From positions 1 to 54,774 of IMG/VR virus record IMGVR_UViG_3300027896_002339: 54,774 nucleotides of DNA; one strand, written 5' to 3'. Shown here piece by piece: positions 1 to 54,774 of this stretch (positions are counted from its first letter, which is position 1; the number at the start of each line of letters is the position of its first letter). The notes below the pieces were generated by a model. The model did no database searches, was not told the DNA's origin, and saw only the letters and a program-made list of their open reading frames with translations. The position numbers were made by a program, and so were the translations under genes. This DNA comes from a virus. Its lineage: Duplodnaviria; Caudoviricetes.

Positions 1-51
1 TTCATTCTAAAAGTTTCCTTTTAGAAGCTCAATATACTTTATAGTACGTTT
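1..51 (-). ncRNA. 5' part of group I intron (trnL-type) in tRNA-Leu(UAA); continues off the left edge
   Basis: After exon ...GGGACUU the sequence is AAACGUACUAUAAAGUAUAUUGAGC-UUCUAAAAG-GAAA-CUUUUAGAA. P1 (CUUAA/UUGAG) places a U.G pair at the splice site and P2 is a 9-bp GAAA hairpin, resembling the AUUGAGC...GGAAAC start of cyanobacterial/plastid trnL introns. Confidence 0.85.
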
Positions 52-85
52 AAGTCCCGTGCGTATGCCATTCCGCCACCGTGGC
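52..85 (-). tRNA. trnL: tRNA-Leu(UAA) 5' exon
   Basis: GCCACGG-TG-GCG-GAATGGCATA-CGC-A-CGGGA-CTT gives acceptor 5' strand, Leu-type D arm and anticodon stem 5' strand. The expected AAAATCCCG continuation is absent because the intron follows. Confidence 0.85.
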
Positions 86-101
86 AATTTGAGTCTTTCT
101 A

Positions 102-719
102 TTATTTATTCTTCTTTTGGTTTTTTCCTATCGCAGGACATGTTCCAGGAACCATACATTTATAGTATTGGTGCCCAACTTTCCCAGTAAAGGATTTGCA
201 CTTTCTGCATTCTTTCTTTATCTTGACTTTCTTCTTAGCTTCCTCTACAACTATAGGAGTTCCATGAAGAATACAATCAATGGAAATAATTCTCATTCCA
301 CTTCCAAAGTTATCATAGTTATCCATTTTAGGACAAGTACAATGAGGAGCCTGATACCACCATGTATGGAACTTAGCATCTTTTGAGAACTTCCAAGCTT
401 TTTGCATAGCAAATTCAAGCTTTTCAAGCTTCTTTACATATGGATGAAGTTCTTCTCTTGTTGAGAGCTTCTCCATCTTTTCAAACATCTGCAATCTTTT
501 GATGTGAAGTTTTCTCAGAACCTTTATAGCTCTTACTCCTATCCCTTGCTGTAAGATAAGACCCGGATTTAGAGCCATTTCTATTTTACCATTATATTCA
601 ATAGTTATTAAATCTTTGAATTCTTTCCATGTTTTACCAATATCTGATTTAGGATCCCAGTTAACTCTGGTACCATCAAACTTTTTTGCTGAATCTTTTA
701 GCAACTTTAATACGTTCAT
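102..719 (-). CDS. hypothetical phage protein with CxCPKMDN...CxxHG motif
   Basis: 205-aa ORF in a tightly packed minus-strand operon; Cys/His clusters. Confidence 0.75.
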   Translation of the reverse strand: MNVLKLLKDSAKKFDGTRVNWDPKSDIGKTWKEFKDLITIEYNGKIEMALNPGLILQQGIGVRAIKVLRKLHIKRLQMFEKMEKLSTREELHPYVKKLEKLEFAMQKAWKFSKDAKFHTWWYQAPHCTCPKMDNYDNFGSGMRIISIDCILHGTPIVVEEAKKKVKIKKECRKCKSFTGKVGHQYYKCMVPGTCPAIGKNQKKNK

Positions 720-1162
720 GTTTTCCTTTTCGTTATCTTGAAATTGATTAGTTCTTGCAAACCTCTTATTTTTAAAGTATCAAATTTAAATCGTATATTT
801 TCCCATTTCTGTTTCATGACATATTGGAATCCAATCTTACTCTTAGTATCTAGTACTATTGGAGCAGCAAGGTTAGCAGATACATCATCAGAAGTACCAA
901 TAGAAACTATGCATATCACTGCTATATCTTTCTCATCAGTATTCTTAAGAAATTCTTTCCAGTCATCATTTAATATTATTGAATAGTCAGGTTCAATTAA
1001 TATTGGATCAACACATATAAATGCATATCCTTTTGATACCATACCAATTACATCGCCACCAACACTAGCAAAATTTGAAATTCCATATTCTCTTACATCT
1101 TCAAATCCCATTATTCCAATTGGAAAATTATATGTTCCTGATAGATGATTGATATCAATCAC
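716..1162 (-). CDS. fliW: FliW-like flagellar assembly factor / CsrA antagonist
   Basis: FPxGIxGFE at the N-terminus, F-x-x-VDP...PDY, and SANLAAPIVLD...GxQ at the C-terminus; 148 aa is typical FliW size. Confidence 0.85.
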   Translation of the reverse strand: MIDINHLSGTYNFPIGIMGFEDVREYGISNFASVGGDVIGMVSKGYAFICVDPILIEPDYSIILNDDWKEFLKNTDEKDIAVICIVSIGTSDDVSANLAAPIVLDTKSKIGFQYVMKQKWENIRFKFDTLKIRGLQELINFKITKRKT

Positions 1163-1180
1163 AACTCAACTCCTTTAAAA

Positions 1181-1381
1181 CTATTTCTTATTGATTACCT
1201 GATTCCATTGATTAGTAGCTTGTTCACCAAATTGTTTGATCTGTTCAAGTTTAACTTGACATTCAAGCTGTTTAGTTTTCTGTCTGCTACTATCTTCAAT
1301 ACTATCACAAATAAGACCCACCACAACCACAACTGCAACGATAATCAATATTATTGCTACTGGATGTTTAAAACCTCTCAT
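1181..1381 (-). CDS. small single-TM membrane protein
   Basis: Hydrophobic VAIILIIVAVVVVVGLI; AGGAG SD upstream. Confidence 0.7.
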   Translation of the reverse strand: MRGFKHPVAIILIIVAVVVVVGLICDSIEDSSRQKTKQLECQVKLEQIKQFGEQATNQWNQVINKK

Positions 1382-1626
1382 ATATAATCTCCTACGTCTT
1401 GTGGTATATGTTTCATACTTTTCAGTTCATCCATTGGGATACCCCAGTCATTATCATGTTTTACAGCTCGATCGAAATGCAATCTACCAATTTCTTCACA
1501 CTTCTCTCTGTTTGTGAATCTACCCCACTGCCATCCATCTTTATGTAAAGTATACCTGTAATGAAGTCCATCAACTGGACAATTAAATTCTATTACATTA
1601 AACTCGTATTTTATCTCTTCTGGCAT
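1378..1626 (-). CDS. hypothetical protein
   Basis: 82-aa ORF, translationally coupled to neighbours. Confidence 0.7.
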   Translation of the reverse strand: MPEEIKYEFNVIEFNCPVDGLHYRYTLHKDGWQWGRFTNREKCEEIGRLHFDRAVKHDNDWGIPMDELKSMKHIPQDVGDYI

Positions 1627-1805
1627 TATCGATTCTTCCTGTGTTCTCTTTTCTTTGCATACTTGTTTTTCTTTGCATCTTGTACATTTGCAGGAATATT
1701 CATTTCCTTAGCAATATTTTTAAAGTTCAGATACAGTAGTTCATTTCCCACACCACGATCTACCTTCATTACATCACTGACATATTCTGAAACAATATTA
1801 TTCAT
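1626..1805 (-). CDS. hypothetical basic protein
   Basis: Start reassigned to ATG 1805 (MNNIVSEY) with AAGGAG SD immediately after the def stop. Confidence 0.6.
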   Translation of the reverse strand: MNNIVSEYVSDVMKVDRGVGNELLYLNFKNIAKEMNIPANVQDAKKNKYAKKREHRKNR

Positions 1806-1806
1806 G

Positions 1807-2358
1807 TTACTCCTTTGCTCCACAGCATTTTTTATACTTCTTTCCACTCTTACAAGGACACGGTTCGTTTCTACCAATCTTATCATTTGACTTTATAGGA
1901 ACACATTCAATTTTTCTATCATGAAAAACAATACCATTATGATGATCTATTTCATGTTGAACAGCGATTGCTGTGATATCTTTCTGAGGATCATCAGTAT
2001 GGAAATATTGCCTTTCAATTCTAAAATTGTTATCTTCTATTACATGGTTGTCTATGACAACATCGTAATATCTTTCTGTATTACAATATTGTTCAGGGAA
2101 AGATAAACAACCTTCACCCACGAAAGTAAATTTATTTGATAACTCTACTATCTTGGGATTGATTAAAATGAATGTTCCAGCTTTCGTTGTAATTACAGAA
2201 ACTTGTTCTGGATATCCAATTTGAATAGCTGAAAGACCAATCGCAGTATCATGTTTCTTTATTTCTGCAAGAAGCAATGAAACAGTATTTCGTGCATCGC
2301 CAACATTAGTAACTGGTTCAGATTTTACTTTCAACGCGTTTACATCTGTCACTATCAT
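1807..2358 (-). CDS. def: peptide deformylase with C-terminal SEC-C motif
   Basis: Motifs [13 protein letters not shown] and QHEIDH, plus [18 protein letters not shown]. Confidence 0.93.
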
Positions 2359-2780
2359 ATTATGTTTCTTTTCTTTGCTAGTTCATATGCAAGAACATAT
2401 GTTGATTGATTAGAATTTCGTTCATAGAATTGCCACGATATAAAAAATAATTTACTAACTATATAAACAATAAATAAATTTAATTCTTTAGCTTTATTTA
2501 TTGCCCACATTTGAGCGAACAATTCTCTTTCGACTCGATCATTGTAATAATCAGTTAGATCATGAAGATGACCCATTTCATGAAGCAATAAACATTTCTG
2601 TTTAATATTGCCTATTTTTGACCAGTATTCTTTATTTAGATAAATAGTTTTATTAGGTGCCATCCATGCACCGAAGTCATTCAAGCGAGACCACTCACTA
2701 CTTTTAGGATCGTAAAAAATAAACGGGTGTTCAGACCCATTTATTTTACGAATAAAAGTTTTGACTTGGTCCGCATTCAT
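2355..2780 (-). CDS. putative zincin metallopeptidase (ImmA/IrrE-like)
   Basis: LLHEMGH motif with downstream ExxAxxWA. Confidence 0.6.
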
Positions 2781-2782
2781 TT

Positions 2783-3004
2783 TTATATTAGTTTAGTACA
2801 ATCCGAACATTCAAATTTAATAAACTTTTCATTAACCATGCGTCTTTTATCTGCAGGTATTTCATAAAAAGGAACAACAACATTATTCTCATCGATAACT
2901 ACTTTCCTAATTTTCTTAGGAACTAGATCTTTGTTTTCTTTATCTGGTCCTTCGTTATATTTAAACTGCTTTTTACATTTATGACATTGTACTTCTTCCT
3001 TCAT
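2783..3004 (-). CDS. small zinc-ribbon-like protein
   Basis: Two CxxC pairs, at the N- and C-termini; AGGAG SD. Confidence 0.65.
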   Translation of the reverse strand: MKEEVQCHKCKKQFKYNEGPDKENKDLVPKKIRKVVIDENNVVVPFYEIPADKRRMVNEKFIKFECSDCTKLI

Positions 3005-3207
3005 GATTTAATCTCCTTTTTATTTATTCCCTTTGGCGATATTCTTTTCCAAGTACTAAACAATCTTCTACCTTCAGCCATTGAAACTATTAGATTCTCT
3101 TTTAGCATTCTTGATACACAATCTTCTTCGCTATTGGATGTATCGATTATATCTTTCATAGCTTTAATTTTTGGGTTGATCATAACTATGCCTTTGGTAT
3201 GAAACAA
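3001..3207 (-). CDS. hypothetical protein (start uncertain)
   Basis: 68-aa ORF within the operon. Confidence 0.55.
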   Translation of the reverse strand: MFHTKGIVMINPKIKAMKDIIDTSNSEEDCVSRMLKENLIVSMAEGRRLFSTWKRISPKGINKKEIKS

Positions 3208-3368
3208 CGATCAATTTGTTTGAACTTGACTTCATAGATATTATATGAAGGATATATATTTGACACTTGAACATGACTCAGCTTTTCTTTCAGTTCTGCT
3301 AACGTCTTTCCTGTGGCAACGACACTATCTTCATACGTCCCAACAAACGGCTCCAATTTAAATTCCAT
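3186..3368 (-). CDS. hypothetical protein
   Basis: Start reassigned to ATG 3368 (MEFKL) with AAGGAG SD. Confidence 0.6.
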   Translation of the reverse strand: MEFKLEPFVGTYEDSVVATGKTLAELKEKLSHVQVSNIYPSYNIYEVKFKQIDRCFIPKA

Positions 3369-3379
3369 ACTTAATCTCC

Positions 3380-3619
3380 TTATATTTTTGTAGCTAACCA
3401 TACTCCAATTACACAACCAAACGTGCAACCTATACTATATATTATTCTATTTTTCCAATTGCTTATCGCAAGCTTTGTTACTACAAAACTATACACTAAG
3501 TTAGTCATAAAGCATGATACAATTATACCAGGATAATGTGCTCTACTGGTGTAGTAAACATTTGCTGATAAGAATAGTAATTGAAAGAACCCTATTATGA
3601 AAAGCATTGTATCTTTCAT
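3380..3619 (-). CDS. small multi-TM membrane protein
   Basis: Three hydrophobic segments in 79 aa. Confidence 0.7.
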   Translation of the reverse strand: MKDTMLFIIGFFQLLFLSANVYYTSRAHYPGIIVSCFMTNLVYSFVVTKLAISNWKNRIIYSIGCTFGCVIGVWLATKI

Positions 3620-4122
3620 TTTATTAGTTGCACCGAAGGAATGTTCAGTATCCCTTTCTGAAGATAGATATAGAACCTTGTCATATCTGATAGATCTATC
3701 GGGTTATGTGTTTCTAATTCCTCAATTGATTTCCATTCCATGTTCGAATGTTTATGTGGTTCTGCATTAGTAGGAATTCCTGCATATTCATAGACATCAA
3801 ATAGATAACTTTCAATATATGTTTTTATTCCTTGCCCTCTATCGTAGGTTTTTGCGAACATTCCCAGTGTTGTCAAACCAACAGAGTCGATATTGATTTC
3901 TTCTTTAAGTTCAATTCTCAAACCTAACTTGATTGTATGCATATCACCATGTGCACATTTACCAACAGGGATAGTCCAAAATTGATATTTCTTATGGAAG
4001 AATACTAATATCAAATTATGATTTTCATGGTGATGTACTACGGCACCAACTCCGATATGATCCTTAATATCTTCAGCTGTAACTAACGGATTGCTGCTAG
4101 CGTAATGAATAGAAGAATTCAC
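3616..4122 (-). CDS. Nudix-fold hydrolase (degenerate Nudix box)
   Basis: GVGAVV...WTIPVGK...RIELKEEINI...NAEPHKH..W; GGAGG SD. Confidence 0.75.
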   Translation of the reverse strand: MNSSIHYASSNPLVTAEDIKDHIGVGAVVHHHENHNLILVFFHKKYQFWTIPVGKCAHGDMHTIKLGLRIELKEEINIDSVGLTTLGMFAKTYDRGQGIKTYIESYLFDVYEYAGIPTNAEPHKHSNMEWKSIEELETHNPIDLSDMTRFYIYLQKGILNIPSVQLIK

Positions 4123-4543
4123 TAAATACCCTCCCTATTTTTTCAAAGAACGTTTCAGTACGAAGTAATGATTTATCATAAACTGGATCATCAGAATTGA
4201 ATGGAGGATCATCGTTATAATAACTATAAACTCTAGGTGCCTTCTCAATATTCTCTCTTTTGTTGATAGTTTTCTTGTATCCAACCGACTTTTCAGAAAG
4301 TGTAGAAACAAAAACTGTTATAGATTTTGCTACCGCACCAACTTTAATCTCCAGGTGAATAGGTATTATTTGTAATGATCCATTATCTGAATAATGGAAT
4401 AATTTTATTACCTGTTCTCCAAGAGGCGAGCACGGGTCTATGGTATGACATTTTGTTTTCCCATTTATTACACTGGGATATTTAATAGTGATCAAATTCA
4501 AATTCCTTTCTGCTTTTAAATTGCTGATCAAACTGTTATTCAA
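4097..4543 (-). CDS. hypothetical protein
   Basis: 148-aa ORF with TTG start directly after a repeated TATATATA motif. Confidence 0.6.
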   Translation of the reverse strand: MNNSLISNLKAERNLNLITIKYPSVINGKTKCHTIDPCSPLGEQVIKLFHYSDNGSLQIIPIHLEIKVGAVAKSITVFVSTLSEKSVGYKKTINKRENIEKAPRVYSYYNDDPPFNSDDPVYDKSLLRTETFFEKIGRVFSEFFYSLR

Positions 4544-4544
4544 T

Positions 4545-4564
4545 AATAAATATATATAGAAATC
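4545..4564 (-). promoter_or_regulatory. candidate early promoter GATTTCTATATATATTTATT
   Basis: Identical 20-mer at 19222-19241; both copies head minus-strand accessory operons. Confidence 0.6.
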
Positions 4565-4715
4565 GTTCGGGTTTTAAGGTTTCATAATTTTCTTAATTGC
4601 GTTGTTAATTTTGGATGAAAGCAATTGTTTTCTTCCACAAGTAGGACAGCCACCTCGTCTAGGAGTTTGAGGGATTAAAGTTGGAGTCCCGGTTCTTCTA
4701 GAATGTAACTGAATC

Positions 4716-6830
4716 TTAGTAAGAGCGTTTAGGTCTAACATTTTTAGGTACTCCAAAGAATTCAAATGACATCTTCGCTTTATACTCTGGTACGTTCCAA
4801 TTCTCTGGATTAACTGGAGCATATATTTTATTATTAATTCTGGTCTTGTTGTTAATAATACAAACATTACTTATGAATACTGTATCTTCAAATGTATTAA
4901 CAAGAGCTATACTATGAATCCATTTACTTGCATTGGTTTCATTGTATTGAAGATCTAGTTTACCTGTCAATCCAACTGTGTAACAATCGAATCTATGAGA
5001 AGGATAGTGACAGTGACCCATGATAGTATTTCTACCATACGTTCTAAATATCTTATCTAGTTTACTACCACCAGTTTGCCCGAACATAAACATATCACCA
5101 TGAACATAAGTGGCGTTACCAATCTTCTTCATCTGTTTCATATTGATTACTTCAATAGACTCATCAGCAATACCATTAATGAATTTGAAATCCAACAGCT
5201 CTTCAAATTGAGGAAACTTTAAATACATATCTTCGTAAAATCGTTCATGATTTCCTAGAAGTAATATTCTTCTCTTTGCCCAAGTTGTCATTCTTTTCAG
5301 AACAAAGTAATTGGTTGCTGATTCTTCTAGAAGACTCTTCTTAAGTCTCATACCACCTATCTGTTTAAAGATATGATGATTGATAGAAGTATTTCCACAG
5401 AGGTCTCCAAGATTTACATGGACGTGAGGTTTATAATCTCTACATATTTGCTCTTGAATATCCAGCACACTACTGTCATGTAGATCGCAATGGATGTCAC
5501 TATTGATAACAGTTTTTTCTTCTGGTTCAAGTATCTCCTTTTCGGTTATAATCTTATCGAAATAAGATGTGGTAAAACCTTTACTTGTTTTATGTATTCT
5601 GCATGATACGATTGAATAGTCACCTTTAGAATCAATATGAACAACCAGAATACCTTGTTGCCATGTCTTATATAGATGTTCCATTCTCCTGTATTTTTTA
5701 TAACCAACAGGGAATGTTTGCTTGACGGTTCTTCCATCAGTATAATCTTGCTGTTTTACAGTATACACTATATGGTTTTCACATAGGCAACCAGGACTTG
5801 CAATAACAGAGAATGTTCCTTCATCGCTGCATCTAGTATCTAATTCATGCCGATGAAGATTGCATACAGTACTTGATTCAAAATACTCTGGTGTTATAGA
5901 TCTTGATATTGGAGTTTGAACATAATCTTGAATTAGGTCTTGGTTTGTTATAGTTAGTTTGGTACCGAGAATAATTTCTTTTCTAACTATATCATGAAGA
6001 ATCTTATTCTTCGCTAGCGTCTTTAATTCTTCTTCTTTAGCTATAATAGTAAGATTTGTAAAGTCATTCCAGTTATAGTTTGAAGTGTCATCATCGTCCA
6101 AGAAATGCCCAACATGAATAACTTTCTTTGCTTTTAAATGCTTTGATAAGGTAGTGATTAATTTGAACACACCACTTCTTGTATGCTTTCCGTGCGTATC
6201 TCCGCAAATTATATAAGTTCCTTCACCTAATACTTTAGAACTAGGATAAGAAAATCCGATCTGTTCTAATTCGTATAGAGCTCGTTTCTTTAGTTCCGTA
6301 AACGATAGTGGTAAGGTTTTATTCTGCAAAATTACCCTGTTAAGAAACTCTTCTTTCGTTAACTCTTTTATTCTACTAATTTCGTGTCGTCCAAGCTCAA
6401 TGATACCTTTAACAAGGTTATCTGTAAATGCTGAATCAATAACTTCCTGTGTGATAGCAGTTTTTCTACCACCTTTCTTAATCAGTGTTTCTAATTCCTT
6501 TTCCCAGTCCGGATGTCTTTTAATCATACTAGCAATAGCGGGTAATGTTGTATTTAATTTAATTGCTATTTCTTTATATGGAACCCCAGCCTTTTTTAAA
6601 GTAAATAGTTGAATTAGATCTTTATCTTCCCAATAAGCTGTTCTATTTTTTGGTGGTTTACTTTTTCCCAAAAAATAATCCCAATTAACTCGATCATACT
6701 TGACGCGACAATCTTCCCCTTTAAGACCCTTAGAATCTATTTTTTCAGCTATCTGATTCCATGTCAATCCTAAATTTCTTAAATCATATAATGATTTTGT
6801 TAGTTCTGAATTCCATTTATAACGATTCAT
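4716..6830 (-). CDS. HTH/Myb-like N-terminus plus tandem calcineurin-like metallophosphoesterase domains
   Basis: Two W-x-x-x-x...L..LR..G..W/Y..IA repeats; GDTHG/GHFLD in the first domain; SDIH, GDL, GNHE, HGD and GHCH in the second. Confidence 0.75.
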   Translation of the reverse strand: MNRYKWNSELTKSLYDLRNLGLTWNQIAEKIDSKGLKGEDCRVKYDRVNWDYFLGKSKPPKNRTAYWEDKDLIQLFTLKKAGVPYKEIAIKLNTTLPAIASMIKRHPDWEKELETLIKKGGRKTAITQEVIDSAFTDNLVKGIIELGRHEISRIKELTKEEFLNRVILQNKTLPLSFTELKKRALYELEQIGFSYPSSKVLGEGTYIICGDTHGKHTRSGVFKLITTLSKHLKAKKVIHVGHFLDDDDTSNYNWNDFTNLTIIAKEEELKTLAKNKILHDIVRKEIILGTKLTITNQDLIQDYVQTPISRSITPEYFESSTVCNLHRHELDTRCSDEGTFSVIASPGCLCENHIVYTVKQQDYTDGRTVKQTFPVGYKKYRRMEHLYKTWQQGILVVHIDSKGDYSIVSCRIHKTSKGFTTSYFDKIITEKEILEPEEKTVINSDIHCDLHDSSVLDIQEQICRDYKPHVHVNLGDLCGNTSINHHIFKQIGGMRLKKSLLEESATNYFVLKRMTTWAKRRILLLGNHERFYEDMYLKFPQFEELLDFKFINGIADESIEVINMKQMKKIGNATYVHGDMFMFGQTGGSKLDKIFRTYGRNTIMGHCHYPSHRFDCYTVGLTGKLDLQYNETNASKWIHSIALVNTFEDTVFISNVCIINNKTRINNKIYAPVNPENWNVPEYKAKMSFEFFGVPKNVRPKRSY

Positions 6831-6996
6831 GATACCTCTTATTTAAATTAGATAGGGAGTAATTCTTAATAGATAGCGAATTGAATGTATATCATATTGT
6901 ATCTGAAGAAATTAAATACCTTCTACCTTTAATATTTATTCCAAATAAAAGGGAAATACTTCATAATCAAATATAGTTTTGAAACCTTAGAATATA

Positions 6997-7005
6997 GAAC
7001 AAAAT
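6997..7005 (+). promoter_or_regulatory. candidate late promoter GAAYAAAWT
   Basis: One of ~17 intergenic, gene-oriented copies (see findings). Confidence 0.5.
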
Positions 7006-7011
7006 AATGAT

Positions 7012-7515
7012 ATGAAAGCAATTAATCAATTTTTGTGTGAAGCATCTCAAAAGTATTTTATATACCTTGATATGGATGGTGTGATCTGTGATATGGATGC
7101 TCAATTTGAGAAGCTTGGTAAAGGTCCGATAGATGGTATTGTAAAACGAGGTGGTGCTGGAATGTTCTTTGCTATGGTTGCTAAAGAAGGAATTAAATTC
7201 TGGAGTGAGATGCCATGGACAAAAGATGGAAAACAATTGTGGCACTTCGTTAAACAATACCCATGCAGTATTTTGAGCGCGCCAACTAAAACTAGATCCA
7301 GTTTCATTGGTAAAGATATGTGGGTTAATGAACATCTAGGCAAGAATGTTAAACGAATCTTTGATAGGCATAAATACAAATATGCTTCACCGGATTCCAT
7401 ATTAATAGACGACATGGAAAAGAATATTAAACCGTGGATAGAAGCTGGTGGAATAGGAATCTTGCATACTGATACTGAAACTACTATAAAGAAACTGAAA
7501 GAAATTATGATATGA
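7012..7515 (+). CDS. HAD-family 5'(3')-deoxyribonucleotidase-like protein
   Basis: DMDGVICD motif I, ILSAP, K..W, LIDD...N...W...GG.GI. Confidence 0.85.
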   Translation: MKAINQFLCEASQKYFIYLDMDGVICDMDAQFEKLGKGPIDGIVKRGGAGMFFAMVAKEGIKFWSEMPWTKDGKQLWHFVKQYPCSILSAPTKTRSSFIGKDMWVNEHLGKNVKRIFDRHKYKYASPDSILIDDMEKNIKPWIEAGGIGILHTDTETTIKKLKEIMI

Positions 7516-7877
7516 ACCCGTACGGTAACAGCACTTCTACATTCAATATAAATGATTTTTTCAACTGGCATAAAACAGTTAAAAACAATATCAATAATCC
7601 AAATGGACCAGGTCATACTGTAGTTGAATTGGATAGTATTAAACCTGGCGAGATAATTATCATGCGGCAGTTTGCACCAAATACTAGACCTATTGAAGTT
7701 GGTCGAATGAATACAATAGCAGGTCAAAATAGATTATCACTAGATAAAGATTTTAAGGGTATTGTAGTTGGAAAACCAAAAGATGGAGTTAAGAAGTTTG
7801 AAATTGTATATGTTGGTTTCTCCGAAGAAGAGAAAAAGACGTTAACAGAAATGGAATCGAAGGTTAATAAAGTTTAA
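7512..7877 (+). CDS. hypothetical protein
   Basis: 121-aa ORF with ATGA overlap. Confidence 0.7.
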   Translation: MNPYGNSTSTFNINDFFNWHKTVKNNINNPNGPGHTVVELDSIKPGEIIIMRQFAPNTRPIEVGRMNTIAGQNRLSLDKDFKGIVVGKPKDGVKKFEIVYVGFSEEEKKTLTEMESKVNKV

Positions 7878-7920
7878 AATCAGAACAAAAATAAAATTTT
7901 AACTGCAAGGAATATTTGAT

Positions 7921-9171
7921 ATGACTATAAAAAACAATAATCGTTGGGCGGAAAGAAGAGCATTGATGGATTGCGTAATGCTTGGTAATTATGATGTTAG
8001 TGATAAAGTTGGTATTACCGAGTGGATTGAGAGTTTGTCTGACGATAAAGTTTTAGAGCTTTCAGAATCTATAGTGTATTCTGTATCAGATAATGAATCA
8101 AAGAATATTCTTGAATCTGGTTATATGTCTTCTATGGCAGCTAAGTCTACTAGTCATGTAATGTCTGAAAATCTTCTGAGAGAGAGAGCTTATAGTATAA
8201 TACAAGAAGCAGATGAAGGTCAACCAATGATTGATGTTGATAAATTATTGAAACATGGTGGTGGCACTGTTGTTGCTGTTGCTGCTTTAAAAGCGTGGAT
8301 TATAGATCCTGAACAAGGTGAAAAAATCATGCTGCAGCTAAAAAGAATTTCCTCTACAGAATATGATAAAGGAGCTGAAATTTTTAATAGAATGGCACAC
8401 ACTTGGAAAATAACCCAAGCCCACAGAAATTTAAGTTGGGCAGAAAAAGCGATAGATCATAGTTTAGGTGCACCTGATCCTGATAAAATAAAGGGAGCTA
8501 AAGAAGCATTGGCTAAATTAGAGAAAGATGGACCTACAGAAATTTTTCCTAGAATTGCTTCATATGTGAATCGAATGAAAAGAGTTGCTAGAAAAATAAC
8601 TAATTTAAATAATGCAACAGCTGCTCCTGGGAATGTTTCTGGTGTAAATACTGCAAGAAAAGAACTAGATAGAGAAATTAAAAAAGCTGGTATAGCATGG
8701 GATAAACACAATCGTGATGGTGGCGCTGACGCTTTAAAATCAAAAGGAGTTGCTGCATTGAAATCCACTGCTACTAAAGCTTCATATCTTATATTGCTTG
8801 TTGGAATTACAGGAACTATAATTTGGGCATATAATCTATATAAAAATATGATTAAAGGTGCTGGAGCTGCATGTAAGAAGCTAAAGAAGAATGATCACAC
8901 TATATGTGTTTTGAATTATAAGATTAGAGCATGTGATCAATTTATTTCTGAATTAAGAGGAGCTCTGCCTGCATGTGAAAAACACAAGAATCCAGATAGA
9001 TGCAATCATAGTATCCAAACACATATTTGGAATTGGACGAGAAAGAAAAAGGCGTTTCAAGAGAAATTACATGTAATGATGGCAGTTCATCCTAATGTAC
9101 CGATTACTACTCCTGGCGCAACCCGTGCTACACCAGGAGCAGAATCAAGTATCTTTAGAAACAGAATGTGA
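7921..9171 (+). CDS. putative virion/internal protein with hydrophobic segment and Cys-rich C-terminal domain
   Basis: 416 aa; acidic ILE/IQE-containing N-terminus, one TM-like stretch, five C-terminal Cys; late motif upstream at 7883. Confidence 0.6.
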   Translation: MTIKNNNRWAERRALMDCVMLGNYDVSDKVGITEWIESLSDDKVLELSESIVYSVSDNESKNILESGYMSSMAAKSTSHVMSENLLRERAYSIIQEADEGQPMIDVDKLLKHGGGTVVAVAALKAWIIDPEQGEKIMLQLKRISSTEYDKGAEIFNRMAHTWKITQAHRNLSWAEKAIDHSLGAPDPDKIKGAKEALAKLEKDGPTEIFPRIASYVNRMKRVARKITNLNNATAAPGNVSGVNTARKELDREIKKAGIAWDKHNRDGGADALKSKGVAALKSTATKASYLILLVGITGTIIWAYNLYKNMIKGAGAACKKLKKNDHTICVLNYKIRACDQFISELRGALPACEKHKNPDRCNHSIQTHIWNWTRKKKAFQEKLHVMMAVHPNVPITTPGATRATPGAESSIFRNRM

Positions 9172-9173
9172 TA

Positions 9174-9488
9174 TTACTTAGCAAGCGAGAGATTGGGGAT
9201 ATTTGGAACTACTTTAGCTGTTACAATTTTACTTGTAATTCTATTGTATTCTGCGATGATATCTGCATTCTCGCTATAGAACATAATCATTGTTTTGCTG
9301 AGTGTGATTTCTTCACCGGGACCAGTAGCAAATGGGTTAAAAGGTGAGAACCTGATACCCATTTTCTGATCCTGGAATACTGTATTCACAATGAGTGCTT
9401 CCTTGACGATAATATCCATCATAGATTCATTTATTACTTCTGCTGCTATTACTTCACCGCTGACTAGTTTGATCAATTTTGCTGACAT
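9174..9488 (-). CDS. Sm-like fold phage protein
   Basis: KLIKLVSGEVIAAEV N-terminus typical of T4-like Sm-fold small proteins; AAGGAG SD. Confidence 0.6.
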   Translation of the reverse strand: MSAKLIKLVSGEVIAAEVINESMMDIIVKEALIVNTVFQDQKMGIRFSPFNPFATGPGEEITLSKTMIMFYSENADIIAEYNRITSKIVTAKVVPNIPNLSLAK

Positions 9489-9564
9489 GTTTCTAACTCC
9501 TTTAGTTTGTTTATAAGTACCGCAATACTTTATTTATTCTATAGTCATTGAAAAGGTTTCTATT

Positions 9565-10116
9565 ATGTTAAACTTGGGCATCATCATAGCTAATATTAAG
9601 AAGGGGCAATCCGCTCTAAAAGTTAAATCTGTTCTCGTTAAGTTAGAACAGAACTATCAAAGAGTTAAAGGAAATATAAAAATAACAGGTTGTAAAAAGG
9701 AACCAAACAAGATAACAGTATATACAACTATACCATCTGATTCAACGGCAGGGGTTTTATATGATACGGTTTTGGAATTTCACACGACTGGTCATTTAAG
9801 TGTATCTACACCGTTCAAAGCTTATAGTAACTCACCTTCTTTTGCGTATAATTTTTCCTACGTTTTCAATACGAATGGAAGCTTATTGTGGCCAGAGAAG
9901 TATCCAGCAGAGTTTAAAAAAATGACTCCTAAGACAAGGAATCCGTATATGTTTGCTGGATTTGATAAACATATTTTTGCTGCTGTAAGATTCATTGGTG
10001 ATTACGGATTAAACAATATTATTAGTGAATTAGATGGAACAATCCCACCAGTAAAATCATTTGATGATAAAGTAAGAGAATTGAGAACTGTAAGAGGCGG
10101 AACCTCGAACGTATAA
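9565..10116 (+). CDS. hypothetical phage protein
   Basis: 183-aa ORF. Confidence 0.75.
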   Translation: MLNLGIIIANIKKGQSALKVKSVLVKLEQNYQRVKGNIKITGCKKEPNKITVYTTIPSDSTAGVLYDTVLEFHTTGHLSVSTPFKAYSNSPSFAYNFSYVFNTNGSLLWPEKYPAEFKKMTPKTRNPYMFAGFDKHIFAAVRFIGDYGLNNIISELDGTIPPVKSFDDKVRELRTVRGGTSNV

Positions 10117-10175
10117 ATCTAGAATTAGAATAAATTAAAAATGGTTTGTTTTTAAAATATTTTTGGAGAGCAACT

Positions 10176-10790
10176 ATGTCAATACAAATTGGAATGAAAG
10201 TAGTCGATATGATTTTGCATGAGTCACCCAGAGGAGCCGGTAGTAAACAAAGGAGACTAATGAAAAAATTGGCTCTTGGTAAAGTTCCTGTTACTATGAC
10301 AAATGAACCAACCAATGTACCACCGGTTACAGTTCATACAGATGCACCTGTTGCTCCTATAACTCCTCCGGCACCTGCTCCTGTGGTAGAACCAGTAGCT
10401 GCACCAGCACCCGTTCCTGTAACTCCCTCGAAACCTTTAGTAGAACCAGCTTCTGTTCCAATGTCTGATGCAGAACGAACTATAATTAATGCACAGAGAA
10501 CTGGCGGAGAAAAATCTGTTGCAGATGCAGCAAAAAATGTTGTAACAAACCCAGAAGCAGAACAAGGATTCCTTAGTAGAATGGCTGGACATGCTACCAC
10601 GCCGGTAAAATGGGCAGGTGAAAAAATAGCTGGTATGGGTGAAACAGGTGGAAATGTAGAGAAGGTTGGTCAATTTATAGCACAGCATAGAAATCCAATT
10701 ACAGCTGGTATTGGTATAACTGCAGCTGGTCTTGGTGTAATGCATCACTTGAAAAATAGACGGGATCAAAGAAATCAACAAACAATGTAA
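10176..10790 (+). CDS. Pro/Ala-rich putative internal head protein
   Basis: Start at ATG 10176 (GGAG SD); N-terminus MSIQIGMKVVDMILHES; paralog of 10815. Confidence 0.7.
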   Translation: MSIQIGMKVVDMILHESPRGAGSKQRRLMKKLALGKVPVTMTNEPTNVPPVTVHTDAPVAPITPPAPAPVVEPVAAPAPVPVTPSKPLVEPASVPMSDAERTIINAQRTGGEKSVADAAKNVVTNPEAEQGFLSRMAGHATTPVKWAGEKIAGMGETGGNVEKVGQFIAQHRNPITAGIGITAAGLGVMHHLKNRRDQRNQQTM

Positions 10791-10814
10791 GCAAGATAAT
10801 CAGGGAGAATAATC

Positions 10815-11159
10815 ATGTCAACAGAAATCGGAATGAAAGTTGTAGAAAATATTTTGAAAGAAAGTGTCGGCTCTAGAATTAAACAAGGCTCTAAATTTTT
10901 GGCTAAACCAGCAAAATGGGCTGGTGAGAAAATTGAAAAAGCTGGTCAAGAAATTGTAAAGCACCATAACAGTATGACAGATGGTAAGGGTGATTCGATT
11001 AAGGGAGCGGTCGGTTCAGCAATTCAAAAAGTTGGATCTGATGTAGCAAAGCATCCTGGTGCTTATACTGGTGCAACAGCTGGTGTTGGTGTTGCTGGTA
11101 CTAAAGCAGCAAAGCATCTTAAACATAGACGTGATAAAAAAGCTGGTGAAAAGGGTTAA
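10815..11159 (+). CDS. putative internal head protein, paralog of 10176
   Basis: Shares MS..IGMKVV..IL.ES, P.KWAGEKI and HLK.RRD. Confidence 0.7.
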   Translation: MSTEIGMKVVENILKESVGSRIKQGSKFLAKPAKWAGEKIEKAGQEIVKHHNSMTDGKGDSIKGAVGSAIQKVGSDVAKHPGAYTGATAGVGVAGTKAAKHLKHRRDKKAGEKG

Positions 11160-11648
11160 ATGAACAACCAGTACCACGACACATCAAAGATATTGATGGA
11201 ACTATCGCTCGCTAATCTAGCTCCTGCTTTTAAACAAGGTATGACTAATGTTAAAAATACAATTGGTCAAAAAGCTGGTGCTGTAGCTGGTGCTGTTGGG
11301 CGTGCGGGCAGTGCTGTTAAACAAGCAGCTGTTAATACAGCAACTAAAGCTGGTGGTGCTATTAGTCAAGCTGGTGCAAATACCGCTGCTGCTGCAGCTC
11401 GTGCTAAAGAAGCTGCAACTAATGCCATGAATAAAACCAGAGAGGTTGCTAGAGACACTGCACAAAAAGCAAGAGAAGCTGCTAAAGATGCTGCAGATAG
11501 GGCACGAAATGCTACTAAGCAAGCTGTAGAGAAAGCTAAACCCGTTGTTCAACAAGCTGGAAAAACTGCGTTAAAAGTAGCTAAGAATACTGCTATAGGA
11601 ACTGGCGCAGTTGGTGCTGGTGGTGTATATCTTGCTGCTAAGGATTAA
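11160..11648 (+). CDS. Ala/Lys-rich low-complexity putative internal protein
   Basis: LEA-like helical repeats; ILME near the N-terminus. Confidence 0.65.
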   Translation: MNNQYHDTSKILMELSLANLAPAFKQGMTNVKNTIGQKAGAVAGAVGRAGSAVKQAAVNTATKAGGAISQAGANTAAAAARAKEAATNAMNKTREVARDTAQKAREAAKDAADRARNATKQAVEKAKPVVQQAGKTALKVAKNTAIGTGAVGAGGVYLAAKD

Positions 11649-11649
11649 T

Positions 11650-11793
11650 ATGAAACTTGATGGATTTGCTATTATAAGTGAAGCAATGAAATTATTTAGC
11701 GAAAAAAAATTTCAGGCTAGAGGCAGATCTACTGGTGCTTCTACAGGAAAATTAATCAAGAAAACAGCAGCGAATTTGTTAAAGAGAATATAA
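11650..11793 (+). CDS. small basic protein
   Basis: ATG 11650 with AAGGA SD; IISEA near the N-terminus. Confidence 0.5.
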   Translation: MKLDGFAIISEAMKLFSEKKFQARGRSTGASTGKLIKKTAANLLKRI

Positions 11794-11795
11794 AG

Positions 11796-11835
11796 TAGGA
11801 CCCTCTGGAAATTACTGAGATTCCAGAGGGTCCTA
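11796..11835. terminator. hairpin between convergent operons
   Basis: Perfect 15-bp stem TAGGACCCTCTGGAA/TTCCAGAGGGTCCTA with a 10-nt loop. Confidence 0.75.
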
Positions 11836-11844
11836 TCTTCACGT

Positions 11845-13002
11845 CTATTTTCCTACATTCAATAACTTCTTAGCAACTTCAAGAAGTTGATTATTCCCTT
11901 TAATCAATTCATAATATACCAAAGCTGTTTTAGCTTTTGCAGCTTCAGATACTATAATAGTTCGAAGACCTAAAGGAATTATTTCTTTGCAAGCAACTGT
12001 TAGATTATCAAAGAGTTTCTTAACTACTTTAATTTCACTAACAATCTCTTCATCCTTCATATCATAATTCTTCATCTTCCATGTCTTCATAAACTCAGCT
12101 ATGATTGCACTCATAAGCGAATATGCATCGATCTTAGACATTGCAGTAAGATCAGGTAGTGGTGTGTTTTGAATTAAAAATTCTTCCGCATTCCACTGAC
12201 TAAATAATCTTACATATTCCACAAATTTTTGTGTGTATTCCTGTCCAACATGACCATGTCCTAATATAAGATAATCAGAAGTAGAAAGTCTGCCTTTTGA
12301 TTCCAATTGATCAAGAGAATCTGAATAATGTGTCCATGATCTAGGAGAAGCAAATGGAGCTGATTCTAATGGAGGACTTTGTAATAGGTCTGGATACAAT
12401 CCCAGAAAAGACATCACATCTTGTCTCACACCATAAGTAATTGCGAAGTCATTAACCCATGATTCAACAGTTGTAACAACATCCACAAAAAGTAATCTGT
12501 TAACGATAGGACTCATTATTGGTTGAGCGCCAGCAGAATCTGTACTTTTATTACCCGCCAAAACAATTACATAATTATCTGATAGTTTATGATTATGAAT
12601 TGATTTATAAGTTAGTAATTGAAAAAGATAATTTTGTATACTTTTACAACAAAGATGTGCATCATCAAGAAATAATATAGTATTAGGACCATTGCCTTTT
12701 ATCTTCAAATGATCCTCTGAAAATAATTCGGGTTTAGACCAGTAATATTCTTTTTGATCAGAAGAAGCAGGAATAGGAAGTCCAGAAATTTGCTCAATCA
12801 ACATAGTTGAAAGATATTTTATATTTAATGATATATCTAATTTCTTAGCAACCTGTTCCATCAAAGAACTTTTTCCAACTCCTGGACTTCCTGATAGATA
12901 TATGATTGAGGTGGGACGATTCATTGGCGAGTTTTTTAGTTGTAGATTAATATTTGATTCTATATATTTAACTGCTTCTGATAGATTAACTGTAGTTGAC
13001 AT
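11845..13002 (-). CDS. MoxR-like AAA+ ATPase
   Basis: Walker A GSPGVGKS, Walker B ILFLDD, AGN, NRL and SPRSW. Confidence 0.85.
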   Translation of the reverse strand: MSTTVNLSEAVKYIESNINLQLKNSPMNRPTSIIYLSGSPGVGKSSLMEQVAKKLDISLNIKYLSTMLIEQISGLPIPASSDQKEYYWSKPELFSEDHLKIKGNGPNTILFLDDAHLCCKSIQNYLFQLLTYKSIHNHKLSDNYVIVLAGNKSTDSAGAQPIMSPIVNRLLFVDVVTTVESWVNDFAITYGVRQDVMSFLGLYPDLLQSPPLESAPFASPRSWTHYSDSLDQLESKGRLSTSDYLILGHGHVGQEYTQKFVEYVRLFSQWNAEEFLIQNTPLPDLTAMSKIDAYSLMSAIIAEFMKTWKMKNYDMKDEEIVSEIKVVKKLFDNLTVACKEIIPLGLRTIIVSEAAKAKTALVYYELIKGNNQLLEVAKKLLNVGK

Positions 13003-13020
13003 AATCTTGTTATAACTCCT

Positions 13021-13980
13021 TTAATTTCTTCCTTGGTCTAGTAACACTAAAAAATCTTTAAATCTTTGAATTTCTTTTTCTGGATTTTTGAGAAATTCTT
13101 GTTCTGAAATATAATACACCATGCATGAAAGATGATAAGATATTATTAATTGTCTATTTTGATCATTATTAGATAGTTCACCGTTTATTTTAAAATGATG
13201 TGGTTCAAGAACTTCAATTGCAAGATTATATTTTTTATCATACAAATCCATAAACTTCCCACATTCATTAACCATACTTCGATCATTTCTTAGAAATGAC
13301 TCGCTACTAAAAATTTCTAGTTGGTCTCCAATAGGAATTTCATTATTTCCAATTCTTGGACACATTCGTTTACCATTTAACTTGTGTTTTTCAATATATT
13401 CAATGGCAGATATACTTTGTTTCTTCTTTGTTTCTAACGTTCGTTTTTTCCCTATATTTGCGTTTGCTATTTTTTTAATTGTTTCTTGTGTGTGTTTTCT
13501 TTCTTTAAATTTTTTAATTGTTTCTTGTGTATGTTGTTTACCATAAAATGAATTTAGTTTTCCACTACATTTCTCTTTCATTTTATTTTTGGTTTTTTCT
13601 GTATGTTTTCTTCCTTTAAAATTATTAGCTAATTTTGCTTTATGTTCCTTAGAAAGTTTTCTTCCTGTTAGAGATTTAGACATTTTCTCTATTGATACAG
13701 GAGATGATTTAAAACCTTTTGGTGTTCCGCCTCTATGATTTTCTTTCATTTTTTGTTTGGATTCTTCAGAATGTTTTCTTTCTGACATTCCTTTGCAATT
13801 TTGGGATAATTTTTGTTTCCATTTTTCAGAAAATTTTTTTCCTTTGTTGGGAGCGTGATGTCCTTTAATCCATAAATTTCCAATCTTCTTTACTTTTTCA
13901 CCACAACCACACAAACATAAAGGTAATTCTTTCTTAACCCCAATTACTAAATTATTCTCTATTGATATTCTCGCTTTCAT
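13021..13980 (-). CDS. homing-endonuclease-like protein type A (CxCGCG + NUMOD3-like repeats + Vsr/EDxHD-like nuclease)
   Basis: LCLCGCG; KHTEETKxK-type repeats; D...YNLAIEVLEPHH; conserved QEFLKNP.KEIQRFKDFL end. Confidence 0.8.
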   Translation of the reverse strand: MKARISIENNLVIGVKKELPLCLCGCGEKVKKIGNLWIKGHHAPNKGKKFSEKWKQKLSQNCKGMSERKHSEESKQKMKENHRGGTPKGFKSSPVSIEKMSKSLTGRKLSKEHKAKLANNFKGRKHTEKTKNKMKEKCSGKLNSFYGKQHTQETIKKFKERKHTQETIKKIANANIGKKRTLETKKKQSISAIEYIEKHKLNGKRMCPRIGNNEIPIGDQLEIFSSESFLRNDRSMVNECGKFMDLYDKKYNLAIEVLEPHHFKINGELSNNDQNRQLIISYHLSCMVYYISEQEFLKNPEKEIQRFKDFLVLLDQGRN

Positions 13981-14116
13981 TATATTTCTCTTTTAATAAT
14001 TTAACACCTTCGTCAATTAACTGAAATAAAAATTTATCAGTTGTTGCTGCAAGATGTTTTAATTCATCATACGCATTTTTAGAAATCAAAACTTGTCTTT
14101 TATCATCCATATTCAT
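13952..14116 (-). CDS. small ribbon-helix-helix-like regulator
   Basis: Beta-strand QVLIS then helices (AYDELKHLAA / LFQLIDEGVKLLKEKY); ATG 14116 with AGGAG SD. Confidence 0.7.
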   Translation of the reverse strand: MNMDDKRQVLISKNAYDELKHLAATTDKFLFQLIDEGVKLLKEKYNESENINRE

Positions 14117-14175
14117 TACTCCTAATAATTGATAAATCAATAAATAGATTTATAATTTATTCATATTATAAAATG

Positions 14176-14208
14176 AATCATTCATTAGGATTGAACTAAT
14201 GAATGATT
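14176..14208 (-). terminator. intrinsic terminator candidate upstream of RHH cassette
   Basis: 13-bp stem AATCATTCATTAG/CTAATGAATGATT followed by CATTTT on the minus strand. Confidence 0.6.
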
Positions 14209-14214
14209 TCAAAT

Positions 14215-14769
14215 TTATTGCTCTCTATCACTTCGATCATATCCGCATTTTAAACCACCAAAAGGTTCTGATTCTTCTCCTAGTAATTCTCTTAACATTT
14301 CTCCGAAGTTATTTTCAGCAGATATACCATTTATTATTTCATCTCTTGTTATACCAATTTTTTTAGCAGCATCATCTATTCTTTTATTTTCAGAATTACA
14401 ATACAACCAAGTCTTTAGTTCAGAGACTCTGAATGGATCAGGTTTTTGTTCTTTATCTTCTTCTGTAATAAAGAAAGCAAAGTCACACGCTCTTTCATCA
14501 AGATCAGGACAACCGTCACCGATAGGATAATATTTAATTTTATTATCAGTAAACCATTTATTTAATTTCCACCAGTTATAAAGACACTGGTTTCCATAAG
14601 ATTGTCCCGTACTAACATGAATCTGATTTCTATCATCAAATTCAGGTCGAACAAAGAAACCATCAACTGCACGATAGAATCTATCGTACATATTTTCATC
14701 TACACCAGTTAGATCAACTATAAAACTAGTTGAAGAACTATTACTAACTAAACTTTGTCTCGTTTTAAT
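14215..14769 (-). CDS. MKxRxxxVSNSSS.SF-family phage protein, probable ATT start
   Basis: An in-frame extension upstream of ATG 14691 reads (I)KTRQSLVSNSSSTSF, matching the paralog at 15279; AAGGAG lies 7 nt before the ATT. Confidence 0.7.
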   Translation of the reverse strand: MKTRQSLVSNSSSTSFIVDLTGVDENMYDRFYRAVDGFFVRPEFDDRNQIHVSTGQSYGNQCLYNWWKLNKWFTDNKIKYYPIGDGCPDLDERACDFAFFITEEDKEQKPDPFRVSELKTWLYCNSENKRIDDAAKKIGITRDEIINGISAENNFGEMLRELLGEESEPFGGLKCGYDRSDREQ

Positions 14770-15011
14770 TTTGATTCTCCTTTGGGTAAAACTGTAATTA
14801 ATTTATTAGTTATCATTCTAGGATACCTTGGTTGACCGAATGTCAACATATCTTCTATTGTCTCTTCTCGTTTCTTACCAACAAGATTATAACAACCACG
14901 CATAAGAATTTTAAGATTCTTTGCATGTTCTTTTGTTATACCTTTGGTAAAATCCTTTTCATTGATTTTCCAAAATGCATTAAAACTTATCTTTTTCTTA
15001 GAGGTTGGCAT
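14748..15011 (-). CDS. hypothetical basic protein
   Basis: 87-aa ORF with AAGGA SD, packed in the operon. Confidence 0.6.
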   Translation of the reverse strand: MPTSKKKISFNAFWKINEKDFTKGITKEHAKNLKILMRGCYNLVGKKREETIEDMLTFGQPRYPRMITNKLITVLPKGESKLKRDKV

Positions 15012-15279
15012 GATCGAATTCCTTTATTTTTGATTCATCAATTCCAATATATTCTAAAAATTGGGCCATATCAAAACCATCCATATCAGTACTGAATTTT
15101 ATTACTTTATCAGTATATTCAATATTCCAACCAGTACAATCATTCACATACATCCCATAATGAGGTGCCTGCGATCTCCAATTATCAATTTGATATTCCT
15201 GAGTTTTGGTTATCCCTTCTCTAAGAATCATGAAACTGGAAGAGCTACTATTACTTACTAACGAATGTCTAGTTTTCAT
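14998..15279 (-). CDS. MKxRxxxVSNSSSSSF-family phage protein
   Basis: N-terminus MKTRHSLVSNSSSSSF. Confidence 0.75.
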   Translation of the reverse strand: MKTRHSLVSNSSSSSFMILREGITKTQEYQIDNWRSQAPHYGMYVNDCTGWNIEYTDKVIKFSTDMDGFDMAQFLEYIGIDESKIKEFDHANL

Positions 15280-16649
15280 ATTTGTATTATCTTCCCTACA
15301 ACCTGATCAACTGTATAATCAAGAGTCTTCAAATAGATTCTTGGTATCCTTGACGGGAGTAGTTTTTGAGCCTCTGGAATATTAGAACACATATCAGTTA
15401 ACGATAAGACAAGACTAATGAATGTGTTATGAGTCTTTTCAAAGTCTAATACCTTTTGAAAAGCATCACTATGACTTGTACCGCCATGATGTCTCCTAAC
15501 ACACAACTCTTCTATATCCTTGCTCGTTATCTTTTCCTCATATAATTTTGACCACTTGACAGTGACATCGTGTTTAATTACTAATATATTTTTATAGTAG
15601 CTGTCTGCTTGCTGAGCTAACTCTACTGCCTTAGCAATATCTTCTTCTGTCATACTACCAGATTCATCTACTAATAATGCTAGTGTTCCATATACCTCTT
15701 CCTCAGTTACATTAGGAAGATAAGGTAATGATGGTTGAGCTAACCAAATAAGTCTTGGTCTACTGTAAGAGATATCACCTTTCTTTTGTAACTCAACGAG
15801 TATGCTGTCTCGAAGAATAACATCCCAAGGAACCTTTGCAGTAAACAAACGCTTAATAAATTTTTCAAAATATTTGTTTTCAAATCCTCTTGATAATATT
15901 CTAGATTCAAACATTGTTTTAGCTAAAGAAGAATCAAATTTATTATCTGATTCTCCCTCTTGACTTTCACTTTCCTGTTTAGGAAACTCGACAAATGTTT
16001 TTTTGTAAGTTTGATCATTTATTTGTAGTTCTGTTTTAGTAATCTTTATTTGAGAATCTTCCGGTACACCATCATTCGAAATACCGACCTCATCAAGGAA
16101 ATCCCGATAGGATTTTTGAGTTTCTTCTTTCTTAAAGTTGCCATTTTTTTGCAGAAGTTCATAGATTTCTTCCTCTATAAGATTACTGAATGATTCATTG
16201 AATAATACTTTATCCTTATATTTATCTAATTGAAAAATCACCAGATTTGCTTGATCGTCAAATTTTTCTTTTTCAAGATTGTAAAGTAGCAAGTTCAGAA
16301 AAAAATCTGTGCTATACTGCCACAATGTTTGATCTTTACCTTCACCTCTCTCTTTGTGCATGAAGATATTATGACCCACCTCATGTAAGAGTGTGAAAGT
16401 TAATACATAATGAATATTTGCAGTACACTCTTTAAAAAATGGATCATCTGGATTTACGTATATATATTTGAAATCCGTACATGCGGGAGCAGAAAGAGGA
16501 ACTTGATCAGTTAGAATAATTGGATAATTCATCGAACACAACCCGAATGGAAGATATACGTTTGAACGAAGTAATGATTCTATAATTTTTTCTATAACAT
16601 TATAATAATTAAAAAATTTATGATAGTCTTTCGTTTTAGTAACATCCAC
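15276..16649 (-). CDS. DUF2201-type metallopeptidase-VWA domain protein (MoxR partner)
   Basis: ACTD, LLHEVGH, W..IL, MIDAS DESGSM, GGT and LTD. Confidence 0.85.
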   Translation of the reverse strand: MDVTKTKDYHKFFNYYNVIEKIIESLLRSNVYLPFGLCSMNYPIILTDQVPLSAPACTDFKYIYVNPDDPFFKECTANIHYVLTFTLLHEVGHNIFMHKERGEGKDQTLWQYSTDFFLNLLLYNLEKEKFDDQANLVIFQLDKYKDKVLFNESFSNLIEEEIYELLQKNGNFKKEETQKSYRDFLDEVGISNDGVPEDSQIKITKTELQINDQTYKKTFVEFPKQESESQEGESDNKFDSSLAKTMFESRILSRGFENKYFEKFIKRLFTAKVPWDVILRDSILVELQKKGDISYSRPRLIWLAQPSLPYLPNVTEEEVYGTLALLVDESGSMTEEDIAKAVELAQQADSYYKNILVIKHDVTVKWSKLYEEKITSKDIEELCVRRHHGGTSHSDAFQKVLDFEKTHNTFISLVLSLTDMCSNIPEAQKLLPSRIPRIYLKTLDYTVDQVVGKIIQI

Positions 16650-16650
16650 T

Positions 16651-17403
16651 TTAGTTAACTCCTTGATCTAGTAATAATAAAAAGTCTTTAAATCTCTGAA
16701 TTTCTTTATCTGGATTCTTAAGAAATTCTTGTTCTGATATGTAATAAATCATACATCCAAGTTTCCATGATATGATTAATTCTCTATTTTGATCATAATC
16801 TATTAATTCACCAATTGGTTTAAAATGATGATTTTCTAGTATATCAATACCAAGATTATATTTTGAAATATAACCATCAAGAAATCTACCAGAAATATTC
16901 GCTAATTTTCTATCATTTCTTAATACTTTTAAATTGATTTCTTTTTCTATATGATTAAGAATTAAAATTTCATTACTACCAACTCTTGGACACATTGGTT
17001 TACCATCAAATTTATGAACTTCAATATATTTAATAGCAGAAATACTTTGTTTAACTCTTGTGTTTTCAGATCTATTTTTTGCACTGATAGACATTCTTAA
17101 TTTCGTTTTTTCAGAATGATATCTTCCAATTGATTTTTCTCGGATTAATTGTTTTCTTTCTTCTGAATATTTTTTTCCTTTATTTCTTTTAGAATTTTCT
17201 AAACAAAATTCTTCTGTTCTTTTCATTCCTTTATTTCGTTTAGAAATTTTCAACTTGTGTTCTTCCGATAGTTGTTTACCTTTAGTGTAATTCTTTCCAA
17301 TTATATGATGTCCGTGTAGATATTTATTTTCTATATGTTTGACTTCTTTACCACACCCGCATGAACATAAAGGAAGTTTATTTTGTATTATTTTCGTTTT
17401 CAT
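16651..17403 (-). CDS. homing-endonuclease-like protein type A
   Basis: LCSCGCG; NUMOD3-like repeats; MCPRVG.NEI; conserved C-terminus shared with 13021 and 21233. Confidence 0.8.
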   Translation of the reverse strand: MKTKIIQNKLPLCSCGCGKEVKHIENKYLHGHHIIGKNYTKGKQLSEEHKLKISKRNKGMKRTEEFCLENSKRNKGKKYSEERKQLIREKSIGRYHSEKTKLRMSISAKNRSENTRVKQSISAIKYIEVHKFDGKPMCPRVGSNEILILNHIEKEINLKVLRNDRKLANISGRFLDGYISKYNLGIDILENHHFKPIGELIDYDQNRELIISWKLGCMIYYISEQEFLKNPDKEIQRFKDFLLLLDQGVN

Positions 17404-17566
17404 ATATTTGATAAAATGATTTTAAACTAATTGGTATTTCTTTATTGTGTTTTTGTACTATATAAAGAATTGCTTCATTAGTTATATGTTTTATTGATTT
17501 TTCTGATTCTGCTGCTATAATTCTTAAAAGTTTATGAACGTCATCATCTATTATAATACTCTTCAT
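17378..17566 (-). CDS. small ribbon-helix-helix-like regulator
   Basis: MKSIIIDDDVHKLLRIIAA resembles TIQIDKELHKRLRIIAA of the other copies. Confidence 0.7.
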   Translation of the reverse strand: MKSIIIDDDVHKLLRIIAAESEKSIKHITNEAILYIVQKHNKEIPISLKSFYQIYENENNTK

Positions 17567-17602
17567 TATTGATCCTTAATTATATAAAGTTAATATTTTA
17601 AT

Positions 17603-17683
17603 TTATTCATATGTATCATCTTCATCTTTCAATGAATAGTATTCAAAGAACTTACTATACTCTTTTGTGTTTTTTTCTATCAT
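17603..17683 (-). pseudogene. orphaned duplicate 5' end of the VWA gene (26 codons)
   Basis: MIEKNTKEYSKFFEYYSL aligns with MDVTKTKDYHKFFNYYNV (start of 15276..16649); AGGA SD; its stop lies inside the cassette promoter motif. Confidence 0.7.
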
Positions 17684-17696
17684 AATAATTCCTACG

Positions 17697-17732
17697 AAAA
17701 AAAGAGGGAGGTAAATACCCCCTCCCCCTCTT
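17697..17732 (-). terminator. intrinsic terminator
   Basis: G-rich/C-rich stem (GAGGGGGAGGGGGTA/TACCTCCCTC) followed by T7 on the minus strand. Confidence 0.7.
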
Positions 17733-17752
17733 CCACCAACAACATCTTCGGT

Positions 17753-19102
17753 TTAAGAAGATGCTGCTGCTGAATGTTCACTTATCATCTGAATCACTTT
17801 TCCTGACAGAGCGATCATCTTATTAAGATTAAGATCGAGACTCTTCTTATCAGGTGTCCAGTCAGAGATGATACCTCTTTCGTTCTCGCAGGTTGATCCT
17901 TCACCGATGATCTTACCCTGTTCTCCAGTAATGTTTCCTGTCTCATCCTTCGCTGCAATAGTTCCAGTACCATTGCTCTTGATCCACCGAATCCCATCAA
18001 CCACCTGATTGAAAGAATTCTTATTGAACCGCACCTTCTGAAGGGTGTTCAAAGGAATATTCGGAATCTTGTAGTTCTTCTGCATCCAGTTCTCAACCAC
18101 TTCCGTAAGTGTGTTGAGATTTCCTTTTCTCAATCCGATATAATTGGGAATAAACATCTCTGCTTCTTTCCCAGTCTTTTTCGGATCAATAAAGATAACA
18201 CTGATCACCGGGAAATCCCTTCCCCAAACTACATTTCCGGTGCTAACTGTGAAGGTAACTTTACCATCCTTCTCATTAACATTCCTGGTTGACGTAACAA
18301 AACCGATCCTCGCAAGGAGTTTTGTTTTTGCTTCCTGAGTGAAGATCTCTGCAAACCTGGAATCTTTTTCTTTCAGAATAACCAAGTCTACATTCTTCAT
18401 CTGATTGGCAACTTTCTGAATCGAACCACCCATCAGCCTCTCGAACAGCTTGACGTGCTGGATGGCATTAGCCAACTTCTTTTCTGCCACCACGATGTCC
18501 TGCTCCAGTTTTTCAAACTGGGAATCAAAGACCTTTCCTTCTTCCTCTGACTCGGGACGACCGCCATCGACCATCGCCGTAAGATCTTTCTTCAAACCAT
18601 TTATCGAATTGGTGAAGGTTATGTCAGGATTCAAAAAGTCCATCATCATCTTCTCTCTGACTGCCCGATCATTCTTGGTCCAGCTCGGAAGACCAAAAAG
18701 ATTTGACTTCAGCTGCCTCATAACATTCAGACATTCTTCCACTGAATGATCGTGGGGTTCATGCTGTGCCTTTTCCAGCTTGGCGATGAACTTGAATACG
18801 ATCTGCTCAAGAATGATATCGAAATCTTTCTCGACAGTTCCATCGATCATGAAGTCCGAATCCTGAAAGAATTCGAAATGTGTCCTCTTGTTGAACTTCA
18901 ACGGAGCTCGACCATGATACTCCTTCTTCTGAATCGGTTTCTGTATTGCTTGATTCATCTTCTTTTTCTCCATTACCTTTATTTCCTTCTTGATCTCTGT
19001 TGCAACAGAAACGTTTGAAGCATTTGTTTCGGAACTCTGACCTTCCAGTTGTACCACACCACCAGCGACCATCAGACTTTCGAACGGATTATTTTTGGAC
19101 AT
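17753..19102 (-). CDS. hypothetical protein, probably highly expressed early gene
   Basis: 449 aa; visibly higher GC and C-ending codons; own promoter motif, structured leader and terminator. Confidence 0.8.
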   Translation of the reverse strand: MSKNNPFESLMVAGGVVQLEGQSSETNASNVSVATEIKKEIKVMEKKKMNQAIQKPIQKKEYHGRAPLKFNKRTHFEFFQDSDFMIDGTVEKDFDIILEQIVFKFIAKLEKAQHEPHDHSVEECLNVMRQLKSNLFGLPSWTKNDRAVREKMMMDFLNPDITFTNSINGLKKDLTAMVDGGRPESEEEGKVFDSQFEKLEQDIVVAEKKLANAIQHVKLFERLMGGSIQKVANQMKNVDLVILKEKDSRFAEIFTQEAKTKLLARIGFVTSTRNVNEKDGKVTFTVSTGNVVWGRDFPVISVIFIDPKKTGKEAEMFIPNYIGLRKGNLNTLTEVVENWMQKNYKIPNIPLNTLQKVRFNKNSFNQVVDGIRWIKSNGTGTIAAKDETGNITGEQGKIIGEGSTCENERGIISDWTPDKKSLDLNLNKMIALSGKVIQMISEHSAAASS

Positions 19103-19221
19103 TACTATGTCTCCAGCTATTATTGGGTTTATTTATTATATAGTAAGTGTCACCCACCACAATTACTATGTAAGACGTCACATAATTTACAGCATTAAAT
19201 TACGCAACTCTTAATATCATA

Positions 19222-19241
19222 AATAAATATATATAGAAATC
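19222..19241 (-). promoter_or_regulatory. candidate early promoter (identical to 4545-4564)
   Basis: Exact 20-mer repeat. Confidence 0.6.
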
Positions 19242-19318
19242 AGAAACCAAATATAGTTGAGCAATCTTCTTGAAATTTACAATTGAGAACAAATTAAAAA
19301 GAATTTATAGGAGTTATC

Positions 19319-19507
19319 ATGAATCAAAAATATAAACTAGTATGTGCAATACTAAATGAATTCGGGAACTGCGCCGCTGGAATTACAGGAGCCTATGAAA
19401 CACCAGCTAGACCCTTTAAGATAGTTAAGACAACAATAGTAAAAAAAGATCTTCCAATTAAAACTGCAGGTCCCGTTTCTAAAAGAGATAAGAAAAAAGG
19501 ATATTAA
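19319..19507 (+). CDS. small basic protein
   Basis: AGGAG SD; GAACAAATT motif at 19287; ILNE near the N-terminus. Confidence 0.6.
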   Translation: MNQKYKLVCAILNEFGNCAAGITGAYETPARPFKIVKTTIVKKDLPIKTAGPVSKRDKKKGY

Positions 19508-19509
19508 CA

Positions 19510-20775
19510 ATGAGGCAAATTATCGTTATCCCGGAATTAAATTATTGGATGGCGAAGACTTTAAAAAATAGTCCAGTAACTGATACTTTTCATAGAATCC
19601 CATCTATCATTTCTGATGTATGGAGAGACTCTAGATCAGTATTAGAGCTAATGTTTAATGAATGTTTTCAACCAGAACCATCACCATCAAGTTCATCCAG
19701 TTATTTTCCAGATCAAAATGTTGAAGCAGATAATGATAGACCTTATATTTATCTTTACAGAAAATGTAGTCCGAATCTTTTACCAGATAAAAACGTGATA
19801 AGACGCCTTCAAATTTATAGATTCACAGCTCAAACATATGCAGTTAACGCACAAAAATTCGCAAACATATTTGATTATTCCGGAACAACATATGTCCCTC
19901 AACTAAATGGAACTATCAGAGAACCTTCTCAGATAGTAGAACCATCTCCACCCAAAGATTGGACGTGGATGGATAGAACTATTCAAACGACAACTCTTCC
20001 TAAAGATGTTCTTGAAAAAGATCGTAGTCCTTATATTACTTATAAGACAGAGATCTATGGAGCTACTAGTCATACTTATGTTGAAAAGGATAACGATCAA
20101 GTTGCTGGACCTTATCCACCAATTCCAATTTATCCACCTGATACAAACATATTTGATTTCACTCAATCAGATCTAATGATGTTGGATCTTCTATATCTAT
20201 ATAAGACAACAGGCACAGCATCTTTGACTGGTATAGATTTTGAAAGTTTAACATGTGTAGCCAAACTAGTATACATATATCTAGATGCATTTCTTAATGA
20301 TAGTTACACATACTATAATACAGAAAATACTATTTCAGATGGATCAGATATTCTTTGCACTCTATATGAGAAATTTGTATTAGATATAATCTATTCATTG
20401 AAGATGGAACAGTATGGTGTTATTTATAAAGAAAGTGAAGTAATTAATACTGAAGTTAAAACTGTTAACGTAGATCAGTTTATGATTCTCAAGAAGATGA
20501 ATCAGAGAGTACTAATCACTGACGTTATATATGAGGCTGGTGAGATAGTTCTAACAGAAAAGTTGCCTTGGGATAGAAAAGATTTCTATATATACAAAGA
20601 TGGAGATCTACTTGAAAACGATAAGGACTATACAGTGGTTATAGATTTTGCTGATCCAAATAATCCAGTTGCAAGAGTTCATTTAATTTCACCTGACATT
20701 CTTCCTGGTCAATTGATAGAAATGATTTGGAGCTATATTTTACCATATTCTATGCATGTTCAACTCGATCAATAA
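19510..20775 (+). CDS. hypothetical, putative structural protein
   Basis: 421 aa; C-terminal beta-rich YKDG.LL....DY segment; poly-Ser linker. Confidence 0.7.
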   Translation: MRQIIVIPELNYWMAKTLKNSPVTDTFHRIPSIISDVWRDSRSVLELMFNECFQPEPSPSSSSSYFPDQNVEADNDRPYIYLYRKCSPNLLPDKNVIRRLQIYRFTAQTYAVNAQKFANIFDYSGTTYVPQLNGTIREPSQIVEPSPPKDWTWMDRTIQTTTLPKDVLEKDRSPYITYKTEIYGATSHTYVEKDNDQVAGPYPPIPIYPPDTNIFDFTQSDLMMLDLLYLYKTTGTASLTGIDFESLTCVAKLVYIYLDAFLNDSYTYYNTENTISDGSDILCTLYEKFVLDIIYSLKMEQYGVIYKESEVINTEVKTVNVDQFMILKKMNQRVLITDVIYEAGEIVLTEKLPWDRKDFYIYKDGDLLENDKDYTVVIDFADPNNPVARVHLISPDILPGQLIEMIWSYILPYSMHVQLDQ

Positions 20776-20895
20776 ACTAAACAAAAAAAGATAAGCAAAT
20801 ATTAATTACAGTTAATATTGTTCTTTTTTAACAAATCTGTTTAGATTTGTTCGAGGTGATAAATTCCTTACTCGATGACATTCCTTAGGAGCTAA

Positions 20896-20979
20896 TTATT
20901 TTTTAGTTGGTATTTTATCTACCAACACTCCCAGTATTGCTATGATGATCGTTATTACTAGTTTCGTTTCCTTTTTCAT
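20896..20979 (-). CDS. 27-aa hydrophobic micropeptide (type I toxin-like)
   Basis: MKKETKLVITIIIAILGVLVDKIPTKK; perfect AGGAGGTGA SD; second copy at 54712. Confidence 0.7.
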   Translation of the reverse strand: MKKETKLVITIIIAILGVLVDKIPTKK

Positions 20980-21241
20980 GCTAATCACCTCCTACTAGTT
21001 ATTAATATATATAGTGTCGATCTGATAAATAGAATGAATAAATTATATAAACTATATAAAACAATAGGAGATATTATGAATGTTACTACTATACAGATTG
21101 ATAAAGAATTGCATAAAAGACTTCGCATAATTGCTGCGCATGCTGATAAGAAATTATATGAGATAATAGAAGATGCTGCTACTACGTTAGAAGAGAAATA
21201 TCATATTCCTCAAAATACTTCAGAGGTTGATCATGAATAAG
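20917..21241 (+). repeat. ~325-bp inverted repeat, copy 1 (partner 54450-54774)
   Basis: Ungapped alignment with about 7 mismatches counted by eye; may extend further left because the partner is cut by the window edge. Confidence 0.92.
21076..21240 (+). CDS. small ribbon-helix-helix-like regulator
   Basis: MNVTTIQIDKELHKRLRIIAAHADKKLYEIIEDA; AGGAG SD. Confidence 0.75.
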   Translation: MNVTTIQIDKELHKRLRIIAAHADKKLYEIIEDAATTLEEKYHIPQNTSEVDHE

Positions 21242-22018
21242 TTGTGTGAATGTGGTTGTGGTGAGGAAGTAACAAGCGAAAAAAATAGATTTTTAAAAGG
21301 ACATAATAAAGGAAAATTAGGAAAAAAAGTAACACCAGAAACAAAAAATAGGATGTCAAAAAGTCAGATAGGAAAGATTCATACAAAAGAACATAACTTA
21401 AAAGTTTCAGTTGGATTAAAAGGTAAAAAAAGAAAACCTCTAACTTCTGATCATATTAAGAAAATTTCTACAGGACACAAAGGTCAAATTCCATGGAATA
21501 GGGGCTCTATAGGAAAACAAAAAGGTCCTAATAAAGGGAGAATCTTTTCAGATTGTATTAGATATAGAATGTCTTGTGGACATAAAGGAAAAATCCATTT
21601 AGCAGAAACAAAAATAAAAATGAGTATTTCCGCAATTAATTATATAGAAAAAACTCGATTTAAAAATAGAGGGATGTGTCCCGGAATAGGAAAAAATGAA
21701 ATTCATATTCTTGATCAAATAGAGAAAGCGATTGGATTAGAAATAGATCGAAATAGTAGAAAACTTTCAAGCGTCACTGGAAAATTTAATGATGGATTCA
21801 TACATCGATATAATTTAGGAATAGATGTGTTAGAAAAACACCACTTCAAATTTGATGGTTCTTTATCTGACTATGATTTTAATAGAGAATCTATTATTGC
21901 ATATAAACTAGGTTGTATGATTTACTATATCCCTGAACAAGAATTTCTAAAGAATCCAGATAAAGAGATTCAGCGCTTTAAAGATTTTTTACTACTGCTT
22001 GATGAAGGAAAAAACTAA
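21233..22018 (+). CDS. homing-endonuclease-like protein type A
   Basis: MNKLCECGCG; PWNRG/NUMOD3-like repeats; conserved nuclease C-terminus. Confidence 0.8.
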   Translation: MNKLCECGCGEEVTSEKNRFLKGHNKGKLGKKVTPETKNRMSKSQIGKIHTKEHNLKVSVGLKGKKRKPLTSDHIKKISTGHKGQIPWNRGSIGKQKGPNKGRIFSDCIRYRMSCGHKGKIHLAETKIKMSISAINYIEKTRFKNRGMCPGIGKNEIHILDQIEKAIGLEIDRNSRKLSSVTGKFNDGFIHRYNLGIDVLEKHHFKFDGSLSDYDFNRESIIAYKLGCMIYYIPEQEFLKNPDKEIQRFKDFLLLLDEGKN

Positions 22019-22209
22019 TCTAATTATATCTGAAAAGAATACCTCTTACCCTTTATAAAGAACATTCTTTATTGATCTGATAATATAACTATACAGAATA
22101 AATAAGATGACATATTAGTATATCTTTTGATTGAGTTTCATACATAAATATTTCCAGTTCGTATATTTATAGAACAAAATTTATAAATAGTTAAATCAAG
22201 GAGTTTTTC

Positions 22210-23535
22210 ATGGGTGACCCAAAACGAGCGGTAACGCAATTTAAAGTTGAATTTGAAACTGATGGTGATGAGAATGAAGCACTCACAACACACTTCAGTA
22301 CCATGCAGATAATTAATTCAACTAGATCAATCTGGCCAATTTTTAATATATGGTTTCATGTTGATAATCAAATTTTTATAGAAAAAAATATCTATGGTAT
22401 GACTGATATTGTTTGTAAGATAAAGTACACTGAAGATAATGGAGAAGACGCAGCTAATCATGTAAAGTTTACTCTGATATATCTTGAGTCTGCTATTTCG
22501 CTTCCTCCAAAAATAGAAGAGAATGTACCACTAGAAGATGCTAGAGAAGTAAATAAGATGTATGTTCTTGTTACTTGTATTGCCAAACCTGCTTATTTAA
22601 GTATGAGTACTTTCATTAATAAACTATGGGAAGAACCAACCGAGATGACTCCTTTAGATATGATAAAGAAATTACTTGTAGATAATGAAATTCCGAATAG
22701 AGTATTTGATGATGGATTTAATGATAATAAGATTCAGCAGATGCTTATCCCGCCAATGACTTTTAAAGGAGCCGTAGATTATATAAATCAAAGTCACGGA
22801 ATATTCAGCGGACCACTATTTAGATATTGTAATTACTCTGGTGAATTTCAGATGTGGGATTTGAGAAAAATGTTTGAACTGAAAAAAGACTCTCCTTGGG
22901 TTAAGTTTCATAAATCACCATCTGCATTTACTACGCCTGGATTGTTTGAAAAAATTAATGAAATCGCATATAATACTGATGATGAATTTGTTACTTATGT
23001 TGGTGCAGAAACTATTCATCATGCAAATGCAAACGTGATTAAATACGGATATGAAAATATTTATATTTATCATCCACACGAAGACATAGCTTTATTTCAG
23101 AAAAAGACTTTGGATGAAATTATACCAGATTATGGAATATGGCATGATAGTGATGAATTAAAATTTCATCCAGATTTAAGACAGAGATCAATGTATTTTT
23201 ATGATATGAAAGGATTCGAAACAGGAGATGGCTATACTGGAGAATATAGCAATCATATTCTAACACAAGATATGGCAACATCATTTCAAAATGCTTCTGC
23301 TGTTAGACTTAAACTTTTTAAGAATGTTAAACTTCCAATGGTTATGAAAGTTGGAGAAGTTTTATATCTGAAACCATATTCGGATTTTGAAAAATATCCC
23401 GGTAGTAATTATGAAGGTGGGTATTTGATCACTGATAGTATGGTAGTTATAACAAGAATAATGAAAAAAGAGGAAATTAATATCAATTGTACCGCAACTC
23501 TAACAGCTGTTCGTACTACTCAATCTAAGAATTAA
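22210..23535 (+). CDS. putative baseplate hub/tail structural protein
   Basis: 441 aa in the morphogenesis region; C-terminal VGEVLYL...YEGGYLITD pattern seen in gp27-like hubs (weak). Confidence 0.5.
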   Translation: MGDPKRAVTQFKVEFETDGDENEALTTHFSTMQIINSTRSIWPIFNIWFHVDNQIFIEKNIYGMTDIVCKIKYTEDNGEDAANHVKFTLIYLESAISLPPKIEENVPLEDAREVNKMYVLVTCIAKPAYLSMSTFINKLWEEPTEMTPLDMIKKLLVDNEIPNRVFDDGFNDNKIQQMLIPPMTFKGAVDYINQSHGIFSGPLFRYCNYSGEFQMWDLRKMFELKKDSPWVKFHKSPSAFTTPGLFEKINEIAYNTDDEFVTYVGAETIHHANANVIKYGYENIYIYHPHEDIALFQKKTLDEIIPDYGIWHDSDELKFHPDLRQRSMYFYDMKGFETGDGYTGEYSNHILTQDMATSFQNASAVRLKLFKNVKLPMVMKVGEVLYLKPYSDFEKYPGSNYEGGYLITDSMVVITRIMKKEEININCTATLTAVRTTQSKN

Positions 23536-23536
23536 T

Positions 23537-24472
23537 ATGAATAAGTTGTGTGAGTGTGGATGTGGAGAAGAAACAAAAATTGATAGAGATTCTAAGAAGT
23601 ATCGAAGATTTTGTAAAGGTCATCATAATAGGTGTGAATCTGTAAAACAAAAGAAAAGAAATGTGTGGTTAGAACATTATGGAACTGATAATCCCGCAAA
23701 ATCTATTGTGATCAAAGAAAAAGCAAAAGAAACTTCTAGAATGAATTGCGGCGAAGATTCGTGGATGCAAACCAAAGATGGTATTAAAAAATTTAATGAT
23801 TCGATGATGAAAGAATATGGATCAAAATGGGCGATGCAATCAGAAAAAATTAGAAGAAATCATTCTGCATCATTATTAGAAAAATATGGTGTAGAATATG
23901 CAATGCAATCAGAAAAAGTTCAAACTAAATATAAACATACTTGTAATAAAAATAATAGTTGTGACTGGCCAATGCAATCAGAGGATGTTAGAAAAAAATC
24001 AAAAAATTCATTAATAGAAAAATATGGTGTTGATAATTATTCTAAAACCTCCGAATTCAGACAACTAGCAAGGCGACTATTGAAAGAATCAATATTAAAA
24101 AACTATCCCGGTGAGACAGGGTGGTGCCCTAGAAAAGGTAATTACGAAAAAGAAGTATTTGATGAACTTCAAAAACATTGTTCATATACAATTCTGGAAG
24201 ATCAAGAATTTATTGAATTATATCCAGATCGTTATATTAATGAGATTAATTTAATCATTGAATTATATGAACCATGGCACAATAGAGATTGTTATGCTAA
24301 ACGTGATTCAGTTAGACAAAAAGAATTAGAAGATTATCTGGGCTGCAAGTTTTTTATAATTTGGTTGAAAGATTGGAAAGAAAATAAAGATATAATAATA
24401 TCAGAATTTAAAGAGGTTATCAATGGCTGCACCACAAAGTGTATCAGCACAACAACAGCAACGATTAGTTGA
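23537..24472 (+). CDS. homing-endonuclease-like protein type B (CxCGCG + YGVD-xxx-Q repeats + Vsr-like nuclease)
   Basis: MNKLCECGCG; repeated KYGVE/DxxMQS; PDRYI...IIELYEPWH; GCKFFIIWL. Confidence 0.8.
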   Translation: MNKLCECGCGEETKIDRDSKKYRRFCKGHHNRCESVKQKKRNVWLEHYGTDNPAKSIVIKEKAKETSRMNCGEDSWMQTKDGIKKFNDSMMKEYGSKWAMQSEKIRRNHSASLLEKYGVEYAMQSEKVQTKYKHTCNKNNSCDWPMQSEDVRKKSKNSLIEKYGVDNYSKTSEFRQLARRLLKESILKNYPGETGWCPRKGNYEKEVFDELQKHCSYTILEDQEFIELYPDRYINEINLIIELYEPWHNRDCYAKRDSVRQKELEDYLGCKFFIIWLKDWKENKDIIISEFKEVINGCTTKCISTTTATIS

Positions 24473-26186
24473 ATATTTCAAGTGTAAAAAAGATCCGATC
24501 TATTTTATGGAGAATTATGTTCTTCTTGCGTTGACTGGCGGTGATACAAAGGTTAAATTATACGATAGACAGAAAGATTTTGTTGCGCAGGTGATGAAAG
24601 AACATTACGTCATCGTATTAAAATCCCGTCAGACTGGTGTATCTACTATAACTCAAATGTTATGTGCCTGGGTTTGTACTTTTTATAAGAATGTTGTTAT
24701 TGGATGTGTGAGCAAATCTGGTCCAGAAAGTACAGATTTTTGTCGAAAAGTTTTATCTATTCTTGATGGTTTACCTGATTGGTTGAAACCCGCATTTAGT
24801 AAAAGAGCTGAACAAAGTTTTATCACAGATACTGGATGTCAGTTCTATGCAGGGCAGGTCGATGAAAGCAACCCAGAAGGTTTATTCAGAGGAAAAGCTC
24901 TCGGATTTTTAATTATAGATGAGGGTGCATTCGTGCCCAAGATTGACGAAGCGTATACTGGCGTCGCACCAACACTATTTAAATCACAAACATTAGCGAA
25001 GCAACTTGGTGTACCATTTGGAACTATCATCATCTCGACTCCTAATAAGACTGTAGGTAAGGGTAAATGGTATTATCAGACATGGACTAAAGCAGTTAAT
25101 AATGATTCTATCTTTACCCCATTCAAATTGCATTGGAAAATGATTAAAGAGTTTGCTGATGATCCAACATGGTATAAAACACAATGTGCTCTACTTGATA
25201 ATATTCATTGGAAGGTCGCACAGGAATTGGATATGCAATTTGTTGCAAGTAGCAACTCATTCCTTAAAGCAGAGACAATAGAAATATTAAACACCTGTAC
25301 GATCGATCCTATTTACAAGATGCAGTTACATAAACACGAGTTGTGGCAATTCGAACAGCCTAATAGATCTAAGTTCTATATAATTGGCATTGATACTGCA
25401 TCTGCATCTGGTACGGACTCCAGTACAATTGTGGTTGTTGACTATGAAACTTTTGAACAGGTAGCAGAGTTTAGAGGTAAATTGAGAGTTGATGATTTCT
25501 GTAATATTATATATCTTGTGAATAAGATGTATCCTAACAATTTAATTGTGCCAGAGGCTAATAGTTATGGAAATCAGGTCTGCGAGTTCTTAACAAAAAG
25601 TGATACTTGGTATAATATATACATTTCTAAAGTTAAGAGTACTACTATAGCAACAGTCCCAAACAAGAACCAAAAATACAAATATGGTCTAACTACAGGT
25701 GCCCAAAACAGACCATTAATGATCGATTCTCTTTATACTTATATTACAGAAAATCCCAGTTGTGTTAAATCAGAAAGACTAGCTCTTGAATTAATTGGAT
25801 TAATAGATAATGGTAATGGTAAAATTATGGCAGATGAAGGTGAACATGACGACTTAGCTTTAGCTTTATCATTCTGTGCCTATGTTAGAACCTATGATCC
25901 ACCACTTGCTATTTCAAGAGATATGAATAATCAAAGTATAATGGATGAGATGAGAGATGTAGCGAATTGGAATGGTGACCGGCGATCGAATGTATCAGCA
26001 GAATTTTCTGAGATTAAAGAATTTGATAGTGATGATAAATTTGAACGAATAGAACATTCAAACAAATTGCTAAACAAATATCTTAAAACAAATCTTAGAA
26101 AGATAGTAGAGAATAACAATGGCGGCTCTACAATAGACATCCTTAAACTTCTAGATTTCAGAAACAAAAAAAATCAGAAGATGTAA
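24423..26186 (+). CDS. terL: terminase large subunit
   Basis: KSRQTGVST Walker A, LIIDEGAF Walker B, ISTPN, RNase H IGIDTA and HDDLALA. Confidence 0.95.
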   Translation: MAAPQSVSAQQQQRLVEYFKCKKDPIYFMENYVLLALTGGDTKVKLYDRQKDFVAQVMKEHYVIVLKSRQTGVSTITQMLCAWVCTFYKNVVIGCVSKSGPESTDFCRKVLSILDGLPDWLKPAFSKRAEQSFITDTGCQFYAGQVDESNPEGLFRGKALGFLIIDEGAFVPKIDEAYTGVAPTLFKSQTLAKQLGVPFGTIIISTPNKTVGKGKWYYQTWTKAVNNDSIFTPFKLHWKMIKEFADDPTWYKTQCALLDNIHWKVAQELDMQFVASSNSFLKAETIEILNTCTIDPIYKMQLHKHELWQFEQPNRSKFYIIGIDTASASGTDSSTIVVVDYETFEQVAEFRGKLRVDDFCNIIYLVNKMYPNNLIVPEANSYGNQVCEFLTKSDTWYNIYISKVKSTTIATVPNKNQKYKYGLTTGAQNRPLMIDSLYTYITENPSCVKSERLALELIGLIDNGNGKIMADEGEHDDLALALSFCAYVRTYDPPLAISRDMNNQSIMDEMRDVANWNGDRRSNVSAEFSEIKEFDSDDKFERIEHSNKLLNKYLKTNLRKIVENNNGGSTIDILKLLDFRNKKNQKM

Positions 26187-27123
26187 TAATAGTTTTGAAA
26201 TTATTTATTACTTGTTCTTTATTTTCTTTCCACTCATCTAACCAAATTATAAAAAATTTACAACCCAAATGATTTTCAAGTTCTTTCTGTCTGATAGGAT
26301 CATGCTTAACATAACATGATCGTTTGTGCCATGGTTCATACAACTCGAGAATTATATTTAATTCTTTGATATATCGATCGGGGTGTAATTCAATAAATTC
26401 TTGTTCTTCTAAAATTTTATATGAACAATGTTTTTGAAGTTCGTCAAACACTTCTTTTTCATAATCACCTTTTCGAGGACACCATTTAGCTTTGCTAGGA
26501 TAATTTTTCAGTATTGATTCTTTCAATAATCGCCTTGCTAGTTGTCTGAATTCTGAAGTTTTAGAATAATTATCAACACCATATTTTTTTATCAAAGTTT
26601 GTTTAATTTCGTTTTGGATTTCTTTTGATTGTAATGGCCAGTCAGTACCGAAATTTTTTCTGGCTGTTGTTTTATATTTTTCTTGAATTTGTTTTGATTG
26701 AAATACATTATCAACACCATATAATTCTTGACATGTTTGAATAGATTTAATTCTAACATCCTCTGATTGCATCGGCCAATTCACACCTCTAATTTTTAAA
26801 TTTGTATCAATCTTTTTATCTTTGATATCTTTTTGTTGCTGCTCAGTGTGCTGATTCCATGTGCGCTTTGATTTTTCTTTAATTTCAATTGATTGTTGTG
26901 CCCATTCAACATTATGATTTTTTAACATTCCTTTTTTAAATTTATCCTTCCCTTCTTCAGATTGTAATATATGATCACAATTATATTTTTTTCTATTTGT
27001 TTTTATTCTTTTTTGCATAGATTCTAATGTTTGTTTTTCCCCATTTCTATGATGATTATAAATAAATCTGTTAGTATTATTGATTACTTCTTTGCCGCAT
27101 CCGCATTCACATAACTTATTCAT
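26158..27123 (-). CDS. homing-endonuclease-like protein type B
   Basis: Same architecture and near-identical C-terminus to 23537 and 53250. Confidence 0.8.
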   Translation of the reverse strand: MNKLCECGCGKEVINNTNRFIYNHHRNGEKQTLESMQKRIKTNRKKYNCDHILQSEEGKDKFKKGMLKNHNVEWAQQSIEIKEKSKRTWNQHTEQQQKDIKDKKIDTNLKIRGVNWPMQSEDVRIKSIQTCQELYGVDNVFQSKQIQEKYKTTARKNFGTDWPLQSKEIQNEIKQTLIKKYGVDNYSKTSEFRQLARRLLKESILKNYPSKAKWCPRKGDYEKEVFDELQKHCSYKILEEQEFIELHPDRYIKELNIILELYEPWHKRSCYVKHDPIRQKELENHLGCKFFIIWLDEWKENKEQVINNFKTIITSSDFFCF

Positions 27124-27283
27124 TATTGACCTCGCTAGTATTTTGGGGTATTCTATATTTTTCTTCTAGGATCATAGCAGATTCTTCAATTAACTCAAAT
27201 AGTTTCTTATCAGTATATGCAGAAATTATTCTTAATCGCTTATGTAATAATTTATCTATCTGAATAGTAGTAACGTCGTTCAT
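27116..27283 (-). CDS. small ribbon-helix-helix-like regulator (not in ORF track)
   Basis: MNDVTTIQIDKLLHKRLRIISAYTDKKLFELIEESAMILEEKYRIPQNTSEVNNE; AAGGAG SD. Confidence 0.75.
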   Translation of the reverse strand: MNDVTTIQIDKLLHKRLRIISAYTDKKLFELIEESAMILEEKYRIPQNTSEVNNE

Positions 27284-27406
27284 ATAATCTCCTTATAGAA
27301 TTATGAATACAATGGTTTATATAATTTATTCATTCTGTTTATCAGATCATTTTTACTTAAATAAAAATAAATAAGTTTGAATGATGAATAAATTAAAAGG
27401 TTTTTT

Positions 27407-28345
27407 ATGAATTTGATACAAGAGCAATTCCTAAATTTTCAATTGAAATCTGCACTTAGGCGTGTGGGGTATTCAAATACTACGGTTGGTGAAATTGGTG
27501 AAGATAGCATTTATACAAACGAAAAAATAAAAAAAACCTTCATAGAATCAATATCAGATCAAGATACTTTTAAACCTATCATGGGTGATATAATTAGATT
27601 GATTGAAAGCGATCGAATTGTCCCTGTTCATGTTGAGGTTGGATTAGTAAAAAGAGTCATTCTCTTTTTTTCTAAAAACAAAAGAAAATTTGCGCAATCT
27701 AATTTTGCTATGGCATTTTTTGATAACGAAACAAGAAAGATTTTCGTATTAGTTGAAAACATTACAAACTTTAATTATTGGATGAAGCAAGAAAGTTTGT
27801 CATTGGTATTGCTGCACGAGTTACAACACATGACATCAACATTGTTTCCTAATTCTTTTATGAATCTTCATGGAAAGTATATTTCAAGATACTTTAAGTA
27901 TTTTATAAACTTATATTTTAAGGCTCCTATAACAGATAAAGATTCATTTAGAATAGCAACGTGGTTACATTACAAAACAGAAACAACAAAAGGTAGAGCA
28001 ACGTTGACCAGCTCAACATCAAAAGAATATTTTCAATTGCTGTGGTCAATATTAGATTCCCATTTTGAATCAAAAGATAAATTGAAGAAATCTGTAATAG
28101 ATTATTTTAATGTGATAACCGTGTATATGCAGCAACCAGAGCTATACTCTCATCTTGTTCACAGTAAAGATCCGAAGATGTTTTATATGTTCAAGTGTTT
28201 ACGAGAGTCTTATAAATCATTGAATATTTTAAAACTGGATTCTCTTTGTATACAAGAAGTTCTATATCCGGGAGAAATAATTTGTATTGAGAGTGAATTT
28301 AATACGCAACCAAGACATTTTCAATTGATATCTAAAATAAAGTGA
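27407..28345 (+). CDS. hypothetical protein with zincin HExxH motif
   Basis: LLHELQH; late motif at 27386. Confidence 0.6.
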   Translation: MNLIQEQFLNFQLKSALRRVGYSNTTVGEIGEDSIYTNEKIKKTFIESISDQDTFKPIMGDIIRLIESDRIVPVHVEVGLVKRVILFFSKNKRKFAQSNFAMAFFDNETRKIFVLVENITNFNYWMKQESLSLVLLHELQHMTSTLFPNSFMNLHGKYISRYFKYFINLYFKAPITDKDSFRIATWLHYKTETTKGRATLTSSTSKEYFQLLWSILDSHFESKDKLKKSVIDYFNVITVYMQQPELYSHLVHSKDPKMFYMFKCLRESYKSLNILKLDSLCIQEVLYPGEIICIESEFNTQPRHFQLISKIK

Positions 28346-28349
28346 TAAC

Positions 28350-31300
28350 ATGAATAAACCTTCAAATAGCGCTCCAGCTGCAACTGCTGATAATAATATT
28401 CAGACGAACCATTTATCTACAGTTCTTTCTAATCTTAATGAAACATTAAGAACGCTTCCTACACAGCTATCTAAGTCACAAGCGTCTGGTGGTGCTATTG
28501 GAAAAGCATATCCTAAGTCCCCAGATGTTGTAGCAGCTATTGATAAATTAAGGGAAAGCAATGTTGCTGCAATTAAACAGAGTTCATCTTTTGGAAAATC
28601 TACCGCCAATTTTAAAGATGATAGAGATGCAAAACAGGGAATGAATAAACAGTTATCTCTATTATCAGAAATACAACAATTACAGCAACAGCAACTTGCA
28701 CAATTAGAATCTCTTCGTGGTGTATTCTCTGATGAAAATAGTGAAGCTGGTGGATTCTTCCATGCTATGGGTACTGGTTTTCAATTATTGATGCCAATAT
28801 TTGCAGGCGGAAAATATAAGAGAGATATAGTAAGAAGTAGTAATCCATTTATTACTATGACATCTGCTTTAATGGAGCAGTATAGATGGCAAAGACTATA
28901 TGGTGAATTAACGAAGCGGCAATTAAATGAGTTGATTAAATTGCAAGGTGGAGAGACACAAGACGTGATTGGTAAGAGAGGTGTGTTTGCCGAATACCTT
29001 CAAAAGAATAGAGTAAAGCTTCTTAATCAAACTGCTAAATGGCTAGAGAAAAAAGAGAAAAAGGGTCAAGGTGGAAAGGTTGGAACTAAAGCTGTTCGTC
29101 TTGGTCATAAAGCGCTGAGTGGTTTTCTGGGCGATTTATTAATGATGGATATGGAACAGAATGACGAGAAGATGCGTGTTGGTTCTGGTTCTGCGATAGA
29201 TAAAGCAATTGAATCATTATCCAAACGAGAAAAACCTTTAAAGAAAGTTAGACTAGAAACTGGTCCTGGGAAAAGAAAAGCTAATTGGGAAAAGATATAT
29301 CTTAAGTATGGGGATGAATTACACGAAGAAATAGCAGAGTTAATGAAGAGTGGTGTAAGACCAGAAAAAGCATATCCAATACTAGCTAAAGCATATAGTG
29401 AAAAACAATTAAAGACTCCGAAATCATTTCTGAAATTTATTTCTATGCTTGGTATGATTGGTGACATGTATAAGACTGTAGAAGAGAAAACTGAAGAAAA
29501 GGGTAAAGGTCTTGGCGGAAGAAAGAGAAAAAGAAAAACTGGTGAATTTTTTAATGCTGAAGAATTATCTTCATCAGAAAAAGATATGTTTCCAATTCTC
29601 CTATCAATAGATCAAAAGAAAGCTTTATTAGAAGAAAAAGGAAAATGGGGATCAAGTAAATTCTTATCAAACATTGATAAAAATATATCTGAATTATTGA
29701 ATGTAGTATCAAAACCAGCAAAGACAGGTTCATTCAATAGCAGTACTGCTGTCCCATCTACCCCGTCCACTCCAGCTACCCCGACGCCAACAGATCCCAA
29801 TGCAAAAATAACAGGACTTAATCAAGGTGCTAAAATTCTTACTGAAGGTTTGGTTAAAGTTCACTCTGGTGAACAGATTGTTCCAACACCTGCTGTTTTA
29901 AAATTAGAAAAGAAATCTTTAACAAATAGATTACTTGCTGAAGGTATTCGATATCAAAGAGCAATGTTGAAACTTGCACAAGAAACAGAATCAGAAAAAG
30001 ATGCAGGTGCAGAAGCGGCGAAAGAATCTGCTGAGTGGGATAAAGTTGGTGGTGACAAAAAACAATCAAAGACACGCGGGATACTTGGTGGGATAGCTGG
30101 TGGTATTAAAGATAAAGTTATTGAGTATGGTATAAAGGCTGGTATAGATGCTGCTGGACTTGGTACAGCATATAAAGTAGGAAAAGGTTTTACTGCTGCT
30201 AAAGGTGTTGCAGCCGGTGCAGCTGGTGCGAGTAAATTGGCACCACTTGGTCTTAAAGGAACTAGAGCTGCAGCTGAAGCTGGGTGGATGGCTAAAGCTG
30301 GAGGCACACTAGTCAAAACTTCTAAATTTGCTGGGGAAGCAGCTGGTCCGTTAGCAATTGCTATAGAATCAGCAAGAGTCTTAAAATTAGATAAAGCAAC
30401 AGATAAAGATAGACTTGACAATTATAGAACTTTTGAAAATGCTACAACAAAATTAACTAATGCAAAAGGTTTTAAACAAACAGCTGCTGCTTATGGTGGA
30501 CTTTTAAAAGAAGGTTTTGGTGATATCGGTGGAATGCTTTATGCTATGGGTTCAGTTAGTACTGAAAATAGAAAGAAGACTAATGTTGAAGCAAAAGAAT
30601 CAGCTAAGTTTGCAGATGAAGGTAAAAACAAAGTTACCAATATAAAATCAACAATAGCAGAAATGAAGAAGTCTGGCGAGATAACTAATAAAGAAGATGA
30701 ATCAGCTATGTCTTCGATTTTAGCAAGTAACAAGTATTCTGATGATGATAAAGATTTTGCTAAGAAATTAATAAGTCAAGGATATGCACCAGTAAAAATT
30801 GAAAGTTATATTAAAGCTAGATCAGAAAAAAGAGAGTTGATAAAAAATGATGCAGAAGCAAATAAAGTAAATGAATTAATTGGAAAGTATGGGAAAGAAA
30901 ATGTTCTTCCACTATACAATACTTTGAAAGATACCGCAGTGGTAGAAAAAATTCTGGTCGAAGGAAATAAAGAAAATAAAGATAAAGCAGCTGACAAGCA
31001 AACCGGAGAAAAAATATCACGGTTAATAAAAACCAATCCAGATAAAAAAGATGTCATCATTAAATTAATTTCAAAGGGCTGGTCCCCAGAACAAATAGCA
31101 TCAGATCTTCATATGGATAGTCCAGATGAATTAAAGAAAGCAGCAACATTAAGTAAAGATGATAGAAATGAGTTAGAAGAACAAATCAAGTGGAAAGAAA
31201 AAATAATCAAACAAGCAGGATCTCCTGGTGGTGTAGATGAATTTTCTAAAAGTCATATTGAAGATACGAAAAAAGAAATTGAAAAATTAAAGGCTCAATT

Positions 31301-32417
31301 GACAGCTGGTGATTTAGATATGACACCAGCTCCCGTATCAAGTGGAAAACCGGTTGCTGATATATCAGGTATTATTGGCGATATAGATAAAGAAAAAGCT
31401 GCTAAAATAGCGGAAGCAAATAAATCAGTAGCAAGTGTATCTAATCCAGGCGCAGTACCCCCTGTTACAGAATCTTCTAAAAAGAAAAATACAGCTGAAC
31501 AAAATGCTGCGCATACTATAGCGAAAATGAAAAAAGGATTGAAGAGTTTCTTTACAATGGGTCTTTCTGATATTCCATCAGCTACCAGCACTGGATCTCC
31601 TGGAGTTATTCCTTTACCTCCAAATACTACAGTGACAGCTCAGAAAAAAGAAAGATCTGTGGGCGATTGGTCTGGTCTTGCTAGTGGTCTTCTTTCTGGT
31701 GATGGATCGATGTCCGCAAATTCTAGAGGCAGAGGCAGAGAAGGCGGACCTGGTATTATTACTAGAGGCGGAGAAATATTAAGAACTGCAGGCGATGATT
31801 TTATATCTACTCAGAAACATAAAGCAAAAGATATAGGTAGACAAGGTGTAGAAGGAATTAAAGAAGCTCCTGGGAGATTCAAAGATTCTTTAATAAACAC
31901 AGCAAATAATCTATCTATCGGAGATATTATATCAATGTCGAAGAGAAAAGGTGGTGTAAAAGAATTTGGTAAAAACGCCTTAAAGTATGCTGCAATGAAT
32001 GCTGGTGGTCAGACTCTTGATGCAGCTGATATGGCGTATGGTGCATCAGATAAAATGATACCCAGACGGTATCTTAATAATCTTGGCGGTGGAGGTATGT
32101 GGGGTGGAAGGAGAGGATCATCTCATCCCGAACCAGTTGAATTGCCAACTTCTCATCGAGGTGAAACTATTAAGCAAACAGCTTTACAAGAGCAACTAAA
32201 CGATTATGCTATAGCTATTAAATCAGCTAAGAAAATGGATAAGGTAGCAGAAAAAACAGAGTTAGCTCAAGAAAAATCAACAAAGAATTTAATACAAAAT
32301 ATTATCAATGTATTATCCATCACTGCAAGTAACGGTGGTGGTGGTGGCGGTGGTGGCGTGACAGCTTTACCACTATGGAGAAACATTGATTCTATTTTGT
32401 CAGGAAACTGTATCTAG
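28350..32417 (+). CDS. tape-measure-like protein
   Basis: 1355 aa; helical, Ala/Gly/Lys-rich, with G-AA-G amphipathic stretches and a Gly-rich end. Confidence 0.6.
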   Translation: MNKPSNSAPAATADNNIQTNHLSTVLSNLNETLRTLPTQLSKSQASGGAIGKAYPKSPDVVAAIDKLRESNVAAIKQSSSFGKSTANFKDDRDAKQGMNKQLSLLSEIQQLQQQQLAQLESLRGVFSDENSEAGGFFHAMGTGFQLLMPIFAGGKYKRDIVRSSNPFITMTSALMEQYRWQRLYGELTKRQLNELIKLQGGETQDVIGKRGVFAEYLQKNRVKLLNQTAKWLEKKEKKGQGGKVGTKAVRLGHKALSGFLGDLLMMDMEQNDEKMRVGSGSAIDKAIESLSKREKPLKKVRLETGPGKRKANWEKIYLKYGDELHEEIAELMKSGVRPEKAYPILAKAYSEKQLKTPKSFLKFISMLGMIGDMYKTVEEKTEEKGKGLGGRKRKRKTGEFFNAEELSSSEKDMFPILLSIDQKKALLEEKGKWGSSKFLSNIDKNISELLNVVSKPAKTGSFNSSTAVPSTPSTPATPTPTDPNAKITGLNQGAKILTEGLVKVHSGEQIVPTPAVLKLEKKSLTNRLLAEGIRYQRAMLKLAQETESEKDAGAEAAKESAEWDKVGGDKKQSKTRGILGGIAGGIKDKVIEYGIKAGIDAAGLGTAYKVGKGFTAAKGVAAGAAGASKLAPLGLKGTRAAAEAGWMAKAGGTLVKTSKFAGEAAGPLAIAIESARVLKLDKATDKDRLDNYRTFENATTKLTNAKGFKQTAAAYGGLLKEGFGDIGGMLYAMGSVSTENRKKTNVEAKESAKFADEGKNKVTNIKSTIAEMKKSGEITNKEDESAMSSILASNKYSDDDKDFAKKLISQGYAPVKIESYIKARSEKRELIKNDAEANKVNELIGKYGKENVLPLYNTLKDTAVVEKILVEGNKENKDKAADKQTGEKISRLIKTNPDKKDVIIKLISKGWSPEQIASDLHMDSPDELKKAATLSKDDRNELEEQIKWKEKIIKQAGSPGGVDEFSKSHIEDTKKEIEKLKAQLTAGDLDMTPAPVSSGKPVADISGIIGDIDKEKAAKIAEANKSVASVSNPGAVPPVTESSKKKNTAEQNAAHTIAKMKKGLKSFFTMGLSDIPSATSTGSPGVIPLPPNTTVTAQKKERSVGDWSGLASGLLSGDGSMSANSRGRGREGGPGIITRGGEILRTAGDDFISTQKHKAKDIGRQGVEGIKEAPGRFKDSLINTANNLSIGDIISMSKRKGGVKEFGKNALKYAAMNAGGQTLDAADMAYGASDKMIPRRYLNNLGGGGMWGGRRGSSHPEPVELPTSHRGETIKQTALQEQLNDYAIAIKSAKKMDKVAEKTELAQEKSTKNLIQNIINVLSITASNGGGGGGGGVTALPLWRNIDSILSGNCI

Positions 32418-32426
32418 GAGAATTTC

Positions 32427-33611
32427 ATGCAATTACCTATAATTTTAGGATGGCCAGGAGCAGTGAATGGTGATGGTCTACCCGCTGAGTTTGAGATGAG
32501 AGATCATATTGAAAGAACAATGCCTATTGCTTATATAGCTCCATGTCATCAAAAATTCCAAATGGGTTTAGAGATATATGATCTAGTATCTGCATGGACT
32601 TCTGCTAGTGGCGGAACTCCTAGTTATGCAGGATATATGTCAACTCTTGGTTTTGAACTCCCACCACCGAAAACCTTTGGACCATATGGTCCATATCTTT
32701 CTGTGATGTATAATGATATTACTGCAATGGGAGAAAGTTATAGTAATTCATTTTCTCAGAGTTCACACCAAGATGAAATAAATAATGCGATGCCACAAGA
32801 CCTCCAAGATCTTATGTTCCTTGCTAATGGTAATGCACAGCAACTAACAGATAAACTAAAAGATCAAGATGGATTTCTTGGCGGAATGGCGGCGGGCGCT
32901 CAATCATCTGCAGCAGATGCCAGTCAAATTGTAGAGAAAGTAATGGGTAAGAAATTTGCCAAGGGTGTTGCTGAAATGACAAGAGGCACAAAAATAGATA
33001 TGCCTATGTTCTGGAGAGGATCCAGTTGGTCAGCTGAATATACTCTTGCTATTAGATTATATTGTCCGTCTGTAAAAGATGATGATCTATATAACAAATT
33101 GATAGTTGGTCCTTATGCAGCTTTAACAGCTTTAGCATTACCCAAAACTGTTGGTAGTGATAATTTTTCATATCAGTGGCCATTCTTGGTTCAATTATTT
33201 ATTCCTGGTGTAGTAAATTTAAGAGCTGGATATGTATCTAGTTTATCAGTTCTTAAAGGCGGTGATGTTAATGATAGAGCGTGGATCGGAAGACCTAATA
33301 TTATAGATTTAAGAATGACTGTAAGTCCATTATATTCTACTGCTTTGCTACCTTTAGATGAGCCAAAAAGTGGACAACCAACATTGCTAAATGAAGTACA
33401 AACTTTAAATACAATTAGTAGAGATATAGAATTGGGTGGTGAGGGTGGTTATGTTAGTATTAATGATGCAACAGCAGGTAATGTTGGACCCCATGTTGGA
33501 CCAGTAACTGATTCAGCATCAACTAATACTGAAGCACCAAGTGGTCCCACACCAGCTCAACAAGAAGCTGGTGCTGCAATGGCCGCTGCTGCTGGAGCTG
33601 GTTCTGGTTAA
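32427..33611 (+). CDS. putative baseplate/tail-tube initiator protein
   Basis: MPMFWRGSSWS.EY.L.IRLY...YQWPFLV...Y.SSLSV.KGG pattern of tube-fold baseplate proteins; follows the tape-measure-like gene. Confidence 0.55.
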   Translation: MQLPIILGWPGAVNGDGLPAEFEMRDHIERTMPIAYIAPCHQKFQMGLEIYDLVSAWTSASGGTPSYAGYMSTLGFELPPPKTFGPYGPYLSVMYNDITAMGESYSNSFSQSSHQDEINNAMPQDLQDLMFLANGNAQQLTDKLKDQDGFLGGMAAGAQSSAADASQIVEKVMGKKFAKGVAEMTRGTKIDMPMFWRGSSWSAEYTLAIRLYCPSVKDDDLYNKLIVGPYAALTALALPKTVGSDNFSYQWPFLVQLFIPGVVNLRAGYVSSLSVLKGGDVNDRAWIGRPNIIDLRMTVSPLYSTALLPLDEPKSGQPTLLNEVQTLNTISRDIELGGEGGYVSINDATAGNVGPHVGPVTDSASTNTEAPSGPTPAQQEAGAAMAAAAGAGSG

Positions 33612-34738
33612 ACATATTTCTTCATGACAAAAGCTAAATAATAAGCTATAAAATTCCTTGAAATGGCTTGTGATTGAATTGATAATCCATTATACCATTT
33701 ATCCAAACCTAACTTAGCAATGATTTCTAAGTGTATACTAGCAATAACTTTCTTAAAATAAACTTCTTGTTTAGTAACTTTGATAGACATTAATTTTTGT
33801 ACATAATCAAGAAACTCAGTACTCTTGATAAAGGAAGTATCTTTCATATCTCTTAATAGTAAATAAAGTGCAGTTTCTAATCTTTCAGAGAATGCTGGGG
33901 AAGCTAGTTTCTTAGCATATTCTTCTGATAGTTTCTTATTAAATTTAATAAGATTAGAAGCATCCGCTACTGCTTCATGATCTATCTTTCCGTATACGCA
34001 TATATCATTTATAATCTTAGAAATAAAACCTCTTAACTTATTCTCGTGACTCGGGTCGTATGCTTCTCTTTCACCAATTTCTGATTTAGACATTTTATTT
34101 TCTTCAATTGACGAATAATATTGAGTGAAGAAACTTTTCATAGACTGCATTATTCTTGTCTTCAAAGCATATATCAAATGATGAATACCATCAGCATTAT
34201 CTCTCATCAAGTCTTTCATATACATTCGAAACATTGCTGAAGAATAATATAGAATACTGTTTGGAATAGTTTTTTGTTTCACAAACATATGATTCTTGGA
34301 TAGACGTTCAAATGCAGATTGAAATGCATCGGAATTACAAAAAGACTGTCTGCTTCCTTTTGGTGTTGTCATTCTATGCAAAGAATTTGTATATGTTCTA
34401 AGTGCAAATAAATGAAAAGCAGATTGTGCTCCAGCAATATCTTTATGCTTTAAAAATTCCTGCGTAATCAGAATCAACAATGTTGTGATAGGATCATGTA
34501 AAAGTTTATATGTTTCCATACCAGGATATTTTAATTGAGAATATTCAACAAGATCTTTCTCATTGCTATTAGTCATGTGCATCAGATCTCTATAGATTTC
34601 AGCTATCTTTGGATAATAACAATTCTCGACCATATTCGCAAACTCAACACTCACTTTATTAATAATAAATGAATGTAATGCTCGATGATCAATTTCAGAA
34701 ACAATTTTTTGAGATCTGGGATTGATTATAGTGTTCAT
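33608..34738 (-). CDS. hypothetical phage protein
   Basis: 376-aa helical ORF at the end of the tail operon. Confidence 0.75.
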   Translation of the reverse strand: MNTIINPRSQKIVSEIDHRALHSFIINKVSVEFANMVENCYYPKIAEIYRDLMHMTNSNEKDLVEYSQLKYPGMETYKLLHDPITTLLILITQEFLKHKDIAGAQSAFHLFALRTYTNSLHRMTTPKGSRQSFCNSDAFQSAFERLSKNHMFVKQKTIPNSILYYSSAMFRMYMKDLMRDNADGIHHLIYALKTRIMQSMKSFFTQYYSSIEENKMSKSEIGEREAYDPSHENKLRGFISKIINDICVYGKIDHEAVADASNLIKFNKKLSEEYAKKLASPAFSERLETALYLLLRDMKDTSFIKSTEFLDYVQKLMSIKVTKQEVYFKKVIASIHLEIIAKLGLDKWYNGLSIQSQAISRNFIAYYLAFVMKKYV

Positions 34739-37700
34739 GTTTTGATATCAATTTCAATTGAGTCTTGAGTAAATCCAACATACTGCGGTGTATAATCTAG
34801 TAATTGCGGTTGTGTCAAATCCTTCTCTATATTGTAATTAAACGTGATATCAATACCAGGACTTAGTATTTCTACATACTGAACACCAGGAATCTTTCTA
34901 ACCACAGTTAATACACTAGATCTATCAAATGGTTTTTGTGTACCCATATAAGGTGAGAAAGCATTGATCAATGTATCTTTAATAGTTTGTTTTAAAGTAT
35001 TTCCTGATACATTAACTGATGGATCTAATTCAACTTTGAATTTAAGTTTCAAAGGAATACTAAATGACTGTACATCAATCCATCCGTCGCCATCATATGC
35101 AACTATTTTTTCATCACCGGCACTATCTAACTCATCTTTTACTTTAACATACATCCCTCTTTTGGGTGCAGTTAAATACCACACAACAGTATTTCCTATT
35201 ATATATGCTTCTGCTATATAGTTTATATAATTAGCCAATGGGAGGTAACTATAACTATCAACTTCACCATTTACAATATATTTTACAGTTCCTTCTGTAT
35301 ATGTTGCACTGCTACTTGATACTGGTGAATCTGCAGTAAACAAAATATCTTCTGGATTTTCCCATTTAAATGGGGTATGAAATCTACTTCTAACAGTATC
35401 ATCTATAGGATTGTATTTTAGATTATTCAAAATACCATGAGTATCTGGGAATTTAACATTAACAGAATCTGTGAGCATTCTGGTACCAGAAAGATCTAGA
35501 TTCTTTATTAACGCTTGCATAACAGTTACTTCGAAATTTGGATATGTTTTATTATCAGCTCTATTTAAAATTCCGCCGCCCTGACCATCATCTAAATAAC
35601 TCGATAGAATTGCTGGAACATTATGAACATCATATTTTGTAGATCCTGGATGAAATACACCATCCCACAAGGATGTCCGTGTTACAGTACTGAACATAAC
35701 ATCTGTTAGATCTTTTCTTACCATAACATCGCTATAATATTGGGATAATTTAATCCACCCTTCTACAGGAACAATAGCGTTTACATCTGTTGTTGGGAGT
35801 TGTGTAACAGGATCAATAAGATGCTGTCCTTGTTCATTGACAAAATAACCTGCGGGATCTCTCAAGAAACCATAACCCCAAAGTGTAAATTCAAATCTTT
35901 GAACTTCTGTTGGTACATCTATATAATTAGGAATTTCAAATTCAAAGTAATTATATTTCGGTCTTTCTGTTGCTAAAACCCAATTAACGTATGTTTGTTC
36001 GTACTCTGTTAGATTACCCCATTTAGTAACCATAGTACAACGTATTTCTGTGCCTGGTATATTATCTTTATTGAATTGATAATCTTCTGGATTGTTTGTA
36101 GGTATATGATTAACATTAACTCTAACTCGCAATGGATATATAGATTGATTCGAGTTCGACGAAGATGAGGAAGATGTGCTGGTTGTATCTGGAATAACTA
36201 CAGTATAATCTATAGTATTCATGGGAATGTATGTATATTGTTGATACCAAGAATATGCACCTTCCTCATATAGAGTTACTGGAGTACCAACTAGATTTTG
36301 AATCATATAATCATAATATGCCATCATGGTATCTGAATGGATTGTGATATTAAAGAGTGTTTGATAATATTCATTGTCGACCATGACTTGCGATGTTCTT
36401 AAAATAGTATATTTATCCAGGATAAAGGTTGGGTCATATACTGAGAAAGTTACATTTCTTGTTGGTACAATTTGAGGAAGATACAATTCATCATGATATA
36501 GTAATGATGCAAATGTCAATATTTCATTTACTTTTAGATCACTTCTTTTTAAAATAGGATACCCTTCAATTACAGGGAAGTCGGATTTTAATATAGTATT
36601 GATATTATCATAATCTAATTCAGAAACTAATCTTTCTTTTGATCTCAGATTAATAATAGCCTGTCTTTTTATTTCAGGTAAAGTTGGTGTATCTTCTCCA
36701 CCTTGTGATTGAACTGGATTTGCTATTTGATAGACAATATTGTAAGTTCTAGATTGTGGATTTCCATATGTATCAACAAGATTATATGAAATTGAATCAC
36801 CTTTAGTGATACCATAAGGAACAACTTCACCATTACTTCCTTGTGTAACATCTAGTTGTACTGTTATAGCTGAATTAGCTGCTGGTTGTTTACCAATAAT
36901 ACCATTACCAAAAAATAATTCGCCTTGGTTAATACCAGAAACAAATACAAATTGTGTTGTACCGGGAGCCATAGTATAGATACCATTACTAGATTCGGTC
37001 CATTCAATCCATACTATACTCTTTCCTTTATTTGTTTCTACATTTATAGATGGATCAAATTTTGATACGTCTGTATTATTAAGAATTAGTTTCTCGCCCG
37101 CTGGTGGTTCTGCTACCCACACTCTAACGTTAGAAATCATTCCTGCGTATGTTAATACTTTAGAGAAAAATTGGTATTGTTGGAGATTAGAAGAAACTAA
37201 AAATTGATTGTATTGCTTTTCGTGCTGAGTAAATGGAAGAGTAAATGACGCATATTTTCCATCTGTTGATAAATAAATTGGTCTATAAAACCCACTACTG
37301 TCTTTGATTGTTAGTGCCGAATTATTTATTATCTCACCCTGAACTACTTTACCCGAGGAAATATTAGCTTGTAGTAATGTTTTATTAAAATTGATTTGAG
37401 CTGCAGATACATTTGAAGTAGGTGAGTCTAATGCTACATCTGCGATCGAATTTATTGTATAAACAATCTCTCCAGCGTATGCTTTAAAATTGTTCGGAAT
37501 ACTAAATACAGTTTGATCCTGTGAGAATGATAACGGGATAGTGAACATCACATCAACAGTAGATGCTTTTGCTTTTGGAACTTCAAAACCAACCCACTGA
37601 ACTAGATTATATACACTCTCTTGCATCTGTGCATCAACCATAAAAAATTCACGGTATATCACAGAATCATAAAAAAGTTGATTGGCGGCTAGAATAGATA

Positions 37701-37863
37701 ATGTATCTGCTATATAAGACATAACACTAGTCTTATAAAAATCTACAGTCTCTAATTGTAGATAAGTCTTAGCATAGTCAATAACCTGAGACCTAATCTT
37801 TTCACGAGAACCGTAAATGTCTATTCCTTCGCCCACTAATTCGTTGAAATTATCCAAAATCAT
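34735..37863 (-). CDS. baseplate wedge subunit (T4 gp6/baseplate-J-like)
   Basis: LFFGNGIIGKQP, QG.NG.V, GGEDTPTL.EIK, RLVS..DY and C-terminal IPGVQYVEI. Confidence 0.8.
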   Translation of the reverse strand: MILDNFNELVGEGIDIYGSREKIRSQVIDYAKTYLQLETVDFYKTSVMSYIADTLSILAANQLFYDSVIYREFFMVDAQMQESVYNLVQWVGFEVPKAKASTVDVMFTIPLSFSQDQTVFSIPNNFKAYAGEIVYTINSIADVALDSPTSNVSAAQINFNKTLLQANISSGKVVQGEIINNSALTIKDSSGFYRPIYLSTDGKYASFTLPFTQHEKQYNQFLVSSNLQQYQFFSKVLTYAGMISNVRVWVAEPPAGEKLILNNTDVSKFDPSINVETNKGKSIVWIEWTESSNGIYTMAPGTTQFVFVSGINQGELFFGNGIIGKQPAANSAITVQLDVTQGSNGEVVPYGITKGDSISYNLVDTYGNPQSRTYNIVYQIANPVQSQGGEDTPTLPEIKRQAIINLRSKERLVSELDYDNINTILKSDFPVIEGYPILKRSDLKVNEILTFASLLYHDELYLPQIVPTRNVTFSVYDPTFILDKYTILRTSQVMVDNEYYQTLFNITIHSDTMMAYYDYMIQNLVGTPVTLYEEGAYSWYQQYTYIPMNTIDYTVVIPDTTSTSSSSSSNSNQSIYPLRVRVNVNHIPTNNPEDYQFNKDNIPGTEIRCTMVTKWGNLTEYEQTYVNWVLATERPKYNYFEFEIPNYIDVPTEVQRFEFTLWGYGFLRDPAGYFVNEQGQHLIDPVTQLPTTDVNAIVPVEGWIKLSQYYSDVMVRKDLTDVMFSTVTRTSLWDGVFHPGSTKYDVHNVPAILSSYLDDGQGGGILNRADNKTYPNFEVTVMQALIKNLDLSGTRMLTDSVNVKFPDTHGILNNLKYNPIDDTVRSRFHTPFKWENPEDILFTADSPVSSSSATYTEGTVKYIVNGEVDSYSYLPLANYINYIAEAYIIGNTVVWYLTAPKRGMYVKVKDELDSAGDEKIVAYDGDGWIDVQSFSIPLKLKFKVELDPSVNVSGNTLKQTIKDTLINAFSPYMGTQKPFDRSSVLTVVRKIPGVQYVEILSPGIDITFNYNIEKDLTQPQLLDYTPQYVGFTQDSIEIDIKT

Positions 37864-37892
37864 ATTAAATCCTCATTTATAATTTGTTCGAT

Positions 37893-38708
37893 TTAAACTT
37901 TTTCTTTTAATAGATCCACAAAATTCGAGAACCGAACAATTTCTTTTTCTGAATTTTTTATAAAATCACATTCTTTAATTCTATAAATCATACATGCTAA
38001 ACTAGACGATAGTATTAATTCTCGTTCTGTATCACATAATCTCAATTCATTTTTTGTATCATAGTGATGTGGTTCATCTATTTCAATTATAAGATTTAAT
38101 TCTTTAATATAACCATCTGGGAATTTACCAATAGTATATCCTATATCAAAGCTATTTCTAATTATTTTCTTGTCTATATTGTCTTCTAGTATATTAAGAA
38201 TATAATCTTCGTTTCTGCCTCTTCTAGGAATTGCAACATATTTTGCAGCGGCAATACTTAATTTTTGTCTTGTTTTTAATGAATGATGTTTACCTCTAGT
38301 AGATAAACCTATTTTGATTCTTGTTTCTAATGATGGTTTAATTCCTATATGAGAATTACTCATATTAAACTTTGCCGTATCTGAATGCTTTTGTCCTGTC
38401 ATACCAACATGATTATGATATAATGATAATTTCTTTTTATGCTCATCAGAAAGAGGTTTTCCTTTTTTAGCTTCAGAAAGAATTTCTTTAATTTTTTTAT
38501 CTCTAAACTGATGCCCTTTTATAAATCTATTTGGTATTTTTGAATCTCTTCCAATTTTTACAAATAACCCACAACCACATTCGCATAATTTTGATTCATA
38601 TACTATAGGTGTAGATGTTTCTATTTTTCGTTTGTTGTGTCCTGAAATAAATTTATTCTTTTCACTAGTTACTTCTTTTCCGCACCCACATTCACATAAC
38701 TTATTCAT
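37893..38708 (-). CDS. homing-endonuclease-like protein type A (two CxCGCG motifs, no RHH partner)
   Basis: MNKLCECGCG twice; NUMOD3-like repeats; FPDGYIKELNLIIEIDEPHH. Confidence 0.8.
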   Translation of the reverse strand: MNKLCECGCGKEVTSEKNKFISGHNKRKIETSTPIVYESKLCECGCGLFVKIGRDSKIPNRFIKGHQFRDKKIKEILSEAKKGKPLSDEHKKKLSLYHNHVGMTGQKHSDTAKFNMSNSHIGIKPSLETRIKIGLSTRGKHHSLKTRQKLSIAAAKYVAIPRRGRNEDYILNILEDNIDKKIIRNSFDIGYTIGKFPDGYIKELNLIIEIDEPHHYDTKNELRLCDTERELILSSSLACMIYRIKECDFIKNSEKEIVRFSNFVDLLKEKV

Positions 38709-39382
38709 GTTACTAAATTCTCAACATACAACCCAATCATTTCTTTATAAAAATCATTTACCTTCAACTTACTATTCTTCAGTTGGAGCTTAGCTAAGAA
38801 ACTTGCATCACTCGCTTTATAGATATGTTTCTCAAAATCACTAAATACATAACTTCCACTAAGTTGATTTTCAATTTGCTCTTTTTTTCTATAGTCAGAT
38901 TTAAGAGATACTCTCCAAAAAGTTAATTCACCGCTGGATGCTTTGTCTGTATTTACAACTTGATACATTGGTAGCTGATCTTTAAATTCATCATTCCTTT
39001 GCGTAGGGTGTTCGTATATTACAAAGTCATGCACAGTGGGCTTAAGCTCATATATGGTAGGGATCCACAAACTAGAAACTCTATCCCTAAAAGCAACCCC
39101 TGCTTCATCCGCAACCATATTAAATGGAATAGGTTCAAAAGAATAACACTGTACAGCAAATATTTTTTTCCATACCATACCCGATAGATCCCCTATCATC
39201 TCATAACTGCCCCCTTGTAGGAGTTTTCCGTCATAGACACTGTTAGGTAAGTCTAGATTATAATAGGTGACAGGGATACTTCTACCGCAGGTGGAATAAT
39301 ACTGATACAATAATTCAAAGTAATCCAAAGCGTATTCATTAATCGACATCCACTTCTGGTTGTACATTAATTTTCTACTCAT
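38705..39382 (-). CDS. hypothetical structural protein
   Basis: 225 aa within the baseplate operon. Confidence 0.65.
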   Translation of the reverse strand: MSRKLMYNQKWMSINEYALDYFELLYQYYSTCGRSIPVTYYNLDLPNSVYDGKLLQGGSYEMIGDLSGMVWKKIFAVQCYSFEPIPFNMVADEAGVAFRDRVSSLWIPTIYELKPTVHDFVIYEHPTQRNDEFKDQLPMYQVVNTDKASSGELTFWRVSLKSDYRKKEQIENQLSGSYVFSDFEKHIYKASDASFLAKLQLKNSKLKVNDFYKEMIGLYVENLVT

Positions 39383-39833
39383 TGTATGCCGCCGTTATTG
39401 CATCTTCTAAACCGAACATTGTATTTTGAGCAGTAAGAATTGATGTTACTGTACCTTTGACACCATTCCTATTTATTATAACATTTACAACTGCAGTCTT
39501 TTTATTTGGTGAGAAACTAACTGATACAGAATCTATATCGATTCTATCATCATATCTTTTAACTCTTCCATGAACCTCATATTCTATTTCATTTAGAGTT
39601 TGAGCATCACCAGGTTCAAATAATTTTTTATATAGAAGTGACCCATATTCTGGATCAAAGGGATAATAACCTAGAGGAGTCATTAGAAGTGTTCTTAGAG
39701 AATTGATAAGAACGCCTATACCAGATAATCTTTTAAAATTTCCTGTCGCATCGAATACTGGTGCATAATCATATATTTCATTGATTTTACCAGCAACGGC
39801 ATCTTGAAAAAAATGATAGCTATTGAAGGCCAT
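39375..39833 (-). CDS. baseplate wedge protein gp25/GPW family
   Basis: SLRTLLMTPLG..PFDPEYGS.LY..LFEP...YDDRI. Confidence 0.88.
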   Translation of the reverse strand: MAFNSYHFFQDAVAGKINEIYDYAPVFDATGNFKRLSGIGVLINSLRTLLMTPLGYYPFDPEYGSLLYKKLFEPGDAQTLNEIEYEVHGRVKRYDDRIDIDSVSVSFSPNKKTAVVNVIINRNGVKGTVTSILTAQNTMFGLEDAITAAYNE

Positions 39834-39843
39834 ATCTGTTCTC

Positions 39844-40056
39844 CTATATCTTTATTTTACCTAGAGATTCAGCCTTACTCTTTTCTCGTTCTTGATCGTG
39901 CTTGATCTTCCAGGTTAAATACTCTTCGAGTCTATTAACTGGCATTTGTAAAATATCTCCATACGATAATTTACCTAGTTCTATAGCCAGAAAAATACTC
40001 TCTCTATGCCGCTTTAGATATGCCTCTTGATACTTTTCATTAGTAGATTGCTCGAA
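39844..40056 (-). CDS. C-terminal extension of tail/baseplate assembly chaperone (probably reached by frameshift)
   Basis: ESIFLAIELGKLSYGDILQMPV.R...L resembles gp51/gpT-type tails; no SD-supported start; overlaps the upstream ORF in the +1 frame. Confidence 0.65.
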   Translation of the reverse strand, partial: FEQSTNEKYQEAYLKRHRESIFLAIELGKLSYGDILQMPVNRLEEYLTWKIKHDQEREKSKAESLGKIKI

Positions 40057-40858
40057 AAAACTGGCGCACCAAATCAATACTGATGGTGTCCTCCTGTCCG
40101 CATTTCTGGCATTTAACGAGCGAAGCTACATCAATTTCATATTTACCAAAATTTTCTGCATAGGCATTTTCTATAAGTTTCTTATCTGGAGCTGGAAGCT
40201 CTTTGTATCCCTTTAATATATTTTCTCTTTCTAATAGAGTATGGGGTGTTTTTGCTTCCGGTCGATTCATCTCGAATCTTCTAATAATAAGCAGTTGCAG
40301 ATTCATATCTCTAACTGAATCACTAGCAAAAGTTGCATCGTTCAGCAGTTTAATTTCATCCCTCAAAAGAGGCTGTGCAATAATAGCAGTAATTTCAGAT
40401 GCTATTTCTAGCTTAACTGGGATTTCTGTTTCTGTTATTGGTTTAGCTGAATCTTTTGGCCAAAGATTTGCTTTGAATGATTTGGCAATATTTATCTTGA
40501 CACTGTTTACGTGTCTGCATTCTGAGCATGTAACATCATAGTTGTGGATGTCTTTATATGTTACTGCGTACAATCCGAACATCAAAGCATCTCTATCTTT
40601 GATAGTTATTTTACTAGTAAAATCTTGGAGCGTTTTAATATCGTCTGGTTTTTTAACCAAACAAGAAAAAATTATTTCGTTCAGATGCTGTGCCATTTTA
40701 TTAGGAACAAGCAAGCTGCCCTTAAGTACTTCTTCTTCTGCTATTGTTAAAGTTCGTATTGTAAACTCTATTAGTGTTTGTGGAGTAACAATCGAATACT
40801 CTGGATACTTAATTTTAAATCCTTCAAATACTTCTATTCCTGCTGCATTCACACTCAT
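40040..40858 (-). CDS. T4 gp26-like baseplate hub/tail assembly chaperone
   Basis: IRTLTIAEEE.L, DRDALMFGLY..TY and two CxxC; directly downstream of the tail tube gene. Confidence 0.75.
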   Translation of the reverse strand: MSVNAAGIEVFEGFKIKYPEYSIVTPQTLIEFTIRTLTIAEEEVLKGSLLVPNKMAQHLNEIIFSCLVKKPDDIKTLQDFTSKITIKDRDALMFGLYAVTYKDIHNYDVTCSECRHVNSVKINIAKSFKANLWPKDSAKPITETEIPVKLEIASEITAIIAQPLLRDEIKLLNDATFASDSVRDMNLQLLIIRRFEMNRPEAKTPHTLLERENILKGYKELPAPDKKLIENAYAENFGKYEIDVASLVKCQKCGQEDTISIDLVRQFFRAIY

Positions 40859-40914
40859 AAAAAGAACTCCTTGTAATTTTTAAATAAAAACAATTTTAAT
40901 TTATTCGACTATAT

Positions 40915-40948
40915 AAAAAGAGGATCCCTCCGATTGAAGGGATCCTCT
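40915..40948 (-). terminator. intrinsic terminator after tail tube
   Basis: 11-bp stem AGAGGATCCCT/AGGGATCCTCT plus T-tract. Confidence 0.75.
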
Positions 40949-40965
40949 ATTTTATTCTAACTAAC

Positions 40966-41724
40966 TTATAGAAAACCGAGACTGTCAACACCATCATCAC
41001 CTACACTTCTATAACCACCATTAGATTTGTTAGCTATATCCTTAGCATAACCTTGGCATCTGTCATGTACCCAAGTCTCATGCCAAATCCAGTCTACATT
41101 GAATTCGACATCTATTTCTAGTTTGTCAACTGCTGTTACATCACCTGTGAAAAGATCTTGAGGATCTTTTGAAGGGAACATACCAGTATATAATGCTGAA
41201 TATTCAACTGTTCTACCATCTGGTTTCGTTGTCCAATAGAACATCGATCCAGCATAAGCAGATTTTGTATATGCATCATCTTGATAATTTAATGATGTTA
41301 CACCAGTCTTTGCATCTCTGATCAGACGGCACCATCCGTGAATGATACTTAATACAGGAAGATATGAAAATTCAAGGAACTTCACAGTTACTGTATTACC
41401 ATAATCCATGTTAGTAGGTACTGACCATTTCATACCACCGATACCAGTGAATTCTGTTTTGTTAATTGTTCCACCGGGAGGTGTTACTGATAAGCATGCG
41501 CCTTGCAAGAACTTTCCAACATTGGCCGTACTTGAAAGACCACCGCCTCTAGCTTTTTGACCATCACCTGTTACGAGGTCATTACCTAGTTCAGGAATCT
41601 TTGCCCAGTGAATATAATGATATCCACTAATATATGGATCAGCAGCTATACCTTCAGTTGATCCTCCGAAGTGTCTATCATTCGCTGTATTATTAATTAC
41701 GCCTCTAAATGGGTTTGTTGCCAT
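40966..41724 (-). CDS. tail tube protein (T4 gp19-like)
   Basis: SVTPPG...G.GG.KW.VP....G.TVTV.F.E...W....D..TG...Y; follows the sheath gene. Confidence 0.8.
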   Translation of the reverse strand: MATNPFRGVINNTANDRHFGGSTEGIAADPYISGYHYIHWAKIPELGNDLVTGDGQKARGGGLSSTANVGKFLQGACLSVTPPGGTINKTEFTGIGGMKWSVPTNMDYGNTVTVKFLEFSYLPVLSIIHGWCRLIRDAKTGVTSLNYQDDAYTKSAYAGSMFYWTTKPDGRTVEYSALYTGMFPSKDPQDLFTGDVTAVDKLEIDVEFNVDWIWHETWVHDRCQGYAKDIANKSNGGYRSVGDDGVDSLGFL

Positions 41725-41750
41725 TTTAGCTCTCCTTTTTTGTTTATTTT

Positions 41751-41787
41751 AAAAAGTGCAGGGGGTAAAGTTTATCTACCCCCTGCA
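41751..41787 (-). terminator. intrinsic terminator after sheath
   Basis: 11-bp stem TGCAGGGGGTA/TACCCCCTGCA with T-tracts on both sides. Confidence 0.7.
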
Positions 41788-41794
41788 TTTTATC

Positions 41795-44269
41795 TTACTT
41801 GATGTACAAGTTAAGTGCGATTTTCTCAATGACCTTCATAGGTTCAAGAGTTACATTTACGTGACAAATCTTATTCTGGAATTCCCACTCTGTTGCTCCA
41901 ACATCAATGGAATAAGAAATAAGACCCCTCTTTGCTTTAATGGCGTCAAGGAACGGAACAATACCGATCTTGATCTGTTCCCAAGTGACTGCATCATTAA
42001 ACTCGAATATGAAGTATCTGCAGAACTGCTCTAGTGCTCTCTTAATATAAAGAACCAATCTCATTATATTAATATCTTGCAGAGATGAAGGTCTCTTTTG
42101 AGTTGTCAGATTACCCCAGACTGTATATCCTTCAGGGAAGTGAACAATCGGGTTAACTTGGTTCAGATACAGAATGTTTCTTTCACCAAGTTTAGGACTC
42201 CATCTTAACTCTTTGATACTCTCCAATGTACCTCTGTTAAAACCAGCAGAAGCATACCAGATCTCGTACAGTCTGTCATTTAGAGGAATCAGCTGAGCCA
42301 TATGATATACTGGGGTAAACCAAATGTCCTTACCTGTATATACATCATATACTCTGCTATATGATTCAAATCTAGCTGCAAACTTTGTATTCCAAATAAC
42401 ACCTAGATCAGGTCTATTTGGATCTTCTCCGATTTGCTGTAAGCAATCTTCTAGATCACTATTGTCTCCGCAGTCTGAAATGCACATACAATCAAGTCTG
42501 TATATTTCAGCTAGTTCTCTAGCAGCTGTTTTAACATTTACATCATAACCAGCATCCCAAACTAATGAGAAGTAGATCCAATCCAGGTCTAGCATCTCGT
42601 CGCAATACTGCTCTTTCCAGATGAGATTACCTGTAGCAGGATCTTCTTTCGCTGGATTATCAGGTTTCTTTAAGAGACCCTGATAAGCTTCAACAAGAAC
42701 TTGAGTTGCTGTTTGTGGGTGAATTTTTTCTTTTCCTGATGTCTTATCAAGATAAACCAATGAACCTTCTGATCCCTGTAATAACGACCAAGGTTGAATA
42801 CCAGGAAGTGAAGGATCTGAATCACCAAAGTCCATGATGTCAAGATTATACGCCTCATCTAATGCAGCAGTTGCTTTATCCAGTTCTGTTCTAGCTACTG
42901 ATAAATCAACCAAAGCTGCTGATACTGCTGTATTTCTATCAATGATGTGCTGTTGGGTATCAGTAGGCATTAATCTTGCTACTGCAAGAGCATCTAATGC
43001 AACATTAAGATTCCAATTTGCATAATCATAATCACCCTTGGCGAATTCAATTACAATAGCTTTGAATCCTAGTTCAGTCTTCTGACCATTTTCATCAAGA
43101 ACAGTATACTCAGTAACCCAAGAAGGAAGAGTAGGATCATTCTTATAGAATGACATCATATAAGATTCACCACTACCATCATCTTCATATAGAGTATGTA
43201 ATGCTTGTTTACTTACAGAGCATCTGATATTAGGTGAAAATCTATTTACCACATCTTCAATAAATGCAGATTCGCCTTGACCATCTACTGCTGTAGGATC
43301 AAAAGAAACATTATACGATTCCATTATAATCTGGTCACCTGTACTTGGATTTACTCCATAGATGTCAAGAATATATGTACCGAATAATTGTTTATTTGCA
43401 TTTGCAGAAATTCTGACTGCGAAGCTATTGTAATATGCTCCACGTCCAACACCTCTGAAATACATTAAGAATCCATAGGGAACTCCTGTTCCGCCAGTAG
43501 CAGGAAGATTCATCCAAGGAGTTGTAATCTCTTCCTTGAGCTGTGTCTCTGCTTCAATTGTATGAGCTATTGTTCTCCAGATCAAGTTCTTGATTGCAAC
43601 TGTTCTTGTTCCAGGAACATAACCATTACCAGGTTTATGAATAGTCACTGCTGTAATCTTACCAGCGCTTGGTCCTGTTTCATCAACTGTATAATTCAGC
43701 TGAGCACATGTATCTGGTGTTGATCCATCAGCTAGTGGTACTAAGAAAGTCCAAATACCAGGTGCATATCCGTAACCAGTATTTTGTACTGATGCAGCAG
43801 TTACTACGCCCGTACCATCTGCGGTATAAGTAAATGCTCCATTAAATGAATGCTGTTTACCATCCATATACATTGGGTGCATTTCTAGGCGCGTGAAGGG
43901 AATACCTTCTGAGCTACTAGAATAAGTACCGTTTAAAATATAATCGGCAAGTTGCATACCAATGAACAGATGTGAATATACAGCATCATCAGGTAAAGCG
44001 CGCAGTACATAAAGGTGTGAAGATACTGATAAATGCTGTGTTGCAACATATGGACCCTGTCCATAAACAGTACCGTAATCAGTAATATTTGGTTTACCAT
44101 ATGTTGACAGATATTGTTCGTTACTGCTAACGAACATCAACTTATTGTCAGGACCGCTTTTTGTGAGTACCGGTATAAATCCAACCGTTCCAGGCACATC
44201 TGCAAGGTACTGCGATAAGTCTATAATTGTCGTATAGACCCCAGGTGATATCATTTGTCCCATTGCCAT
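41795..44269 (-). CDS. contractile tail sheath protein
   Basis: ISPGVYT..IDLS, WYASAGFNRG, QVNPIV.FP.G.TVWGN.T, INI.RL...I and FEFND. Confidence 0.93.
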   Translation of the reverse strand: MAMGQMISPGVYTTIIDLSQYLADVPGTVGFIPVLTKSGPDNKLMFVSSNEQYLSTYGKPNITDYGTVYGQGPYVATQHLSVSSHLYVLRALPDDAVYSHLFIGMQLADYILNGTYSSSSEGIPFTRLEMHPMYMDGKQHSFNGAFTYTADGTGVVTAASVQNTGYGYAPGIWTFLVPLADGSTPDTCAQLNYTVDETGPSAGKITAVTIHKPGNGYVPGTRTVAIKNLIWRTIAHTIEAETQLKEEITTPWMNLPATGGTGVPYGFLMYFRGVGRGAYYNSFAVRISANANKQLFGTYILDIYGVNPSTGDQIIMESYNVSFDPTAVDGQGESAFIEDVVNRFSPNIRCSVSKQALHTLYEDDGSGESYMMSFYKNDPTLPSWVTEYTVLDENGQKTELGFKAIVIEFAKGDYDYANWNLNVALDALAVARLMPTDTQQHIIDRNTAVSAALVDLSVARTELDKATAALDEAYNLDIMDFGDSDPSLPGIQPWSLLQGSEGSLVYLDKTSGKEKIHPQTATQVLVEAYQGLLKKPDNPAKEDPATGNLIWKEQYCDEMLDLDWIYFSLVWDAGYDVNVKTAARELAEIYRLDCMCISDCGDNSDLEDCLQQIGEDPNRPDLGVIWNTKFAARFESYSRVYDVYTGKDIWFTPVYHMAQLIPLNDRLYEIWYASAGFNRGTLESIKELRWSPKLGERNILYLNQVNPIVHFPEGYTVWGNLTTQKRPSSLQDINIMRLVLYIKRALEQFCRYFIFEFNDAVTWEQIKIGIVPFLDAIKAKRGLISYSIDVGATEWEFQNKICHVNVTLEPMKVIEKIALNLYIK

Positions 44270-44421
44270 TGTCGTTCTCCTATTTATTGTTTCTAAATGT
44301 TCTGGTTAAACTTAAACCGAACTTTTTAATTTATTCATGTAGAATTTAAGAAAAATTTCGAACTACAACTTTTAATTAAAGAATAAATAAACATTACGCT
44401 AATAAAAATTGAGAGGGATTA

Positions 44422-44459
44422 GTCCGGAAGCAGATGAACTTAATCACCCACTTCCGGAC
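44422..44459 (-). other. strand-specific RNA hairpin
   Basis: GUCCGGAAG-UGGGUGA/UCAUCUG-CUUCCGGAC forms a 16-bp stem using G.U pairs only on the minus strand; no U-tract. Confidence 0.5.
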
Positions 44460-44481
44460 GTTCCTTTTAACGCAGAATTGT

Positions 44482-45537
44482 TTAGAAATAAATCTTCCAA
44501 AGGAATACTATTTCTCTGTCAACAGTTTTTCTAACTGTACTAAATGTAACTCGTGAAAACATAATATAAGGAGTTACTGTTTTAGCTACCATATGAGCTA
44601 TTGGATATGTTGGTGCATAATCAGTATCCAATGCTCCAGGTTTCTCTACAACAATATAACCCTTCTTCACGCCCAAATCTCCATTGTATATATCAACGAT
44701 CATAACCTTGCCGCTGCTAGATATGATATTCGGGTCAAGAGGATAAGCTGCATTTGACATCCATAAAAAATCACCAGGTTTAACAGGACCAACATCAGCA
44801 GATATATTATAACTATCTAAATAATATATAGCATAATCTCCATCCGTTGATACTTTAAGAACATTGGTTCCTGTCCCATATTCCGAACCACCTGATACTG
44901 CATCACTTCCAGGATCAGTAGATGCTGGATCTGCAACAAATAACGCTGCTTCATTTAGATCTTCATAAGAAGCAGAGTTGGCATCATCACTTGATAATTC
45001 AATTCTTACTTCAGCAATTAGTGGAGGAAAGTTTGTTACGTTATTTATTGTATAAGGGTTAGCTTGGTCTTCTCTAATAGATACACTCGAGAATCTTTTA
45101 AAATATCCAAAGTTACCTTGATAATCAGAAGCATACAAACTATAACCCGGATCAGCAATAGTTAGATCTGATCTAAGTCTGACGGGTTGATATAATCCAG
45201 TATCTTGTCCTAGTGTTGGTCCAGCCTGTAAAGGGTTTCCCGGTTCACCACCACCATTACCCGCGCCGAACCAACGAAGCTCTTTATTATAAATACCCGA
45301 ATCATTACCATCTAGAGAGGTTCCAAAAGCTTTTCTTAATAACCAGGCTCTACCAGAAAAAACAATCATATTGCTTTTCTGAATAAGTTTAGTTAATCCA
45401 CTTTTCTTATCTCTTTCAAAGATAGATACTTCACCGTGCATATTTCCAGATGCAATACTAACCTTTTCTCTTAAGTTATCTTCTAGTCTAGGATTCCCAG
45501 AAATCCTATCATTCAATTCAATTATTCTTTCGCTCAT
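44482..45537 (-). CDS. putative baseplate/tail structural protein
   Basis: NMIVFSGR.WL, FGAGNGG, LNEAALF and MFSRVTF...K...REIVF.W.IYF, typical of baseplate-associated proteins. Confidence 0.7.
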   Translation of the reverse strand: MSERIIELNDRISGNPRLEDNLREKVSIASGNMHGEVSIFERDKKSGLTKLIQKSNMIVFSGRAWLLRKAFGTSLDGNDSGIYNKELRWFGAGNGGGEPGNPLQAGPTLGQDTGLYQPVRLRSDLTIADPGYSLYASDYQGNFGYFKRFSSVSIREDQANPYTINNVTNFPPLIAEVRIELSSDDANSASYEDLNEAALFVADPASTDPGSDAVSGGSEYGTGTNVLKVSTDGDYAIYYLDSYNISADVGPVKPGDFLWMSNAAYPLDPNIISSSGKVMIVDIYNGDLGVKKGYIVVEKPGALDTDYAPTYPIAHMVAKTVTPYIMFSRVTFSTVRKTVDREIVFLWKIYF

Positions 45538-45595
45538 TAAAATTACTCCTTTAATTTTTGTTCTTGATTTGTATGTTTTAATCTATTCTAACTCA

Positions 45596-48500
45596 CTAGT
45601 TGGTATTTACAGTCCAGTTTCTAGGACTTATCAATATATTTTTATTTATTACACCTGCTGGTGATGGCGATGCATTACCAGTACCGTTTAATGTAGCAGA
45701 ACCACTAACTAGTCCATGTGCCACTAAAGATGCTAATATTGAATCAACACTTAGTGATGTTAATAAATTATTACTGCAGGTAAAATAGTGCACGCCACCG
45801 CAACTAGAAATATCTAATGAAGTTAAATTATTAGAATGACATTGGAAAAATACTAAACCAGAGCAACCAGAAACATTCAATGACGTTAATAAATTAGAGC
45901 TGCAACCAAAATAATATAAATTTGTTAAACCAGAAACATCTAATGAACTTAGATAATTAGAACCGCAAGTAAAATAATTTAAACTAGTACAACCGGAAAC
46001 ATCAAGAGATGTTAGAGCATTAAAATCACATGAAAAATTCACTAGATTAGTTAAACCAGAAACATGCAATTCTTGAATACTACATTGACTACAAGTGAAA
46101 TCAGTAATATTAACACAATCTGTGATATTAATATTACCATTTAATGAACTTGAAGGGATTGTTATTGCAGTAACACCTGATGGATTATCTATAGTCGCTG
46201 TATTATGAACATAATCATATGTTACAGTACTTCCAGTTACAGAAAATTCTGAACCTGTTAGTACATAACTTCCACCAGAATATAATTTAGTTGATTGTGG
46301 TGGAGCAGGTGGGATAACATTGTTTCTGATATAATAGTCACTACCATCTCTTACCCATGTTGCTTTGTTTACTCCATCCTTTAAAAAGAACGGGATATAT
46401 TTATTAAGCAAATAATGATCTTCTGATGTTAGCGTACTGACATTAAATGTTGTTGGTAAAGGCAACTGTGATTCATATATTTTAGATATAAATCTATGTT
46501 CTTCTCTTAACGGATCTCCAGAAACATTAGTTTTGATTTTAATATAATCACCAGCAGAATTAGCAGTATAATTAAATATACTTATTTCAACTTCATCTTC
46601 TACATGACATGTGCAGTACACCAACTCAAGGATTCTTCTGATTCCGTCATATGTTTCTTTGTAAGGAACCATATCAGCACATATAGATGCATCTTCCAGA
46701 GTTGTAATTGTATCAGCAGAAGATACATATCTATATGCATAGACATCAGTATCTGAGAGTTTCCATTGATTTGTAAAATATGGTGTTGCTTCTATTCCGG
46801 AAGGTATAGTTGGTGTAGCTAATTTTCTTACCCAACCATCATATTGATTAGTATTAATGAATAGATAAATATAACCGCCTCTATAGTAGTAACCAAAATA
46901 ATTATTAGGACTGTTGGGTCTAATAATTGATTCACTTCCAACTGACCAATCAAACTCGAAATTATTTGATACCTTCCAAAGGTAACTAGGTACATCTGGT
47001 TGAGATAGAACACAGATATATAAATTACCTGTTGAAGATGTCAATTCTTCAAAATTAATTTCTCCTACCACTCCTTGCTTATTCTGATAGAAAGGACTAT
47101 CAATAGCTTTACTATAATCAGCAACATCAAATCTAATCCATGTTGAGGTCTTAAATGTTCCTGAAATAATCACTTGGGGAATTTCTGATTTATCTTTACC
47201 TACAAACTGACTAGGATCAATAGCTCCATTAGACCATCTATCCTCTGCAATATCAACATCATCACCATTTAAGAAGTGACCTTGTTGAACTCTCCAGTTG
47301 CCAGTATTCTCATCAACAATCTCATTGAGAGCATGGAGTTTTTCTTTTAGTTCAGATCTTAGTAATACTGGACCAGCAACCTTTCTCATTTCCCAATAAT
47401 AGTATCCACTATCTCTATGATAAACATGAATCAATTCAAGAGAATGATCTAATTGTTTTCTATAACCAACAGGGAAATCATTCACACTTGTTGCTGATAC
47501 TAATGCATCAGTTGCTTCCCATGTTCCGTTGTAACCAGATATAGCTTCGAAGTCAAGAGCAGTCATTGTTAAATGATATACACCACAACGTTTCCATTCT
47601 TCTGGAATTGTGAATACTGCATTGTCAGGAGTAAATAGAGGTTCATCACATTCTGTACAATAAGTATCGCCAGGATTTGTTAAGTTCATTTCCCATGAAT
47701 TTTCACTCTCCCAATATTGTCTTACTGTAATTTGTGATGGAACAGGAGCAGTAGGGTTGATGATTTCATCTAGATGTGTTATAAATCCTATTGTTCTGTG
47801 GTGAGTTGTAAATTCATCATAATCTAATTTCTTTATATTGAAATCTGAATACTGACCTGGTTCCCATTGATTTCCCGCTGAACCACTAGAAGATGAATAG
47901 ACTGAATTATATCCCCACATAACTACTTGAGGATTTGTAGGACCATCATGTCTGCAACCAGTATCATAATAATCACAGCATCTATCAACATCAGGACATG
48001 GATAACAATCATGTATAGTATTTTGAAGTGCTAGATATACAGGTCTGTGGAATATAGGACCGCTAAAATATAATGATGAATCTTTATTCCACCAAGATGG
48101 GATTGTACTTGATACTAAAGTTAAATTGGCATGAACCAACGCGCCACTACCCGAACCTGTTATATCAAATATAGTTACGGTAGGAGCATAAGTGAATCCC
48201 ATTCCGCCAGAGGTAACTACTACACCAGTGATTTGCCCGCCTGAAATAGTTGGTGTTGCAATAACTCCAAAACCATCTCCACCTTCAACAATTACTATGG
48301 TCTGACTTGAATAACTAGATCCGACATTATCTACGCTAATAGTTCCCACTGTTCTTGTATATCTTATATAAGGTGCATTATAATCAGAAGTCGTTTGTAA
48401 TTGTTTATCAGTTGCAATAGTTGCACTTGGTCTAAATCCAATTATAGGTTTTGGTGCATCTTTAACAACCAATTCATCATCCGAGTATGGATAATTCTTA

Positions 48501-51500
48501 GCCCAGAAGGTATAATCATATTCGTTGATTCCACCATTTCTCCCATCAGCATCATAACCTGTTACTCTTTCGCCTTCGATAGTTTCTGGATAACCCTGTG
48601 CTCCTGGAGGAGATACTCTTCTAATATTTGCAGGATCTTCACAAAGAGCAGGATTCCACTGTCTCAATGATATGGATTCAGATCTAGTGGTTTTTGCTGG
48701 TTCAGGTCTTCTTTGAATCTTACTCAGCACTTTGATTTCGGTTTCATTTAAAGTTCTATCAAAGATTTTAAAATTATCAATCACGCCACCAAAGTTTCTT
48801 TCACTTACACCTTTACGTCTTCCTAACCAGATGTATCTGTCTTCCATGAAGAAACCTTGAGCAGTAGTCTTTAGAACCTGAGTATCATTAAGAATACCAT
48901 TTACATAGAGTTTAGCTACTCCATTTACTCTATCATGTTCTTCATATATATGATACCATACATTACTTTCAATATCATCTATTGAATGCATTTGCAGTGC
49001 ATCTTGGGGATAAACAGAATATGATGCATGCCAACATAAAAGTTTTCTACTAAGAGGATTTCCGTTGATTGCTGCTCTACCTCTCCAATGTAAACCACTA
49101 TCAGGATTAGCTCCATCTCCAGCATATAATACAACGGTTGAATAAATTTCTTGATCTATTGTAGCATCATCTACTTTGAACCAATAACTGAAACACATTA
49201 TTGGTCTTTCAGTAGGATAAGTATCAACTTCAATATATTGATCGTTTGTATTATTTCCATCAAAATAATAGCAAGTATTTTGATCACCGTCTCTAGCAAT
49301 CAGTGCTGGATCATTGTGAAGAATTCCATTATACCCATTTCCGCTATGATCATTAGCATCGCCGGTGAATGGAAGATCAAGTATGGTTCCTGTTATATCT
49401 TTCATCACATTCCATTGATTTGTCTTACCTATATTGTAAGGAGTCAAATCAACTGTTTTATCAATATCACATTCTCTTAAATCATTTAAAGTAACTGCAC
49501 TCGCCAACATTACTTTACCAACAACTTGTGATGGTGATGGACTAGATGATGAAGATGAAACTATTGGTTCATAATCTTTTGTAACCCACTCGTTAGATAA
49601 TAGATCGGCACTATAATTTACATACAAAGCATCACACCAGTGGAGATTATCTTTTCTTAATGCCAGAACCCACTCTTCAGTTAAACTATAAATAGGTTCA
49701 TCATTTATTAATTGAGTTAAACACACATTATGATAATTTAAATAGTAAGGTTTACCATTCTGACTTAAATCTGATCTGTTGAAATAAAATCCGTTCACTC
49801 TTTCATCAGAAAATCCACTCACATAATAGACAGCTAAACCATAAACAGAATTCAAAGGAACGATCATCTGTTTAGTTAAGTCATCTTCATAGTAACTATT
49901 GCTGGTTAATTCTTTTGTATCTGAAATATATATTCCATCATTTCTAGGAACATAATCATTGATGTTATGAAGAATCTTTGTAGTAGATATTACTTCATCT
50001 AAAACTATGGAATTGTATAACCTATCATCGAACTCTAGATTTACATTGAAATATAATAATCTAGCTCTTTTTGGTTTGAAGAAGTTTATGATATCTTTAT
50101 TTAAACCAGAATTTGTGATAGTTTTAAATATACCAGCAATATCAAAATCTGGATCCTGGAATTGAATTTTGACATAATTGGAAAGAGTGCCTAAAAATGT
50201 ATTAGCTATGTTAGCATAATCTTCTTCTGATGTTGCTGTTGAATCTATCCATTTTATCAGAACATCATTGACGCCTAGATTAATATCATTGATTCTGTTA
50301 ACTGGATTAGAGACCCACGTTGTTCCATTATATTTCCATGTTACTGGATGATCAATACTTGGATCAGCGCATACCAATATCTCTCCACCATTTGTAGTTC
50401 CTGGTAATGTAAGAAGTTCATCCGATGTTAGTACGTTAGTACCTCTTAGAATTCTTTCCGCATCATATCTATCAGTGAGATCAAGATTTGGATATTTATA
50501 ATCACCAACAAATATTTTATCTTCATTATCAAACCAATTACTCTCAAATACTTTTCTAGTCCACATTGGAGTAAATGTCATTTTACCTTCAGCATCTACT
50601 ACTTTAGTGGAGTAATCATCAACTCTAGTATATAGATGATTCTTTTCATAGTAGTTACTAAAATCTTTTACTAAATAACCATCAGGTCTGAGTAATAGTC
50701 TATTATCGTCAATATATGTTTGTAATTTTACAACATTGAACTGCTTTGTTGTTGGTACAGTTAATGGATCAATTACAATATTAAATAGTGTAGAAGATAA
50801 TATGTCCGGGTTAGTAATATATTTCAAAGCTACGCTAGAATCTATTTTAGCTTTGAAAGTAAGATGAGCTATATCAGAAGTTGATTTAACATGACCAGAA
50901 GAACTGATTGGTGCATCACAGTAAGACCAATCTGTTTCTACTATATATCTAACCCATGTATTTTTGGATACATATTTATAGATGAAACTGTGATAATAAA
51001 TTTGATATCCCAACTGCTCAGCTTTAGAAATTCCAGCTGGTGCAGGCGAATTAGGATCGACGGGACCTTCTCCAGAATCCCAATTAGTCTCCACTATAGT
51101 TCTAATCCATTTTGCTGGTGACTTACATACGTAAAGATACTGTGCATCTATACCCCAGTTCCATTGAACTGATTTAGGATACTTACCAAAATAACTAGGT
51201 TTGATTGAAGATCCATCATGCGTTTCTGTTTCATAGTAATCAGAAGCAATCCAAGAAATATAATCATAGTAAGTATTTTTGAATTCTATCTGAGCATCAA
51301 ATTCAGTAGGGATATATAAATTAACTCTGTTACTTGCATGATAAGATTTGAATTCATTATCAAATTCTATTCTTGAGATGCTGGAGTTTAAAAGAGATTC
51401 TGCATCACCAATTGTTTGAAAATATTCAAATGGTGTTTGTTTATAATCTAATTTCCTGGTACCGTTATAGAATAGAATCTCGTCCAATGTTGTGTCAGTC

Positions 51501-52945
51501 TGGTCTGGTTTGAATTGGAAATTATACGCTGTATCAAAGAAAATAGAAGGAACATTATTATCGATAGCTGAATTCCAGTAGTGGGGTGTTTCACCAATTG
51601 CCAGTGGTCTATTTAACCACCACTTAACTAGTTGATTAGTGGAGCAGTAATAGTTACTTACCCCTTTAATGTATTTTTTAACTATTGCATCTACTGGAAT
51701 AACTCCAGCAACTAGATCTGCTTTATGCCTGTAGCACCAATAAATTAACTCCTGATACGCCCATGGATATGTATATGGCTGTTCGACAACTACTCCATGA
51801 GTCGATAAAAATGTTAATAGATTAGTATACTCTAAATATTCATCTGATCTGATCTGAGCGTATGCGAATCCTAGAAATGTTTCTACTAAAGTAAGAGGTT
51901 GATTAAAACCAGTGATCCATAGATCTCTTTCAGACATATCTTGGTTATATCCGCCAACTCCGATATCTTTAGGAACCAAATTTTTGTTACCAGATAAAAT
52001 AGAGTTCATCTGGTCTGACATAATCTTTTCTAAAATTGCAATTAGAATGTTGTATCGTTCAATATTGGGATAAAAATCAATTCCAAAATAAGGAGTTAAG
52101 CTTGGTAACTTCAAATAAGTTTCCATAGCATAATCGATATCAAGAATTTCTTTAGATGAATAGTACCAATGTGGTTCAGCTAAATTTTGACTGAAGTCTT
52201 GCCAGGTTAAAAATGAATCTGTATAATGTAATGGATTACCAAGAAATTGATATTGCTTAGTTGCAGTATTAAAGAATTGTTCATCTTTTCCAACTGCAAC
52301 ACCTCTAACTCTTAGAGTTCTGTATGTATCGGGTTCTCTCTCAATCCAATACTCTCTTACTACTGCATTTCTTACATAAGCATAAGATAAAGCTTTTGTA
52401 ATAGATGCTGGTGATCCTTTAATCTTATATAGATCACACATAGCTAGTAGAAATAACTGTCTTTGAATTGTATTGGGTAATGATTTTTGGTTGACGAAGT
52501 CTATACCGAAACCTCTAATAGCTTTATCAACGTCATCATCATCTAGATTGAATGCATCAGTATTTCTCAACATTAGATCTTTTGTTGATCTTATTGTTGA
52601 TACCCAGTCGATAGTCATTGTTCTAAATAGATCCATCTCTCGGGTATTGAATGCGTAACTACCAGGGACAATTACTTTAGAAAAATACTTCCACTGTTTT
52701 TCTCTTGCTTGTAAAGCAACATCAATGGAGGGTAAATCTTTCGGAAATGATAATGATGGATGACCTTTAAAGGATTCAAAATTTAATACGTTTTGATAAA
52801 GATCTGAGGTTGATTCATAAACAATAGATTGATCTTTTAGTTTTTGGTTTAACGTGACAGTCTTCCCATCAGTTATTGTATAGTATGGATTCTGTTTAAG
52901 GAAAGTCCATAACCTAAAAAACTTATCAATGCTAACAGCACTCAT
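45596..52945 (-). CDS. very large baseplate wedge/receptor-binding protein with LamG and C-terminal leucine-rich repeats
   Basis: N-terminal LYKIKGSP.SI..AL and IINFFKP.RARL (wedge/tail-I-like); LamG GDANDHSGNG...FGGVIDNFKIFDRTL (~48725-49385); LTSLDVSG LRRs (~45760-46130). Confidence 0.75.
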   Translation of the reverse strand: MSAVSIDKFFRLWTFLKQNPYYTITDGKTVTLNQKLKDQSIVYESTSDLYQNVLNFESFKGHPSLSFPKDLPSIDVALQAREKQWKYFSKVIVPGSYAFNTREMDLFRTMTIDWVSTIRSTKDLMLRNTDAFNLDDDDVDKAIRGFGIDFVNQKSLPNTIQRQLFLLAMCDLYKIKGSPASITKALSYAYVRNAVVREYWIEREPDTYRTLRVRGVAVGKDEQFFNTATKQYQFLGNPLHYTDSFLTWQDFSQNLAEPHWYYSSKEILDIDYAMETYLKLPSLTPYFGIDFYPNIERYNILIAILEKIMSDQMNSILSGNKNLVPKDIGVGGYNQDMSERDLWITGFNQPLTLVETFLGFAYAQIRSDEYLEYTNLLTFLSTHGVVVEQPYTYPWAYQELIYWCYRHKADLVAGVIPVDAIVKKYIKGVSNYYCSTNQLVKWWLNRPLAIGETPHYWNSAIDNNVPSIFFDTAYNFQFKPDQTDTTLDEILFYNGTRKLDYKQTPFEYFQTIGDAESLLNSSISRIEFDNEFKSYHASNRVNLYIPTEFDAQIEFKNTYYDYISWIASDYYETETHDGSSIKPSYFGKYPKSVQWNWGIDAQYLYVCKSPAKWIRTIVETNWDSGEGPVDPNSPAPAGISKAEQLGYQIYYHSFIYKYVSKNTWVRYIVETDWSYCDAPISSSGHVKSTSDIAHLTFKAKIDSSVALKYITNPDILSSTLFNIVIDPLTVPTTKQFNVVKLQTYIDDNRLLLRPDGYLVKDFSNYYEKNHLYTRVDDYSTKVVDAEGKMTFTPMWTRKVFESNWFDNEDKIFVGDYKYPNLDLTDRYDAERILRGTNVLTSDELLTLPGTTNGGEILVCADPSIDHPVTWKYNGTTWVSNPVNRINDINLGVNDVLIKWIDSTATSEEDYANIANTFLGTLSNYVKIQFQDPDFDIAGIFKTITNSGLNKDIINFFKPKRARLLYFNVNLEFDDRLYNSIVLDEVISTTKILHNINDYVPRNDGIYISDTKELTSNSYYEDDLTKQMIVPLNSVYGLAVYYVSGFSDERVNGFYFNRSDLSQNGKPYYLNYHNVCLTQLINDEPIYSLTEEWVLALRKDNLHWCDALYVNYSADLLSNEWVTKDYEPIVSSSSSSPSPSQVVGKVMLASAVTLNDLRECDIDKTVDLTPYNIGKTNQWNVMKDITGTILDLPFTGDANDHSGNGYNGILHNDPALIARDGDQNTCYYFDGNNTNDQYIEVDTYPTERPIMCFSYWFKVDDATIDQEIYSTVVLYAGDGANPDSGLHWRGRAAINGNPLSRKLLCWHASYSVYPQDALQMHSIDDIESNVWYHIYEEHDRVNGVAKLYVNGILNDTQVLKTTAQGFFMEDRYIWLGRRKGVSERNFGGVIDNFKIFDRTLNETEIKVLSKIQRRPEPAKTTRSESISLRQWNPALCEDPANIRRVSPPGAQGYPETIEGERVTGYDADGRNGGINEYDYTFWAKNYPYSDDELVVKDAPKPIIGFRPSATIATDKQLQTTSDYNAPYIRYTRTVGTISVDNVGSSYSSQTIVIVEGGDGFGVIATPTISGGQITGVVVTSGGMGFTYAPTVTIFDITGSGSGALVHANLTLVSSTIPSWWNKDSSLYFSGPIFHRPVYLALQNTIHDCYPCPDVDRCCDYYDTGCRHDGPTNPQVVMWGYNSVYSSSSGSAGNQWEPGQYSDFNIKKLDYDEFTTHHRTIGFITHLDEIINPTAPVPSQITVRQYWESENSWEMNLTNPGDTYCTECDEPLFTPDNAVFTIPEEWKRCGVYHLTMTALDFEAISGYNGTWEATDALVSATSVNDFPVGYRKQLDHSLELIHVYHRDSGYYYWEMRKVAGPVLLRSELKEKLHALNEIVDENTGNWRVQQGHFLNGDDVDIAEDRWSNGAIDPSQFVGKDKSEIPQVIISGTFKTSTWIRFDVADYSKAIDSPFYQNKQGVVGEINFEELTSSTGNLYICVLSQPDVPSYLWKVSNNFEFDWSVGSESIIRPNSPNNYFGYYYRGGYIYLFINTNQYDGWVRKLATPTIPSGIEATPYFTNQWKLSDTDVYAYRYVSSADTITTLEDASICADMVPYKETYDGIRRILELVYCTCHVEDEVEISIFNYTANSAGDYIKIKTNVSGDPLREEHRFISKIYESQLPLPTTFNVSTLTSEDHYLLNKYIPFFLKDGVNKATWVRDGSDYYIRNNVIPPAPPQSTKLYSGGSYVLTGSEFSVTGSTVTYDYVHNTATIDNPSGVTAITIPSSSLNGNINITDCVNITDFTCSQCSIQELHVSGLTNLVNFSCDFNALTSLDVSGCTSLNYFTCGSNYLSSLDVSGLTNLYYFGCSSNLLTSLNVSGCSGLVFFQCHSNNLTSLDISSCGGVHYFTCSNNLLTSLSVDSILASLVAHGLVSGSATLNGTGNASPSPAGVINKNILISPRNWTVNTN

Positions 52946-52968
52946 ATTTGAAATCCTTTTAAATTAAA

Positions 52969-53238
52969 TTAAGCAGAAGAGGAGCTAGAACTATGAAAAC
53001 CAGAACTGCTGGAACTAGGAATACCTTTTGAGATATGCCACACACAATTGTTAAATCGATTAATTACAATTGGTTGACTTATAGGTACTTCTTTTGGTTC
53101 AATAGGACCATCTTTGAAATTCTGAGGAGCTAGACATTTATCTAATTGGTGTGCTGGCGGCCCAAAATCAAAATGTTGTACATGTTCGGGTTGAGCAAAA
53201 AATATACAATCAAAACAGTACACTTTTATATTCGACAT
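52969..53238 (-). CDS. small Cys-containing protein with poly-Ser tail
   Basis: CxxC...C...C; TAAGGAG SD. Confidence 0.65.
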   Translation of the reverse strand: MSNIKVYCFDCIFFAQPEHVQHFDFGPPAHQLDKCLAPQNFKDGPIEPKEVPISQPIVINRFNNCVWHISKGIPSSSSSGFHSSSSSSA

Positions 53239-53249
53239 TCTTGATCTCC

Positions 53250-54458
53250 TTAATTTTTAATTTGTTCTGATAACTGAGATAGGAGATTTTTAAATTCTGA
53301 TATCACTTTTTCTTTATTATTCTTCCATTCATCTAACCAAATTATAAAAAACTTACATCCTAGATGATCTTCTAATTCTTTTTGCCTAACAGGATCATGT
53401 TTCCTAGCCCAGGCGTATTTGTGCCACGGTTCATATAATTCAATAATTATATTCAATTCTTTGATATAACGATCCGGATGCAATTCAATAAATGTTTGAT
53501 CTTCTAGAATTGTATATGAACAGTGTTTTTGAAGTTCATCAAATATTTCTTTTTCATAATTTCCTTTTCTTGGACACCATTTAGTTTCTCCGGGATAATT
53601 TTTTAAAATTGATTCTTTCAATAATCGTCGCGCTAGTTGTCTAAATTCTGGAGTTTTTGAATAGTTATCAACACCATATCGATTCATGCATGTTTGATTT
53701 CTTTTTAAAATCACAAGCGGATCTTGCATTGACCACGAAACCCCTCTTCGATCTATATTGGTTTGTTGATGTTTTTCTTTAACTACAAGATCTTGCATTA
53801 CATTATCACAATTTCGTATAGTTTTGTTTGTTTTTATGATTTTATTTTTTATTATTTTCAATTCTTCTTGTGTTTTATTTTCCCACGTCTTTTTGATTTT
53901 ATCAAGAATTATTTTAGAGCAAGATGGTGCTGGACCCCCATATCGTTTTTCATTTGTTGCCGTCATTTTTTCTCGAACTTCTTTATTTTGAGAGGGCCAG
54001 TCTACTCCAAGAGATTTTTGGAATCCAGTCATTTGTCGTTTTTGAACTTCTGAATTTTTAGTTGGATTGTCTTGACCCCAATTATCTTGAGATGTATCTA
54101 TGGATTTTTTCTTAGCCGCAGGAGATTGACTAGGAAATTCAAAACCAGTTTTTTCTAATAATGTTCTTTTCCATTTTTCTACCATTTCTGGAGAGTTTGT
54201 TTTTCCTTTTCTAGAATGTCCATGAATAAAGATATTACCGGATTTTACTATTAAACCACACCCGCATTTGCATAAAATAGGTATCTCAAAATTTTTTTTA
54301 TTTTTTATTTCTAATGCTCTTTTTTGATCAAATTGTTTTCTAACTTCTTTGCCTTCTATAGTTCTACTAAAGTGACCCTGTCTAAATCTGCTGTATTGTT
54401 TAGTATCTCTGTTGATTTTCACTTCTTTTCCGCAGCCGCACTCACACAGCTTATTCAT
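53250..54458 (-). CDS. homing-endonuclease-like protein type B (two CxCGCG motifs)
   Basis: MNKLCECGCG and LCKCGCG; YGVD-type repeats; conserved type-B nuclease end. Confidence 0.8.
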   Translation of the reverse strand: MNKLCECGCGKEVKINRDTKQYSRFRQGHFSRTIEGKEVRKQFDQKRALEIKNKKNFEIPILCKCGCGLIVKSGNIFIHGHSRKGKTNSPEMVEKWKRTLLEKTGFEFPSQSPAAKKKSIDTSQDNWGQDNPTKNSEVQKRQMTGFQKSLGVDWPSQNKEVREKMTATNEKRYGGPAPSCSKIILDKIKKTWENKTQEELKIIKNKIIKTNKTIRNCDNVMQDLVVKEKHQQTNIDRRGVSWSMQDPLVILKRNQTCMNRYGVDNYSKTPEFRQLARRLLKESILKNYPGETKWCPRKGNYEKEIFDELQKHCSYTILEDQTFIELHPDRYIKELNIIIELYEPWHKYAWARKHDPVRQKELEDHLGCKFFIIWLDEWKNNKEKVISEFKNLLSQLSEQIKN

Positions 54459-54615
54459 GTTCAACCTCTGAAGTATTTTGAGGAATATGATATTTCTCTT
54501 CTAACGTAGTAGCAGCATCTTCTATTATCTCATATAATTTCTTATCAGCATGCGCAGCAATTATACGAAGTCTTTTATGCAATTCTTTATCAATCTGTAT
54601 AGTAGTAACACTCAT
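54451..54615 (-). CDS. small ribbon-helix-helix-like regulator
   Basis: Nearly identical to 21076..21240. Confidence 0.75.
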   Translation of the reverse strand: MSVTTIQIDKELHKRLRIIAAHADKKLYEIIEDAATTLEEKYHIPQNTSEVEHE

Positions 54616-54711
54616 AGTATCTCCTATTGTTTTATATAGTTTATATAATTTATTCATTCTATTTACTAGATCGACACTATATATATTAATAACTAGTAGG
54701 AGGTGATTAGC

Positions 54712-54774
54712 ATGAAAAAGGAAACGAAACTAGTAATAACGATCATCATAGCAATACTGGGGGTGTTGGTAGAT
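54712..54774 (+). CDS. hydrophobic micropeptide, second copy (partial)
   Basis: MKKETKLVITIIIAILGVLVD...; AGGAGGTGA SD. Confidence 0.65.
   Translation, partial: MKKETKLVITIIIAILGVLVD

Follow-up and report, generated by a model that had tools for sequence, protein, structure and literature searches.

The window, by which we mean the whole stretch of 54,774 nucleotides analyzed here, comes from the IMG/VR record of a large uncultured freshwater phage (CheckV completeness 17%) and carries seven paralogous genes for predicted free-standing homing endonucleases within its 54.8 kb. The locus described here lies on the minus strand, where an upstream gene, a terminator, an orphaned gene start (the stub), 10 nt, a nuclease cassette, and a gene with a VWA-like domain follow one another. 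The upstream gene (19102..17753) encodes 449 aa and has a terminator-like hairpin with a T-run 3' of it (17705..17722, minus strand); a scan of the window locus found two such terminator-like sites versus 0.2 expected. At cassette-free loci of relatives, the hairpin and T-run are followed after 15–20 nt by the ATG of the VWA gene, a layout matching that in the window.

The cassette begins on its left with the motif ATGAATAAATTA (17599..17610). Its first gene (17378..17566) encodes a ribbon-helix-helix (RHH) protein of 62 aa and overlaps with its 3' end, by 26 nt, the start of the gene for the predicted homing endonuclease (16651..17403; 250 aa). The nuclease stop codon (16653-16651) is separated by a single base from the GTG start of the VWA ORF at 16649, which is 457 aa long. 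As an earlier note on this DNA had pointed out, the ribosome-binding site of this GTG, AAGGAG (16664-16659), lies inside the last codons of the nuclease, where it is made by Q-G-V. The coordinates and translations given in that note for the orphan, the nuclease, and the VWA start were all reproduced. In the related contig L011, AAGGA stands in the homologous place ahead of an ATG, which occupies the position of the window's GTG. Codons 1 to ~130 of the VWA gene (16260..16649) make up a module that we call donor-type for the reasons given below, and the remainder (15276..16259), assigned to the recipient lineage, carries a metallopeptidase-like DUF2201_N domain and a VWA-like DUF2201 domain. 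The PHROGs label "HNH endonuclease" for this VWA gene family has no Pfam support and was set aside. A search of the GenBank phage collection returned a single match, a distant VWA relative at 22% identity, and no relative at the DNA level.

No Rfam group I or group II intron family reached its gathering score anywhere in the window, and the nuclease ORF is situated between the stub and a complete VWA ORF, i.e., between genes and outside any intron or intein. From its sequence, we regard the insertion as a predicted free-standing homing-endonuclease cassette with a promoter-like motif and an RHH gene.

The orphaned gene start upstream of the cassette

The orphan ORF (17683..17603, minus strand) spans 26 codons and reads MIEKNTKEYSKFFEYYSLKDEDDTYE. 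It has kept a ribosome-binding site of its own, AGGA, 7 nt ahead of its ATG, and its TAA (17605-17603) falls within ATGAATAAATTA (17610-17599), in agreement with the earlier note. Its first 21 codons (17621..17683) correspond to codons 1–21 of a recipient VWA gene of the MIEK-type allele and end 5 codons ahead of the conserved LRS..LPFGL block. The ten bases GATGATACAT (17611..17620) then lead from the last VWA-like codon to the cassette end.

The orphan and the present VWA N-terminus share the pattern TK[DE]Y.KFF.YY in register, with 8 of the 17 positions after the Met being identical. This is not a chance-level match, as 1 of 100,000 shuffles reached 8/17. To place the orphan among its relatives, in-register identities were counted against the N-termini of 34 homologs, which gave 15/20 for P0009, 14/20 for P0004 (the second-best match), 13/20 for each of P0006, P0007, and P0014, and 12/20 for P0020. 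As a control, the 1,783 start-codon-opened 21-codon frames found in all six frames of the window were scored in the same way; 1,781 of them scored 7 or less, and the two that exceeded 7 were the orphan and the real VWA start, with 15 each. The maximum among 20,000 shuffles was 11, compared with 15 for the orphan. A profile of alignment columns 1–30 of these homologs, run against 2,004 six-frame peptides, ranked the VWA gene first (E 1.3e-7) and the orphan frame second (E 0.038), with the third-ranked peptide at 0.63. The stub's allele type also occurs at the cassette-free loci L022 and L095.

Taken at the level of sequence comparison, this confirms the 26-codon ORF as a true remnant of the start of a DUF2201/VWA gene, stranded with the nuclease cassette between it and the working VWA gene. 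Its translation probably yields a peptide of 26 residues that does no harm. The window contains a single stub and no array, and our search for a second stub-bearing genome found none, so that the stub is known from this one genome.

The left-end motif, the RHH gene, and the nuclease

The motif ATGAATAAATTA is present in seven copies in the window versus 0.12 expected and lies 25–45 nt ahead of the first cassette gene. Across the 15 cassettes examined, those on other contigs included, it is exact in 10 and has at most two mismatches in 14. A motif of the same type at 27384-27395 precedes a gene at 27407 that does not encode a nuclease. The motif is probably a phage promoter element; a sigma-70-type promoter scan of 16500-17900 gave 9 sites versus 9.1 expected, which speaks neither for nor against a promoter. 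The left end of the cassette does not change from one context to another, but the sequence to its left varies, and only 4–7 of the 20 positions ahead of the motif are shared with nine other cassettes. The ten bases GATGATACAT thus mark a non-homologous left junction.

The RHH protein matches Pfam Antitox_RHH at E 6.4e-4, which is under Pfam's cut-off. It is 74% identical over 53 residues to its partner in L011, and the RHH proteins of cassettes 1 and 2 of the window have no significant BLASTP likeness to each other (E 0.39).

No stub was found at any of the nine other cassettes tested. Ahead of cassette 2, the frame 14240-14196, MIEVIESNKFEIIH, resembles the start of an ATPase; 80 of 400 random segments reached its score, and a comparison with 27 ATPase N-termini was unconvincing, so this candidate second stub was rejected. 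A 12-codon mini-ORF ahead of the cassette in L102 was likewise dismissed as a VWA-stub remnant, as 1,779 of 2,000 shuffles scored as well. Among cassette-bearing genomes, the ATPase gene behind the second cassette shows excess similarity at its 5' end, much as the VWA gene does.

The nuclease combines a Cys/His cluster at its N-terminus and a NUMOD3 motif with a Vsr-like (EDxHD-type) domain at its C-terminus. Pfam NUMOD3 scores 23.7 bits in the VWA-site nuclease (cut-off 20.4) and 75.3 bits in its paralog in cassette 2; no LAGLIDADG or GIY-YIG domain was detected by Pfam. The candidate catalytic residues E145, D176, E190, H193, and D204 are invariant across 13 aligned paralogs and homologs, in keeping with a putative composite E-D-x-H-D motif. 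A search of PDB sequences with the nuclease gave no meaningful match, and PHROGs searches with the nuclease and the RHH gene gave nothing informative. The AlphaFold2 model has pLDDT values of 85–95 over residues ~140–250, and its top Foldseek matches are the two chains of the I-Bth0305I catalytic domain, 3r3p_B and 3r3p_A, with modest E-values (1.8e-3 and 2.6e-3), a probability of 1.00, and target TM scores of 0.71 and 0.73, respectively. The next matches are Vsr (1vsr) and then AbaSI/PvuRts1I. Sequence identity in the structural alignment to I-Bth0305I is 16–17%. The modeled fold of the nuclease is thus closest to I-Bth0305I and Vsr.

We would like to note that the VWA-site nuclease is 50% identical to the VWA-site nuclease of L011 versus 56% and 54% to paralogs elsewhere in its own genome. 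Since it is no closer to its counterpart at the same site than to these paralogs, the homing reading preferred below needs something further to be assumed, for instance that the paralogs have undergone gene conversion.

Distribution of the cassette and mosaicism of the VWA gene

At the 16 loci of relatives that were inspected, no cassette lies between the terminator and the VWA start. A VWA-site cassette was found elsewhere in L011 and L012, two contigs of one phage type, which is the only other cassette-bearing phage found. There, the left end of the cassette directly follows the intergenic terminator at the place of the old ATG, and no stub is present. When L011 is compared with the cassette-free L022, the flanking genes are 80–83% identical and the intergenic DNA is nearly identical up to the old ATG, but the VWA proteins are only 59% identical over their first 120 residues, with the drop falling at the cassette boundary.

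The 5' module of the window's VWA gene shows 72–82% identity to P0002 and P0003 versus 42–77% to other homologs, and residues 21–140 are 70–82% identical to P0002 versus 45–77% to others. In a tree of residues 1–130, the window protein falls in a clade with P0002 and P0003 (SH-aLRT 99), whereas in a tree of residues 250–457 it is sister to P0004 (90). For the latter residues, an AU test rejected the clade of P0001, P0002, and P0003 (p 0.00015), a clade picked after the sliding identities had been seen. P0004 is also the nearest homolog over residues 141–457 (72%). A comparable switch is found in P0003, which is 83–90% identical to P0002 up to about residue 160 and thereafter 100% identical to the MIEK-type P0007, and the donor-type tract is ~130 codons long in the window and ~160 in P0003. 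The 5' end in the window belongs to an allele lineage marked by MD[IV]TKTKDYHKF, which is also found in L011 and L012, and this 5' module sits on three different backbones. The best 5' match at the protein level is only 77–78% identical, and no close donor is known. By sequence, the first ~130 codons belong to a separate natural allele lineage, as in L011/L012, and the remainder of the gene, together with the stub, points to another lineage, that of the cassette-free relatives.

These results bear on how the earlier note had explained the locus. Its observation is confirmed, and its interpretation is partly supported. The replacement start that it described is indeed foreign and linked to the cassette; it is not a short recoded copy, given the ~130 codons here, the ~160 in P0003, and their natural allele lineage. 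The proposal that 18–25 codons travel as a fixed end of the element is not supported, as the similarity continues to about codon 130 and the clade stands for residues 1–130. Nor is the stub an obligatory part of the element, since L011/L012 lack it, as do the nine other cassettes tested. The suggestion that the replacement start confers immunity to cleavage is plausible by analogy.

In the window and in L011/L012, the two contexts open to inspection, the foreign 5' module occurs with the cassette and starts exactly at it. Within these two genomic contexts, the pattern is what co-conversion of flanking sequence with the nuclease gene would be expected to leave.

Origin of the junction

The reading we prefer, to which we would give a probability of roughly 60%, is homing with co-conversion, as suggested by the sequence features above. 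During a co-infection, the nuclease would have cleaved the 5' part of a VWA allele that lacked the cassette, and a cassette-bearing phage would have served as the template for repair. Within the gene, repair would have been homologous, with a crossover near codon 130 that copied in the donor's 5' module, presumably resistant to cleavage, so that the VWA gene would have stayed whole. On the upstream side, homology between the two phages would have been too small, and the broken end carrying codons 1–21 may therefore have been joined non-homologously to the left end of the cassette. Points against this reading are the distance of the best 5' match (77–78%), the restriction of the stub to one genome, the choice of the AU-tested clade after the identities had been seen, the mosaicism elsewhere in the gene family, the nuclease identities noted above, and the 10 nt at the junction (17620-17611), which it leaves unaccounted for.

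An alternative is that the stub, the cassette, and the resistant 5' module home together as one unit, as in the WHO elements of yeasts discussed below, with the stub acting as a left homology arm that is regenerated from the recipient in each round. Such an arm would find its partner in codons 1–21 of the cleaved recipient. The layout of the locus corresponds to that of the WHO model, the trees of the two gene parts are discordant here too, and the stub stops just short (by the 5 codons mentioned above) of a conserved block. However, the nearest cassette-bearing relative has an intergenic region as its left flank instead of a stub, neither a second stub-bearing genome nor a stub at any of nine other cassettes (0/9) was found, and 63 nt is short for a homology arm. 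We therefore consider this alternative unlikely.

Two further explanations seem to us less probable still. In the first, which is the model of the earlier note taken strictly, a fixed-end element, made up of the cassette and ~18–25 recoded start codons, would have inserted at codon 21–25, and the downstream gene would be the recipient's own. The sharp left end of the cassette and the in-register motif common to the stub and the present N-terminus would fit, but donor similarity runs well past codon 25, as seen in the identities over residues 21–140, the residue 1–130 tree, and the P0003 tract to about residue 160; moreover, this module is also present in L011, whose VWA gene contains no insertion. 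The second explanation starts from the mosaicism that is common in the VWA gene family, for example in P0009, because of which recombination unrelated to the nuclease has to be given some small weight. The cassette would then be a passive moron with its own promoter, the stub a product of illegitimate recombination, and the mosaic VWA gene one of general homologous exchange. The copy of the left-end motif at 27384-27395, which acts like a shared promoter ahead of a non-nuclease gene, agrees with this. Against it stand the foreign 5' module that accompanies the cassette in the window and in L011/L012 and begins exactly there, the retention by the nuclease of every invariant catalytic-type residue, and the seven paralogs in 54.8 kb, which argue for active spread.

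As the window is a metagenome assembly, support at the junction was sought among Logan contigs. A contig of run X1 (possibly the source sample and hence not independent) covers 16660-17649 without a difference and joins the cassette, the 10-nt junction, and 39 nt of the stub on one piece; further X1 contigs cover 17620-19200 and 15925-16689 with zero differences. Sequencing depth in the Logan data is raised over 17612-17745. In runs X2 and X3, from another study, the nuclease and the VWA 5' end are represented by pieces that are identical or ~90% similar, and the stub has no cover. A chimera of two co-occurring strains, to which the break of the X1 contigs inside the stub with an overlap at 17620-17649 (an assembly-graph branch) might point, is thus very improbable in view of the single contig across the junction, as is an in-situ tandem duplication of the gene start, since subsequent divergence would not converge on two extant lineages, each matched 15/20.

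Relation to known homing systems

The influence of free-standing homing endonucleases on phage genomes is attributed to their pulling neighboring sequence along with them. Junctions found in nature that show how such a gene enters a new genome despite little flanking homology are seldom seen.

Homing with co-conversion, as we propose it for the window, has its closest counterpart in the intronless homing of T-even phages by the free-standing endonucleases SegF, SegG, MobE, and Hef (PMC2988022). The shared features are a nuclease gene between genes, a neighboring gene as target, presence or absence among related phages, and co-conversion of flanking donor sequence (marker exclusion) that leaves neighboring genes mosaic. 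The window differs in having a non-homologous junction with a visible relic of the recipient gene start, as well as a second cassette gene (RHH) and a conserved upstream motif of its own. The same source, citing Parker et al. 1999, describes experiments on one-sided homing in T4, in which homology on one side suffices and the other side joins illegitimately at non-homologous or microhomology sites, and one-sided homing was proposed there as a route to ectopic sites. Those experiments, as described, used a laboratory construct with a group I intron; in contrast, the window would be a natural product, with a free-standing nuclease and the 5' end of a coding sequence.

With respect to the nuclease, I-Bth0305I, for which residues D196, N208, H213, and D222 are named, represents an EDxHD homing-endonuclease family that, according to its description, includes free-standing phage genes of the Hef type (PMC3239194; PDB 3r3p). 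In both proteins, a NUMOD-type DNA-binding region at the N-terminus is combined with a Vsr-like catalytic domain at the C-terminus, and I-Bth0305I is the best structural match of our model. I-Bth0305I, however, has NUMOD2 and resides in a group I intron of recA, whereas the window's free-standing protein has NUMOD3 and an N-terminal Cys/His cluster and is accompanied by an RHH gene.

The WHO elements of Torulaspora and Lachancea yeasts (Coughlan et al. 2020, PMC7282813) are also similar in several respects. According to that paper, the nuclease gene lies beside a host gene, the adjoining gene end is swapped for a resistant foreign copy at each homing, and the former end is pushed to the far side of the nuclease gene as a fragment; in the model, the displaced FBA1 fragment serves as a recombination site, and the two ends of the host gene give discordant trees. 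In the window, the features corresponding to gene-end replacement, the stub (17683-17621) and the donor module (16649-16260), flank the cassette. The polarity is nevertheless reversed, with the 3' end replaced in yeast and the 5' end in the window, and the yeast nuclease is intein-like with a zinc finger, unlike the Vsr-like/EDxHD nuclease found here. Moreover, the window has a single stub and no array or cluster of successive relics, and the absence of any fragment from the related phage L011/L012 and from the nine other cassettes tested does not fit a fragment that is a constant part of the element.

Mobile endonuclease ORFs of fungal mitochondria likewise give rise to gene hybrids, as in atp6 of Allomyces and in atp6, atp9, cox2, and nad3 of Glomus (PMC3630166), and partial C-terminal duplications of cob and atp6 lie beside endonuclease ORFs (PMC6279837). 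In these cases, the endonuclease ORF brings a foreign gene end that clusters with other taxa, and the native end stays behind as a duplicate that is untranslated or unexpressed. Those cases concern organelle genomes, C-terminal ends, and LAGLIDADG or GIY-YIG nucleases, whereas the window is phage DNA, the gene end in question is N-terminal and has a translation start of its own, and the nuclease is of the EDxHD type. Because the nuclease is Vsr-like and has no LAGLIDADG or GIY-YIG domain, the likeness to the WHO and mitochondrial elements is one of mechanism and not of family. Within the partial collection of main texts searched, which included PMC10448857 and PMC2988022, we found no description of a free-standing phage nuclease with an orphaned 5' gene stub next to it, which is not proof of absence.

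As a tentative extension, and one that we think has a minor chance of being right, there may be a general phage class of homing elements without intron or intein that mirrors the yeast WHO elements. Its members would consist of a nuclease cassette with a cleavage-resistant 5' replacement and would land inside a coding sequence without breaking the gene; the stub would mark the point of cleavage and could serve as the left arm in the next round, the left-end motif and the RHH gene would provide the element's own control, and the window would be a member caught in the act.

Under homing with co-conversion, both products of one event would survive at this locus, namely the orphaned recipient start and the donor 5' module fused in frame to the body of the recipient gene, with relatives standing for the empty site and for a clean insertion. 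This leads to the testable prediction that the nuclease cuts alleles lacking the cassette in their 5' region, perhaps near codons 21–45, and to a prediction of which allele differences give resistance. It would link phage homing to gene-end replacement in yeast WHO elements and fungal mitochondria, and it would explain why the front third of the VWA gene family evolves as a separate module.

A relic of the VWA gene start upstream of the cassette

Reading along the minus strand of the window, a 449-aa gene (19102..17753) is followed by a terminator-like hairpin (17722-17705) and then by a 26-codon ORF (17683..17603), hereafter the stub, whose TAA lies within the 12-base motif ATGAATAAATTA (17610-17599). 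Next come the cassette's first gene, encoding a 62-aa ribbon-helix-helix (RHH) protein (17566..17378), the 250-aa nuclease gene c1 (17403..16651), and the 457-aa VWA gene (16649..15276), whose GTG start is one base past the nuclease gene and 9 nt beyond an AAGGAG (16664-16659) formed by the nuclease's Q-G-V codons. An earlier note made from the sequence alone had described the position of the stub's TAA and the origin of the AAGGAG, and all of its sequence details were correct. Per Pfam, the 457-aa protein contains a DUF2201_N metallopeptidase-like domain, with VWA-like DUF2201 found only below the cut-off. The 449-aa gene retrieved no family match in Pfam or PHROG and has 42% G+C versus 27-34% in its surroundings.

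After the initial Met, the stub and the present VWA N-terminus are identical at 8 of 17 positions, and the resemblance noted earlier withstands a test against chance, being equalled by only 1 of 100,000 shuffles. Stub residues 1-21 were also compared in register to 34 VWA homologs from the protein collection, with 15/20 identities to homolog P0009, 14 to P0004, 13 each to P0006, P0007, and P0014, and 12 to P0020. Among the 1,783 start-opened 21-codon frames of the window, just two had more than 7 identities, namely the stub itself and the actual start of the VWA gene (15 each), and the maximum in 20,000 shuffles was 11. With a profile built from the homologs' first 30 alignment columns, only the VWA gene itself scored better than the stub frame (E 0.038), which took second place among 2,004 six-frame peptides. 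The similarity stops at codon 21, after which there are ten bases and then the motif. The presence of a VWA-derived stub is thus confirmed.

A Logan contig from sequencing run X1 contains 39 nt of the stub, the junction, and the cassette with zero differences; as X1 may be the source sample, this contig would be a re-assembly and not independent evidence. Across 17612-17745 in this run, the summed contig depth is 17.1 over the stub versus 12.8 in neighbouring bins. The assembly graph of the run branches inside the stub, and Logan contigs break at 17620-17649. Run X1 may hold a co-occurring variant with the stub's last 30 bases, perhaps a cassette-free allele.

The same locus in relatives

The cassette is absent from the loci of 16 relatives, in which the VWA gene starts 15-20 nt past the terminator of the upstream gene. 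In two of these cassette-free contigs, L022 and L095, the VWA protein is of the stub's type, starting MIEKQTKEY... and MIEKNTKEY..., respectively. A cassette does occur at this locus in L011 and L012, two contigs that represent a single phage type (RHH protein 74% and nuclease about 47-50% identical to those of the window). The VWA gene of these contigs begins with MDITKTKDYHKF, matching the window's present start in type, and neither contig has a stub. L011 is closely related to the cassette-free L022, with flanking genes 80-83% identical, and the intergenic DNA of the two is alike up to the position of L022's ATG. At that point, L011 continues with four bases followed by the motif. In the first 120 residues of the VWA proteins, identity between the two is just 59%.

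Other irregular VWA genes were encountered among the relatives. In L112 (1592-3902), a 594-aa ORF interrupts the gene at about codons 131-163; judged from its sequence, the ORF resembles a reverse transcriptase/maturase ending in an HNH-like region, which suggests a group II intron. In L100 (1-1809), the ORF (P0031, 267 aa) comprises only the C-terminal, VWA-like part, and the 861 nt upstream gave no match to the N-terminal part; this gene may be split or otherwise interrupted. The first ~35 residues of P0008 are unlike all other homologs while the remainder aligns well, so its start looks frameshifted or miscalled.

A mosaic VWA gene

In sliding comparisons, residues 1-130 of the window's VWA protein are nearest to P0002 and P0003, and the rest is nearest to P0009 and P0004. 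P0008 was excluded from the trees of both regions examined. The tree of residues 1-130 places the window's protein in a clade with P0002 and P0003 (SH-aLRT 99), while that of residues 250-457 places it next to P0004, and there an AU test, for which the three-way clade was chosen after the sliding identities were known, rejects that clade (p 0.00015). Since no homolog is nearer than P0004 over residues 141-457, and only one matches the stub better, the stub and the gene body appear to derive from one lineage and the 5' third from another. The earlier note's interpretation is partly supported: the stub is a relic of the VWA start, but the foreign 5' tract spans about 130 codons and not ~18-25.

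P0003 shows 83-90% identity to P0002 as far as about residue 160 and 100% identity to the MIEK-type P0007 from there on; the same 5' module has here been moved recently to a third backbone. AAA ATPase genes with a cassette upstream are present in the window (11845-13002, minus strand), in L102 (1949-3121), and in L104 (2887-4044). The first ~140 codons of these three ATPases are much more alike than the later part, and this may be a second instance of a cassette taking a 5' module along.

The cassette nucleases and the left-end motif

The c1 nuclease contains a NUMOD3 motif and a C-terminal domain that is well predicted in a structure model, the best solved-structure match of the modelled domain being the I-Bth0305I catalytic domain, followed by Vsr. 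Residues E145, D176, E190, H193, and D204 are invariant in 13 paralogs and homologs, which fits the EDxHD family, described in PMC3239194 as having an N-terminal NUMOD region and a C-terminal Vsr-like domain and as including free-standing phage genes. The window has seven nuclease genes of this kind, five of them with a small RHH gene upstream. Besides c1, an RHH gene and the ATGAATAAATTA motif precede those at 13021-14164 (-), 21034-22018 (+), 26158-27333 (-), and 53250-54657 (-); those at 23537-24472 (+) and 37893-38708 (-) are without an RHH gene. Such a density of homing-endonuclease genes is unusually high for 54.8 kb. Two of the cassettes, at 21034 and 54657, look like a recent within-genome duplication: their RHH proteins are nearly identical (MNKLYKLYKTIGD...), and the DNA shared ahead of the motif exceeds 45 nt (20985-21045 (+) and 54646-54700 (-)). 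An Rfam search of the window detected zero families, and thus no intron there.

The motif occurs 7 times in the window versus 0.12 expected and lies 25-45 nt upstream of the cassettes' first gene, both in the window and on other contigs; of 15 cassettes, 10 have it exactly and 14 with no more than two mismatches. The sequence to its left is unrelated from one context to another. One copy (27384-27395, plus strand) is located 11 nt upstream of the ATG of a non-nuclease gene (27407..28345), and a further copy is at 44327-44338 (-). Because it also precedes a non-nuclease gene, the motif most likely serves this phage group as a promoter element, and its placement suggests a shared phage promoter rather than a mobility end. 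A generic sigma-70 scan spoke neither for nor against this role.

Proposed origin and known systems

The most likely origin of the stub and the mosaic gene is one-sided homing during co-infection. A cassette-free recipient with a MIEK-type VWA gene would have been co-infected by a cassette-bearing phage, and its VWA gene cut in the 5' part. On the gene side, repair by homology would have crossed over near codon 130 and copied the donor 5' module. Upstream, the end with codons 1-21 would have been joined non-homologously to the cassette's left end, since the phages have too little homology there (34-39% identity between the upstream genes of the window and L011, in the aligned parts only). One-sided homing with illegitimate junctions has been demonstrated in T4, according to PMC2988022, which cites Parker et al. 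1999. That the recipient gene was cut, where it broke, and that the new allele resists cleavage are all inferred. Two points from the sequence comparisons argue against a simple version of this origin: paralogs at other sites are at least as near to the c1 nuclease as the nuclease of L011 is, and mosaicism is common in the VWA family.

Mechanistically, the case falls under intronless homing with co-conversion; in the phage literature searched, itself covered in part, no stub of this kind is described. Missing from L011 and L012 and from all 9 other cassettes tested, the stub is not a fixed component of the element. The window's case is therefore an analogue, and not a member, of the yeast WHO elements and of the endonuclease ORFs of fungal mitochondria that give rise to hybrid genes, from both of which it differs in polarity and nuclease family. 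The visible outcome has two parts and mirrors that described for those systems in PMC7282813 (WHO elements) and in PMC3630166 and PMC6279837 (mitochondrial ORFs): a foreign end keeps the VWA gene whole, and the native end is stranded beyond the nuclease gene.
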